A DNA stretch of 64,000 bases from NCBI RefSeq assembly GCF_037042905.1, contig NC_087250.1, positions 6,760,001 to 6,824,000 of the forward strand, read 5' to 3'. Origin of the DNA: Lytechinus pictus (taxonomy: Eukaryota). The first letter of the stretch is position 1, and every line of letters begins with the position of its first letter. The position numbers were made by a program, and so were the translations under genes. Below the pieces are notes generated by a model. It ran no database searches, had not been told where the DNA came from, and was given only the letters and a program-made list of their open reading frames with translations. This document shows, in pieces, positions 1 to 64,000 of the stretch.

Positions 1-1221
1 TATTTTGTTCGTGCCACAAGTCATGAACAATAGATGCACAGACTTTCTTTCATGAGGAATCTCTAATCTGAGCTCCCTCCTGACCTATTATCTAGGAGAG
101 TAATTTAGCACAGGATGTTTATAAGAATCGGGGCTCACGCGCGTCTTTTGATTTGACTTTTGAATACTTTCAAAGGTTCCAGTATTTATTTCTTTTTACA
201 TTTTGCTTTTTAATGGGTGACCCAGGTAAAGAGAAAACAATTTGCCCCCCTACAGAAAAATCCTGCATCCGCCCAGGGCCTCCCCAGCTCGTATAGCACT
301 ATCCGTGGTAAAAAATAATTTGATCAGATAACATAATTTACAATAATAAGCGTGGTATAAAGAAATGTAATATTCAACCCTTTATCGTCGTTATCATTTT
401 CATTTCTACTCTCTAAAGCCGTTTTAAAATCCCCTTGATAGTGACGTCAATGATGCAGCAACTAACAGGTCGGTCTGATGGGTTTTGTTAATGTATCCCT
501 TTATTTCTTTTCCTCAAAACATCAGATATTACTGTATATACTCCATTTAAATTTTCTCTAACCAGTGGTTTGATTTAGCAAAGTAAAAACATCCACCTTG
601 AAAAAAAGTATGTTTTGAGACAATTAAAGCGGTATTATCGGCCGTTTTAATTATCACATTTTTTTTTTAAGGAGAATATTGAACGATTCATATTTTTGTG
701 AGAAGTTTGAATATGATATTGATAAGCGTAACAATGTCAATCATTCTTTTTTTTTATAATGGTTTGGGCTATAAAAACACAAATGGATATGAACCGTTAT
801 TTACCTGATCTTAAATTTATGAAGAGAGAGTTTTGCTGCAGAAGGAATGCAATTGATATGATTAGAACAATTATTTTTTGATAATAATCATAATGATGAT
901 GATGAGTCTGATGGCAATAATATTAATTATAATAAGAAGGTGAAGAAGAAAAACATTGATAATAATGATACTAATAATAAAAAAATGACAATAACTAGAT
1001 TTTAATTCTTCATGCGGACGAATTAGGTGGTCTGTCGTGGACACAAAAATAGATAAACAGACATAATTATTTAAACAAATGAGTAGAAATTAGATTGAAA
1101 GATAAATAGACAGAAAGAAATACATATTTGAACAGATACACATAAGGGAGATATATAAATAAATAGATGGATGGAAAGATAAATGATAAGTGGATAGATT
1201 AATATAAGATGGATTATATCT

Positions 1222-1223
1222 TG

Positions 1224-1286
<63 letters not shown>

Positions 1287-1465
1287 TAGATAAATAGATA
1301 GATGTAGATATATATATAAACAGATAAATACTTATTTGATAGATATACATTAGATAGATAGAGAGAGAGACAGAGAGACAGACATACATACATACAGACA
1401 GAAAGATAGAGACAGGCAGATGGATGGATGGATGGATGGATGGATAGATAGATAGATAGATAGAT
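1222..1465. repeat. Compound microsatellite (TA)n/(GATA)n/(GGAT)n
   Basis: Directly visible simple repeats; they explain the low-complexity ORFs 1090-1558. Confidence 0.95.
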
Positions 1466-1632
1466 AAAAGACAAAAGAGGTGATAAAGTGAAGTGATTAA
1501 ATAAAGCAATGTAAGAAAAAATAGCAATACCATTGATCATGATCTTTATCATGATCATTACGATGAAGACTTACCATAGATAATGGATGTAATAAATAGG
1601 AAACACCAAGATGGAGACTTGCATCATGACTA

Positions 1633-3461
1633 CAGTGCGTCAAAAAAAAAACTATACACTTTTGAAAGGGCTACCAAACAAAAAAATATGTCACTTTGGG
1701 GGAGGGGATATCTATATATATATGAAAAGCCAATAAAGTCAACTTTCAGATGACACAAAAAAGTTGGAAAACTATTAATGCTTGAGTAAGCACTACCCAC
1801 TTAAACAAAGGGTATGAAAATTAGGTTGGGCAGGAATTAGCCTTCCGATTTCTTTCAGTTTTTGAGAGTCGAGTCCCTTGGAACTAGCAAACTCGAGGGT
1901 GTGGTGATAAATTAATGGTAATTCATTATCAATTTACATTGTAAGAGCAAATTTCATGAATTATCAAATTGAAATTTCATGCGTGCATGAGTAAGCGTGG
2001 ATTGCAATATTTAGTGCAGCATTTTAACTTAACAATGTGGATCTATCTCAACAGTGTGTTCATTGGAGTCAGGAGAATAGGGGTAAGATAGGACTTCAGT
2101 GGGTGAAGTAAGCTGATGGGAAAAAGGTCAACAACACGTTTAGCCTCCCTCCTACAGGTCCGTCCCCCCTTCCTGTTTAAATCGAGATTGATTGCTATTA
2201 CATGTACGCATTAAGTCTTAGCGGACTGTCAATTTGAGAATAAATTCTGAATATTAGGTCATCGACTTTTACCTATCAATCATTTTATCAGCGATTTGTT
2301 AGTAAATCAACTCAATCAATGTGAACAAGCAAACATTCATCTTTTTCAATAAATTATTTCATAAATCACCATAATTAGTCAAGTTTTTAATAATCATTCA
2401 ACGAGAAGAAAGACCCATTAACCCTCAGCCACTTGGCATTTAAGCTTTGAATACCATTCGGTAAAAAGAAAGGGGGTGGAGGGCAGGGGTGAGGACATGA
2501 TTTGTAAGAGAACACAGAGAAGAATGCCCCTTTAACCCAGTCTTACCCTATCTCACCCCCTTGCATGTAACAGGTACATGTACTATCACATTTCTCTGAC
2601 TCTCACAAGCACAGTTGCTAAAATCCACATAATAAACTAAAACTGCAACACCAGAATTACAATTATTGTTTACTCATACACTACATTTAAATTTAGTAAC
2701 TGAAATTTGCATAAGAAACCAAAACTGATCTCAATTCATCAGTAATTTAGCATCCTTAACCTTGCAAGTTCCAAAGGACTCACCTCTGAAAAAAAAAATG
2801 GAAGGCTAATTCCTGCTCACCCTAGCAAAGGCTAGTCTATCAGGAAGAGAAAGGGGTAGAGAGAGAGAAAGGGGAGTGTTAAGTGTTCTGGGGTCCGTTG
2901 CAGAAAGAGTTGCGTTTAAACGCAAGCCAAAAAATCAATCGTAAGTCCCAAATGCGCACTGTTGATTGGTTGAAAATCAAGTTGCGCGTGATTTTTTAGA
3001 GTTGCGATTGATTGCAACTCTTTCTGCAACGGGCCCCTGTTGACCCTTTTCCCCATCAACCTACTTCTCCCACCTAAGTCCTATCTCATCTCTGTTCAGA
3101 CTTCCATGAACACATTGCTGAGATCCACTTTAAAAAGTAAAAAATTGTATTTCATGTTCACTCATGCATTAAATTTCAATTTAATAATTCTTGAAATTTG
3201 CTCTAAAAACCTATATTGATAATGCTTGATCATTGATTTATCAGAACACCTTTAAGTTTGCAAGTTCCAAGGGACTCGCATCTCAAAAATCTGAAAGAAA
3301 TCGGAAGGCTAATTCCTGGCCAGCCTTATTTCCATACCCTTTGTTTAAGTGGGTAGTGCTCACTCAAGCACGAATAATTTCCCAACTTTTTGGTGTCATC
3401 TAAAAATTGACTTTATTGGCTTTCCATATATATAGGTATAGTTTTTTTTTTTGACGCACTG
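1633..3461. mobile_element. Non-autonomous Tc1/mariner-like element with long TIRs
   Basis: TA|CAGTGCGTCAAAA ... TTTTGACGCACTG|TA; TA duplication at 1631-1632 and 3462-3463; inverted similarity continues for several hundred bp; no transposase ORF. Confidence 0.85.
2891..3036. mobile_element. PIF/Harbinger-type MITE nested in the Tc1-like element
   Basis: TIR GGGTCCGTTGCAGAAAGAGTTGC / GCAACTCTTTCTGCAACGGGCCC; 3-bp CTG duplication at 2888-2890 and 3037-3039. Confidence 0.85.
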
Positions 3462-3881
3462 TATAATGGTCACAATTATGAGAACCATCATCATCATCAT
3501 CATCATTAATGTTATCATGACTATGATCATCAATATGCTCATGACCATATATATACCAGAGATAAGCAACATAACAATCATGATCATAAATATCATCATT
3601 ATCATCACGGTTATCAACAACATTGTTATGATTACTATCAAGATCCATATGATAAAAAGGGAGCATAGGGAATGGAGATAATCGGGAAAGATGGTGGTAT
3701 AGACATCAGATACGTCAATAAGGCTTTATACTTGGAAATTACATGTAAAACATGGATAATAGCCTTTAAAATGGGTATTTATTGCAGTATGTGCACCTGT
3801 ATACATTCCAATGGACATTAGAAATGAGGTGAAAGAAGTAATAAAGAGAATTAAAATAATGTTTTTAAAAAATGTTGCATA

Positions 3882-3951
3882 AGCAGGAATCGAACCAAGG
3901 ATCTTTGCTTGGCATTACAAGTGACTAACCGATAGACCACAACATCCGCCC
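3882..3951 (-). pseudogene. tRNA-derived sequence (SINE-head-like, Pol III A/B boxes)
   Basis: Minus strand has TGGTCTATCGG (A-box-like) and GGTTCGATTCC (B box) at tRNA-like spacing; no acceptor stem pairing. Confidence 0.6.
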
Positions 3952-3994
3952 GTATGTACATGTATAACACGTAGACAGGAATTGAGAATCTGGA

Positions 3995-4650
3995 AATCAA
4001 CATTGCAAGCAAAATTACAGTATGATCCTGATGTATGTTAAAACAAATGGAGGACCCATAAGGAAAGCCCAGAGTCTCAGCTACATCATACTCAAGACTC
4101 AGTGAAAACAAAGCTATAACAATCGAGATACAGCTCGAGAAAGACAGGGATGCAGAATTCAGTTTTGACAAAAAGTCATTTCCCATGGACATTACTCGCA
4201 AAATGAGGAAAAATGACATGCCTCTTTACATCGCTGTTTTACGCCATGATGCGTTTCTTGAAATAAAAAAAATTATATTAGAGGAAAAGAGTACATTCTA
4301 AACTACAACATATCAAAATCTGGGCGAAAAATGATCAATATTGACGGAGTTATAATCAAATTTGCATAAATTTGATGACGTCATTTTTGAAAAAAAAAAA
4401 ATTTTTCAGTTTAGGCGCAATTTTGATGACGTCATTATCAAATTGAGGGACAATGGTGACATGAAATCTGATCTACAACTCATACTCTATCGATATATGA
4501 AAAAAAAATTGGGGGTCAACGGACTATTTAGGGAGCTATACTGATTTTTGTAAAGTCGTACTTTTTTCCATATAAAGCCTATGGAGACCGCGCGCGCGTG
4601 CACATGCAACATATTTAAACTCACGCTAATTTCCTTATTCTTAGTCATAT
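3995..4650 (+). mobile_element. Interspersed repeat, truncated copy of the 9011-10247 family
   Basis: High similarity to ~9040-9620 (shared GCAAAATGAGGAAAAATGACATGCC block; duplicated spurious MHKFDDVIF ORF). Confidence 0.8.
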
Positions 4651-7600
4651 GGGGTGTTGCAAGAAACTAGCGATTGAACGCAAATCGAACGCAACTCCCA
4701 AAATTGAGCGTAAGTCCTCCGATTAAACGCAAATCTGCAATTGAACGCAAGTTATGTTCAATCCTGTAGCAAGAAGAAGTTGCGTTTGATCAATTGAACG
4801 TAGATCAAGCGCAAGCTTTGCAATTGATTGCAAATCGAACGTAACTTATGTGAGATTTTGGAGGATGCGCAAAATTTGCGTTCGATTTTATACGTTCAAT
4901 TGATTGTCCATAGGCTTGTGTACTAAAAATTCTGCAAATTTTTTTTTGTATTTTGTTTTGAAAACATGTGTAAATTATGCCATTTTCAATTTTCCATGGG
5001 TTCTTTTCAAGAAAAACTTGAAATAATGTTATTTTCAATCTTTATAGGCCTCTTCAGCAATTATGCCATTATTTTCACACAATTTCACTACATTCTCTCC
5101 TAATATCATTTTAAAGTGTGTCAATCACCAAAAATATTCTGCTCTTGTTATCAGAGGTGATGGAATATTCAAATTGTGATTTCTGAAATAATTTGTATGA
5201 AAAAATATTGAAGAAATATCAATTCTCCATAGGCACAAAAAAGCCACTCTTCATTAAAACACTTCATGCACTGGCAAATGTTTATCAATATTTCTGAGGG
5301 TTTGCAGTAAATACAACTCAGAATTTGTTTTGCAAGAGCACCAAATTGCTTCAATGCTTTCATTCATAAATATCATAATGAATAACATGCCCAATTAAGT
5401 TATTTTAGTTTGATTTTCAAATAAAACATACATTTCAGGAGATTGCTACACTTCAAAATCTGAAGCTCTCTTGTTTCTCTCTCTTTAATCATGAGATTGC
5501 ATGGTAGATATATATCACACTTGCATACAGGGATGAGGTCGAGGCTGATTCTTCCGAGTCATGAGGCAGCTTGAGAGAACTTTCCATAGATTCTGTACAG
5601 TGACTCGGACCATGGCCAGCAAAATGTTGTCTCGAGGTCAGCATTGACTACATCCCTGCTTGGAAATGAAAAGATCCATTGATCTATGCACAAAAAGAAC
5701 ACTGCTCTTGACATTCATTATTGATGGACCTTTTTTTTTCAATTTTCATTGTTTCTTACTCCTGAGGAATTACTTCTGAGATTCATTTATATCAAATAAA
5801 AATTCATATCATCTTCATCAAGTGTTTTACCACTGAATGTCAGCCCACAGTCCTTAATGTTGGCAAGAAGAATCCATAGAAGTCCAGTCTGGAAAGCCAC
5901 AAGCTTCTCTGCTTGAAGGAACAAATTTGGTTTCCAGAAGCAGTCTAATTTGAGATGACTTTGGAGAGCTCCATTGAGTGAAGTTTTTAAACCAGCAACA
6001 CCCTCATTCTGAAGTCCACTCTAATAAGATGTTACTACAGACAGGAGCAGCTCTGAATTCAGTTCTGATAATCAACCTGTTCATAAAAAAATAATAATAT
6101 AGGAAATAATGCAAGCCCATAACCATACGTAGCTTTGGTTAGTTCAAATTTTGTCCTTTCAGTGCAAGAACGCCCTTAGCAAAACATTTTTGTGCACCCC
6201 ATCAGTGCAGAAATGCCCCTATGCCTGCTGGTAAGGGCGTTGTTTGCAACGACAAGATGATATGATAGAGGGATAGTGGCTTACTCCTGAGACCATAATA
6301 ATTGGCAATTTGCCATGATGTAATCTAAAAGTGTGAAAACTGATTGTTTTTCCCCAAATAAATGAATCATGGAAATTAAAATATGCAATAAATTAAATCA
6401 ATGAAAGCAAAATTCACAATTTCATACAGTACACATTGGATGAGCACAACAACCACCCCCTCCCCCCCCCCCCCCAATCAATGGGGGTGTCTTCATTGCT
6501 GAGAAGTCCAAGTCAAGATAGAGATTTGTATTTGCCTTTTTCATTTTGCATTATCCTTGGGTTAATGTGTTCAGATTTCACCCCCATCCGCATTACGATC
6601 ATGGTGAATTATTAATAATACAGTTTACATGTAACCTACCATTTGAGAGTTGATAAAATGAATCAATCAGCTGGTTGCAAGAACACACATTGTAGCAGAC
6701 ACAGTTATGGTGGTTCGGAGGTTTCTTGTTTATTCCAGACTTCTTTGTCATCATAACTGTAGTAAGCAATTAAAAGCAAAAAGCAAAGAGATAAAACATG
6801 TTCATGAAATTAATATACAAGTTAAGCTCAGTTGCCAGGGTGTTAATCATTATAGTAGTCCCAGGGTGTTTTGATTAAAGTCACTTCTGGCCTGGGGAGG
6901 GGCACTATGGTTCCTCATCCATGGGCGGTGCAATTAAAAAAATTATGAAATCATACCTTTCGCTTTAATTTACTAAAAAAAGCTCGTAATAGAATGCTAA
7001 AATTTGGTGTAGATATTCCTTTCTAGAGCATTCCTAACAACTTTACTTTAAAAAATCTGGTATAAAAATAAATTCCTTTCATGTTTTTTTTTTTTTTTTT
7101 TTCTTAACTTCTTAAATGTATATCTTTTAATTGTTATTTTCAACACAAAGTTCATCAATTACTATTGTCAATAAAAAAATACCCAATTATGATTATTGAC
7201 TTTTTACATGTAATCATGTTTTTGTCTGACATGTACTTAAACAAACACAATGTTGCAAAATTTCCTGACCCTGTACCTGGGAATTGCAAATTTGGTCTCA
7301 AAAGTTGCTTGAGACTTTTTTGTAAAAAAAAATTATGATTATGCATTCAATATTAATAATGATGCACCAAATGAGACACCCTTTTACTGTAAGCACCTGG
7401 AAAAGCATTGTTATCATCCATTAAATAATTTAAAGTGAAAAAAAAAAGCTGTCATCTATATAGCACCTCATGTGCTTGCATAAAAATCAAGTTAAGACTA
7501 GAGTCAGTTACATAGTAGCCCGGGGGGGGGGGGTTACTCACGAAATAATGCATATGGGGATGTGCCGCTGGAATGGGTCGCCTTTTTGGAAGAAATCCCT

Positions 7601-8316
7601 AAACATGGGGTATGGATTTATGCTGGAAAATCCCTAAACATGGCCCAATTTTTAGATACTGACCTTAAACATGGCTCCATATTCTACTCCAATGTCTTAG
7701 GTGCAAATACAAAATTATCTTACATTTTGGGCATTAACCTTTTTCTTTTTTGTTTGCTTGTCAAGTTTTCCAGGCGAAAATGTGCCCCCCCCCCCCTTTT
7801 TGGAAATCCTGGATCCGCCCCTGTAATGAATCCCCAATAATAGGCCCCTTTTTAGCCAAAATGACCTGTAAATATGGGTACGGGTTTCAAACCTTCAGCC
7901 GCACACCTTTGTCCAAACCAAATCTAAGTACCCCCCCCCCCCCGGCATAGTAGACCTACATATTGAATAAAAAAAATTGATGTATTATTTTAGGGGAAAT
8001 TATGTATATCTTTTTATATTAATATTTGATGGATATTAAAAATGTGACTCATACGGCACATGATTACATATCAACGACACAAATAGACTGCCCTTGCAAA
8101 GAACCTCTTGTGCAATCTGCCCGTAAGAAATTTTAAAAAGAGCCCCGGGCGGGCAACTCCCTATTCAATGTTAAAACTTCCCCAAGAATGAGGCAGATGT
8201 GGCCAATAGATTCTGAAAAGTAGCCCAATACATGTAGACCCCCTATACTTGTTTGTTCTTGTCTGGCGAGATATGTGGAGTCTGGAGAACCCCCCCCCCC
8301 CCCCAGAAAAAAAAAA

Positions 8317-8347
<31 letters not shown>

Positions 8348-8950
8348 AATGAAAAAAAAAAAATAAGAATAAATAAATAATAATTTTTGTTTTAATCCTC
8401 CAAAGACAAAAACCGAAACAGCAAATTTTCACTTTATCACAGGCCAGGCCAAGGAAAGTCCTAAAAAGGGAGGTTAACGTTAGACAGACTCTTAAGAGAC
8501 AAATGGAGAGGATTTTTTTTTCTTGTGGAAAAAAAAATAGAAGGTAAGCTAATGCCTACTAATGGAATTTTGTAAGTCTTTAATTTCTATTCACTGGATG
8601 GCTATTCGCCGTTGAAACCGATATAACTTAAAAATCATTTCCAATAGGAACAAAAATTATCTTTAAAGGTCATTTTCGATGTTTCATACATAATTAGAGC
8701 CTACAGTACACTTACTTGCTTCAGGGTGATTTTTAACAGCACTGCACCGGCAATGACCTACCGTGTTGTTGATACAACCGTTCATTACCGACACAAAAAG
8801 TCAAATGTGGGACTGGGATTAAAAGTGTGCAGTAGAAAATATGTTGAAGGAGAAATTTCGATCGGCGATGAAGATACATTTTCACTCTTTTCAAAATAAT
8901 TGTTTCCCTGTCATAGGTCTAAAATATATAAATTCTCTGAAAACATACAT
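4651..8950 (-). mobile_element. Harbinger-like transposon remnant (one terminus plus decayed spliced unit); far boundary uncertain
   Basis: Terminus GGGGTGTTGCAAGAAACT followed by TTGAACGCAA-type subterminal repeats (4651-4900); minus-strand exon-like blocks with canonical splice sites point toward this terminus. Confidence 0.5.
7519..7945. mobile_element. MITE with CCCGG(G)n..(C)nCCGG ends and 8-bp target duplication
   Basis: CATAGTAG at 7511-7518 and 7946-7953 flanks the poly-G/poly-C termini. Confidence 0.8.
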
Positions 8951-9010
8951 AATGGAGAAAAAATTGTCTGAAAAATGAATATATTTTACTTACTCTCTTC
9001 CAGGTTCAAG

Positions 9011-10247
9011 ATTATTGCAAGCCAATATTTCCTATATCCTATTTTGCAAGCAAAAAACGGGCATGATCCCAGCATCTGATCGAATAAATAGAGCCAACAT
9101 TGCCGGAAGCCTAGAATCTCAGCTACAACATACTAAAAGCTTAGGGATACCTGACAAGAAAAACTTGAGATATAGCTCACGAAATAGAGGAATGTAGAAT
9201 TTAGTTTTTTTTCAGAAAAAGTCATGTCCCATAGACATTACACGCAAAATGAGGAAAAATGACATGCCTCTTTTCATCGCTGTTTTACGCCATAATGCGT
9301 TTCTCAAATTGAAAATTCATGTTAATTACGGAACAAGAGTACATTTTAAACTACAAGCTATCAAAATCTGGGCGAAAAATGATCAATATTGACGGAGTTA
9401 TAATCAAATTTGCATAAATTTGATGACGTGATTTTTGAAAAAAATGAAATTTTCCAGTTTAGGCGCGATTTTGATGACGTCATGATCAAATTGAGGGACA
9501 ATGGTGACATAAAATCTGATCTACAACTCATACTCTATCGATATATGAAAAAAAGAAAGAGCTACAGTGAATGTTTAATAGGCATGTTTTTGCCCATATA
9601 GAGCCTATGGAAAGAGCTCGCGCGCACGCGCGCTGCAAACTTTAATGGGTGCTCATTCCCTCATTAATGATCGTAGAGAGTTGATCGAGGTATCAATTTG
9701 ATCAGAATTATATCAATAATAGATACGCATAGAAAAAAACACCGAATTCCTGACGCGTAACGCCGTTACGCACGAAAACGCGCGCGCTTACGAGCGCGCG
9801 CGCAAAATGTTGAAATGCTCAAAACGACCTGCAACGTACCCAAAGATTTTTATAGGCCATTTTTTTAAGATTTGTTTTTGCTTTGACGCGCGCGTACGCG
9901 CGCGTCATGACCTCTTTATGACCTTTGATGACATTAACAGATGACCTTAAACCTAACCTTTATTTGATGTGAATATGATTTATTATTGATGATCTGTTAT
10001 GTTGATATGATCAAATTAAGAATTTAACAAAATGGCGCGTAGATGACGTCATCATGACCAGATGACCTTGAAAAGCTTAGTACGCCGGCTCTATGATAGA
10101 CTCTATATATATGACGAAAAATTCAGCAAACTTGATCCAGCCGATTCGGAGAATAGTTGGCGACAAACAAAGGTGCGAAAAATAAATGAATAAATTCAGA
10201 AAATTCTGACGAAATTAAGAGGTGATCTGTCATTGACAGACCACCTG
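9011..10247 (+). mobile_element. Helentron/DINE-like non-autonomous repeat
   Basis: Second copy of the family at 3995-4650; ends in stem-loop AGGTGATCTGTCA-T-TGACAGACCACCT (10220-10246); an inverted fragment of the same end lies at ~1025-1036; no TIR/TSD seen. Family call is inference. Confidence 0.55.
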
Positions 10248-12272
10248 ATGATAATAATTATTACGATAATAGTAATACTAATAATGATCATAATAATAAC
10301 AATAATAAATGAATAAATAAATAATGAGTGTGATGATTGCAGTGCGACAAGAGTTGGAAATGACAGCCTTCTTTACTCATATATTTATAACGAGAACAAT
10401 TTTCAAAGTATAAGACCTTTCCCCCCGCCCCCCACCCCTCCCCTCCCCCAAAAAAAATCTCCCCAAACACATTTGCAGGCAGAAAAATCCTTGACACAAG
10501 AATGCTACTATACCGGCCTGCAAGAGACCCGATCGATAACTCATGAATATTCAATATACAATATACAATAGCGAATGGGCGAGTAGCGTTTGGTGAGGGA
10601 CATCGTACCGCTCTGTCATTGGTCAATTCCGAGCTGAATGCCTACGCACACTCGCCTTTGCTCTGCCCATAGAAGTATGTCCATTGCTACACACAGCCTT
10701 TATATCACACGTGTCTATAGGGAAATCTTGATTCAGATCGCGGCAATATCCGAAATCAACTCTTCAAAATAATGATGCAAAAATACCATTTTACTCATAA
10801 AATGTTTATATGACAAAATCAATTGTGAATTCCTTGCCAATATAACAACATAAAAAACACAAAATATGGTGTTGATTTTCTGGCTGTAAATTTGGTTAAA
10901 AACAAACAAAGTTATTTGGGCAACTATAGCTGCAAATGGCACAAGACGGCTATCATGGGCGACTATAGCTGCAAATGGGTCTTAAAGAGTTAATAAATAT
11001 TATAATAAAATTTTCTTGAATTCTTAATGACTAAATTATCCCTTTTCAGAAAAAAATATCAACAATATCACAGTTTCATATGTTTCATATCGCGCTTAGA
11101 AAGAGGAATACGAAAGTTGTCCTTAGACCTAGAATGTCAAGGTCCTATGTCAAAATAATAATGAAGATATCAGCTCGCGCTTCACACTCGCATCATTTGT
11201 TAAGTGCTTTCCACATCCACTTTACAATTTCCCTACACAATGCTTTAGATAGTGCTCAAATTCACCATTTTCATACCGGAATATCAAGTATTTTCCGCTC
11301 GCGCTTCGCGCTCGCATTATTGATTGTCGTGAAAATAATATCAAAATGCTCAGATTCTGTCTAACTCCAAAACACGCGCACAACATTGAGATACGCAGCT
11401 TCATCTTTATTCAAAACGTGCTTAAATTGTCTAGTTTCAGATCAGATCGCGCTTTGAGCTCGCATAATTAATGTAGGAGGAAATCAAATTACCCATCCTT
11501 TTTCATTATTTAAAAAAGATGATTAGAGTGTCCCATTTTTAGGTCTGAAATCTCAAAAAGAAATTCCGCTTGTGCTTCGCGCTCGCATCAATTGTTTTGG
11601 AATTATACCTATACCGTTAATGATTACAAAAAGTGCTAAGAATTTCATTTTTTTTTTTAGGTCAGAATGTCAAAAGAAATTAAGTTAGCACTTCGTGCTC
11701 GCATTATTTAAAAGTTAAAATATGTATTGTTTTGATGGCTAACTGCAAAACCTCCTTAACACGTCCCTTTTCTATCAAGGCAGAAACCAAATTAAAAATT
11801 TCTGCTCGCGCTTCACGCTCGCAGTAATTATCTACTTTTATACACCTCTCTTTAAAAATGTCGAATAATCCATTCTTCTGATTGGTCAAAAGTTGGGTCA
11901 TGTATTTGACCATGCCTGCAAAACAACAAACTAAGGTGGTTTCCAAGGGCAACGGGCATAGTTCACAAGATTTCTGCCCGTTGCCCCCTGATCCGCCCCT
12001 TAACAACGGGCATGGTTAAAATTTGGTGAAATTCGCATTTGTTTACGTGCAAAAAATTGCTCTGTGCGATGATTGCGGATACCATAATTTCACCGCGATT
12101 TGTGGTCGATAAATTCAGACAGCTCGCGCGTTCGACGCGCATACGCGCTGCGCAGACGATTATTTCGCCGTAAATTATCGATTAAGCGGATCGCTAATTT
12201 GCAGACTAGTACTAGGCCCAGGTCTGTCCCTACGTTTCATCTCTTTTTGTTCTAAAAACGCATTTTTGGTGC

Positions 12273-13610
12273 ATGATGGCAGAAGCTAATCTTCCAAGAT
12301 TTGAACTCCTTGATGATGATCAATTAAAGGATTTAATGGACTCTGCGGACAGTAAGAACACTAAATGTGCAGTTAAGTATGCCTTGAAAATTTTCGAAAA
12401 TTACTTGTTGCAAATCAACTCAGACCTTAGTAACGTAGACAAGCTGTCTAACTCTGAACTGGACCGCGTTATGCAGAAGTTTTATGCTGGTGCTAGACAG
12501 AAGAACGGTTCGCTTTACAGCAAGAAATCGATGTTATCCATCAGATTTGGACTTCAACGTCATTTCCTTAGTTCGAAGAATGTAGACATTATCAAGCACG
12601 ATGATTTTGCCAATTCAGCAAGAGTTTTCAAGTGTTTCTCGGCAACTCTCAAACAGAAGGGCAAGGGATTTGTGAAACACAAGCCAGCCATTTCACCTGA
12701 AGACATGGAGAAGATTCAACGTTCACTTGATTTGGATGATCCACAAGGTCTTCAAGATAAGGTATTTATTGATGTGATGTTGCATTTTTGCAACCGTGGC
12801 AGAGAGAATTTGCAAGAAATGACAGTTGACAGTTTTGAAATTTGCGAAGAAGAAGGAAAGTGTTCCTACATTAGTTTCAAAGATACACTCACTAAAAACA
12901 ATCGTGAAGACAAACTAGAAAAAAGCCAAGGGGGTATCATTGCTCCAACAAATGGATCACGTTGTCCTGTTGCCTCATTCCTTCGCTACAAAAGTAAACT
13001 GAACCCACAATGTAAATGGTTCTGGCAAAGACCAAAACCTAAGCATTATCTTGATCCAGCTTCATTTGGTCCATGGTACTGTAATGCTCCCCTGGGGAAG
13101 AACACCATCGGAGATAAGATGAAAACGATTTCATCTCGTGCTGGAACCAAAGTCTACACCAACCATTGTTTGAGGGCTACCAGTATCAGCACCCTTCAAA
13201 ATGCAGGATTCCGAGATAGGGAGATCATGAGTGTGTCAGGTCATCGATCAGAAGGGAGTCTCAAACACTATGCTAGTACAAGCAGTGATACAAAAGAGAA
13301 CATGAGCCGTGCTATCGCGACAGCTGTTGATCAAAATAAATCAGCACCAGCCGGACCTGGGCCTAGTACTAGATCTACAACAGAAATCCCGGAATCTTGT
13401 CTGACTTCTGGTGCAAAAAGTGAGAGCCAGGAACTCCATGAATTGCAGCAAATACTGGACGACTTCACAAATAACAGAGAAGTCTTTGCACAACCAGCTC
13501 GGCCAACATGCAATATCACAACGAATAGTCATGCTCATCTGTCAAGCCATCAAGTCCAAGCCCCAACCTTCAACATCCAAAACTGTGTTGTAAACATCTA
13601 CAATAAATAA
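12273..13610 (+). CDS. Crypton tyrosine recombinase (DUF3504/KCTD1-KIAA1958-like family), 445 aa, intronless
   Basis: Catalytic set R175 (NRGRE), K208 (TKN), H298-x-x-R301 (NHCLRAT), H324 (SGHRS), Y333; also CPV, FWQRP, WY..PLGKNT and the C-terminal FNIQNCVVNI motif; AATAAA at the stop and at 13741. Confidence 0.93.
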   Translation: MMAEANLPRFELLDDDQLKDLMDSADSKNTKCAVKYALKIFENYLLQINSDLSNVDKLSNSELDRVMQKFYAGARQKNGSLYSKKSMLSIRFGLQRHFLSSKNVDIIKHDDFANSARVFKCFSATLKQKGKGFVKHKPAISPEDMEKIQRSLDLDDPQGLQDKVFIDVMLHFCNRGRENLQEMTVDSFEICEEEGKCSYISFKDTLTKNNREDKLEKSQGGIIAPTNGSRCPVASFLRYKSKLNPQCKWFWQRPKPKHYLDPASFGPWYCNAPLGKNTIGDKMKTISSRAGTKVYTNHCLRATSISTLQNAGFRDREIMSVSGHRSEGSLKHYASTSSDTKENMSRAIATAVDQNKSAPAGPGPSTRSTTEIPESCLTSGAKSESQELHELQQILDDFTNNREVFAQPARPTCNITTNSHAHLSSHQVQAPTFNIQNCVVNIYNK

Positions 13611-13995
13611 CAATCTCTCGCCTTCGGTGTATATATGTTTGAAGTTCAACAAGTTTTCATTGAAAATGTTACTGTTCGCGTGTTTGAAAAGAAAAATGGA
13701 TCTTTGACTTTGTAACTTTGGTGTTAAGGAGTTCTACTTTAATAAAAGACTACATTTTGGATTGAAATTGAGATTTAAAGTTAGTCGCATGGATAAACTT
13801 TTCAAGGTCTACTATTGTTAACCTGTTTTCTTCTAAATATGACCCCCAACGTAAGAGTAATTGAATGCTTTTGAGATGACAGGATCACATGACATTGACA
13901 ATGACAGGTAAGGCATTTCCTTTTTTTTGTATAGATCTAGGCCTATTTCAAATATTATGCTTAAGATAAGTTAAACTTAATTCGGCATATAAAAC

Positions 13996-14159
13996 ATATA
14001 TTGACTGCTTTAATATTCGAGGCATGGTTATTTCCATAGGCTCTCGGGTACCTACAACTTGCTATGACCCCGCGGCGCAAGCGCCTTGGGGTCATAGCAA
14101 GTTGTGAGGTCCCCTCGAGCCTATGGAAATAACCATGCCTCTCATCGCAGTCAATATAT
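13996..14159. repeat. Subterminal long hairpin of the Crypton
   Basis: Nested stems ATATATTGACTGC/GCAGTCAATATAT, GAGGCATGGTTATTTCCATAGGCTC/GAGCCTATGGAAATAACCATGCCTC, ACAACTTGCTATGACCCC/GGGGTCATAGCAAGTTGT. Confidence 0.95.
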
Positions 14160-15279
14160 CTATAATATACGCATCTTGTTCAGGTTCACAAACATTGCCC
14201 AGAAAAGTCAATTTTCAGGTTAAAATAATTATATACATGCAATTCCAAAAATTTTCAGCTCGCGCTTCGCGCTCGCACTATTTAAATAGGGCTTATAAGA
14301 TAATTACACTTTTTATGTTGTTTTATAAGAATAAAGCGTAGAAATGACAGTTAGGACATCGGCGTTTTGCCCCCCCCCCCCCTTATTTTTCATGGCCAAG
14401 AAAAAAAGAGAAAAGGAAAGGGATAAGGGAAAAATATAGGCTTATCATTTTCGAAAAACGTTATGTCAAAATCTACAAAAACTCGTTCGCTCGCAAGTTC
14501 TTATTAATTTTTACGTGATACGCTGTATTTAGCCCCCTCAAAATTTTTGGATCATTTCTCCACTGGGAAAACCCCTTCAAAGAAACAAATTAAAATCAAC
14601 TTTGAGTGGCCGATCTGGGAAAATGTGGGTGAAAAAAAATGTCGGGCCCACCTATTGGCAAGAGCTGGATTCGCCCCTGCCATCTGCAAATCTTTACAAA
14701 CCCAGAATTCGATCATAATTTGTATGTCACCGTAGCATAAGATCATTTGTTTTGGTAATCTTTGTAGTGGCGTAGTATACGGGGGGCCAGGGGGCACTTG
14801 CCCCTCCCTGAGATTTGGTTTGCCCCCCCCCCCTGAAAAAATTGACGGAGCAAAAAAAAAGGGGGGAGAAAGAAAGAAAGAAAAAAAGGGGGAAAGATAG
14901 AAGAAAAAAGAAGAGGAAAATGAGAGGAGGAAGAGGAGTGAATAATATAAGGTGAAGGAAAGACTTTCTTTTTTATGTCACTATACAACAATTTTGCTCA
15001 CGCTTCCCGCTCGCATTGCCTTTTCCATGAGATTAATATCTTGCTCAATATAGGCTGATATGGAGCTTATTAAAGTATACATCCAAAGAAAATTCACGAA
15101 AGTGATGATTATATACAAATTATATATGAATGGAAAGGTCTTGTCTTTTTATACACAAATATGTCACTAAAAAGTCTTATTGATGTCCTGGAAATGCAAG
15201 AAATGAAATTATTAGAGACCCTTCTCAGCCCCCAGCCGCCCCCAGACAGACAGTCACGCGATCAAAAACAGTCGAGAAT

Positions 15280-15577
15280 AATGACGTCACATGATCGACT
15301 CACTCTGTGCAAGCCAGCAGTACACTGATAGCTGATTCACCTTCCTGGTCTCTATTTTTCTTCGAATTTACCGTTTTCTTCATGTATTGTGATATCCGAA
15401 TTCTGTTTTCGACAACTTCAGACTATAAGGGATTCAGAACTGTGTTATTTTGCCCGTTTTTTATTGAATTGTGAACTGGAAAGATCGATTTTGTCCAATC
15501 GACAGTCTTCGTTGTGTTGCTCTACTAACTATAGAAAAACTCCAAGCTGTTTGATTCAGTCAAAAGTCAAGGTAAGC
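15280..15577 (+). promoter_or_regulatory. Putative internal promoter and non-coding first exon of the Kolobok-like element
   Basis: TGACGTCA overlapping CACATG, followed ~290 bp later by a strong donor AAG|GTAAGC (15572). Confidence 0.35.
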
Positions 15578-16233
15578 ATGTTTGGAAACTGTACTTGTTC
15601 TGACGATGCATTCAGGTCAGATGACAGATACAGATCTGATATAAGTTTAGAATCATGCATTTTGGCATAACTACTATTAAAATTAAAAAGTTTTTATTTT
15701 AGAAATAATGTTTTTGCACAATTTCAGCAGATTTTTTCTTCAGATTTCTAAAACTGGTCAGGACTCAGGCAGGCAATTAAATTATTTAGGAGCACTGGTA
15801 TGGACCATGGCTGAAAATCTGCTGTTTCAGAGGAATGTTTAAGTTTTTATTATACACATAATTATATCACCATGATGCCGATGTCATGAAGCCAGACAAA
15901 ATTTCAGCAGTGATTACCCTGATTCCTGGCCAAAATCACTCACACGTATTGCGAGGTTAGTATTAGTATACTAACCTCGCACCACGAACCGCGTTTGGCA
16001 GTGGATTTCTAACTAGTGGGTCGCGCGTGCTGGGATCTCACTTCTTGGGTCCACGACTTCTATGGCTTGAATTTTCTGTGCGCGGCGGCATGTAATGAAC
16101 CCTTGGGAGGGTCAAAATTAGAGTCTGGTGTTTCTTTCTGATTAGAGTGTTGCTGCATATATGTATGCGTAATGCCTTCAACAATGAAGATAGATGCAAT
16201 CTTTGTAATGACACAGAGACTCAGAGAGCACCG

Positions 16234-16382
16234 TACCTCAAGTGATGTTCGTGTAGTCTCCACTTCACTACTGCTACAGCCTACACTACGCTACACACCT
16301 ACCCGGGTAGGTGTGGCGTACATGTACGGTAGTGTAGCGGTAGTGAAGTGGAGTGGGGCCAACACAAACATCACTTGAGGTA
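16234..16382. mobile_element. Palindromic hAT-like MITE
   Basis: TIR TACCTCAAGTGATGTT/AACATCACTTGAGGTA; 8-bp duplication GAGCACCG/GAGCACCA (1 mismatch). Confidence 0.8.
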
Positions 16383-16848
16383 GAGCACCAGTGTTCTGAG
16401 TGGAACTTTTCAGGTGTCTAAACCTATTATCATTTGTTGTTGACCGGGAATTACATGCCACCGCACGTCATCAATCATCACGATAATTAAATTCATACTT
16501 TGATTTGATTATTTAAACTATTTCTTTTTTCTCTCTTCTACACACATATCTGCACACTTGCTGACTCTGGTGACTTCTGGTCTCTGCTTGCTACCTCAAT
16601 CTGGATGATTCCATCATGTCCTTTTACTATGAATTGGATATAGCCATTTTTTCTTCACTCTTTCCAGGACCTACGGTTTGCAAGTTGTGGACTGATAATG
16701 ATACAAAAGAAAAATGTTCTTTATCAATCTTGGAAACAATTTTGAGCACAGTTTTGGAGAGAACTAAAAAAATTGACTTGGACAGGAATACAGCTTGTCA
16801 AAAATAATAACACACAATTTAAACGAAAGAACAATTTTAATGTTACTA

Positions 16849-17018
16849 GGGCATTTTGCGAGAAATGTTATACTCAATCACACGTCCCAAATCAAGGGTA
16901 AGTCCTTTGATTAAACATGTAGTTGAATTGCGATTGCAACTCGACATTATTACGCTTGAATTTGAATTTAAGACTTATGCTTGATTTGCAATTGAACATA
17001 AGTTTCTTGCAGTGCCCC
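16849..17018. mobile_element. Degenerate short Harbinger-like MITE related to the 4651 terminus
   Basis: Right end AGTTTCTTGCAGTGCCCC, decayed left end GGGCATTTTGCGAGAAAT; internal TCCCAAA..GTAAGTCCT..GATTAAAC shared with 4695-4730. Confidence 0.55.
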
Positions 17019-17777
17019 ATAATTATGTTTTGTTATCAGATATTTAACGTGCTGATTTTTCTCGAAAGGTATAATATATTTGTCCTTTTAAACGGTATTT
17101 GAATATGGGTACGCCTTTTATTTGTTTTCCTCAATATTTATTGCATGTATGAACAGAAGTGAAATATTTATTGTGAAGCACTGTGAATGTTGTGTGCTGT
17201 TGTGTGATGGTTCATCATTTTTGTTATAAGACTAAAAGCATGGTGGATGTGAGGAAGTGGCCTGGATGAAAGAAAAGTGAACATGTGTCAAATTACTGAT
17301 TTGCATATTCGAAGACAATTTTGTTTCTGGATAAATTTTGCTATGCATTCCCTACATTAAGAGTAAAGGAGAAGTCCACGCAATCAAAAATTCATTTGAA
17401 TTTAAAGAAAAATAACAAGATATTGCAGGAAATTTCATAAAAACTTTGATTCAAATTTATATAATTACTATTTTAACAGTTCCGTAAATATTACCTATCG
17501 TGATCAGATTAAGAGTTTCCTATCGTCAAATCTGCAAAGAATAAAAAACAAAATGCCACAAAAAATAGAAACGAATGTGATGTGAGTGACAACTCTAATT
17601 TGCATATCATTGTTTTGTGTATATGACTGTTTTGAGTAAAAACAACAAGGGAAATCACTCTATTCAAATAATTTTTAGTTGATGTGGACTTGACTTTTAA
17701 CTCTACCCCTCCCATCCCAAATAAGAGTAGAAATAATCTAATCAAGAACTTGAAAATCAAAAGCAGCAATTAAAAAT

Positions 17778-17848
17778 CCGAGTTTCGAACCAGGGTCCTC
17801 GCACATGACAAAACAATGGCCAACGCATTTGGCCACAGACCGTCGCCC
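17778..17848 (-). pseudogene. tRNA-derived sequence similar to 3882-3951
   Basis: Minus strand GGGCG...TGGCCAAATGC (A-box-like) ...GGTTCGAAACT (B-box-like). Confidence 0.5.
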
Positions 17849-18892
17849 TATTCGGAAGGCATTTTTAAGATATATGAAAGAAAGTCCGCTCGCCGCTGTT
17901 TCCTAATAATGCTTCGGCACTTCAACTGCAATTTCAGTCATTTCGCGATGGATATTGCCGTGTTTTTTTTTTGTGGTTCCTGACTTTGCTACTTAATGAA
18001 ATTTCATAATTTTTGTTCAGTCATAAAGAAGAATGTCTATGCTTTATATTGATTATAACATTAATGTGACGCAAGTGTGATTTCTACGTGAAAATATGCT
18101 TTGTTTATTCACATATATTTCTTGAAAAAAAAAATATTCTAAGCTAAATATCGGTTACCAAAATACGTTAAATGTGCACTTTTTTTTCACTGTTCAGTAA
18201 ATTCAAACTTTTATCTATATAACAAGACCAATCTTAAGAGGAATAAACAATTCTAAGAGCAAAAAACGCTGATTGGAAAGATCGTCTCCAATGGGCTGCT
18301 GTCAGCTCATGCTCACTGCTCATTGTGTGACGTCACTCAGCTGGAGCTCGCAAGAGGACCGGTGGAAGGCAGAAATATGGCATGAAAATAAATCATTTTT
18401 GAGAGCTGATTTCTGCAATCTCTGATCACTATTTTGAAAAGTGAAGTTATATATCTGATTAGTAATACTTCCCCTTTACAATGATGACCACATAAAGTTA
18501 TTATAAAATACTTTTGATTCTTCGGATGTATACTTTAAAATATCAAATTTTGAAGTCAATATACAAAACATATTTCATCTCGGATATCGAGCTTTCATTA
18601 TTCTAAATTTACAAATTGATTTTTTCAAGTGCTCTGTAAAATGTCCGTTTATGGTCAAAATATTGATATTTTCAGCTCACGCTGCTCGATTGCATTATCT
18701 GATTTGCATAGGCCTACTTCTTTATAAATTCTTACAAACCGTCCTTAAAATGCACCTTAAACGAATTGTATACTATCATGATTGCCAATTTGTATAGAAA
18801 AGAAACTGTATTTGATTATGTCATTTTGTTTACAATTTAGTAATTTTGGTACTTAATTTCCTTCTTCAATGTTTAATTGCTTTCACCCAAGA

Positions 18893-18973
18893 ATAATACA
18901 CACAAAAACACCTTGTAATTTTACCATTTAGGGCCTAAATGGTAAAATTACAAGGCGTTCTTGTGTGTATTAT
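18893..18973. repeat. Isolated ~80-bp near-perfect hairpin
   Basis: ATAATACACACAA..CCTTGTAATTTTACCATTTAGG-G-CCTAAATGGTAAAATTACAAGG..TTGTGTGTATTAT. Confidence 0.9.
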
Positions 18974-19869
18974 CTTTGCATAAAGTTTTTTAGCTTACTG
19001 TATTAAATTATAAAGCCACATCTTAATCAGGAATGTGCACCAATTGTTTCATAATTCTTAGCTTCTTGTTAGTTGAATTGTTTTTAATTAACAGGTCTAT
19101 AGGTCCTACTTGACAGTGTTAGTGTTGATAGTTGCGTTATCGACTTTCAATATTTGTACCTATGAAGGTGTCTTTTTATGTTTTATCTATTTGCCTGATT
19201 GCTTTCCTGAAATTAAACCCAAAATAAATATTAGACAAAAATCAGATAAGTTGGAATCAGAGATATTCAGCATTTGTGATTATTATGACTAATCATGATC
19301 AATTGTAATATGAAAACTTAGTATGACGGCCAGTTTACACATTTTCTGATTATGCATAGCCAAACGGGATGTCTCGTGTGCAAGCCCCCCCCCCCCCGTT
19401 TTTCATGATGCAGAAGGCGCCGCTAAACAAAAACAAAAAGGAAAAAAGAAAGTGAGAGAACAGGAGAAAGAGCAATATAAAAGAGAAAGAAAACGTTATT
19501 AACGAAAGATAAAGTAGAAAATATTTCGAAAACCTGTGCCACCGACCAAAACTTTCAATGGGTCCCACTTAATTCTAACATTGATTCTGGAGAGAAGGGG
19601 GGATTTTCTGGGGCAGTTGTCCGGGGGGTAATTGTCCTAGAACCTAGGCTAATCAATGCAGTAATGAATTGCAACAATAACTGACATCTTGGGGAAGAAA
19701 ACCCCAAATTATCATATACTTTTGCCAATCATCATGCATTTATCGTACGTCCACATCAAAGTGCAAGATATTGTATCATGAAGAATAAATTTTCATTTCG
19801 GGAGAGTAAACAAAAGGTATTCCATGAGAAAGAAAGTGTTAAATATTACAAGCATTTTAACTTGAAACA

Positions 19870-22800
19870 TATGAGACGCCGATTGTACCAATGTCATATA
19901 GAACAATTATTTGTTATATAATCATTATTCCTTAAATAATAACTAATATTGATATATAATTTACATTTTATTTGTAAATAATTACCATTATATCAAATAA
20001 CATTTCTAATTATTTATATATAATTCCAAGCAATAATTTATTATTTGTAAATAATAATAGTTCGACATTCCATAATTTATAAATAATGATTATTTGTTTG
20101 TCATTATTTATGAATAATAATTATTTGTTTGTCATTATATATAAATAATGATTATTTATTTGTCATTATTTATAAATAATGATTATATGTTTTTGATTAT
20201 TCATAAATAATGATTATTTATTTTTCATTATTTATAAATATTTATTTTTGTTTTTCATTATTTATAAATAATGACACTACATTCTTCATTATTCATAGAT
20301 AATTGCAATTATTTATAAATAATAATTATTTATTAACAATGCCAGTGCACATTTCTTTATTTATAAATGATTTGTTGAGTTTCCCATTATTTGTAAATAA
20401 TGATTATTTGTTAAATAATGAAAACGTCTCGAGTGCGCCATTATTCTCATTATTTATAAATAATCATTATTCAATGTTCGAGTTTTCCATTATTTATAAA
20501 TAAAGATTATTTGTTAAATAGTGAAATATCTACCTCATTATTTATAAGTAATGAAAATTTATCGTGTTCCATTATTTATAAATAACAATGTGGTTTCAAT
20601 ATCCCATTATTTATAAATAATCATTATTTATAAACAATTTTTACAGTTTACCATTATATACAAATAATCATTATTTATATACAAATAACCATTATTTATA
20701 AATAATGGAAAACTCGACTATAACATGCAAATGTGGGGCCGCCCATGATATGAATATTCATGATGCGATCTCCTTTTTCGTTAGTTTTCTTCACAATTTT
20801 TTGTCTATTTCCTCTTCATAATGACATTTCTTGAAGCAATTTTCTAGGGATATGGTCTGATTGTAATATTTTTCATTTTCTATATAACTTCGTCTTCGTA
20901 GAAATATCAAAAAGTGTAATTTTATACGATTTTTCCTACAGTTCAATAGGCGCGCGTGTATTTCACCTTTTTCTCTCTGATCGTAGGAACAACCCAAGGG
21001 TTCATTACATGTCATCGCGCACAGAAAAATCAAGTCATAGAAGTCGCGCGTTGTGGACAACAGAAGTGAGATCCCAGCACGCGCGACCCACTAGTTAGAA
21101 ATCCACTGCAAAACGCGGTTCATGGTGCGAAGTTTAGTGGGAACAACCGGTGAATCGACGGACTGCTCTTCATCGAAATACTACGTTGGTTGGTCCCCGC
21201 AACTGGCGGGCGGAATTTAGCCCGAATCCTCGATGGAAGTGGATCAAGTGCATATGAGCTGAGAGAGTGAAGTATCAGTGTACGAGCATCAGGCCCTTCT
21301 ACTTTATAATTTTTTTTTTTCTGTTTTTGTTAAGTTAATTTTTCCTGGTGTAGAGTTAAGTTTCAGTTCTAATAATGCACTTCAAATACTTGTTGGAGTG
21401 TTTGTTTGAGGCGCTTGGGGCGTTTTCACCCAGCCCCTCCCGGCCCCCAAATGCTCAAAGCATGACCCCTAAATTTTTGAAAACTTTTTTTTTTTTTTGA
21501 AAATTATCCCAAAATTCACAAAAGTGTGCACGAACGCCTTCATATTTCACTTTTAAAACTGCAAAAAGTGCCCAAATGGCAAGCTTGCAGGTCGCTTTGC
21601 TGTGTCATTTTCAACTTGAGAACGTTTACGCGCATGCCCCTCCCCCCCCCCCCCCCCCGAAAGAAATTCTGTGTAATGCCATGCTCAAAAGAGCCTGGCA
21701 CATTGATTTTTATATACTTTTCATTTTCATTATTTTTATCTCATTATCATCATGGCTTTAGGCATAATTTTTTCCGGGGGGGGGGGAGCATGACGCGCGT
21801 AAACTTTCTCAAAAAAATCTCGAAAGCTAGACAGCGACACGACCAAGCTCATATGACAAGCTTGGTCGCTTCGCTTTTTCAAGATTTTTTTGAAAAAGTT
21901 TACTCGCGTCTGCGTATAGACCATGATGATAATGATATGAAAATAAAAAGTATATATAAATCATTTTACCATGCTCTTTTGAGCATGGCACAATGTAACT
22001 ACTCTTTGTAACTGCTCTTTTGAGCATGATCGTACGCAGAATTTCTTTTGGGTGGGGGGGGGGGACAGACGCGCGTAAACGTTCTCAAGTTGAAAGCGAG
22101 ACAGCGAAGCGACCAAGCTTGTCATTTGGGCTTGGTTGCGTGGCTTTCTCGGTTTTAAGATTTTTTTTAAAAAGTTTACGCGCGTCCTGACCCCCCTGGA
22201 AAAATTATGCGTAAGGCCATGATGATAATTAGATAAAAATAATGAAAATGAAAGTATATATAAATCAATGTGCCAGCTAGGCTCTTTTGAGCATGGCCGT
22301 ACACATAATTTCTTTCGGAGGGGGGGGGCAGACGCGTAAACGTTCTCAAGTTGAAAGCGACACAGCGAAGCGACCAAGCTTGTCATTTGGGCACTTTTAG
22401 GAGTTTTAAAAGTGAAATATGAACACTTTTGGAGAATTTTGTGACAATTTTCAATAAAAAATAAGTTTTCAAAAATTTAGGGGTCATCATGTCCCCGTAT
22501 TGTCGTTGCTTTGAGCATTATGGGGCCGGGGTCGAAATCGCCCCAAATGCCTCAAACAGACACTCCAAAATGTATTTAAAGTGCATTATTAGAACTGAAA
22601 CTTATCTCTACACCAGGAAAAATAAACTTAAAAAAAAAAAGCAACAAAGAATATTTATAGAAAATAGAAGGGCCTGATGCACGTACACGGATACTTCACT
22701 CTCTCAGCTCATATGCACTTGATCCACTTCCATCGAGGATTCAGGATAAATTCCGCCCGCCAGTTCCGGGGACCAACCAACATAGTATTTCGATGAAGAG

Positions 22801-24072
22801 CACTCCGTCGATTCACCGGTTGTCCCTACGATGGAAAAGGTGAAATACACGCGCGCCTATGGGGATTGTGAACTGTAGGAAAAATCGTATAAAATTACAC
22901 TTTTTGATATTTCTACGAAGACGAAGTTAAATAGAAAATGAAGAATATTACAATCAGACCATATCCCTAGAAAATTGCTTCAAGAAATGTCATTATGAAG
23001 AGGAAATAGACAAAAATTTGTGAAGAAAAATCACGAAAAAGGAGATCGCATCATGAATACTCATATCATGGGCGGTCCCACATTTGCATGTTATAGTCGA
23101 GTTTTCCAATATTTATAAATAATGGTTATTTGTATATAAATAATGATTATTTGTATATAATGGTAAACTGTAAAAATTGTTTATAAATAATGATTATTTA
23201 TAAATAATGGGATATTGAAACAAAATTGTTATTCATATATAATGAAACACGATAAATTTTCATTATTTATAAAATAATGAGGTAGATATTTCATTATTTA
23301 ACAAATAATCTTTATTTATAAATAATGGAAAACTCGAACATTAAATAATGATTATTTATAAATAATGAGAATAATGGCGCACTAGAGACGTTTTCATTAT
23401 TTAATAAATAATCATTATCTATAAATAATGGGAAACTCAACAAATTATTTATAAATAAAGAAATGTGCGCTGGCATTGTTAATAAATAATTATTTTTTAT
23501 AAATAATAGAAAACTTGACAAACTTATTTATAAATAATGGAAAAACGAATAGAAATTAATAATTGAAAATGAAGTATGTAGTGTCTTTATTTATAAATAA
23601 TGAAAAACAAAAATAATTATTTATAGATAATGAAAAACAAATAATCAGTATCTATAAATAATGAAAAACAAATAATCATTATTTATAAATAATGAAAAAC
23701 AAAAATAATTATTTATAAATAATGAAACACAAATAATCATTATTTATAAATAATGAAAAATAAAAAATCATTATTTATAAATAATTAAAAATAAATAATC
23801 ATTATTTATAAATAATGAAAAACAAATAATCATTATTTATAAATAATGAAAAACAAATAATCATTATTTATAAATAATGAAATGTCGAACTATTATTATT
23901 TACAAATAATGAAGTATTACTTGGAATTATATATAAATAATTAGAAATGTTATTGATATAATAGTAATTATTTACAAATAAAATGTAAATTATCTATAAA
24001 TAATAGTTACTATTTAATAAGTAATGATTATATAACAAATAATTGTAATATTGGTACAGTCGGCGGCTCATA
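19870..24072. mobile_element. 4.2-kb palindromic (foldback) non-autonomous element, IS3EU-like termini
   Basis: TATGAGACGCCG ... CGGCGGCTCATA with 6-bp duplication GAAACA (19864-19869, 24073-24078); arms stay complementary almost to the centre (~21870); AT-rich tandem subrepeats TTATTTATAAATAAT in the outer arms. Confidence 0.85.
20994..21139 (-). mobile_element. Short (~146 bp) insertion in the left arm of the palindrome
   Basis: Absent from the right arm; flanked by GGAACAAC(C) duplication (20986, 21140); inverted second copy at ~15970-16106. Confidence 0.8.
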
Positions 24073-25206
24073 GAAACATACAATACACACATACAAACAC
24101 TTTTGATACACATTCCCCCATCTTCTTATGATTTCTTACACCCATCCTTTTTTTCATGATTACAGGCTCTGGTACTGTCGGACGAAGGAGAATGGCAGGC
24201 TGCATTCTCACCTCATGCAACTTCACCATCCATCTTCTGACGGTTTCTCAGTGGAAATTTTCCACGTAAGATATGCTGCTCTGCTTTTACACTGTGTAAC
24301 TTCAATGTCACATTAACAGTAATGCATACCAGCGCTAGAATTTAGGGTTAAAAAAGAAGTAAATGTATAACGCGTGGGTCTATTGAAAGATTATAGTTTA
24401 CCATTATCATTGAAAGACGCAGCATGACATACAGTATAGTAGGACTAATGTTCAACTGTATTTATTTTACAATTTAATATACAGTATAGAATATTGATCC
24501 CAATATGTTCGTTTTATAGTTTGCTTTGGTTTTGAAAACAAAATCAAAGCCCCATTATTCGCTTTTAACTTTAGTATAAATTAATTTTCCACAGACTTTG
24601 TAATATTGAATGATATGACAACGTCGAACTGCAGCATACGTTTACATCAATGGAGAAAAAAACAGCAAGTGCTATGAAGAGGGAAAGAGAGAACTTGGTT
24701 GAATTTCTAGTGTGTAATTTGTCTTTAATTAAAGTGCACAAAAATAAAATATTAATAAAAAAAAGACAGAGAACAAGGGACAATTCAGAGAGTAGTTCGG
24801 GCTACTTCTTAATGCTGTCTAATAAATACTCGTGAATTTTCCCGGTCCCTATTTAAACTTATCTATTTTACTGTACGATAAATATTTCTTTAATGATATT
24901 TGCCCTTTAACCCATGCCTTACCGTCTGCTTTTTAAAAATGATTCCTCTTCAAAAGAAGGTGCCCGAGTGTAATACACTAGTATACATGCACTGTATATA
25001 AGCGCTATAAAATGCATCCCAGAGAAAACAAAATGTTACAGTGTCATAGGATTAACTCTGCTCTAGGCATGAAAGGTAATAAAGAACCAGAATGGACCCA
25101 GTAGTGAAAGTGACAAATAATTATACTAATCGAAAGATTATAAACTATTAAAAACAGCAGGGCAAGCGTTACGCATTTTACCTCTTACCAGCTGGATGGT
25201 TTGCTT

Positions 25207-25650
25207 AAGTCCACCCCAACAAAAATTTGATTTAAATTGTGACAAGTGACAAATCAAACGAGCATAACACTGAAAATTTCATCAAAATCGGATGTAAAAT
25301 AAGAAAGTTATGACCTTTTAAAGTTTCACTTAATTTCACACAATAGTTATATGCACATCCTGGTCGGTATGCAAATGAGGGAACTGATGACATCACTCAC
25401 TCACTTTTTCTTTTGTATTTTATTATTTGAAATATTCTAATTTTCTCCTCATTGTCCTGTGAAACAAAGTTTTATTTCTCACTGAACATGTGGAGTTACC
25501 ATTGCTTAACATTATATGGTTCAGTGAAGTTGGTCCATGTCAAATCTGTAAAAAATGAAATATTGTATAATTCAACCAATAAAAAACAAAATAGTGAGTG
25601 AGGGACGTCACCTATTCTCTCATATGCATGTGACTAAATTGTGGATATAA
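25207..25650. mobile_element. Truncated copy of the abundant TTAA-target MITE family (see 33309-33900)
   Basis: Shared AAGTCCACCCCA...AAATTTCATCAAAATCGGATGTAAAATAAGAAAGTTATGAC. Confidence 0.85.
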
Positions 25651-25653
25651 GAA

Positions 25654-27211
25654 TACACAACAAAAAAGTTAGTCCCCCCTTAAACAAACATCAATAATTT
25701 CCGAACCAATGCGAGTTTTTAATATGTTTTTAAATGAGCGTGTAGGTAATTTATTAAGCTATTCTCTGAGTAAATGTTATGGACGTATTTTACTTCATGC
25801 TTCTGTGAGCACCGTCAAAAGGCAAAAAATTCACTTTTCAAAAGTCACAAGCCAAATATCATTACTTTGATTCAAATTTATTGGAACTAATTCCACATTC
25901 TCATCATGAAAAATAGTCAAAAGGCTTGAAAATTTACTTTCTAAAAGACAATACAACTTTTTTGAGCTAAATTTCACGGTTTAATAAACACAAGTCCAAA
26001 TTTGCCATAATTTGATTTTTTTTTAAATGATAGAATATGGCGACATTTATTTTTTGGAAGAGTATCTTCAACAATATTCATCGTTTCACGATTTCATTGA
26101 ACATAAATTGAAAAAAAAATACGATTTTCAAATATCTTAGGCATGTATTGTTTCATTTTGGTAACTGTAAATTATCTTTTCTCAATTTGTTCGTTATTTT
26201 CATGACCAACTAACATGCTTCAATGATTCAAAGGCATTTAATTAAACATTCACGCTTGATTGAACATGTGGAATGTGATTAGCTCTTTTTTACCTTATTG
26301 GAAAAAATGCAATTTGTAACTATGGATATCTGTCACAAACCTCCTTGCTTAGTTCATTTGATTTGATTTTCATGAAAATCCCGATGTTTAATGCATCAGT
26401 GAGCAACCTATGGGCAGAATTCTGTGCAAAAATGAAATCGATTTGTTTATTTATGGATGAGTGAGCACGCATCAAAATGGGAAAATTAGTATTTTCAATG
26501 TCACAGACTCATTTTAAAGGTTGATGAAATTAATATTGGGGGCAAATTCGGTTTCGAATGTGACTTTAATTGATGTTGTTTTTATCACACACTTTCCGAA
26601 TGCACGTTATACTGCATAGATGTATTTTTTTCCTAACAATTTCTCATGATCATTTTAATTTATGGACAAATGAGTGGTGGATCCAGAATTTTAAAGTGGG
26701 GGAGGGGCCTATAATCGGGGGAGACACCAACATTTTCAAATTGTAACATGATCTAACAAGTTGTAGAGGACACTACCATGAACCCCTATGGTGATACGTC
26801 ACAATACAGGGGCCGCAGAACGGTTTTCAAAGTGGAGGGGGGTGGGGTGCTGACCATTCCAAAAAATCACAATCGTATGGTCATTTTTACATTTTTGTAC
26901 ATGCTTTTGGAAAAGAGTGGGGGGTGAAGCCCCCCCCCCCCCCCCCCGCCCTCTTCCCCAGCTTTCGCGGCCCCTGCAATACATTGTGCTCACTCAACCA
27001 TGAACATACCATATGAAAATATGGTCTGAAGTGGTTGAATGATGGATAGTAAAACAGCATAAGACCATAAAATTCACATAAAAACAACTTTTGCCCAAAT
27101 TTGTATTTGCACAATCTAAAAAATGATTCGTTTGACTTTTAAAAGTGGTCATTTTTGTTTCAATCTTTAATTACTTTTCAAAATGCCAACTTTTTATTGA
27201 TGTGCACTGTA
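25654..27211. mobile_element. Probable degenerate Tc1/mariner-like non-autonomous element
   Basis: TACACAACAAAAAAGTTAG at left versus CAACTTTTTATTGATGTGCACTGTA at right (imperfect TIR, CAGTG/TA type). Confidence 0.5.
26807..26976. mobile_element. Short MITE with CAGGGGCCGC/GCGGCCCCTG TIRs
   Basis: Clear 10-bp TIR, CAATA on both flanks; diverged relative at ~39277-39449. Confidence 0.75.
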
Positions 27212-29089
27212 AGTAGTTCGATACTGTAAATAATTAGTATGAACATAAAATCGCTGCTCGTACCCACCAGCCCACCTACGTTGTTTCCTTAAGTGGTAAA
27301 CTAATCCTTCGTAAGCATGGTAAGATGATGAAAAAACTTTCGTTGAAAATTTAGGTTATCGATATTGAGGCATATTTCGCACTTTTTCTAGAACTGTTAA
27401 GTAAATTATTTACTAATATATGCTTGCATTTCTTTCTCTTTTAGAATTATGGTGGTTATAGTGAGTATATGATCCCCAAACATGGATCATGTTAATTGAG
27501 CAATTGCCACAACAGGGGATCCTCATCTCACGGAGTCATAATGTGTGTAATTCAAAAGCACTACAGCGGAATGAAATTAACCTGAAAACACTCTGGTGGA
27601 ATGTACATTCTGTTTTTGTTTTCATCCCGGATCTAAACGATGGATGGTAGGAGTAAGACTACTGTTCTTCAGCCGATAGCGCATTGAACAGCAACTCTGG
27701 AGCTTTGCTGAATGGAATACAATATCCGAATGATACTGTTAGACCAACGAAACTGGTCGGTTAAATAATGTGCAAGATATTTCTGGGTCCCGTAGCAAAA
27801 GGCTAGCGGTTAATCGCAAAATGAAATGGCCTATCAAGATCATCGTTGCTTGTGCATTTTTTCAGTACGCTGACTAGGAACCAATCAGAATTGTTCTTTC
27901 AAATTAGTCAATCTCGTAACTGTGACAAGGTTAACCTTCCAAAATATAGTATTCGAGGAATATACCTATGGAACAGGTGTCAAATTTATGTAGATAAACA
28001 GATAACTCTGTCCTCCCAAAACGGTTTGAATGATAGTTGTCTTCTTCAGGGGGTGGTATACAGAACAGTATTCAATAAAAAAAAGATGGGTCGAGTAAGT
28101 GCACTAGTTATTTATTGCTGCAACTTATTTCATTGGACAAACATTACTTGAAGATGTATGAAGAAATTAAACAAATATAAATTAATTTAATAACATAAGA
28201 AAAGGGAATGTGTAACATCATCAGCCCACGTAATGAATATTTATGAGGACATGCATATAATTATTTTCACAAAATATTGCTAAACTTCAAAATTCAATAG
28301 CTTCATTATTTTTTTTCCAATTTTTATGAAAGCTTCAGCATTTTGCTTTGTGAATTGTACTCTTTTCATTAGATTTAAATATTATCAGCCCTCTGGAACT
28401 TGTGCAAAAAAGCCCCTCATTCATTCTTGGGGGAAATTTTCATGTAACCTATATAACATGAATGTTGTTTAATGAGCTCTCGGATTCAATATGATATCAA
28501 AACAATTATTACATTCTTTGACCGAATGTAACATTGATAATTAGGGCAACGGGCAACTCTATTACGGGTAAAAGAAAGCATGATAAGATTGGATGTGACC
28601 CAAATCACAGACCAATCTGGGGCTAAACGAACGGACTGATTTCAAAGTCAAAGGTGCTCGCCAACATCAAGTGCGTGTGTGTGTTTCTCTTGACCTTTAC
28701 TATTATTAATGCGAACTAAGCCTTATTATTTTTTTTCCATTTCCGTTTAATTTCTGACATCAACATTTCAAATTTTTTCATTAGAAATAACGTTTATCCA
28801 GTTACAAACTAAATCAGCGGGTTGCCATATATTTTACTTGTATATTTTCTTCCTCCGGTCTTCGGAGATCGGTGGCAAGCCGCAGATTTCAGGTCCTTTC
28901 TTGATGGTGCTGTCAACATAGGTGGATTTTTAAGATTTATCTTAGGCAGTGAAATGTCAGAGAAGAATTTTAGGATGTGTGCAGGCAAGTCAAGGTTCTC
29001 AACATGCTCTAGTATGTCCAGACGCTGCGTCAATTATTATAATCTATATAAACACACACAGTAAACGTATATTTGTAGCCGGAGGGGTC

Positions 29090-29250
29090 GTAGAAGTAGT
29101 AGAAGCAGCAGCAGCAGTGGTGGTATCAGTAGTTGTAGTACTAGCAGCAGCAGCAGCAGCAGTAGTGGCAGTAGTAGTACTAATGGACTACATCTACTAC
29201 TACCACAACTCGTAGTAGTATTAGTAGTTGCTGCAGTAGTTTTAGTAGTA
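29090..29250. repeat. (GTA/GCA)n trinucleotide repeat
   Basis: Directly visible. Confidence 0.9.
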
Positions 29251-32200
29251 TCAGCAGAAATTGATGTAACAGTGCTTTAATAGTTTTAATTACTGATCAG
29301 ATAAGCCTTAAGCTGAATGGCATTTAGTTCATTCTCTAAACTCCTTAGATTTAAGTAGTTTGCAGCTAGTTACCAAATCAAAGTTAGACTGAAATTGTTA
29401 ATCTGATGATATAGATTTATAATTCAATTTTATATGATTGAAACTTTTTCATATAATTTTGGATTGGTCCCTGCCCACAGTCTATTACATTAACTTTCAA
29501 TCTACGGATGTTAAGAGAGTGCGCAAGATGTATAATTGTAATCGATGATATAGACCCTAATTGACAAGATCAATAAATTATGACTGATATATATTAAGGA
29601 TGGTAATCGCAGAGCAGGAATACCTACATTCTATTTCGTATGCAAATTTAGAGAAACGATGACGTCATCCACTCTATTTAATTCATCCCGATTAGTGTAT
29701 TTCATTTTTTCTTGTCCATACTGCTCATTAGTTATTCTTGCCAAATGAGAAAAGAAGCCAAACTTCCTAAAACTATCATGGTGCAATTTGTAAATACTTT
29801 AAAATTAATCGCCGAATATCAATGTACAGAAAGTAGTATAGGACAACTATAAGCAATTGTAGTGATAAGAAATAAAAATTTATAAGCAGTTAGAAAGGCC
29901 CACTTTCGAAATAAGTATTATGTAATTATACTATTTATTCATATATTTTATGAAAATTAAGTACTTTTTTTTCTCTCTCTTATACATCGATAGAGTAAAC
30001 GAATCTTATAGTACTGTATATAATGTTTGTCTATTATTTAAAGTTGAATCAGATAGTGCGATAACATAGAGAAGAATATGCCTATATCACCTTGATCACA
30101 AACACTGTTATTTAACACAGATTGTACAAACATACTAAACTATTAAATATGTATATTTACATAGACATGCTTTGAAATTGTCGCAAGATGTGCCCAATAA
30201 TATCCGTAATGGTTAACTTACGAAAATGATTTAAAAAATTAATAATATCAGAATATAAAAGATATTAGAGTATAGAAAGTAATATATTTCAAAAAATATA
30301 ATGTAATATTTTCAAAGAATGAAATGGTGAATAAACATAACAATAAATGTTCCTTGCGTAGACTTCTATACTACCGCTTTTAGACATGTATTTTGGCTTC
30401 CAGTGAAAGTTTGTTGACCTTTTGACCTTTTCCTGACCTTGTCTTGACGTTTTATATCATCTGGATAAGGACTTCTGATGAAAGACTGATCAAAATCAAA
30501 AATAAAAAAGTACACACATGCATAAAAACACGGAAAAAATGAGCTTTCTTCACACCGTCAGTGTAATTTGCCATTTAATGAAAGTTTGTTGACCTTTTGA
30601 CATTTCCGGTCATAACTTTGTAACGAGAGGTCAAGAGTATATGATTGTGTACACTTTTTTGTTCAGTATAAAAAGACAAACAATTTGACAATTGGGAAAC
30701 AACTGGGACAATTAAAAAAATTGACCCTTATTGACCCAATTTTGACCACTAACATGGTCAAGATGACCATTATAAATTTATCATCAAGTTGAAAGTTGTT
30801 TCTTGTGATGTAACCAGTCACATAAAAGTGAAAAATCAGACTTAGCCAATTTGTCGAAGTAAATGACATATGCTGTCTGACTATTATTTCGTTCTGGAAA
30901 AAAAGCTTAAAATCCTATTAAAAAAAGTAAATTGCAGTAATGTTGTACCTTTGAGACAACGTAAAAATTGTTATATTCTGTCATTTGTAAGATGTCATTA
31001 TCTTTGGTTTAGTTATATGACATGAGCTAGTGTTTTCATCATTCAGATATTTCACAAATTGTATCATTAAGTTTTCTTCCAGCTACAGAGTGTTTTGTTT
31101 TGACTGAAGTGGTATCACACTTATCACTTTCTTGAAATCCTTCGTGCAGGGAAATCGATCCATGACTCGGATGTTAAGGGGGCATGATAACAAAAAATGT
31201 CAACATTTCGATTTTATAACCAATACATTTGCACGCGTCGTGTATTGATAAGCTGTGTAGGAAATAATTCAACGTATCAGTAATTTATGCACGAAAGGGT
31301 GCAGAGTGCAATGAATCCATTTTTACGACGGATACAAAATTTAATAAAAACATACACTTCAAAGTAAAATTCATGTATGTTTTGTCATTTGTTTATTTGC
31401 GTACGTGCATGTATGTTAGTGTGCATGTAAACACGATCGAGTGTGCGTAGGTATGCGCACGTCGGTACGTGGCAGAGAGGGTGGGAGTGTGGGTGAATGT
31501 GTGTATTTCATGTCGTATTACATGCATCAGGGTTTTATTAGGGATGATATGACGAGGTACAATCCAAAATTAATTATTCCCTTCAAAATGACCCCTTGTT
31601 TGTAGTTACATGAACATGTTCTTTCCCACAGCTTAGATTCCTCAAATCAGACTCTTTCACATCCTTGGATCTTTTCCAAAAAAGTAAAAAAAAAAAAAAA
31701 AAATACGCTTCACATAACTATCTACCTAGGCCCATTTTGTAATGATCTACCTGCCGTTATTGAATAAAGGGTGTAGCAATATCTTAGTTACATACGGCAG
31801 AATACCAGTTGCTACAAAAAAAAAAGATTTCTCAGTTATAGATTCATGAAGGTACTCAAAGTAAACGGTTCTACAATAATGACTCTACAATGCTTAGTTT
31901 CGGGGATGATGTCCATGCCGAATACTGACCCTACTTTAATGCATGTTCATGGAACGCGCAGTCAACGGCCGGGGATCTTCTTGCCAAGAAGTGGCATTGA
32001 AACATAATTTTAAGATATAAAGCAGTTAACGTATCCAACCCCACCAGGATGCTCTGAGGCCGTGGATACATATACTTCATCAAAATAGGGTAGGTCTACC
32101 ATCCATATAGCTTTTAATATGTAGATGAGTTTACTTTGCTTTTTAAACATTAAGTCTACCCCCTGGCTGATTGAGAATAGTGATTGAACTATATAGTAAT

Positions 32201-32280
32201 AATAATTATATAACCGACTGGTTCATTAGCACTTTCTGCCTGGGAATACAAATCGCTATTCTTGATATCCCTGCTTTATT

Positions 32281-32700
32281 AAAAGGTCAAGTCTACCTCA
32301 GAAAAAAAATATTGATTTCAATACATTAACAAAATAAACAAGCACAACACTGAAAATTTCATCAAAATCGGATGTAAGACCAGAAAGTTATCACATTTCT
32401 AAAGTTTTGCTTGTTTTGTAATAAAACAATGATAGGCACATTTCAGTTACACGCAAATGAGACAATTGATGATGTTCCTCACTCACTATTTATCTTGCCT
32501 TGTTATTGTTTAATTATAAAATATTTCATTTGCTCAGATATGTGACAATAAAGACTAACTTGAGCGAACCGTATTGAATCAAACAATCGTAATTACACAT
32601 GTTCAGAGAGGAGGAATGATTCCTTGATTCGCATAAAAATGATAATATTTCTTGTTATAAAATACAAAATTATTATTATTCAATACTTTATGTTATTTCT
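32281..32700. mobile_element. Degenerate copy of the TTAA-target MITE family
   Basis: AAAGGTCAAGTCTACCTCAG...AAATTTCATCAAAATCGGATGT. Confidence 0.8.
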
Positions 32701-33308
32701 TTTCCCCCCAATGATGTCTTTATGGTATGGTACTTATTATGTTATGCATCAGAGTCCGAAACACTATATTTTACATGGATATACATTGTAATGTTAAAAG
32801 GCGGAGAGTGTCTGATATTGGTAATAATTACATAAATTTTTTTTTCCCGGTAATTTAGTTGATAGGCAGAAAACTGAGCGCTTAGAAACACCTGTATTAA
32901 GCGCCCTACAAATGTTATAATCATTATTATTATTATTATAAATTAAAAGTACGCATATATCAAATATGTTTTACTTGACTCATTGAGATTTATGCAAATA
33001 TACCATCTTGCCGAATATAAATTGAAGGAAACCTTCAATAACAAGCTTTGCTTTCCAGAAGGTTCCTATTTCATTTCAAAATGTTATATTATATTTTGCT
33101 TTACTTTGTAACTTTGTTGAAATTTTGGAATGAATAAATTCGTTATCAATCAATCGATCAATGTGAAATATATACAAGATTAAAAGGTTGCACAGAAAAA
33201 AAAGGAGAAAGAAAGGGATTGAAAATGAACAAGAAAATTAAGAAAGAAGATGAGGTGAAGGAGAAGAAGGGAGAGCAAGATGAAGTGGATAATGAACATA
33301 TTAATTAA

Positions 33309-33900
33309 AGGTCAAGTTCACTTCAGAAAATTGTTGATTTGAATCAATAGAGAAAAATCAGACAAGCACAATGCTGAAAATTTCATCAAAATCGGATGTA
33401 AAATAAGAGAGTTATGACATTTCAAAATTTCGCTTATTTTTAACAAAATAGTTGTATGAACGAGCCAGTTACATCCAAATCAGAGAGTCGATGATGTCAC
33501 TCACTCACTAATTTTTTTTTTTGAATTATACAATATTTCAATTTTTACGAATTTGACAATTAGGACCTCCTTGCCTGAAGCACAAAATGTTAAAATAATG
33601 GAATTCCACATGTTCAGGGAGGAATGAAACTTCATTTCACATGACAATGACGAGAAAATAAAAATATTTCATATTTCATATAATAAAATACAAAAAAAAT
33701 AGTGAGTGAGTGATGTCATCAATTCCTCATTTGCATACCGACCGAGATGTGCATATAACTGTTTTGTGAAATGAAGCGAAACTTTAAAATGCCATAACTT
33801 TCTTATTTTACATCCGATTTTGATGAAATTTTCAGTGTTATGCTTGTTGAATTTTTCTCTTTTTGATCAAATCAAGTTTTTGCTGGGGTGGACTTTTCCT
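33309..33900. mobile_element. Complete ~590-bp Kolobok-like MITE (TTAA duplication, long TIRs)
   Basis: TTAA|AGGTCAAGTTCAC ... GTGGACTTTTCCT|TTAA; long internal complementarity; further copies at ~17365, 25207, 32281, 43940. Confidence 0.9.
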
Positions 33901-34145
33901 TTAAACAAGAGAAATATGAGAAAAGAACGAACCAAGGAGGAGGGAAGAAATATGAAGATATGAAGTATAGAATAAGGTGAAGAGAGAAAAAGGGGTAGGG
34001 TCAACAGAATGGAGAGAAAGAGGAGATTCGTCACTAAAAATACATTTACAAGGATAACAGAGAAATTGAATTATGCAAGGTTAAGAATTATAACAACATA
34101 ATGCAACCCAGGTAGTGGTAAATTTTGATACAATATACATTTACA

Positions 34146-34719
34146 TTATACAAATATACAATGACACTCGAGGATCTGGCTCAAACTATTCGCATCGAAG
34201 GAACATCACATAGTACTATGATCCCGAGGGCCATCGGCCTGAGGGAGAATAGTACTATGTGATGTTCCTGAGTGCGAATAGTTTTAGCCTGTTCCGAGAA
34301 TGGGTCATTGTATATTTGTTTTATATCCCTTCCACTTATATCATTTTACAGCGAAACGATTTTTAATAAGTGGATATAGTCAACAATCGTTGAGAAGTTG
34401 AAAAAATAATAAGTCTTGCCGTATGGATCGTCTGTTCAGCGAGCGCACCTGGTTAGTGCAGCTAGCCGAAAGTTTCCCGTGGCATGCAGTGGAGAGTACC
34501 GTTTGGCTGAGCAGCGCTCTACTCGCATCGCGCCGCACAGCTCGCGAATCGCGACGTAAAAAACGTATAGTTCACTTTTTTCCCTAGGAAAATAATGGAC
34601 TATGCGTGACGTCAGCAAGGAAAATGAACTATTTTATGGCAAACGTTGTTCGTAGTAAAACTATTCTTTTTCTCCTTGTGTACACTCTCAATACAACAAT
34701 CTTAAGTAAGGGATATAAT
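34146..34719 (-). mobile_element. Putative non-autonomous Crypton-like element
   Basis: Terminal 170-bp hairpin (34150-34319) followed by TTTATATCCCTT; far end AAGGGATATAA; mirrors the layout of the 11838-14170 element; no ORF. Confidence 0.6.
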
Positions 34720-35229
34720 ATAAAATATAGCGAAAGTATAGGTGTATATCGAGCACAAGGTAGTGAGACAAGGGGGTCCAGGTGATAGAACTGTCAATAA
34801 TAAGTCAACCTACAATGGTGAAGGGACTTTCCAACCACTTTCCTGAAAATCATCATATTTTATTTTAGCTCTCATGAGGTACCCCATCGGCTTAACACGG
34901 CGCACTTTTGACTTGTCTGCTTATCCTTAGGCGCTATAACTCCACCGATCACAGATATGCCTTCGAAGTGCCTAGTGACACAAAGGAAAACAATTAACAA
35001 TAATTGTATAAATGAAAAAACTTTCTGAATACCTGCCCAGTTTTCATTTTACTAAGAGACAGGAATATGAAAAAGATGACAACTGACCATCTCTAGATCA
35101 ATAAATACGAGAGGGGGGCAGCCCAGCTCCCCCCCCCCCCCCCCCCCCCCCCCCCGCTGAGACTTGGTGTGTATGAATTCGGATTGCCCGAATTCTAGCT
35201 CTAAATCTTAAACACGCACACGCATGTTT

Positions 35230-35979
35230 ATTGAGATAGGCAGCTTGTTCTTTATTCAAAACGTGCTTAAATTATCAAGTTTTCGATCACAATATCAAGC
35301 GCTTTCTGCTCGCGCTTCACGCTCGCATTATTATAAAAATACTCAATTACCCATCCTACTAAAGATTTACAAGATATGAATAGAGTGTCACGTTTTATGG
35401 TCTAAAATCTAAATTTTCATCCAATCGAGCTTCGCGCTCGCATTAATTGTTTAGTTACATATCTATCCATTTCTGTGATTACAAAAAGTGTTTTGAATTA
35501 CCATTTTTGTTTAGGTCAAAATGTCAAGAATTCCAGCTCGTGCTTTGCGCTTGCATTATTTAATTGTTGAAGCACGTATCGCTTTTATGGGTAACTGCAA
35601 AGAGTTCTCAGCAGGTCTATTTTCGATCAGGCCGGAACGTTTATTAAAGATGTCTGCTCGCGCTTGGCGTTCGCGTTAACTATCTAGTTACACACGAATC
35701 TTGGTCAGGATCAAAAACATTAACCGAAATGTTAAATTTTTACGACTAAAAACATGAAAGTTTATACAAGAAATTTAGATCGTGCTTCACGCTCACACTT
35801 TTTATATATGGCTTATGAGATTATTTCATGTTTATGTTGTTTTATAAGAATAAGGCTAAGAAGTGACTGTGAGGACTACCCCTTCAAACAATCAAAAAAT
35901 AACCGGCCGATCGGGGAAAATATGGATGAACAAAATTTCGGACCCCATCCCCTATTGGAAAAAGCTGGTTCCGCCCCTG
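35230..35979. repeat. Uninterrupted copy of the GCTCGCGCTTCGCGCTCGCA repeat (Crypton empty-site paralogue)
   Basis: Collinear with 11390-11837 plus 14166-14679; TATCTAGTTACACACGAATCTTGGTCAGG at 35681-35709 spans the Crypton junction. Confidence 0.85.
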
Positions 35980-37169
35980 TGACATATACACACACAGACA
36001 AGAAAATAATGCCCCCATCTCTCCCCCCCCCCCCCTTCCGACAAAAAAAATAGCTACGCAAATGAATAATTTTTTTTTTTTTATTAGGTTTTACTATTTT
36101 CATTTTTTGATATCTGAGTTAGATATATCATTATTTCTTCTAGTTTTAACGTTTTCACAGTATACTATCAGAGCCCATCTCCCCCCTCCCATTGTATTAT
36201 CGGGAACTACATGTATGTATCGGTCTGAACTCTTCTGACCTTAACAGACCTCATGACAGTCATGAAAATCACATTCGTAAAAGTCATTACCCTCATTTCA
36301 AGATTGAGCGTACAAATTTGAAGCACTTAATGAATAATCCAATTAGAAAAAGCAGATGTTTTATTTCTGTTTCTAAATGTTATGTTCACATATATAATGC
36401 CAAGTAAATAGAGATAAGCGTATTTAATTTAATCTTGAGTGCTTTGCTGAGACTGGCACAAGTACGTGATCCAGGCTTTTGCCTATGATTTCAAGGGACT
36501 GGGATTGATAATTGCTCTGTTTAATTTTCTTGTCTTTATTTTTTTTTTTGGGGGGGGGGCAAAAAAAGGGGTTTGGATGGGGTAGAAGATGACATAATTA
36601 CCATTAAAAAGAGGGGTCATGAATATTTTTTTTTCAATAACAAAAAATAAAACCCATGCCTTTAATCGCAAACACATACGGTTATCACTTAAAGAACCAT
36701 TAAAGAAACTGAAGAAATATCTGACGAAGATAATTAAATTTATTAAATAAAAGCAAAAAATAAGAAACTTGGAAAGGTATCGCTTTTATTATATTGGTGT
36801 ATCATTGGTTTCCCGGGGGCGTGTTAAAAGTTTCAAAATATCTTTAAAATATTATTCAATTTCATTATGTTATGCAATAGTCAATAATATCCTATTTCCT
36901 TTTTTTTATTTTGACAACGGCTCATGTATTTATCAAACTGCTCGTGCGTAAGCTTGTTTTTGACAATATTGTCCATTCAAAGGCACATGCAAAGGCAGCA
37001 CTTAATTTAATATTCAAGGTATCAACAAGATAAGTGTATCTGTTACACATTAAGCACATACAATTCCTTATAAGGACTTCTCATTTGAATACAATACGTT
37101 CCGAATTCTAGAGGACTAGTGCTTGGTAAACATTGCAAATAAAAGAAAGAAAAAAAGGAACAGTATTTT

Positions 37170-37619
37170 GCACACGTCATCCAGAGAGTATATGCAAATT
37201 CCTCCTAGTTGTCATCCAATCAGAAAAGAGGAGCGCGTATCCCGAAATAATCGAAATCGAGATCCACAATCGGCATTATTACCTCGAAGAAAACTCAAAA
37301 TCTCGCTTAAAACCTGTTTGCTGACGAATGGGAAACATGATATCCGTTTTGCCTGCTTTTCTTACATGACTTTGGATCTTATATTCCAATAAAGTGCAAC
37401 ATATCACATGACCTAGATTTCTACACAGTTAAATGTATAGGACTGTCCATTGATACACTGCTATAATCTACATGAAGACACTTTTGGAATTTCGATCACA
37501 TTGTCAGACAAAGAGAAGTCGTGATTCATCTCTGGAGAAGAAGATCCATTAAAAGTGCCATTCAGGAGACAAGCCAGATTTCGTACTTCATTTTGTTGAA
37601 CACCGCTTTGCAAGTGAGT
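37170..37619 (+). promoter_or_regulatory. Candidate Pol II promoter and first exon in unique-looking sequence
   Basis: ACGTCA (37174), octamer ATGCAAAT (37192), CCAATCAG (37216), then donor CAA|GTGAGT (37614); no downstream exon identified. Confidence 0.35.
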
Positions 37620-39460
37620 ATGCATATTACTGATGATGGTGGATGGGACTAAGTAAAAATAAGAAACTTTTTTGAAAAACATAACATTTTACCCTAATCA
37701 CATTAATTTTCCCCCCTGCTCGCCAATCTTTTGTTTACAAACCAGCAAATTTTGGGCAATTTGAGGGTGACCAAAATCACCCGCATTTGGGATTTCGTGT
37801 GGGTGTGTGTATTTTTTCGGTCATTTTTTATGACCATATTTCCATTCTTATTTTAGAGTATTGGTGTTGGGGTGCTTTTGTTAACAAACCCGCTCCCCTT
37901 TTTTTCGAATTCGTTCAAAGACCTTTGGGGACTAGGAGTGACAGATTTTATTACAAAAACGATACAAAGGTGGAGAGACCAGAAGTATGTAACTCATGAA
38001 ATTTCGACAAACTATTAATGATAACAATTCTGCTGTGCAATATTGTTGCCCTGATTTGCAGGTTAAACTATTGGAAGCGTGTTATTTTTTTATATGCACG
38101 TGCAATAAACTGTCATTCAGAAAGCCGTTTGTTTAAATTATATCAAAAAATCAGGCTGGTTAAGTAATTAACAGCTGAAGATTAATAGTCAATTAAAAGA
38201 CACACAGCATTGGTTATTGAAGTAAAGGTAGAAGAGAGAGCCGACCCAAATACCTAACCCAGACAATATGTAAACGTTGGGAACTATATTTTTCATATTT
38301 AGTAATGTTTATGCTATTTTTAAAGAATAACGTTACTGCTAAGATTAACTGCAGATTTATTAGTGGCAGCTGTATTTCCACAAATAAAACAGAAAACATT
38401 GAAGCAGCTGAAATATTGCTGCCATTTAGGTTCGGATAAAATTTACATATTATTCCTGCAAAGAAATATAACATTTTGTAGACATTTCATTCAGTCGATT
38501 AAAAATAATATTGGTTGTGTTCTACAATGGATCACTGAATAATATTACAGTAATTCTTTTGAAATATAGTTTGATCGAGATTATACCAAAAAATAAAGCA
38601 AGTATTATAATCAAATTTAGTTATATATTATATTATGCTATATTTAAGAAATGTAAAAGAATGTGTTTTTTGGGGGGATAGAAATCTTGATATTATAATT
38701 GCTTCATAATTTGTCGATTGACGGGCTCGTAGCAGAATATAAATCTAAAAGTGGTTTCAGAAGCGTTAAGTCTAAATTGAGAGGCGAACAAAATAACAAT
38801 AAAAAGGGGGGGTGGGAATCAGAAGAGGTTCAGTGGCGTGAATAGTGTGAATGTAACTAATGATACTCCTGTTTGCAAGGTTGTTAATTTTCTGGATAAA
38901 TGTACAGTATTTCCATACACATATTCAGACCTTCATCACAGCGTAATCAACATTTCTTTAAAAGGGTCTGGAGCCATGCCTGGGCCCAGAGTTCTGATGC
39001 CCGAGGCCTGTAAGAGGTTGAAAACCTGTCGGGTTTATTAAATGACCAGAAAAAATATGGCCTCGCATGAACAACTTTTACGAGATTTTACTTACTGTGT
39101 TCTGTGCTTTATCATGAAATATATTGTTACTATTCCGCGTAAACCAACATTATTGTAATGCCCTTTCCAAGAAAAATGAATAAAAAGGTTAATTAATCAG
39201 TTAATAAGCAAAAGTTAATCATTTCAAAGAATGTTAACCAAAAAAAATGAAATGATAGAACGTAGAAATGGCAAAGCAGGGGCAGCGGGACAGTTTTGAG
39301 ATTGTGTGTGTGGCTGGGCCATATAAAGTTGGGCGGGGGAGGGGGGCTGACCATGCAAAAAATCACAATCAAATGGGTTTTTTTATAACTTGTTTGAACA
39401 TGGATCGGTTGAAAACCACTCAGCCACTACCCTGTTTCCCCGGCCCTTGATAAGTTACAA

Positions 39461-40185
39461 GTGTCACGAACTGTTCTCAATTCCCGTCAAGAGCTTCTTA
39501 CATTTTGTCATCTGTCTTCTCGAACCCAAGCTCTCTTTCTCTCATCCTCTCGCCGTTTTCCAAGAATATGGAATGATCTCTCCACTGAAGTAAGGGATGC
39601 TGCTGTTCTCAATTCATTACCTTCCTTCCTTCTTTCTCTAAAACAATCCCTCTTTACAACAACATAAGAAATAAGACTAATTTTAACTTCATTTTTGTTT
39701 GGGCTTCTTGAATTATAAATTATTATATTATTAATTACATTCCATTCTATTAGATATGCTTCTATTAATACACTGTGTTAAATATCCACATTGCCAGATT
39801 AGATCAGAATAGTAATACAATACCCATCATCTTTTTTTTTCACCGGTCTACTTTTTGATGACCAGTAGAATACCTTACTAATTATTACTTCCAAGCATTC
39901 TCCAGTTGTATGTACAACATCAATCACCTTATGCATTTCATTATTATTCTATAGAAATTTCGCCAAACATTGAGCTAGATTATATTTTTTGGTAATTTTT
40001 CTGTTTTCTAAGTTGATATTTGTACGCAGTGCTACATGTGTGGTTGATATGCTTCCGAGCAACAGTTATTTACTATGCTTTTATCACCCCTGACCAGCAT
40101 GTAGCACTGCTACATTCTGAATTGTTTGTTTTTACCATGTAAAATGTCATATACGGTTGTATCATGACTTGGTCAAATAAATAGT
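39461..40185 (+). mobile_element. 5'-truncated CR1/L2-type LINE (ORF2 C-terminus plus 3' UTR)
   Basis: Peptide RRFPRIWNDLSTEVRDA..SLPSFLLSLKQSL fits the R.WN.LP....S...FK..LK C-terminal pattern of CR1/L2 ORF2; AATAAA-rich tail near 40175. Confidence 0.7.
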
Positions 40186-42269
40186 AATAATGATAAAAAT
40201 AAAAGTATCGTTTCACTTTGTGAGCAGCTGATTAAAAAAATCTCAAACTCAGATAAAATATGTGTATGAATGCCTGTCTTTGTTCTAAAAAATCATGAAA
40301 CAGACCACAATATAGGATGAAAAACTCTAATTTAGATACAAGTAGCAATTTATTAGCCTGATTTTGAGAACCTGTCTGCTAGACGGGTTAAGCAAATGAC
40401 CAGTTTTCTCCAATTCAAAAAGTCCGTTGGCTGTGTTGAATGCCGTCTGATGTGTGTATATCCTATGCACACACTATATGCAATGTACATTCAGTGGAAC
40501 TTGTATACACTGTGGGTAGGCCATGCTGTGTTCATCTAGAGTTAATGTGTTGTGGCGCCCAGATTCGCTGCATTCACATATATAGTATTGCAACCAACCC
40601 CCTATTATTTTCAAACTTTGGTTTACATCTCTAAAGTTTTTGAATAATTGCTGTAGATATACTTTGAAACTTTGGGGATGGTATTTTGACACTATAAGCC
40701 TAATGTTTAGCCCATTTTCAAGAACCAAAATGAGAATTTTCGAATCAGAACAACGTGAAACTATGCCTGTAAACATGGCAGTTTTAAACAATAATTAATA
40801 AAATAACGTCATTATTGAGTACACTAAAATAAGTTTCTTAATTTGTTATGTGGCACTTACATCAATGGGCTTTGAATAAATGGTTCTTATCTTTTGTGAG
40901 AACCAAACGCCAGCAAAATAATGAAAACTTTCTCTACACCCATCGGTAAAGTGATGGAAGACCGTTTTTATTTTCTTCATTTTTTACGCAATAGGTACCA
41001 AGCTAAAATAATTATAGGTATGGCCGTCGCATTTCGCAGATTCATATGAAATAGAAGATGTCAGTCTGAATTCTTTTATCAGAATTAAAAAGCGATATGA
41101 TTAAGCATCATGCTTAAGTACCGATTCCCCATACTAAACTCAGTTTAGCCAAGAGATTGACTTTTAAATACTTAAGTCTTTTAAGACTTAAAAGTCATGA
41201 ATTCGTATATATACTTATTGAGCTTATTGAGAATCATATTCATTTTTCAACCTGGTATAGCTTCTTTATTTTATTTTATTTTTATTTTTTTTTGGGGGGA
41301 GGATTTTCTTGTTCATGTATTTTATCAATTCTATTGTCATCATTTGCATGTGTATAATCTATAAATTTTTGTAGGGGGGGGAATAAATTACACAAAAATA
41401 TCAACATTGCCAGATTAGATCAGAATAGTAATATCGAGAGGCGTTAGACCACTTTATGTAGAAATATAGCATGGTCAAACCCAGCAGATTACTTTAAAGG
41501 AACCAAAAGCTTACACCTTTTTTTTTTTTCCTTTTTTTTTTCCATTTTGGTAATGATTACAAAGCAAATTGTCATCAACAGTGGTTATACTCAAGTATTA
41601 ACGAATTGCGAGAATTAATCAAATGCTTTAAGGTCGTAGTTGATGCGCATTTTAAATTCCAATTTATTGATAAACTTCATTCACTTGAAATTATTTGTTT
41701 GTCTTATAATACATATAATGATAGCATGAAATAATCATTATAGTATGAATTCAACGGAAAGCAAGAAATATATTTTTTATCAGATATATCTTTCATTGAT
41801 TTTCAATAATCAAAACAAATTTAAAGTTAATCACGAAAAACCTAATAGACGAATTTTTATTGACATGCCCTCTATTTTCGGTGAGAACAAATACACATAT
41901 AATCATGATAATGGAAAGAAATAAAAGCAACCGTCTTTAGCGCGATGCATGGACCACCAACGCTAAGACATGATGCATTGTTTTATTTTCCCGCCAAATT
42001 GTACTCGCTTGGGGTAAATGGACTTTAACATTCAAACCCCTTTGTTGAAATACACCACAATGACACAAAGATAAGACTTTGGTTTATCATGAATAAATAT
42101 TATTATGAAAATAACTTATCTTCAAAATGATATATATGAAACCGGCAAAACAAACTTTGCGTTTGATATAGAAAACAAACAACCTATCGTCTAATCTATT
42201 TTTATAAACAAATGTATAATACCATAACAGCAGTGAATATCATCGACTAGGCATTGAATTGTTTAGCAT

Positions 42270-43850
42270 TTCCCATTTCCTTACAAAGAAAGCAACGCTT
42301 TTATGATAGCAAGCGTGCAATTTATTCAAAATAGAATGCTTGAATACCGTCCATGCCAAATTTTGCTCTTTTTCAACATTCGTACGATAAACGTTTTGCT
42401 CAGGAACATGAGCATCACACATCTTAAAAATGCAATCAAGTTCCGTCATCCGTAATCTACCCATTACGTTTTAAAAAATATTGTCACGATTATGTGTACA
42501 TTGTAGCCAATGCAATCAATCGAGAGAAATTGCGTACGATAACTAAGATGTTAAGGGCCCCCGATCGACAAAAGCTATTTTAGTATTTCCAATGACATAT
42601 TATCGGAAGATTCGGAGTTGATTTCATTGGTGTAACTGTAGCATGAAAGGACAGTACGTCCTTCTTTAATCTGGTCATAGAGAAGAGTCGAGTATACCAA
42701 CATCATTATCGGAGATCATACGAATCATAGGGCGTTTTACCAATAACCTATAATAACCCATAATAATGAAGGTTAGATATGGGAAACCTTAGCTGTTAAG
42801 AATATCATGTAACCAACCACCCCAAATCCATCAATAAATCACCAGGAAGGGTCTTTTGTAGATAACTTTTAAAAAATTGTTAAAAAAACCACCTATTAGA
42901 TCATTAGCCTCCATGTATCCTCTCAGTGGCTTACAATATAAACGAGTTCCATCCAGATTGTAGATTGTTCGTATCATGTAGTGTGGTTGGTCACATTACA
43001 TGATACGATATGATAACATATCAACTGTATTAAAGTTCACGTCGAAAATAATGCAGGCCTGCCATCATATACCTTTTATATCTATTTCGTTCAGTCGTGA
43101 TGGCATTATTGATTAAACCTTCTTTGATCAAATAATACTTTAGAAAAGGCTGAATACGTTTTTCTTTAACAAGATGCCATGGATTAGAAGGACATGTAAT
43201 TGGTGTTATATTTTGCGTTAATGGTTCATTTTTGTTACTTTATATGCCCCATCTCATATGTAAAAAAAAAAACTGTTTATTGAAAAAGTATAGCGTTTAT
43301 ACTATTGGTGAAATGGACAGGAAAATCATAATTCCGTAATAACACAAACTCTGGAGGAAAGGATGTGAATAAAGATAGTGATGATAATTCTGCTGATGAT
43401 AATGATGATGATAATAACAGTAATAATAACAATAATAACAGTAACAATATTATTAATTATTATTTTAAAAAAAATCAGCATCAACATTATTATCATATCA
43501 ATGACAGTCATATATGGGTTCAAATAGCGGGAGTTTTCAGATAAATAAAATACAAAATCCAACCTATTATTACCCAAACTTTAGTTTGCTTCTTCGTTAC
43601 CAGTGCACATACATATGAAGTAATCAGCTGATTATCTAATTCTCAACTTTTTTTTAACAAACATCTTTTCACCAAAATTATGGATGGCACAATACTTTGT
43701 TTTTATGTTGAGTGTTACTATATTTTCCTTGTCCCATCATGTATCCATGCTACGCATTAAATATGGCTAAGGTTTTTGAAGACGATGCGCATTATTTCAG
43801 GTCATTAAGACTTCCATTTAATTGCATTTAAATATCTACAATAACAAAAT
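42270..43850 (-). pseudogene. Second decayed Toll-like receptor-type gene (C-terminal LRRs, LRR-CT, TIR)
   Basis: Minus-strand order: VFKNLSHI (~43780), SLGNNRL (~43580), RLNEIDIKGI*WQAC (~43097-43053), CDQPHYMIRTIYNLDGTRLYCKP (~42995-42927), VVGY (~42815), LLYDQIKEGRTVL (~42685), IIVTIFL..ITDD (~42495-42445), VMLMFLSK (~42418), EKEQNLAWTVFKHS (~42375-42334). Confidence 0.62.
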
Positions 43851-43939
43851 GGATGTAAATTTATTCAAAATACTCTTTTTTTAATATTCCTAATATCTTA
43901 ATTTTCCTTCTTGTGTTTACTAAATATTTATTAACGACA

Positions 43940-44520
43940 AGTTGACCCCTATAAACAGTTGATGTGAATAAAAAGCGAAACTCCAACAAGCATAACACTG
44001 AATATTTGATCAAAATCGGATGTATATTAAGAAAGTTATAACATTCTGACTTTTTGCTCAATTTCACAAAACAGTTATATGTACATCCTTGTCGGTATGC
44101 AAATGAGGGGACTGATGACGTTACTCACTATGTCTTATTTATTTATTATACGAAATGCTCTAATTTTTCCTCATTCTCCTGTGAAGCAAAGTTTTCTTCC
44201 TCCCTGAACATGTGAAAACGCCATTGTTTAATCATTTTATGGTTCAGTCAAGTTGGTCCTGTTGGTCGTGTCTGTAAAAATTAAAATAGTGTATAATTCA
44301 AACAATAAAAAAACAAAAGAAATAGTGATCATCAAGTCTCTCATTTCCGTATCATTGAGTTGTGCATAACTGTTTAGGGGGGAAATAAGTTTGAAATGTC
44401 ATAACTTTCTTATTTTACATCCGATTTCCATGAACATTTCAGCGTTATGCTGGTTTGATTTTTGTATTTTGATTCAAATCACCTTTTTTTTTTTGGGGGG
44501 GGGGGGCGGAACTTGACCTT
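43940..44520. mobile_element. Degenerate copy of the TTAA-target MITE family
   Basis: Same internal sequence as 33309-33900, ends ACTTGACCT|TTAA. Confidence 0.85.
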
Positions 44521-46277
44521 TAAGAATGTAACAACATAATTAGCACAAAATTACAAGTAAATCCCGAGAATTGCGACCATGCATCGTGCATATAGTAATT
44601 AACAAATCACATTACATAAACAGTCTACACAGAAAATTTTAAAAAATCAAACCTCCATTTACGAAATTGAGCGGAAAGTTTAATTTTTCAGTAAGTAAAA
44701 GGGGAAAATTAAGGAATAATGTGATCGTGAAAACATTCCATAAGATGAAAAACAAAAGTTTTGGGGGTATAATTAACTGAAATAATTGGCATATTTGACA
44801 TGGTGACAGCCCGCTAGACCGAGGGTCCGCGACACCGAGAGTCTGCGAGATCGAGGGTCCGCGAGACGTCTTTTCTCTATGCTCTAGGTGAACTCGGCGC
44901 TTCTATTAATTAATTTTCCTTCTCTTTTATACGGCCATTTATTTATTATCATTCACCTCACCTACCATTTTTTTTTTCATCTATATTTCAGAGACATAAC
45001 TTTAACATACAGGACTGTTTATAAAACCTTGTCTGGTTTTAGAAAAATATTCATCCATTTATTTGGAGTGTTGGTTTTTTAAAATTAATTGAATAAACTA
45101 AAGTGATGAATAAAATAAAGGAGACAAAATGAAACAAAGCAAAACAAAAATGCCGAATAATGTTAACGATTTAAAGGATAGTAATAATAATACTGATAAT
45201 GATAATAATTATGATGATAAAAACATCGATAATAATATAACTGCTAATACTACTACTACTACTACTACTACGACTACTACTACTACGAAGAATATGAATA
45301 CGACTACTTCAACTACTACGACTTCTACTTCTACTACTGATGCAGCTGCTGATATCATGATATAAAAAATAGTAACAACAACAACAATAAAAAATGGGTT
45401 TAAATAGAACTCCCCGAGAGGACTCGTCCTCCGGAGGGCGACTCCCCCATGACAACTCCAAATGAAAACTCCCACCCGAAGTACCATTCTCCCGAGGTCA
45501 GGCTTCCTGGAGGAAAACTGATTTAAACCGGCACTTCCATTTGAGTGACAAATTAATGTACGTTCTTTTCTTTAGAACTTTCACCTTCTTGTTCTTCTTA
45601 TTATTCTTATTAATTGAAAAAAGAATGCTAAGATAGGATTGCCCATAATGAAGGTTCAATGTTCCAGGTGTATGTATTTCCATAATATTTCCAGTTTTCT
45701 TGTTAAACATTAAATTTACAAGATCATGAAGCAGAATTACCATAAAAATAAACGGGTAATGAGCAGAGTTAATGAGTATGTAGTGTCAGTGAAATAAGGC
45801 ATCGTAAGTTTATACTGTAAGTAGCAGAAACACCCCCTCCCTGAACCCCCACCCCTAGAGAGACGTTTCGTGCGTGCAGTACGTGTTTCGCACGATTTGC
45901 ATGCTCACCACCGGCCCCTAAAATGAAATCCTAGCAAAGCCACTGATTCTATTTAGTTACTGGGAATTATTTGCCCCCCTCCCGATAACAGGCACCTGTT
46001 ACGCCGCTGCAACGAGGTGTCTTAACCCACTCGATGACGGGTAAACAAATCGGTCTCGCGGACCCTCCGTCTAGCGGACCCTCCGTCTCGCGGACCTTCG
46101 GTCAAGTGGTCGGACCCCGAAGTGATTGGCCAATATTTTCATTGCAGAATAGCATTTTTTTTTTTACTTGATCTACTAAAACTGGTTTTTGTAATACGTC
46201 TTTCATTTATGTTTATCTCAACATCTCTTGCAATCATGGAGAGTTCGTGGCATCACCATTCCCACTCTAATCCCCCC

Positions 46278-49200
46278 TGTTGCACCCACAAATGTAATAA
46301 CGCCCACAAATGTAATAACGCCCACAAATGTAATAACACTTTACCCACAAATGTAATAACGCCCACAAATGTAATAACACTTTACCCACAAATGTAATAA
46401 TTTCACCCACAAATGTAATAATGCACTTTACCCACAAATGTAATAATTTTTGATCGCCCACAAACGTAATAATGACTTTACCCACAAATGTAATAAATTC
46501 GAAGGGATTTTTGGCGAATCCGTTCTAAACTAGAATCCTGTAGTAATGCGTTCATATAGCGATGGACCTATTGTAATAGGTCCATGATATAACACAAAAG
46601 TGAAAAGTCTTTTTTCCAGACCCGGTTAATTAAAAAAATATAATGTAAGTCCACAGTCTTTTTCCGGACCTGTTTGTTTCAAAAATTATAATATAAGTCC
46701 AAAGTCTTTTTTCCAGACCCGGTTGATTAAAAAATAATAATATTAGTCCAAAGTCTTTTTTCCAGACCTGGTTGTTTCAAAAATTATAATATAAGTCCAA
46801 AGTCTTTTTTCCAGACCCGATTGTTTACAAAATTATAATATAAGTCCAAAGTCTTTTTTCCAGACCCGGTTGTTTAAAAAATTATAATATAAGTCCAAAG
46901 TCTTTTTTCCAGACCCAGTTGTTTCAAAATTATAAGTCTTTTTTCCAGACCCGGTTGTTAAAAAAATTATAATGTAAGTCCAAAGTCTTTTTCCAGACCC
47001 GGTTGTTTATAAAAATATAACATAGTTCCAAAGTCTTTTTTCTAGACCTAGTTATTTCTAAAATTATAATATAAGTCCAAACTAAGATATTATAATGATA
47101 TTCAAGTGGAATAAAATGAGAATCGAGCTTAGTCTTTTCTCCAGACCCAGTTAATTAAAACTTGTGGAATTAATGTCTTGTTGTGGTTTTAACTTATACG
47201 GCACGTATCGTGAATATATGCGCTGAGAGTAAATTGAGAATCAAGCGTAGTCTTTTCTCCAGACCCAGTTACTTAAAATTAACAACTAAAACCCTATAGT
47301 AATGCGTTCATATAGCACAAAAGTGTTGAGTCTTTTTTCCAGACCCGGTTCATTCAAAAATTATAAAATAAGTCCAAAGTCTTTTTTCCAGACCCAGTTG
47401 TTTCAAAAATTATAATATAAGTCCAAAGTAAGATAAGATGATGATATTCCAGTGGAATAAAGATGAGAATTGAGCTTAGTCTTTTCTCCAGACCCAGTTA
47501 ATTAAAGCTGGTGGAATAAATTTCTTTGTTGTTGTTTCAACTTATATGGCGCGTATTGTGAATATACGCGCTGAGAGTAAATTCAGAACCAAGAGTAGTC
47601 TTTTCTCCAGCCCCAGTTACTTAAAACTAAAACCCTATAGCAATGCGTTCATATAGCACAAAAGTGCAGTCTTTTTTCAGACCCGGTTAATTAAAAAATT
47701 ATAATATAAGTCAAAGTCTTTTTTCCAGACCCGTTTGAGTAAAAAAAATATAATATCAGTCCAAAGCCTTTTTTCCAGACCCGGTTGTTTCAAAAATCAT
47801 AATATAAGTCCAAAATAAGATACCAAAATGATATTCCAGTGGAATAAAAATGAAAATTGAGCCTAGTCTTTTCTCTAAACCCTGTTATTCCAAATTATAA
47901 ATAACAATACAACAACAAAAACAGTATAAAGACCCCATAATCTTGTTAATGCTGGATAACATGGACATATAGCGTAGTCTTTCAGCCAGACCCAGTTTTT
48001 TTTTCAAAATAACGCAAATAGTAATAATAAAAAACTACAAATCTAAGACCAAGCAATCCTTCAACTTAAAAAGAGGTTAAGGGCGTTGTCTTTATTCCAG
48101 ACCTAATCATTGACAAAATTACAAAAAAAAATATTCTAACATAAGACCCTATCAAATTCTTATTCTTGTGGAATAAGACGAGATTCAAAACGTACTCTTT
48201 CCTCCAGACCCGGTTTTTTTTTAAATGAATTTAAAAATACTTCAAATCTAAGACCAATTTTCATAAGTTACACCCAGAAAAAAATATGTCTTTAACCCAC
48301 ACCCATTTTTTTTTTAAATAATACTAAGACCCCTACAAAACATTGTAATAATGTATGGGTAAAGCAATCATCTTTTTTCAAGACTTGGTTATTATTTGAA
48401 AAAAATATAGTTTTTACAAATATTCTAAAACGAATACCCAATAATCTAATTACTGTGGAATAACATGAAGATCGATTGTAGAATTTCCTCCAGACACAGT
48501 TATTTTCAAGAATAAAAAAGCAATAAAAAACCCAACCCCCAACAACGAACAAGAACCAACAATCTTCCAAATTAAGACCATGTAGAAAAGCACATGTTTA
48601 GAGCCTTGTCTTTATTCCAGACCCAGTCATTTAAAAAATAAAATAAATCTTAAAAACATAAAACTTTGTCATATTATTATTCATGTGGAATAACACGAGT
48701 ATTATGCTTAGTCTTTCGTCTAGACCCGGTTATTTAAAAGATAAACAAATATTGAAAAAAAAAACAAGGCTAAGACCAATCTTCAAAATTAAACCCAATT
48801 AAAATGCTTGGGTTTAGAGTGTTGTCTTTACCCCACACCCAGTTCTCTTAAAAATACAAATTAAGCCAAACTATAAAAATCATGTGATAACTTATACCAC
48901 AAAGACGACAAATTAATCATAGACGTAAATATTCATATGATACGCGCCTTAAAATCCAAGATAACAACAACGTTATTCTACATCAATTATATTGTGGGGT
49001 CTTTGCTGATACTGTTTGTTTGTTTTTATTGTTTCTTATAATTTCCTCTTTTGAAATAACTGGGTCTGGAGCAAAGACTACACCATATTTCCATGCTATT
49101 CAATGTTGATAAGATTGCAGGGTCTTTGTTTTGTTGTTGTTGTTGTTGTGTTTTAAATGACTTTTATAACTGGGTCTGGAAGAAAGACTAGGCTATATTT

Positions 49201-49607
49201 CCATGTTTTTCAACATAAAGAGGACCTTGGGGCTTTGTTTACTTTTTTTATTATTACTAATTTATTATTATTGTTCATCATTTCTTATTTGAAAGATCTG
49301 GGTCTGGAGGAAAGACCACGCTATATTTCCATGTTATTCAACATGAATAGGATCGTGGGTCTTTGGTTTTTTCATTATTATTATTAATTTATTATAATTA
49401 TTATTCATTTATTATTTGAAAGATCTTGGTCTGGATGAAAGACTACGCTATATTTCCATGTTATTTAACATTAATAAGATAGTGGGGGTCTTTGTTTCTT
49501 GTCGACTCTTTAAAAAAATGATTTGTAATTTTGAAATAAGTGGGTCTGGAAGAAAGACTAGGCTATATTGCCATTTTGTTCAACATTAATAAAATCGTGG
49601 GGTCTTC

Positions 49608-49642
<35 letters not shown>

Positions 49643-50564
49643 ATTTGAAATATTTGGGTCTGGAGGAAAGACTACACTAAACTTCTATGTTATTCAACCA
49701 TCAGAAGAATTAATTTTGGGATCTTTATTTGGAAGATTGTTTAAATGTTTTATATAACCGGGTCTCGAGAAAAAAGACTGTGACTTTGCACTATATGAAC
49801 GCATTACTATAGGGTTTTATTTTAGAACAGATTTGCCAAAAATCCCGTCAAATTTTGTAACATATGTGGGTAAAGTAATTATTACATTTTGTGGGCAATC
49901 AAAAATTATTACATATGTGGGTAAAGTGCATTATTACATTTGTGGGGTGAAATTATTACATTTGTGGGTAAAGGGTTTTAGTTTTTAGTTTTAAGTAACT
50001 GGGTCTGGAGAAAAGACTACGCTTGATTCTCAATTTACTCTGAGCGCATATATTCACAATATGCACCGTATAAGTAAACACAACAACAAAGACATTAATT
50101 CCACTAGTTTTGATTAACTGGGTCTAGAGAAAAGACTAAACTCGATTCTCATTTCCATTCCACTGGAATATCATTATCGTATCTTAGTTTGGACTTACAT
50201 TATAATTTTTTAATTAACCGGGTCTGGAAAAAACACTTTGCACTTTTGTGCTATCATGGACCTATTAAAATAGGTCCATCGCTATATGAACGCATTACTA
50301 CAGGATTTTAGTTTAGAACGGATTCGCCAAAAATCCCTTCAAATTTATTACATTTGTGGGTAAAGTCATTATTACATTTGTGGGCGATCAAAAATTATTA
50401 CATTTGTGGGTAAAGTGCATTATTACATTTGCGGGTGAAATTATTACATTTGTGGGTAAAGTGTTATTACATTTGTGGGCGTTATTACATTTGTGGGTAA
50501 AGTGTTATTACATTTGTGGGCGTTATTACATTTGTGGGCGATTATTACATTTGTGGGAGTAACA
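46278..50564. mobile_element. 4.3-kb foldback element with TGT..ACA termini and modular tandem subrepeats
   Basis: TGTTGCACCCAC ... GTGGGAGTAACA; outer domain of CCCACAAATGTAATAA repeats, inner domain of ~50-bp GTCTTTTTTCCAGACCCGGTT repeats that switch orientation near 48950; flanks CCCC and GGCC do not match. Confidence 0.88.
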
Positions 50565-52746
50565 GGCCCCCACCCCCTTCTGCCCATCTTTCCTGCCTCC
50601 AAAATACCCTGGCAGTCTTATAAGGGTTAGATTAATTTTACATTAAGCAACCATAAAATTCTTACAATGGATTTCAGTGGCGTAATGAGCCAAATATTTT
50701 AAGCGAGCTAAATATGGCTGATGGAACAAAAGTTCTCAAAAGATGCAAGGGAGCCAGCATAATTCTTAAATTTTAAATACAGAAATTAAATTTTTGGAAA
50801 GATTTTGACGTAATATTCAGAAAAAGATATACTATTTAGTCCTTTCCCGTTCTTTTTCTCTTTTTTACTTGATCGTGAAACATTGGGGGAGGGGGGGGGG
50901 GCACAGCCCCCATCTATTTGGCAGTGATGGATTTTATACTTTTTTGCATGTACGATGACAATGTTCTCTCTCTCTCTCCCTCACACATCCTCACTACGTG
51001 TACATGTGTGTGCAAGATAAATTATGAGGAATAATTGCATAGCATATGAAGTGACATTTCTCAACCAGAGATACCTTCTATATTATTTATTGTTGCATGT
51101 TTGCATTTTTGTTTATTTACCCTTCTTGACCACTTTACCCCCCCCCCCCCCCCACCCATGATAAAAACCAAGAAGTCAAACCATGTTTCCTTTTATTTTC
51201 GTTTGATATACATGCAATGTATACATGTGAGAAAAAAAATTACGGTGCCAAACATTTTTTGAAAATTTCAATTTAATTTATTCCTTCAGGTGAGGCTTTG
51301 TCCGCATTTCCAGAAAGACACAAGATAGTTTAGAAAGCCAAGCCAAATTCAATGACTGAAGGGTTTGGAGAGCCAGACAAAGAGCCTAGAAATGTGATTT
51401 AACCCGTAAGTTAAATTTATTTATAATTCTGATTCACTTTGGCATGGAAAGTAAGTCACATAAAAACAATTGAATGATTTGTGTCTTCTTGATTTGCTCT
51501 TTGTCAAGAATCCAGTCCAAATTTTAGAATTCAACTCTAAGTTTGAGGTGTGGATGATTTTTTTTTCAGCTGCAAAAATAACAAACCAATGTCAGTCATT
51601 GGTAGATTATTGATATTAATAAATTATTGGTGTGACTTGCTTTCTCTTGCCAAATTGGTACATGAATATTCTGCATTTCTATAATTATTGACCCCCACCA
51701 CTACCACCTAAGATGCAACATGTCAAATAACTGTCAAATTCACTTCATCATGTTTTTAATTATTAATTTGTCAGTAAAGGAGTAAAATGACTCAGAAAGA
51801 TTACCCAAAGAAGCTCACAGAATTTTTTTTTACTGGTAGACCCTTTACATTCATTTGATGAATTGAGTTCATGCAAAATCAACTGAATGTAATGAGTACA
51901 AAATCCTGTTAATACACCTTACTAGATGAGGCTATTCTGGTAGATAATCCCAGGGGGTGCCTGAGGATCTTGTCCATTTGGAGAAATCTTGCAAAGTATC
52001 AAAAGGTGCCTCCATCCCCCCCCCCCCCCCCCCGCCCCCGTCTATTAAGGGATAACAATGACAGTGAAATTAGGAATAACTTTGGTAACTTGCTTATATG
52101 CATTTTAAATTAATTTCTTTTTCAGGTACTTCAATCACATGAACAGCAGCAGGAGCAAAAACAGCATCAACCTCACAGGAGATGTAACGACAGCATTGAC
52201 CAACAGCAACAACAACAGCAGTATCAACAAGTTCTGCAGGAGGTGCAAAAACCACACCGGCAACCTCAACAATATCAAGATGTCCAACAACCACTCTGGA
52301 AACGTTAACATCAACCACAACTTCAGCAAGAGTTTCAACAAACACATCAGCAAAAACTAACAGCAGCAGCAACAACAGGACTTATGAAATGAATCTAATT
52401 GAAACTCAAAAGCCAATGAGGCAACATCTTTTACAAAATGAGACATCATTTATTCATTCTTTTACAGGATAAAGAAAAGCTTTTTTGAAAGTGTAAATTT
52501 GCAGGAACACAATGTATGTTCCCTATGTATCTATTTATTGAAATAAATTTGACTTTAAAAAGAATGAATGATGATTCAATAAATATCTACTTTTTATTTG
52601 TCAATGAGTAAAAATACATGTATTTTCTATTTAGAATGACGAAAAGCAATTTATCAAATCAAAATCATCAAAAAATTGACCAATATGGCTCTTAGGCCCT
52701 CAAAATTGTTGGTATTTTGATGAAAAAGCTGTTTCTGCGGCAATAT
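50565..52746 (+). repeat. Left arm of a 2.2-kb inverted duplication
   Basis: Reverse complement of 54228-56396 with scattered substitutions (mirror ORFs 52094-52375 and 54600-54872). Confidence 0.95.
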
Positions 52747-52910
52747 TTGACGCAGCTCGAATAGCTGCGTCAAATTTGCCGCAGAAAGTATCTGCGGCAA
52801 AATTTTATGAAACGGAAACTTGCCGCTGTTTTGAGATTTGCCGCAGAAACACAGATTTGCCACAGAAAATGGGAGTTGCCGCTGCGGCAAGTGTTTTATG
52901 AAACGGGCCC
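52747..52910 (+). mobile_element. PIF/Harbinger-type terminus with TGCGGCAA subterminal repeats
   Basis: Ends TTTTATGAAACGGGCCC followed by CTG, the same end/target style as the MITE at 2891-3036. Confidence 0.75.
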
Positions 52911-54227
52911 CTGCTGTGTGTTCTGCGGAGCGACAGCTGATTTTGTGAAATAGTGTAGTCTTATTCCAGGAACGAATAAATAACTAAGAAAAAAAAATAG
53001 TAAAATTTGGATTTTTTGTGTAGTTGAATAATATGGTTCCAAGATTAATCACCAACATATTTGTTCATTCAATTCAATTTGGATTACATCCAAGTGTACT
53101 GAGGCCTAGATTAGTAGGGTTTCCAGGGCTGCAGTTACCCCATATTTTCTCCAAAACGTAAACTTAAAGTTTTTGTGTGTGCATGTGCCTGTGTGTCTGT
53201 CTATGTGTATGTGTGTGTGTCTGTGTGTGTATGTGTTTGTGTATACATCTGTGTGTGTGCCATCATTGAGTTTGTGTGTGTGTGGGGGGGGGCGTTTGTT
53301 CTGTTTGTATTATAAACACGTGTGTTGTAATGAGATGTACTTATTTTCATACTTTTAATGCTAACTTGATGGATTTTCATGTTTAGATAACATTACCTCA
53401 TCCCATACCCTGTCTATGACTTTTTTTTTCCAGCGGGGGGGGGGGGGGAATTGATATTATGATTTTGCATAAAACTGTTAATAAAACAACCTCAGTCGTG
53501 TGATTATATTCCTTCATGTAACTGACTAAAAGTGATGACATGTTTTTTTATTACATGACTTGAGGGTTTTGTGGGTAGTATTAACTTTACTTGAAGTTGT
53601 GGGTCACATTATGGTTTTCATGTGTGTACATTGTCTAGAGACATTTAATTTATCCCGCCATGTCCGACATCCACGTATCATACCTACTCATACTATTTTT
53701 CCCATTTATTCATTTATTTATTTATATATATTTTCTTTTTTGGGGGGGTTGATATTTAAAGACGCACATTCCTCGCCAGTAGTTCTGCAGCATGGAGACT
53801 TAACGCAGCAATGGCCATGCGATTTCGTGCGAATGGGACTGTGTGTTGTTATGACTCTCTTTGTGGATTTTCAGGAATAGATTACATTACCTTATATCCC
53901 TTAATATAATCGACTCAAAGTGATATGTTTTACTTAGCTGACTTGGGGTCAATAATGGTGGTGTTCGTCTTACCTCAAGTTGTTATGACTCTCTTTGTGG
54001 ATTTTCAGGAATAGATAACATTACCTTATTCCCATATCCTGTCCATATCTTAATATAATATTTTTTTTTGGGGGGGGGTGGTGGAGCAGTTGGTTTCTTA
54101 CTTTAGCGTGAAACTAACTTAAAATATATAAAGTATCTAAAGTAAGATATCCCTCATTAAAATCGACTCAAAGTGATGATATGTTTTAGATTGCTGACTT
54201 GAGGTCAATAATGGTGGTGTTCATCTT

Positions 54228-56396
54228 ATATTGCCGCAGAAACAGCCTTTTCATCAAAATACCAACAATTTTGAGGGCCTAAGAGCCATTTTGGTCAATT
54301 TTTTTGATGATTTTAATTTGATAAATTGCTTTTCGTCATTCTAAATAAAAAATACATGTATTTTTACTCATTGACAAATAAAAAAAAAATATTTATTGAA
54401 TCATCATTCATTCTTTTTAAAGTCAAACTTATTTCAATAAATAGATACAAAGGGAACATACATTGTGTTCCTGCAAATTTACACTTTCAAAAAAGCTTTT
54501 CTTTATCCTGTAAAAGAATGAATAAATGATGTCTCATTTTGTAAAAGATGTTGCCTCATTGGCTTTTGAGTCTCAATTAGATTCATTTCATAAGTCCTGT
54601 TGTTGCTGCTGCTGTTAGTTTTTGCTGATGTGTTTGTTGAAACTCTTGCTGAAGTTGTGGTTGCTGTTAACGTTTCCAGAGTGGTTGTTGGACATCTTGA
54701 TATTGTTGAGGTTGCCGGTGTGGTTTTTGCACCTCCTGCAGAACTTGTTGATACTGCTGTTGTTGTTGCTGTTGGTCAATGCTGTCGTTACATCTCCTGT
54801 GAGGTTGATGCTGTTTTTGCTCCTGCTGCTGTTCATGTGATTGAAGTACCTGAAAAAGAAATTAATTTATAGTGCATATAAGCAAGATACCAAAGTTATT
54901 CCTAATTTCACTGTCATTGTTATCTCTTAATAGACGGGGGGGTGGGGGGTGGAGGCACCTTTTGATACTTTGCAAGATTTATCCAATGGACAAGATCCTC
55001 AGGCACCCCCTGGGATGATCTACCAGAATAGCCTCATCTAGTAAGGTGTATTAACAGGATTTTGTACTCATTACATTTAGTTGATTTTGCATGAACTCAA
55101 TTCATCAAATGAATGTAAAGGGTCTACCTGTAAAAAAAAAAATTTGTGAGCTTCTTCGGGTAATCTTTCTGAGTCATTTTACTCCTTTACTGACAAATTA
55201 ATAATTAAAAACTTGATGAAGTGAATTTGACAGTTATTTGATATGTTGCATCTTAGGTGGTAGTGGTGGGGGTCAATAATTATAGAAATGCAGAATATTC
55301 ATGTACCAATTTGGCAAGAGAAAGCAAGTCACACCAATAATTTATTAATATCAATAATCTACCAATGACTGATATTGGTTTGTTATTTTTGCAGCTGAAA
55401 AAACAAATCATCCACACCTCAAACTTAGAGTTTAATTCTAAAATTTGGACTGGATTCTTGACGAAAAGCAAATCAGGAAGACAAAAATCATTCAATTGTT
55501 ATTATGTGACTTACTTTCCATGCCAAAGTGAATCAGAATTTTAAATAAGTTTAACTTACGGGTTAAATCACATTTCTAGGCTCTTTGTCAGGCTCTCCAA
55601 ACCCTTCAGTCATTAAATTTGGCATGGCTTTCTGATACTATCTTGTGTCTTTCTGGAAATGCGGACAAAGCCCCACCTGAAGGAATAAATTAAATTGAAA
55701 TTTTCAAAAAATTTCTGGCACTGTAATTTTTTTCTCACATGTATACATTGCATGTATATCAAACGAAAATAAAAGGAACCATGGTTTAACTTCTAGGTTT
55801 TTATCATGGGGGGGGGGGTAAAGTGGTCAAGATGGGTTAATAAACAAAAATGCAAACATGCAACAGTAAATAATATAAAATGTATCTCTGGTTGAGAAAT
55901 GTCACTTCATATGCTATGCAATTATTCCTCATAATTTATCTTGCACACACATGTACACGTAGTGAGGATGTGTGAGGGAGAGAGAGAGAGAGCATTGTCA
56001 TCGTACATGCAAAAAGTATTAAATCCATCACTGCCAAATAGATGGGGGTTGTCCCCCCCCCCCCCCTCCCCCAATGTTTCACGATCAAGAAAAAAAAAGA
56101 GAAAAAGAACGGGAAAGGACTAAATAGTATATCTTTTTCTGAATATTACGTCAAAATCTTTCCAAAAATTTAATTTCTGTATTTAAAATTCAACAATTTT
56201 GCTGGCTCCTTCGCATCTTTTGAGAACTTTTGCTCCATCAGCCATATTTAGCTCCCTTAAAATATTTGGCTCATTACGCCACTGAAATCCATTGTAAGAA
56301 TTTTATGGTTGCTTAATGTAAAATTAATCTAACCCTTATAAGACTGCCAGGGTATTTTGGAGGCAGGAAAGATGGGCAGAAGGGGGGGTGGGGGCC
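54228..56396 (-). repeat. Right arm of the 2.2-kb inverted duplication
   Basis: Reverse complement of 50565-52746. Confidence 0.95.
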
Positions 56397-58270
56397 CTCA
56401 AGATCTTGACCGTTAATTGCGCAATTGTGACAAAATGCAACATGAAAAAATGTAAATTTGAGTGTTCTAAAATTATTTAAATTTATTTTTAATTAACAAA
56501 TTTTACTAATTCATGCATAAAATCAGAATTTGGTTGGAAATCTATAAACAAGCCCTTGAAGTGTCATTTTTTCAGACATGTAAAAATTAATTGATATCAA
56601 ATCCCTTTCATCTGTAGATTTTGTTTGTTTTTTTACTTTTTTTATATTGTTGACAAAATTTTCTGATCATAAGCAACATGAAATTAATTGATTTCAATCA
56701 GTAAAAATAACTATTAACCAATATGATACAATTATAAATTTTGGCTAGAAATAGAATTTGCATTGGATTTGTTCATGAAATCACATTTTTAAGCAATTCT
56801 GACATGTACTTACATAACGTTGCGTAATTTCACAACCGGGTACCCCGGTGTCACAAATTTGTCTGAAAACTCATGAAACTTGAAAAAAAAAAGTCATGAC
56901 GCGGCACCACGTTTCACATTGTGGATTTATCGCGAAAAAATGCTGCCCCCCCCCCCCCCACCGCTCTTTTAGGGTTAATTCAGACTGCACATCATGATGG
57001 GTTTTACTGATATTCATTCTGCAACCCATATTTCAAAGACTATCCATCATTTTGTAATCATTATATATCTGAAATTGATTTTTACCTGTGGCTGCATGTT
57101 AGTCTCTGTATTTCTACAACTGTGGCCAAATATTGTGCTACAAGTACACGTTCATCAGATTGGCCCCAGGCACTTTTCTTATTGTAGGAGACCAGCAAGC
57201 CCTGGCTTTGAAGTTGCGGGTCTATCCTTCTCCAGCTGCAATAGCTGGTCAGTTGAGGACTTGGAGGCTTTGTGTCAGGAATGATCTTGGTAGTGGCGTT
57301 GTCAATGGCGAGGGCAGAAGCAGACTTGGTGGTGGTGGTGGCATTCGCAGAACTGATGGTGGTGGCAGAAGTGGTGGACCATTAGTGGTGGTGGTGACTG
57401 CAATTGCAGCATTCGTGATGGTGGTATACGCCTCATCACAACAAACATTTGCTCCTGCTGCCACGCAGCTGGTCTCCGTCTATTATGTTTTAAGGAGAAT
57501 AAACATAAAAACATTTGATTATAAACAAATCAACTTCAGAACACCAGTATATTGATTATAAAACTCGTAGATATAGCAGTCAAAGCGTAAATGAAATCGC
57601 ACAGAAGAGTACATGTACCTTCATCTAATAGAATTTTAGACCACCTTGAGGATGTTATGCTCAGAGCAAAGTTTTTATTTGACAACGGTCAAAGATGAAC
57701 ATGGATTTAAATGTCAGAATACAACTCATATCATTGGTTGATCAATCGGTCTGTAAAATACTCCCTACAGATTATGTTGACCAATTATTTCTTAACATAT
57801 ATGTCTTTGTTATCAAACATGGATAGTTGGCAATATTTTTTATTGTTCTTTGATTTTTATTCAATCATGTCCATTTCGGTGCGGATTAATACGTGCATGC
57901 ACATGTACATTCACAGTGTGTGTCAATTATATAAATGTGCATCATAACATTTAACAATCTTCATCCATATAATCGGGTTAAGTGCATAATTCATTTTTTC
58001 CCTTTAATTTGGGTGCAGCTATGGCGACCACAATTCTACCCCATTTGTCTGCCAACTATTACACGGATGAGTCCTGGGCTGCGGCCCGCACAGCCGGCCG
58101 CAGTTGCCTGGGTTGGTCAAAATCTAACACAAAATCAGATTTTGTATAGAGTCTAGAACTAAGTTAAATCCTCTAAAAAAGGCCAAAAATTTTGGCTCAC
58201 TCACAGGTACCCGACGCACGCGTCTGTAACGTTGGCGAAGAAGAATAGAAAACAAGATGGCGGCGTAAAC
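54560..58270 (-). pseudogene. Decayed four-exon transcription unit of a Harbinger-like element
   Basis: GCCGCCATCTT (YY1-like) near 58254-58264; donors GTGAG (after 58205), GTAAA (after 57086), GTAAG (after 55560); acceptors before 57479, 55676, 54849; Thr/Ala/Gln-rich frames broken by stops. Confidence 0.5.
56333..56974. mobile_element. piggyBac-like MITE
   Basis: CTAA|CCCTTA ... TTTAGGG|TTAA; its first ~65 bp are included in the inverted duplication. Confidence 0.6.
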
Positions 58271-58678
58271 ATCGGGCAAGTCTCTTCCGTCTATTCATGA
58301 TATTATTCTCATTTTTTTAAATGAATTCTTCTTCAAAAATAACAACGAGAGCGTAGAAATGTCGGAAATGAAGTTTTATCCCATGTACATGATTTAGGTC
58401 TAGATCTTTTAGAAGGAAAGTAGAAATATCGGGGGTGAAAGTTTCAAGTTTTGGCTTCCTTTGTGTGGGTCTATGAGATAGGATCCCTGGCTTCTTATGA
58501 GAGTAACCTTACGTTAGTAAATGATTTTTACTCTCTAGAAGCCGCCTGGCTACTCACAGGCACAGCTTAAAAAAAACAATTTTGCCTTTTTCAAATGTCT
58601 GGCAACCAAACTTTTGAGAATCGCAAGCCACCCCCCCCCCCTCACAGTTACAGAGAACAATATTGGTTTTTGTCACCC

Positions 58679-59796
58679 TGTTACACCCACAAACGTAATA
58701 ATCGCCCACAAATGTAATAACGCCCACAAATGTAATAACACTTTACCCACAAATGTAATAACGCCCACAAATGTAATAACACTTTACCCACAAATGTAAT
58801 AATTTCACCCACAAATGTAATAATGCACTTTACCCACAAATGTAATAATTTTTGATCGCCCACAAATGTAATAATGACTTTACCCACAAATGTAATAAAT
58901 TTGAAGGGATTTTTGGCGAATCCGTTCTGAACTAAAATCCTATAGTAATGCGTTCATATAGCACAAAAGTGCAAAGTCTTTTTTTCCAGACCCGGTTAAT
59001 AAGACATAGTACAAGTCTAAAGTCTTTTTCCAGACCCGGTTGTTTCAAAATTATAATATACGTCCAAAGTCTTTTTTCCGGACCCGATTAATTAAAAAAT
59101 TAAAATGCAAGTCTAAAGTCTTTTTTTCAGACCCGGTTTTTTCAAAAATTGTAATATAAGTCCAAAGTCTTTTTTTCAGACCCAGTTGTTTCAAAAATTA
59201 TAATATACGTCCAAAAGTCTTTTTTCAAGACCCGGTTAATTAAAAAATTATAATATACGTCCAAAGGCTTTTTCCAGACCCGGTTAATTCAAAAATTATA
59301 ATGCTAGTCCAAAGTCTTTTTTTTTCAGACCCGATCAGTCAAAAATTATAATATACGTCCAAAATCTTTTTTTCAGACCCGATTGTTTCAAAAATTATAA
59401 TATACGGCCAAAGTCTTTTTTCCAGACCCGGTTGTTTCAAAAATTATGATATAAGTCCAAAGTCTTTTTTTCAGACCCGGTTGTTTCAAAAATTGTAATA
59501 TAAGTCCAAAGTCTTTTTTCCAGACCCGGTTGTTTTAAAAATTATAATATACGTCCAAAGTCTCTTTTCCAGACCCAGTTAATTCAAAAATTATAATATA
59601 CGGCCAAAGTCTTTATTCCAGACCCGGTTAATTCAAAAATTATAATGCAAGTCCAAAGTCTTTTTTTCAGACCCGGTTGTTTCAAAAATTATAATATATG
59701 TCCAAAGTATTTCTTCCAGACCCGGTTGTTTAAAAAAAAGTCCAAACTAAGATATGATAATGATATTCTAGTGGAATAAAAATGAGAATCAAGCTT
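58679..59796 (+). mobile_element. Second copy (left arm only) of the TGT..ACA foldback element
   Basis: TGTTACACCCACAAACGTAATA, same outer and ~50-bp inner repeats as 46278; stops abruptly at ~59796. Confidence 0.9.
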
Positions 59797-60089
59797 AGGG
59801 AAAGCATCCATATTGTATTGGCAGCGTGCACCCCGCGAGCACACCCCCGCTGCGGTAATTAGTGAACAGGATGTATCTCCCCGCTAGACGCAGCTAGCGG
59901 CGGCGCGCTGCTCAGATTAAAGCAGATTAACAGGAATCATTAATCCTAGGTTTTATCCTTGCAGCTTCTCGCCGCTTCTCGCAGCTTGCACGCGTCCAAC
60001 TTGCAAGCGAATACTCGTACTCAAATGATGTGCTTCTTTCTATTTCCGTTGGTGAAATGTGCGGGACCGATGCGGCGATTTTTCTTGTC

Positions 60090-61700
60090 CGCCCGACACG
60101 AAATGGAGGTATTAAACTATGAAATATTGAGCTAAAAGAGTCTTAGATTTTTAGCAAAATACTTCTTGTACGTTTCGAGGTGGAAAGATTCATATTGATA
60201 TGAGTTTTATATTATTTCCCTTGCGTAATAATTATCTATTTCTTCCAAAAAAGTACGATCATCACTTGTTCTTAATCCGACCCGACATGAAATAGGGCAT
60301 AGTATCTTCTAGCAATGTAAAATTATCGCTTGCGTGTTTGTTTGGGTCCGTTTTGACACGGAATGAAAGTATAAAAGAATGAAATATTGAGCTAACAAGT
60401 GTCTTAAAAACTTTTAAAAATATTTCTGTTACGTTTCAATGTGGAAAGATTCGTATTCATGTAATTAAACTTGCGAAATAATTATGTATTTCTTCGAACA
60501 ATGTACGATAATCGCTTGTTCTTGAATTCGACCAGACATTTAATAAAACAAAATACATGGAATGTTAATAGATAACACAGGTCGTAGATTATTCTAAATA
60601 TACTTTTAAATAGTTTTAAGGCGGAAAGAATCTATTTACCTTTCGTAATAATCTATGGTATTTTCCAACAATGTACGATTATTGTTTGTGTGTTTGTTTC
60701 CGCTCTGGCACGAAATGAAGGTATAAAAGAACGAAATATTGAGCTAAAAGGTGTCTTAAATGGTTTTTTTTTTAATATTTCTGGTACGTTTCGAGGTGGA
60801 AAGATCCGTATACATAAAGTTAAACTTGCGAAATAAGTGTGCATGTCTTTGAACGATGTCCAATGATCGCTTGTTCTTGAAATCGACCAGACATTTAACC
60901 AAAAAAAATATGGAACGTTGATAGACAACACGGGTCCTAGATTATTCTAAATATACTTTTAAAAAGTTTTAAGGCGGGAAGAATCTAATTACCTTTCGTA
61001 ATAATTTATGGTATTTTCCAACAATGTACGATTATCGCATGTGTGTTTGTTTCCGCTCGGGCACGATATGAAGGTATAAAATAATGAAATGTTGAGCTGA
61101 AAGTGTCTTAAATGGTTTAGAAATATTTCTGGTACGTTTGTAGGTGGAAAGATTCGTATTCATATAATTAAACTTGCGAAATAATTACGTATTTCTTTGA
61201 ACGATGTTCGATAATCGCTTGCTCTTGAATTCGACCAGACATTTAATAAAACAAAATATATTGGAATATTGACAGGTAACACGGGTCCTAGATTATTTAA
61301 CGTGGAAATAAAATAACTATCCTATTCTTCTAACAATACGATGATAGCTTGTTCTTGAATCCGACCCGACATGAAATGAAGCAAAATATTTGGAATGTTA
61401 ATAGATAAAACGGGTAGTAGATTTCCAAATAGTTATGAGGCGGAAAGCATCTGACTGCCTTTTGCAATAATCTACGGTATTTTCCAGCAATGTACGATTA
61501 TAGCTTGTTTGTTTATTTCTGCTCCGACACGAAATGAAGGTGTAAATGTGCGAAATATTGAGCCATAAACTGTCTTATAAATGATCTAAAAAATACTTCT
61601 AGTATATACGTTTCAAGGTGGAAAGATTCATATATGTCTAATTAACCCTGCTTAAAAAATAACCATTTCTTCCACCAATGTACGATAATCGCTTGTTCCT
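60090..61700. repeat. Complex tandem array (~350-bp higher-order units of ~120-bp related subunits)
   Basis: CACGAAATGAAGG-type unit starts near 60097, 60357, 60709, 61062, 61528; recurring GTGGAAAGATTC and AATGTACGAT. Confidence 0.8.
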
Positions 61701-62417
61701 GTTTAAGAATGATATAATTCACCTTGCCATTAATTTGATGGTTCAAATTACAAAATTTGTGATTTTATGCCATAATATTTTATGCAAAAGTATTCAAGTA
61801 ATTTCATTTCATGTTTACATAATCATTGGATTATTTGGTCGCAGCAGGTGAGTATAATAGTGCTTCTTCGCAATTCATTATGACTGTTTTCATACCCGTA
61901 CATGTATACACAATTAATCAATTTAATGAAAAACGCTGAAGCGCAATGAAAAGAGCAGGATCTTTCGCAGAATATTTATGTCCGCTACGCCCATGACCCT
62001 TCAATGATAATTAATCAATATAATCTAAGTCGGATACTTTCTTTGAAAAGAACTCGCCGCGCATTGTATGGTGAAAGCAAAATGACGCTTTGATCTTTAA
62101 TGACTTAAACAGCACCTTTGTTAGGTATTTCTTAATCAGTTAATCTTAAAAGGGGATAAGAAGGAACATCCTGTGGAGTCTCTACTTTTTTGCCCTCTTA
62201 TAATATTTTAATGCTTTTAAAAGTCATCCAACACTAGAATCTTTTGAAAAATTGGTCGGCGATTTCATGTAAACGGGGGGGGGGGGTCGAAACTTATTAG
62301 ACCTATAAAATCATGGGCACGTTGAAATCAACAAAGTATATTATAGCTCTATGGTATAATTTTTTTTATTTTTTAGGGCGGTAATGTCAATAGGCATCCA
62401 AACAGAATACCTTGTTA

Positions 62418-63398
62418 CACTCAAAAAAATAAAGTGCTAAAATTAGCACTTAAAGATTCAATTTTAGCACTTTTTAGGAGCTTGTATAGTGACTGCACTC
62501 GAAGTGCTGATTTAGCACTTGCACCCGGGCTACTTTGCTAGCACCGAAAGGTGCTGATTGTTGTGCACTTAAAGTGCTAACTTCAGCTCCCTTTTGGGTG
62601 CTATCAGATCAACCCTTATGCAAGTGCTAAACCAGCACATCGAGTGCAGTCACTATCCAAGCTCCTAAAAGTGCTAAAATTGGATCTTTAAGTGCTAAAT
62701 TTACACCCCTTTAGGTGCAGTAATGTGAGACAGAATGAAGATGGGGCATGTCAAGTAACGCATGAGCCATGTGTAGATGGCTGATCAATTTTGCAACAGG
62801 CTCTGGAATAATCAAATGACATTTATAGCAAAGATACCCCATCTTCTAAGTTTGACAAGACTCTAGACTAGAGTCTAAACTATGAAAGTAGTCTGTATTA
62901 TACTTCTAACTTAAACCTGAACTTAAATATTTCGTGCATGCTTACCTTGCTTTGCCTCTGACTACACCGTGACGGAACCAACGTCTTGTGCACACTATAG
63001 ATCGTATCCGGTGCGCGCATTCCATGCCTCATCAGGCCCAGGCTAGGCCAGGCGCGGCCTGATCGCGAGGCCGGACCTGCCCCAGGGGTATACGGTGGTC
63101 CCGAAGAAACGTGTGTAGCAAACTCACTAGCGAGCGGCGAGCGAACAAGTCAGGACATGAGTATGCAAATCCGGATCCCAGCTTTGCGAAGCAACCAATC
63201 AGATCACGTTTTGCAGTCAGCACTCAATGTGAAGTGCTACATTTTTATTTTTTCTCGTCTAGCACTCGTTTTCAGCACTCAAATATTCAGCACGTTTCGG
63301 TTTCCTTGTAAAAGTTAACCCTTCAAGCGCTGATTTTGGCACTTCAAGTGTAGAATCTCACTCAGCACCAAACATTTAGCACCTCAGTTTTTTGTGTG
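62418..63398. mobile_element. Non-autonomous CACTA/EnSpm-like element (CAC..GTG, 2-bp TA duplication)
   Basis: TA|CACTCAAAAAA ... TTTTTTGTGTG|TA; many AGCAC/GTGCT subterminal motifs; internal inverted repeat 62443-62700. Confidence 0.75.
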
Positions 63399-64000
63399 TA
63401 GAAGGTGGGATTATTAGAACTTTGATTCTAACTTACCTTTTGTATCGGCGTGGGGATACAAAATATATGCACATTGTTAACATAATTAAAAGAAAAATAG
63501 ACTTAAAAATCGGGGGGGGGGTATAAAACCAAGTCCATACTCATGTGGGCACTTATGGGTGTAACTCCTAGATTTACCCGGGGCCACAATGCCTTGCCGC
63601 CTTTTCAGCTACTTTAAGAGATATGCCTCATTATATTGCTATATAACTAAGATAAAATTTCATTTGGCCTTTGTAAATGGCGCAAGCACGAGAACACGAC
63701 ACGAAGTGCGCTTGAATTTTCTATAAGGCAGATCCTTAAAAATTTTGATAGTTTTGACAAGTAGAGAACGTTCGTAAATAATCAAATGAAATAAAGCTTC
63801 CATTTGTTGGGGGGGAGGGTGGGGGTGAGCAGGGAGGTACATATATGGCAATTGTGTGTCCTCTACGCTTAACTGACTTATGGAAGGACGTGTTTCCCCC
63901 CCCCCCCCCCCCCCCACCACATGTTTGATGTCCAACTACCCAAAACATATAATGTCGGCTTGGTCGCTATTTTTAAAATCCCGTTCTTTAAATCTTCATG

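Follow-up and report, generated by a model that had tools for sequence, protein, structure and literature searches.

The segment from position 11838 to about 14168 of the analyzed window, i.e. the whole stretch of 64,000 nucleotides, is very probably a complete, autonomous-type CryptonA transposon of a Lytechinus-like sea urchin, which would be excised as a circle and whose terminal palindrome would serve as the assembly site of its recombinase. The element is a further member of CryptonA, a family already known from sea urchins. Its assignment to the Cryptons, initially proposed in a sequence-only reading, is supported by a single intronless tyrosine recombinase (YR) gene, a Cre-like fold, an affinity to the DUF3504 and QRICH1 domains and the lack of a reverse transcriptase. 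In the organization that we propose, the left end TTATACACCTC is followed by a promoter-like region with a CCAAT-type box, the recombinase gene, a 3' spacer and a palindrome of 182 bp.

The recombinase gene (12273..13610 including the stop codon, + strand) is an intronless open reading frame of 445 amino acids; as claimed beforehand, it is uninterrupted, and R175, K208, H298, R301, H324 and Y333 are all found at the positions given for them. The protein thereby possesses a complete R-K-H-R-H-Y active site; in an alignment of 37 homologs, K208, H298, R301 and Y333 show no variation, and conservation is at least 90% for R175 and H324. In Pfam, the protein matches Phage_integrase with 29.9 bits, which exceeds the cut-off of 27.1; the matches to DUF3504 (E 3.6e-5, 24.3 bits, cut-off 29.7) and to the QRICH1 domain (E 5.2e-5, 23.7 bits) lie below their own cut-offs, and no second domain fused to the recombinase is predicted. 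The AF2 model (pLDDT 76.2), in which residues 357-429 form a disordered linker with pLDDT below 50, is matched best by QRICH1 (9hjt_H, E 2.7e-7) and Cre (1kbu_A, E 6.5e-6), followed by XerA, XerH, Tn1549 Int and lambda Int; the expected YR fold is thus recovered. Among the Cre-like tyrosine recombinases, the protein belongs to the CryptonA/DUF3504 lineage. According to the part of Kojima and Jurka (PMC3212892) drawn on here, recombinases of CryptonA match DUF3504, whereas those of DIRS and Ngaro elements do not.

A total of 322 homologs were obtained at E<=0.001, many of which carry PF12012 or PF25561. The closest is a Lytechinus pictus protein with 98% identity, while other echinoid proteins are 56-74% conserved. 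Two contigs from read set X2 that match the reading frame show one change in 141 nt and none in 152 nt, respectively. The protein tree is patchy and multi-copy, with several paralogs per genome, and it is at odds with the species relationships; a protein from Diadema shares 86% identity with a brittle-star protein over 270 aa, but only 56% with the 445-aa recombinase.

The recombinase frame is the only recognizable coding sequence of the window, because none of 103 other frames of at least 75 aa has a Pfam match at E<=0.001 (six of the other open frames were scanned at E<=0.01) and tblastn reveals no second recombinase copy in the 64,000 nt. To this extent the earlier statement that all other coding sequence is decayed holds; that other coding sequence had existed before is not established. 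Within 11838-14170, the other frames of at least 60 aa are short antisense or terminal ones without a Pfam match, and the recombinase is the single gene, with no reverse transcriptase, RNase H or methyltransferase matched in Pfam, which sets Cryptons apart from DIRS/Ngaro. A DIRS/Ngaro retrotransposon, which would encode reverse transcriptase and RNase H and have either inverted terminal repeats plus an internal complementary region or split direct repeats, was rejected on these missing matches and on the size of 2.33 kb.

The 2.33-kb unit (about 2331 bp) interrupts a high-copy host repeat, a family of ~120-bp tandem monomers with spacings of 116-148 nt. Its left flank (11385..11837) consists of monomers with a GCTCGCGCTTCGCGCTCGCA-like motif, whose summed contig depth ranges from hundreds to tens of thousands in four read sets; on the right, the same repeat continues at 14171..14357. 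A paralogous, uninterrupted copy of the repeat at 35230..35876 represents an empty site with the equivalent insertion point at ~35680: the left flank aligns to 35230-35689 with 70.8% identity, positions 14157-14357 align to 35681-35876 with 74% identity, and in this copy the counterparts of 11385-11837 and 14157-14357 directly adjoin each other. Removing ~2.33 kb restores the monomer spacing, and contigs joining 11834 straight to 14167 are present in the read sets X1 (one), X2 (two) and X3 (two). The element boundaries had been described as readable; empty paralogous sites and the end motifs of relatives indeed place them at 11838 and 14166-14170, within a few bases. The host-repeat alignment ends at 11834-11837, and in read-set contigs, independent copies in other flanks begin at 11835-11838 for the left end and stop at 14164-14167 for the right end. 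The right junction between element and host lies within 14166-14170, and the host consensus resumes with ATACGCATC.

At the 5' end, region A (11838..12087, + strand) contains a CCAAT-like box (TGATTGGT, 11879-11886) and a hairpin with a 12-bp stem (11947-11986); copies of this region are abundant elsewhere. Furthermore, the element contains an internal inverted repeat, with its upstream arm 49 nt before the ATG (12199..12224, + strand) and its downstream arm in codons of the disordered linker (13354..13380, + strand). It is perfect over 19 nt (12206-12224 and 13354-13372), a length for which none of 300 shuffles exceeded 14 nt, and extends to 27 nt at 92.6%. The gene is followed by an untranslated 3' spacer (13611..13986, + strand), into which contigs of organism C run from the reading frame; AATAAA occurs at 13602-13607 and 13741-13746. 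Both the 19-nt inverted repeat and the 182-bp palindrome had been overlooked in the sequence-only reading.

The palindrome, region B, occupies the last 182 bp of the element (13987..14168, + strand), with TATAAAACATATA (13988-14000, + strand) as its left boundary and CTATAATAT (14160-14168, + strand) as its right end. Its predicted DNA fold has -71.5 kcal/mol (z -13.9), and none of 200 shuffles is as stable. In a comparison set of 80 related loci, homologous palindromes with the same boundary motifs are found downstream of the recombinase genes of relatives: the left boundary TATAAAACAnATA is invariant in all five aligned elements, the right end TTGT/ATAAT is present in 9 of 18 palindromes compared, and in 16 of the 18 loci having a palindrome it starts 225-861 nt past residue ~340 (694 nt here). 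L063 and L070, two copies with 91% identity, cease to match directly past GTATAATATT. By count alone, downstream palindromes are modestly enriched (18 of 42 eligible loci, versus 17 in 85.7 kb of upstream sequence). The motif TTGTATA[AC]T – like the other tested end motifs derived from some of the same loci – occurs 14 times on the sense strand (13 loci) within 200-1500 nt past the catalytic region, in 59 kb, compared with once in the other 183 kb of sense strand and six times in 242 kb of the opposite strand. What is conserved in the arms is their complementarity: in 11 relatives, pairing holds for 94.2% of the palindrome cells, against 76.1% after shuffling, and both sides have changed in 40 of 57 pairs; neither value was reached in any of 500 shuffles. 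G.T and A.C mismatches in the palindromes (28 versus 19, p 0.24) reveal no strand bias. In the literature searched, we found no description of a conserved terminal palindrome of CryptonA.

The left terminus TTATACACCTC (11838..11848, + strand) contains TTATAC at 11838-11843, and its direct-repeat partner ATATAC is located at 14165..14170 (+ strand); both 6-bp motifs had been noted previously. The 5-mer TATAC occurs just twice in 11800-14200, at 11839-11843 and 14166-14170. In L003, L004 (at the contig start) and L036, the motif TTATACACCTC likewise precedes the recombinase gene, following unrelated flanking sequence, and together with T.ATTGGT it does not vary among the four aligned elements (the window and these three loci). 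The absence of TIRs is confirmed, as no inverted repeat links the two termini, and there is no long direct repeat either. Yet the earlier picture of a minimal element without repeats and with a 6-bp core is too simple, given the conserved 182-bp terminal palindrome and the conserved end motifs. Because relatives conserve TTAT(T)ACACCTC as the left block and ..TTGT/ATAAT.. as the right one, the TTATAC/ATATAC core is only one of two fitting placements; and since the right-end copies stop short of the full ATATAC, a core conserved at the two termini is not proven. The likeness between the right end of the element and the left flank extends over ~27 bp rather than 6 (TCGCAGT-AAT-TATCTA..TATAC, score 14, reached by 6 of 5000 shuffles). 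No resemblance was detected between the left end and the right flank, where 4741 of 5000 shuffles score as high.

Contig depth, which is not equivalent to copy number, amounts to 552 (X1), 320 (X4), 15 (X2) and 6714 (X3) in region 11870-11983, and to about 0-3 (X1, X4, X2) and 0-52 (X3) in the reading frame. It falls stepwise from both element ends towards the gene, and the copies of region A break off at 12013, about 12056 and 12087. The far greater depth of both ends relative to the gene would fit the presence of non-autonomous derivatives. The copy in the window is the only full-length one seen. Among the best 15 of 416 joints, there is neither a ~12013-to-~13960 joint, as in short elements composed of A and B, nor a circle junction joining ~14168 to ~11838. 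The matches listed, whose read runs contain at most 0.10 of the sampled words each, include no RNA read set with the element. The youth and activity proposed for the element in the sequence-only reading are conjectural.

The depth profile could also be explained by a composite, in which two high-copy repeats unrelated to one another, i.e. A (11838-12013) and a foldback MITE B (13987-14168), surround or border a smaller Crypton core (about 12014/12088 to 13959), so that the outer boundaries would not be those of the Crypton. The depths of A and B, which exceed the depth of the reading frame by factors of tens to hundreds and are 3- to 6-fold apart from each other, fit such a structure, as do the many A copies that break off exactly at 12013 and a gene-less solo palindrome of the same type at 34147-34326. 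We nevertheless consider a composite highly improbable: relatives with only 37-52% protein identity have the start of A and the CCAAT-like box conserved in front of their genes, the palindromes of relatives have the same boundary motifs at the same distance downstream of the gene, A copies break at no fewer than three different points, as expected of deletion derivatives, and the host repeat is interrupted only once. A domesticated host gene, i.e. a Crypton derivative similar to KIAA1958, ZMYM or QRICH1 that has lost its mobility and lies in repeat-rich surroundings, would agree with source names such as "KIAA1958 homolog" or "ZMYM-like" for some homologs, with human QRICH1 as the top fold match, with the low depth of the frame in four read sets, and with the conservation in other echinoids. 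That the gene is of this kind is extremely doubtful, because together with defined ends it interrupts a repeat that is uninterrupted in other copies, because its six catalytic residues are all retained and conserved, whereas many domesticated DUF3504 proteins lack them (PMC3212892 and PMC13465315, in the parts drawn on here), and because the tree, with several paralogs per genome, is patchy and conflicts with the species relationships. Moreover, no domain is fused to the recombinase, and non-coding end motifs are common to the element and its relatives.

Rather unlikely, in our judgment, is a genuine but immobile CryptonA copy which is intact only because it is recent, and whose cis sites have diverged from the consensus of the family. 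The right end in the window reads ATCT/ATAAT instead of the TTGT/ATAAT of relatives, a difference that might be disabling; the inverted repeat formed by the left end with the sequence preceding the palindrome has shrunk to ~10 nt, compared with 24-46 nt in L001, L003, L004 and L007; and the window contains no second copy. On the other hand, the frame and active site are intact and the palindrome is well preserved, and both the 98% identity to the Lytechinus pictus protein and the two near-identical X2 contigs speak against immobility.

For the complete, circle-excising transposon that we prefer, the recombinase would join the end of the palindrome to the left end, and the circle would insert at genomic sites resembling this junction. 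Strand exchange would take place in a short AT-rich core, here TATAC, and the palindrome may act as the assembly site of the recombinase, with its two arms forming a dyad of binding sites or being extruded as a cruciform. It is also conceivable, but on balance unlikely, that an animal CryptonA lineage has a fixed cis architecture, for which the papers searched contain no description, and that the palindrome itself is the recombination site, extruded as a cruciform or hairpin like those of integron attC and the CTX phage. The left end would then be TTAT(T)ACACCTC and the right end a 130-190-bp palindrome closed by ..TTGT/ATAAT.., with arms that would be held complementary by compensatory changes. 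In some members, the left end recurs in inverted orientation over 24-46 nt next to the palindrome, and the circle, once excised, would thus contain a single giant dyad.

In the part of PMC3212892 (Kojima and Jurka 2011) considered here, animal Cryptons measure 2.0-2.3 kb, and their non-autonomous derivatives, which share both ends, are far more abundant. Deuterostome CryptonA families listed there are CryptonA-2_SP (2263 bp) and Crypton-1_SP from Strongylocentrotus purpuratus, CryptonA-2_SK from the acorn worm (2289 bp), and CryptonA-1_OL from medaka. Set beside these named families by description, the element resembles them in its single DUF3504-related YR gene, the lack of TIRs, the similar size, and probably in the few autonomous and many non-autonomous copies sharing both ends. 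Animal Cryptons differ in that no kind of terminal repeat is reported for them in that part of the paper ("n.d."), while TATAC forms a 5-bp direct repeat here, and in the conserved left-end motif and the conserved, covarying 130-190-bp terminal palindrome. For fungal and oomycete Cryptons, the same excerpt describes terminal direct repeats of 4-6 bp, e.g. TATGG and TAACTA, as the crossover substrate. CryptonF and CryptonS (Goodwin et al. 2003 as cited in PMC3212892) are alike in the proposed movement as a circle, but belong to a different recombinase lineage, in CryptonF with a C-terminal GCR1_C domain, and no terminal palindrome is reported for them in the text considered.

With Cre/loxP and Xer/dif, the element shares the two-domain fold and the catalytic residues, and its strand exchange, too, would be expected to occur within a short spacer flanked by bound arms; however, sequence identity is 13-15%, and its cis site is an asymmetric junction beside a long palindrome, not a 34-bp dyad. 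Integron attC and CTX-phage attP(+) have a long imperfect palindrome beside the crossover, held by compensatory changes rather than by sequence, and act as single-stranded hairpins of one strand. The element is comparable in its long imperfect palindrome adjoining the putative crossover and in the compensatory arm changes, but not in the strand bias, which its palindromes lack; we know of no single-stranded stage for Cryptons. The homologous DUF3504/QRICH1 fold is also present in KIAA1958, ZMYM2/3/4, QRICH1 and KCTD1 isoform b, yet in these host genes it is combined with further domains, and many of them lack catalytic residues (PMC13465315), whereas the protein of the element stands alone with a complete active site.

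Of all classes of DNA transposons in eukaryotes, Cryptons are understood least; to our knowledge, no transposition reaction has been shown and no recombination site defined for those of animals. They are hard to classify for want of conserved structural features, as stated in the part of PMC12130899 drawn on here. The present element pairs an intact enzyme frame with ends mapped to a few bases. Its left-end motif and covarying palindrome could mark CryptonA and gene-less derivatives in annotation, and could also be used as a substrate in recombination assays. The DNA once recognized by CryptonA enzymes is of interest, because this lineage yielded the ZMYM, QRICH1 and KIAA1958 domains of vertebrates. 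If the palindrome were the recombination site, the element would provide a defined pair of enzyme and substrate with which a eukaryotic Crypton could be reconstituted biochemically for the first time.

The 2.33-kb unit at 11838 to approximately 14168 is an insertion, because copies of the surrounding host repeat run from 11837 or 11834 directly to its right flank. Both flanks belong to one tandem repeat with monomers of roughly 120 bp, and an uninterrupted paralogue within the window (35230-35876) aligns to 11385-11837 and then straight to 14157-14357. Among the 15 of 416 contig junctions listed for the four read sets (X1-X4), repeat contigs join 11834 to 14167 (one in X1, two each in X2 and X3) and 11837 to 14165 (two in X3). 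Since these junctions come from a high-copy repeat, they represent paralogous empty sites and constitute no proof of an empty allele. The host consensus over the insertion site reads ..AATTATCTAGTTACATACGCATC... A circle junction is not found among the listed junctions; the sole one that goes back (14285 to 11795, X3) links monomers of the host repeat, not the ends of the element. A target duplication of 9-27 bp was considered and does not fit, as its two copies would differ at one third of their positions beside an intact young gene. Monomers of the host array lie at 11156-11830, 14241-14290 and also 35263-35810, with a spacing of 116-148 bp; each carries a CG-rich GCTCGCGCTTCGCGCTCGCA-like motif, and the repeat reaches very high summed contig depths in all four read sets (up to ~880,000 in X3).

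The uninterrupted frame of 445 aa and the catalytic residues on which the sequence-only reading had based an intact Crypton are both present: the frame lies at 12273..13610 on the plus strand, counted from the first ATG, and R175, K208, H298, R301, H324 and Y333 are each found at the position claimed. K208, H298, R301 and Y333 are invariant across an alignment of 37 sequences, with conservation of 90% or more at R175 and H324. In the Pfam search for a phage integrase/DUF3504 fold, Phage_integrase scores 29.9 bits against a cut-off of 27.1 (residues 270-336), and DUF3504 (24.3 bits), like QRICH1 (23.7 bits), stays just below its cut-off. A search of PDB by sequence yielded no significant match (best E 0.33). 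The AlphaFold2 model, built from 37 homologues (pLDDT 76.2), has its best fold match in human QRICH1 (9hjt_H, E 2.7e-7), followed by Cre (1kbu_A, 6.5e-6), XerA, XerH, the Tn1549 integrase and the lambda integrase, with both domains covered. A short conserved tail (residues 432-445; 13566-13607) closes the protein behind a disordered linker of ~70 residues; it has the consensus ..FNFHxCVVNIYN, with conservation of 90% or more at C438 and V440, and is predicted to form a beta hairpin. The hydrophobic core of this tail may resemble a SUMO-interaction motif. In the sections of Kojima and Jurka (PMC3212892) that were covered, animal Cryptons are described without a C-terminal domain. Pfam gave no match for any of the 103 further open frames (at least 75 aa) in the 64-kb window, and the window contains no additional copy of the 5' terminal region (11838-12087), the frame or the 3' terminal palindrome (13987-14168).

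Summed contig depth is strongly uneven along the element. Over 11870-11983 it amounts to 552 in X1, 320 in X4, 15 in X2 and 6714 in X3, and over 14036-14149 to 138, 104, 0 and 1109, respectively; over the frame it drops to about 0-3 in X1, X4 and X2 and to 0-52 in X3. Because all runs consist of contigs, these values are not copy numbers. Contigs also carry both outer parts in flanks unlike those of the window: copies of the left part start at 11835-11838 and stop at 12013, ~12056 and 12087, and copies of the right part reach 14164-14167. As far as depth is concerned, this pattern would fit a composite, i.e. a gene that lies between two unrelated repeats; it fits equally with ends that are common to abundant gene-less derivatives, as reported for the Cryptons of medaka and Rhodnius, whose gene-less derivatives share both ends (Kojima and Jurka, PMC3212892, in the sections covered). 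The comparison with relatives, based on sequence, decides for one element that comprises gene, left end and palindrome. The high-copy 5' region also contains a small hairpin (11947-11986) with perfect 12-bp stems, GGGCAACGGGCA / TGCCCGTTGCCC, part of which recurs at 12004-12017. The search of sequencing runs returned seven, each with at most 0.10 of the sampled words and none of them an RNA run; a 23-nt piece of the 5' region had 0 exact matches in the metagenome contigs scanned.

Relatives were obtained by scanning metagenome contigs with the alignment of the protein, which confirmed 107 and retained 80 loci (at most 53% protein identity). Behind three unrelated flanks, the left-end motif of the window (TTATACACCTC) also precedes the genes of L003, L004 and L036, in the form TTATTACACCTC or TTATACACCTC; the contig of L004 begins with the motif. 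T.ATTGGT is invariant 35-45 nt past it. In addition, an inverted copy of the left end adjoins the palindrome upstream, with a length of 24-46 nt in L001, L003, L004 and L007, and is reduced to ~10 nt in the window. Four loci of one family (L020, L022, L026, L051) show a direct repeat of ~170 nt around the palindrome region (e.g. L020, 1630-1800 and 2517-2689), which suggests tandem or partly duplicated copies.

The palindrome itself measures 182 bp (-71.5 kcal/mol, z -13.9); in an Rfam search of 10500-15500 only two miRNA-like matches appeared, both below threshold, the one in the palindrome with 26.3 bits against 69. A palindrome of at least 80 nt occurs within 1500 nt in 18 out of 42 loci with at least 900 nt beyond the catalytic region, and for 16 of them the start lies 225-861 nt past residue ~340 (694 nt in the window). 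The count alone is weak evidence, since palindromes are no rarity here: 85.7 kb of upstream sequence in these contigs contains 17. The evidence from the sequences for a shared palindrome is stronger. The window shares an invariant left boundary, TATAAAACAnATA, with L001, L003, L004 and L005. Among 18 palindrome ends compared, nine read TGT then ATAAT and two TGT then ATACT, and the window has TCT then ATAAT. On the sense strand, TTGTATA[AC]T is found 14 times at 200-1500 nt past the catalytic region and once elsewhere; the opposite strand has six occurrences. Two copies with 91% identity, L063 and L070, diverge immediately past GTATAATATT. When 11 homologous palindromes are aligned, 94.2% of the cells pair versus 76.1% after shuffling, with changes on both sides in 40 out of 57 pairs; 0 of 500 shuffles reach either value, and slid controls pair at 31-43%. 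Some of these loci also served to define the end motifs; the independent evidence comes from the contrast in position and strand and from the covariation. BLAST of the non-coding parts of the window against the 80 loci gave three weak matches (palindrome, E 0.002 and 0.006; 3' spacer, E 0.012), a test that is weak on its own because the shuffled palindrome matched five times in 50 tries (E<=0.05). Covariation of the whole palindrome could reflect its use as a cruciform or hairpin, a long dyad of binding sites, or homogenization of the arms. A strand-specific hairpin is unsupported by the mismatches, which reveal no strand bias (G.T 28 vs A.C 19, p 0.24).

By analogy with other tyrosine recombinases and the proposed Crypton model, the recombinase would connect the end of the palindrome with the left end and release a circle, which would then be inserted at sites resembling this junction. 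In favour of this model, the last 27 nt of the element resemble the left flank as TCGCAGT-AAT-TATCTA..TATAC, with a score that 6 of 5000 shuffles reach. The left flank of L036 also ends like a palindrome end (..CATTTG); no resemblance was found between the left end of the element and the right flank. The 6-bp cores proposed from the sequence, TTATAC (11838-11843) and ATATAC (14165-14170), do exist, and their shared TATAC occurs only twice within 11800-14200, at the two ends of the element; their role is less certain. The crossover core may be TATAC, a direct repeat in the window copy, or may lie in the adjoining conserved ATAAT/TTAT; as copies of the right end found in other flanks reach only 14164-14167, both placements fit.

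Two further repeats deserve mention. A perfect 19-nt inverted repeat pairs the 5' leader just before the ATG (12206-12224) with codons of the disordered linker (13354-13372); it extends to 27 nt at 92.6%. None of 300 shuffles gave more than 14 nt, which puts the repeat far above chance, and a scan of 26 relatives did not show it. On the minus strand, a second palindrome of ~180 bp (34147-34326) lies without a gene and has the same boundary motifs as the terminal palindrome (left boundary TATAAAACAAATA, right end ..TATTTGTATAATGT). At 34739-34748, ~410 nt upstream and in the right orientation, stands a left-end motif with one mismatch, TATACACCTA, a match that taken alone is at chance level (an estimated ~3.8 expected, 3 found). 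Together, the two may form a Crypton derivative of ~600 bp that is non-autonomous and belongs to a different family.

The element adds a new member to a known family, the CryptonA of sea urchins. According to the sections of PMC3212892 covered, CryptonA-2_SP has 2263 bp, eight copies and terminal repeats given as 'n.d.', and the search for such repeats in animal Cryptons had yielded none; a paper from 2025 (PMC12130899, likewise in part) calls Cryptons hard to classify for want of conserved structural features. In the literature searched, including the portions covered of PMC3627910 and PMC12130899 and leaving Repbase entries aside, we found no description of a terminal palindrome in Cryptons, and no earlier one of shared end motifs combined with a covarying palindrome.

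Homologues with E<=0.001 number 322. The closest is a Lytechinus pictus protein of 445 aa (98% identity), followed by sequences at 70-74% and a Diadema protein at 56%, so that the host is a sea urchin of Lytechinus type. In a tree of 70 rows, genomes hold several paralogues each, and the branching is at odds with species relationships. The proteins P0009 (Diadema antillarum) and P0021 (the brittle star Amphiura filiformis) are 86% identical over 270 aa, and P0009 shares only 56% identity with the Lytechinus-type protein, a pattern suggestive of horizontal transfer or, alternatively, of contamination in one assembly. In the close relative P0010 from Strongylocentrotus purpuratus (554 aa, 74% identity), the annotation adds ~240 aa at the N-terminus and cuts the C-terminus short; either the gene model is a chimera or a Crypton recombinase has become fused to a host gene. 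As judged from the sequences, the number of paralogues, the conflict in the tree and the likeness of P0009 and P0021 are typical of a mobile family rather than a single orthologous gene. No second full copy, transcript or insertion polymorphism was seen in the data covered. An active element is compatible with the intact frame, with the complete active site and with 98% identity to the Lytechinus pictus protein, as well as with two X2 contigs whose matches to the frame show one change in 141 nt and none in 152 nt.

Follow-up and report, generated by a model that had tools for sequence, protein, structure and literature searches.

The element and its recombinase gene

Positions 11838..14164 (plus strand) of the 64-kb window, that is, the whole stretch of Lytechinus pictus DNA analyzed here, are occupied by a 2327-bp element that is very probably a young autonomous Crypton, complete in structure and apparently of the CryptonA type, with a Cre-like recombinase as its only gene. 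Its delimitation as a complete element comes from the ends common to its copies and from paralogous empty sites. The gene, a tyrosine recombinase ORF of 445 aa at 12273..13610 (plus strand, single exon, stop included), exceeds every other open frame in the window by a wide margin (464 aa from stop to stop); the only other frames of at least 150 aa in the window (176, 171 and 150 aa) give no Pfam match. The ORF list and these three Pfam searches were the check made on the view in the earlier note that the remaining coding sequence of the window has decayed. The earlier note had described this ORF as uninterrupted and as retaining R175, K208, H298, R301, H324 and Y333; the frame is indeed uninterrupted, and all of these residues are found in place. 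Across 40 homologues, conservation is complete for K208 and R301 and reaches at least 90% for R175, H298, H324 and Y333.

The tyrosine-recombinase fold is likewise present, being Cre-like with two domains. In the HMM search, Pfam Phage_integrase scores above its cutoff (29.9 vs 27.1 bits); the weak matches to DUF3504 (24.3 vs 29.7) and QRICH1 (23.7 vs 30.8) stay below threshold. The top Foldseek match of the structure model (pLDDT 77.9) is Cre-loxP, with an E value of 3e-6 and approximately 350 aligned columns extending over both domains, and QRICH1, XerA, Tn1549 Int, IntI and lambda Int are also among the matches. Furthermore, the family profile aligns the HxxR…GH…Y residues to the solved XerA structure 5hxy (E 3.1e-5). 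The C-terminal part, residues 357-434, is disordered and without a domain according to both Pfam and the model. Among named proteins, the nearest relatives come from echinoderms, and many of these carry PF12012; the public annotation of relatives reads 'KIAA1958-like', 'ZMYM2-like' or 'QRICH1 C-terminal domain'. Neither a reverse transcriptase nor any other transposase is found within 11838-14164 in the ORF list or in the Pfam search of the recombinase ORF. A DIRS/Ngaro retrotransposon was rejected, as the shared boundaries enclose no reverse transcriptase/RNase H ORF and no such terminal repeats.

Copies, boundaries and target site

The genome search reveals a multi-copy element with the same boundaries at unrelated loci, and not a single-copy syntenic gene. 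Two copies are intact and 98% identical. Their ORFs contain no stops and differ at 11 of 1338 positions; because these differences amount to only 3 synonymous and 8 non-synonymous changes (pN/pS about 0.7), selection on the ORF is not demonstrable. Further relatives at unrelated loci comprise one copy interrupted by six stops, another that has decayed, a fragment and an internal-deletion derivative. In addition, a non-coding derivative family of approximately 1.2 kb, referred to here as the short family, shares both ends with the element and includes at least 30 full-length copies at 85-100% identity. The family 5' end occurs 152 times genome-wide vs 0 times in the reversed control. Some derivative copies are 99-100% identical, and the ends were therefore mobilized recently. 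The earlier description of a young, intact Crypton is supported, and none of the three outcomes named there as refuting it is borne out: the element is multi-copy, its copies have common boundaries, and the protein has a full tyrosine-recombinase fold. The intactness together with the near-identical derivative copies suggests that the element is potentially active. In contigs from low-share runs, none of them recorded as RNA, neither a circular form nor an empty allele nor a transcript was seen. Since the ends of the short family are 84% (5') and 77% (3') identical overall to those of the window element, we can only infer that this very recombinase mobilizes that family. The 5' terminal 40 nt of the window copy contain private changes, including C at position 6, and its own competence in cis appears uncertain.

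The span proposed in the earlier note, 11838..14170, is correct at its 5' side, where the boundary is exact and the start is common to all copies. The 3' end, also common to all copies, lies at 14164 (…ATATATCTATA) and not at 14170. The two 6-bp cores named there do occur, TTATAC at 11838-11843 and ATATAC at 14165-14170, but the latter belongs to the flanking target DNA: no other copy has the same hexamer there, and the uninterrupted paralogues of the flanking repeat read ACATAC. Left and right flank are matched by 13 of 20 such paralogues, with at most 5 mismatches over 22 ungapped nt across the junction, and contigs of run X2 join 11837 directly to 14165. These paralogous empty sites in the element's own genome show a clean 2327-bp insertion without target duplication. 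The element is an exact 2327-bp insertion in one copy of a dispersed repeat, with neither duplication nor loss of the target site. For the C7 derivative, three of ten paralogues match at no more than one mismatch, and the other seven are ungapped with 6-8 mismatches.

In the copy alignment, the 5' terminus is the R'-like 9-mer TTATACACC (11838..11846, plus strand), which reads TTATATACC in the other autonomous copies and TTATAAACC in the short family. The first hexamer shows no variation across a first sample (42/42 copies), and it is TTATAA in 33/40 copies of an unbiased sample. Strongly deviant 5' hexamers occur in 4/40 of the unbiased copies, two of which carry flank duplications of 10 and 25 nt that the model does not predict. 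At the opposite end, the terminal CTATA (14160..14164, plus strand) is unpaired and lies directly 3' of a hairpin, with the crossover after 14164.

The att-like core claimed earlier is not a TTATAC/ATATAC direct repeat but a bipartite, orientation-specific target, AATAT-N6|N-TAT. The crossover point is the same throughout 79 left and 38 right junctions, and only TAT is common to element and target. At the window insertion, the left target half in host DNA (11827..11837, plus strand) consists of A-11, T-9 A-8 T-7 and the 6-nt spacer CTACTT, which reads CTAGTT in the flanking-repeat paralogues, and the right half (14165..14170, plus strand) consists of A, TAT and AC. On the left, T-9 is present in 37/42 junctions, A-8 in 41/42 (p 6e-19) and T-7 in 30/42, and the motif is repeated in a hold-out set (T-9 and A-8 each 31/37). 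On the right, T+2 and T+4 are each found in 36/38 junctions (p 6e-16 for T+2) and A+3 in 33/38. The target spacer is unrelated to the TCTATA of the element (2.2/6 matches vs 1.8 expected). At the left junction, position +1 comes from the element (T in at least 36/40), and at the right it comes from the target (T in 9/38); the final joint therefore lies at one phosphodiester on both sides. An alternative junction structure is found in 0/79 left and 0/38 right junctions.

Two natural head-to-tail joints exist in the short family, both chromosomal, and read …CTATA|TTATAAACCTCTC (CTATA|TTATAA). The predicted circle joint of the window element, …TCTATA followed by TTATAC and ACCTCTC, would have the same form. 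Furthermore, new copies land repeatedly on resident 5' junctions, as in the C20 tandem pair, at C7:282002 and in the insertion of a short element onto a member of family Y.

Terminal hairpins and subterminal motifs

The earlier statement that the element lacks TIRs is accurate for the extreme termini, which are linked by neither a direct nor an inverted repeat in the repeat comparison of the ends. It does not extend to the subterminal sequence: the last ~180 nt form a long imperfect palindrome, whose inner edge carries a 9-nt inverted copy of the 5' terminus. The 3'-terminal hairpin (~165 nt, 13996..14159, plus strand) folds at -67.9 kcal/mol (z -15.4), and 0/200 shuffles are as stable; its counterpart in the short family folds at -51.9 kcal/mol (z -10.1). 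Covariation is evident, as 7/44 predicted pairs are preserved by changes in both partners. The same hairpin layout, with the same terminus and the same target, also occurs in family Y, whose sequence is unrelated.

The inverted copy of the family 5' terminus, the R''-like GGCATATAA, occupies 13984..13992 (plus strand) and is followed by AAC (13993-13995). No other stretch of the C7, short-family and Y elements has at least 8/9 complementary bases. Its distance from the 3' end is always 179-183 nt, and 181 nt in the window element, where it matches at only 7/9 positions because of the C at 11843. This outer box covaries at two positions between families. Once joined, the ends read [9-nt R''-like]-AAC-[long stem]-CTATA|[9-nt R'-like = 5' terminus], an integron-attC-like layout that is present in three families. 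Joining stabilizes the predicted fold clearly only in Y, by about -7 kcal/mol; the gain is -0.7 to -1.8 kcal/mol in the other two families and nil in the window copy. The recombination site probably includes both the conserved 3' hairpin and, at its foot, the inverted copy of the 5' terminus.

The 5' region contains a hairpin of its own, a 12-bp perfect inverted repeat GGGCAACGGGCA…TGCCCGTTGCCC at 11947..11986 (plus strand), which folds at -15.4 kcal/mol (z -5.4, 0/200 shuffles) and is conserved in the short family. Approximately 40 nt from the 5' end, the CCAAT/Y-box-like motif CTGATTGGTC (11878..11887, plus strand) is kept in all aligned copies and found at the same distance in the unrelated Crypton family L081; we take it to be a candidate promoter element. 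The subterminal motif ACCATGCC lies at 11909..11916 and 14132-14139 on the plus strand and at 12009-12016 and 14021-14028 on the minus strand. All 4/4 occurrences in the 64-kb window fall in the non-coding ends of the element, with 1.19 expected per whole window and 3/100 shuffles reaching 4; the two 3' copies are not independent, since they belong to the arms of the palindrome. A 19-nt perfect inverted repeat has one arm at 12206..12224 (plus strand) and the second at 13354-13372, inside the ORF, and the C7 and C11 copies preserve the two arms without any change.

Proposed recombination model and comparison with known systems

The copies reveal, for the first time for such an animal element, its start, its end, its landing site and a conserved end hairpin, and the cis-architecture of this Crypton is apparently undescribed. 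In the proposed course, the recombinase would join both ends (…CTATA|TTATA…), either in a circle or in a synapse equivalent to one, and the joined ends would then recombine with the AT-rich target. The cuts that tyrosine recombinases make in the two strands lie 6-8 bp apart. Because the region between the half-sites is heterologous and yet all junctions are of one type, it is most likely that one strand pair is exchanged at a fixed site and that replication or repair completes the junction. We infer this single-strand exchange from the general geometry of the recombinases and from the absence of alternative junctions; biased mismatch repair would produce the same pattern. A more specific version, in which this lineage and family Y use a folded hairpin in the recombination site, with the 5' terminus pairing to its inverted copy, only one strand pair exchanged with the double-stranded target and replication finishing the product, is put forward tentatively. 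In this version the joined ends would fold into a site like that of integron attC or CTX phage, and the crossover would lie where the unpaired spacer ends. If true, this would be the first eukaryotic transposon shown to use the single-strand, replicative branch of tyrosine recombination, and it would also account for the ability of Cryptons to gain copies.

A possible, though not favored, alternative is the classical Goodwin-type pathway, in which a double-stranded circle meets a double-stranded target, two ordered strand exchanges take place over a short shared core, and the palindrome is accessory, being merely a binding platform, a terminator or a replication pause site. This is the published Crypton model, and the Chlamydomonas CryptonF events fit it as described in the cited parts of PMC9977147 and PMC3212892. 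As linear double-stranded DNA, moreover, the joined ends (AATATAT-CTATA|T-TAT-A) resemble AATAT-N6|N-TAT with a 1-nt offset, TAT is common to the element 5' end and the target, and the folding gain of the joined ends is marginal in two of the three families. However, the shared core comprises only 3 nt, all to one side of the joint, the origin of position +1 puts the final joint at one phosphodiester on both sides, and the spacer is heterologous at the 2.2/6 matches given above. The second product of a staggered exchange over heterology appears at none of the 79 left and 38 right junctions, and the occurrence of the same hairpin and inverted 9-mer, at the same distance, in an unrelated family is left unexplained.

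It is far less probable that the ends were moved by other machinery, such as a Helitron-like or single-strand transposase encoded elsewhere, with the recombinase ORF as cargo or resolvase. The lack of target duplication, the asymmetric ends, the 3' subterminal hairpin and the insertion at a fixed motif are hallmarks of IS200/IS605-type elements. The same features are Helitron traits in the description cited from PMC8969392. Nevertheless, no gene but the tyrosine recombinase lies within the common boundaries, the termini lack the form 5'-TC…CTRR-3', insertion does not take place between A and T, and the target has two half-sites around a 7-8-nt spacer, a layout typical of tyrosine recombinase core sites as the cited part of PMC3212892 describes them. 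A Helitron proper was rejected on the basis of the ends TTATA…CTATA, the target AATAT-N6|N-TAT and the tyrosine recombinase itself; the likeness is confined to the 3' hairpin and the lack of duplication. Least probable of all, and rejected, is an immobile domesticated DUF3504 gene with a cellular function (a relative of KIAA1958, ZMYM2-4, QRICH1 or KCTD1), to which the annotation names of relatives, the sub-threshold DUF3504 and QRICH1 Pfam scores and the QRICH1 fold match point, but against which stand the multiple copies with identical ends at unrelated loci, the insertion in a dispersed repeat with uninterrupted paralogues, the non-coding derivatives sharing both ends, the pN/pS of about 0.7 and the complete catalytic set, which DUF3504 genes lack in the cited account (PMC3212892).

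The preferred reading, a mobile Crypton with a Cre-like recombinase, can be set beside four known systems. Cre-loxP is the best structural match over both domains and has the same catalytic residues, and the target of the element, like loxP, consists of two short half-sites separated by a spacer of 7-8 nt. With Cre, the spacers have to be identical and both strand pairs are exchanged. In contrast, the spacers here are unrelated, and each half-site amounts to only 3-5 nt of AT-rich sequence.

The integron attC site is described in the cited portions of PMC3458562 and PMC2727003 as an imperfect palindrome that has R''/R' boxes on the outside, a central spacer that stays unpaired, a stem further in and a top that varies; when attC recombines with attI, the recombination point lies in R', only one strand is exchanged and replication completes the product. 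The comparison concerns only the way of working: the joined element ends place the joint at the spacer/R' edge and yield one junction type. The element is not a member of this class, differing in its eukaryotic host, its recombinase of the Crypton/DUF3504 lineage instead of IntI, and its much longer stem.

According to the cited sections of PMC9977147, CryptonF-1_cRei of Chlamydomonas is the only Crypton observed moving, with a CACCG terminus, a CAYCG target and clean excisions. It resembles the present element in the absence of target duplication and in a copy-number increase that hints at more than cut-and-paste. It differs in belonging to another Crypton group (CryptonF) with other domains and in its 5-nt core (CACCG/CAYCG), compared with 3 shared nt and a second half-site here; those sections mention no hairpin.

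The element is also comparable to CryptonA (Crypton-1_SP of sea urchin, and CryptonA-1_OL of medaka with its non-autonomous derivatives; Kojima & Jurka 2011, PMC3212892), which, in the part of that paper cited here, has a single DUF3504-related recombinase gene without a C-terminal GCR1_C domain, an echinoderm-type host, extreme ends with neither inverted nor long direct repeats, and non-autonomous derivatives that are more numerous than the autonomous copies and resemble them at the ends alone. That part reports no terminal repeats, direct or inverted, for animal Cryptons and gives no target site. The present family may equal one already deposited in Repbase. Unlike CryptonA as described there, the present element has defined ends, an exact joint, a bipartite target, a ~165-nt 3' hairpin and an internal inverted copy of its 5' terminus.

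Recombinase gene and its relatives

The element is of the Crypton type. Its tyrosine recombinase ORF, described as uninterrupted in the earlier note, extends from 12273 to 13610 on the forward strand (445 aa) with no break found, and R175, K208, H298, R301, H324 and Y333 all occupy the positions claimed for them. The frame, 464 aa from stop to stop, is the sole long open frame in the window; the next-longest ones (176, 171 and 150 aa) gave no match in a Pfam scan. The HMM search suggested in the earlier note returned Phage_integrase (29.9 bits, cutoff 27.1); the Pfam matches to DUF3504 (24.3 vs 29.7) and QRICH1 (23.7 vs 30.8) stay below threshold.

At E ≤ 0.001, 322 homologous proteins are found among 3036 word-sharing candidates, and an exhaustive search returns 6,920 cluster representatives at this threshold and 559 at E ≤ 1e-30. 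The nearest named relatives are echinoderm proteins. The best match, 98% identical, comes from a sea urchin and is annotated merely as "uncharacterised protein"; many relatives carry the automatic names KIAA1958-like or ZMYM-like, the echinoderm ones being at present auto-named as host genes.

Across 40 homologues, K208 and R301 are invariant, and conservation reaches at least 90% at R175, E178, H298, H324 and Y333. The AlphaFold model (mean pLDDT 77.9) has a core mostly above 90 and a disordered stretch at residues 357-434. For this predicted model, the fold match to Cre-loxP complexes extends across ~350 columns (E 3e-6, probability 1.00); QRICH1, archaeal XerA, Tn1549 Int, IntI and lambda Int are further fold matches. 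Searching PDB sequences with this protein alone gave nothing meaningful, whereas the family profile places TNH298CLR301AT…SGH324…Y333 on the HxxR…GH…Y motif of the XerA structure (5hxy, E 3.1e-5). R175 and K208 are given a putative catalytic role from their conservation and from the Cre pattern, RxxE followed by K in a beta-hairpin, rather than from a residue-level alignment. Regarding the extreme C-terminus, …FNIQNCVVNIYNK is conserved family-wide past the disordered linker (residues 357-445, window 13341-13607), and conservation of C438 is 90% or more. This end could be a peptide that docks in trans, as the C-terminal helix does in Cre.

Copies in the genome and exact ends

A DNA search of the same genome (811.7 Mb, 368 contigs) with 11838-14170 as query retrieved, besides the window copy itself, the near-identical copies that the earlier note had proposed to seek: a full-length copy on contig C7 (98% identity, query 1-2330) and, also on C7, an internal-deletion derivative in which query 1-198 is fused to 1819-2332 (98-99%). 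Further copies lie on C11 (92%, interrupted by an insertion), C18 (75%, 5'-truncated) and C8 (a fragment covering query 1-546). Dozens of loci match solely query 1-306 (84%) and 2141-2331 (77%) and form a ~1.2-kb short family, whose interior of ~700 bp is non-coding and unrelated to the ORF. Querying with one of these short elements gave 30 or more full-length copies (85-100% identity, with four at 99-100%), and the family 5'-end 33-mer occurs 152 times at ≤3 mismatches on contigs C1-C21 (reversed control 0).

The six-frame protein search identifies intact ORFs on C6 and C7, a C11 ORF with six stops, a decayed one on C18, and many more-distant recombinase loci (≤47% identity), a number of them intact. 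Neither intact copy contains stops or frameshifts; the two differ at 11/1338 ORF positions (3 synonymous, 8 non-synonymous, pN/pS ~0.7) and at 16/435 positions of the 5' non-coding part. The genome total is 70 recombinase matches at E ≤ 1e-20, and since many are intact, several Crypton lineages look young in this genome. A second Crypton family of 1895 bp (G000 C9:13844575-13846469 and C2; L081/L082), with two copies 99.5% identical, has an intact ORF of 475 aa and a recombinase 45% identical to that of the window element. Contigs from public runs contain low-depth ORF pieces, near-identical in one organism and from a frameshifted relative in another. Four runs were used, out of nine with a share of 0.09 or less and no RNA run among them, and their contigs showed no trace of circles, allelic empty sites or transcripts.

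Aligning the flanks of other copies, as the earlier note had advised, gives the same boundaries throughout: each copy begins with TTATA(N)ACCTCTC… and terminates in …ATATATCTATA. The absence of TIRs holds for the two extreme ends, which no inverted repeat connects. Two natural head-to-tail pairs of short-family elements (C20; C7:282002) read …CCATATATCTATA|TTATAAACCTCTC…, from which it follows that the element proper is TTATA…CTATA. The window flanks belong to a dispersed repeat (right-flank 23-mer, 1,338 matches at ≤2 mismatches, control 0). In 13 of 20 of its paralogues, left and right flanks are both matched, an ungapped 22-nt stretch that spans the junction showing ≤5 mismatches; the remaining 7 diverge on the left side. 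An example of an empty site is …gtaattatctagtt·acatacgc… vs …gtaattatctactt|element|atatacgc… in the window. Furthermore, contigs from one public run link 11837 straight to 14165, the empty sites being paralogous, not allelic. Consequently, the insertion is exactly 11838-14164 (2327 bp), without target duplication or loss. Both hexamers that had been read as terminal cores are present, TTATAC at 11838-11843 and ATATAC at 14165-14170, and the latter is host DNA, not element. The same exactness, without duplication or loss, holds for the C7 deletion derivative, where 3 of 10 flank-repeat paralogues show ≤1 mismatch across the junction and the other 7 show 6-8 mismatches, ungapped through it.

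The element is located among ~120-bp periodic units carrying GCTCGCGCTTCGCGCTCGCAT (11156-11828, 14241-14282, also 14990-15016). These adjacent units proved too divergent to provide an empty site, and the genome-wide paralogues were used instead. The immediate-flank repeat has ~1,340 copies genome-wide and very high depth in contigs of other organisms. In Tn916, coupling sequences are carried along from the previous site; this reading of the 6 nt left of the element was rejected, since they are present in uninterrupted paralogues.

Target site and junction type

Among 42 non-redundant left flanks (minus positions), A-11 is found in 28, A-10 in 27, T-9 in 37, A-8 in 41 and T-7 in 30. Positions -6 to -1 are variable, save -1, where A occurs in 26/42 and C never. 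To the right of the joint (plus positions, n=38), +1 is variable (G once), followed by T+2 in 36, A+3 in 33 and T+4 in 36. Binomial p values against window composition go down to 6e-19 (A-8) and 6e-16 (T+2, T+4). A hold-out of 40 further copies, picked by a pattern starting at element position 7 and giving 37 independent flanks, replicates the core (T-9 and A-8 each 31/37, A-1 25/37, T-7 19/37), with A-11 and A-10 weaker. These counts and their replication define the target as AATAT-N6|N-TAT (the bar marks the crossover), a 15-nt pattern of two short AT-rich half-sites with a 7-8-nt spacer. Half-sites around a spacer of this length are the layout given for tyrosine-recombinase core sites in the relevant part of PMC3212892. 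The spacer does not resemble the element's TCTATA (2.2/6 matches, 1.8 expected).

At the left junction +1 is the element's T and at the right junction it is the target's base, so the final joint lies at one phosphodiester. The first hexamer is invariant in the first sample (42/42) and reads TTATAA in 33/40 copies of the unbiased one. A staggered two-strand exchange over unrelated spacers should give two product types; an alternative junction structure was found in 0/79 left and 0/38 right junctions. Regarding the 7 deviant first hexamers among the 40 unbiased copies, 3 are single substitutions, 2 belong to copies with a normal right junction and direct flank duplications of 10 or 25 nt, and 2 to copies lacking a 3' end where its distance would place it. 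The reading of deviant hexamers as the second product of a 6-bp staggered exchange was rejected, flank duplications or absent 3' ends being found instead. The two copies with duplications belong to the short family, L118+L143 (C17:20069535-20070865) and L114+L146 (C13:1554487-1555817); in them the first hexamer is replaced, the right junction is normal, and 10 or 25 nt of the right flank are directly duplicated at the left side. Copies with such duplications are rare aberrant insertion products, outside the simple model.

Three of about 80 insertions coincide precisely with the 5' junction of an element already in place; in two of them a short element has entered another short one, and in the third a short element has entered a member of family Y, a second mobile family. 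This is expected because the junction regenerates the target. At element position 6 (11843), the window copy carries C in place of the T of the other autonomous copies, and this matches the +6 C of its own target. Its target has T at +2 (14166), where 19/20 paralogues have C, and this matches the element's +2 T. In this single case, the two changes could be due to chance, or to heteroduplex patch repair spanning +1 to +6. The palindromes that flank two insertions are features of the host repeats that were hit. A 337-copy repeat (L083-L092, e.g., G000 C2:5573837-5573937) carries a palindrome with a 20-bp stem, GACGTCAGACCTCGATATAT-CCAAAA-ATATATCGAGGTCTGACGTC, at whose apex stands a perfect target site for the window element; two members of the repeat closely precede recombinase ORFs from another family, which shares 46% identity with the present one.

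Terminal hairpins and comparison with known systems

Over the first ~170 nt, conservation between autonomous and short elements exceeds 90%. Within this region, CTGATTGGTC (11878-11887) fits the NF-Y/CCAAT-box consensus; it lies ~40 nt from the 5' end, the same distance as in the unrelated 1895-bp Crypton family (L081 ~1263-1277). A perfect 12-bp hairpin follows at 11947-11986 (-15.4 kcal/mol, z -5.4). The 3' hairpin at 13996-14159, folded as ssDNA, is far larger (-67.9 kcal/mol, z -15.4, 0/200 shuffles), and CTATA remains unpaired directly 3' of its stem. The short-family equivalent reaches -51.9 kcal/mol (z -10.1) despite a different stem-centre sequence. In 23 aligned 3' ends from three sub-lineages, 7 of 44 predicted pairs keep pairing through two-sided changes, the counts being of sequences, not of independent events. 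Such a hairpin is not general to the Cryptons of this genome, as the last 200 nt of the 1895-bp family fold to just -15.6 kcal/mol. The arms of a perfect 19-nt inverted repeat lie at 12206-12224, 49 nt upstream of the ATG, and at 13354-13372, in the disordered C-terminal part of the ORF; both are perfectly retained on C7 and on C11, where the copy is 92% identical. Motifs of related sequence, CTAGGCC / TAGATCTA, reappear within the 3' non-coding part, and the short-family interior is rich in them.

Family Y, found as the repeat that adjoins one short-family insertion on its right, is also a mobile family (5' 28-mer, 176 genome matches) and has no detectable sequence similarity to the autonomous or short elements. 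Its window copy (34147-34718, minus strand, 572 bp, non-coding) and ten paralogues all start TTATATCCCTTACTT…; most of these, judged by eye and uncounted, stand behind an (A)ATAT-like motif plus ~6 variable nt, as at the AATAT-N6 target of the Crypton, in unrelated flanks. Y ends …TTTGTATA (…GTATA), with a ~165-nt 3' hairpin (-57.4 kcal/mol) stopping 4 nt before the end.

In the C7 copy, the short family and both Y copies, one sole stretch of the element is complementary to the 5' 9-mer at ≥8/9. In all three families it lies 179-183 nt from the 3' end, directly before the left arm of the hairpin: GGCATATAA vs TTATATACC in the C7 copy, GGTTCATAA vs TTATAAACC in the short family, and GGGATATAA vs the 5' terminus TTATATCCC in Y (9/9). 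In the 3'-end alignment, GGTATATAA of the C11 copy is a perfect complement of TTATATACC, and between families positions 6 and 7 each covary with their partner. The box at the hairpin foot of the 5'-truncated C18 copy, GGAACATAA, predicts a 5' end TTATGTTCC. Joined ends read [9-mer]-AAC-[stem…stem]-(C/G)TATA|[5' terminus]. Folding them improves Y from -57.4 to -64.7, a gain of ~7 kcal/mol (25 shuffled heads: mean -59.0, best -61.9 kcal/mol), and the other two families by 0.7-1.8 kcal/mol; the gain is nil for the window copy, in which C at position 6 breaks a pair.

Collectively, these features suggest a scheme in which the recombinase of this ORF would move these ends through a joined-end (circular) form, with the hairpin belonging to the recombination site; one strand pair would be exchanged, and replication would then complete the event. 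The hairpin and inverted terminus provide a concrete structural hypothesis with inbuilt compensatory-mutation tests. Among eukaryotic DNA transposons, no class is less well understood than the Cryptons, and the animal group gave rise to the KIAA1958, ZMYM2-4, QRICH1 and KCTD1 domains. The present family supplies what experiments need: two intact genes, exact ends, the joined-end sequence, a short non-coding substrate family and a target pattern. If the site is indeed folded, eukaryotic transposition would be linked to single-strand recombination of the integron/CTX type; if not, the element, with its well-defined boundaries, would serve all the same as a reference Crypton in the annotation of echinoderm genomes.

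Kojima and Jurka described Cryptons of sea urchins and of other animals, with non-autonomous derivatives; their sections on animal elements state that terminal repeats were not found and name no target site (PMC3212892). A curation guide lists, in its Crypton entry, a short terminal direct repeat as the only distinguishing feature (PMC8969392). The first observed Crypton activity is that of CryptonF in Chlamydomonas, for which a 5-nt core, clean excisions and an unexplained copy gain are described (PMC9977147). In the portions of full text retrieved by a literature search, with Repbase and Dfam outside the comparison, no terminal hairpin or bipartite target is reported for Cryptons; the search likewise returned no report of an animal Crypton moving and no biochemical test of an animal Crypton recombinase. 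As outlined in parts of PMC2727003 and PMC3458562, the integron attC site has the order R''-L''…L'-R', an unpaired central spacer and a variable top; recombination takes place in R', exchanges a single strand and is resolved by replication. In a likeness of working and not of membership, the joined-end layout of 9-mer, stem and unpaired spacer would parallel that of the integron attC.
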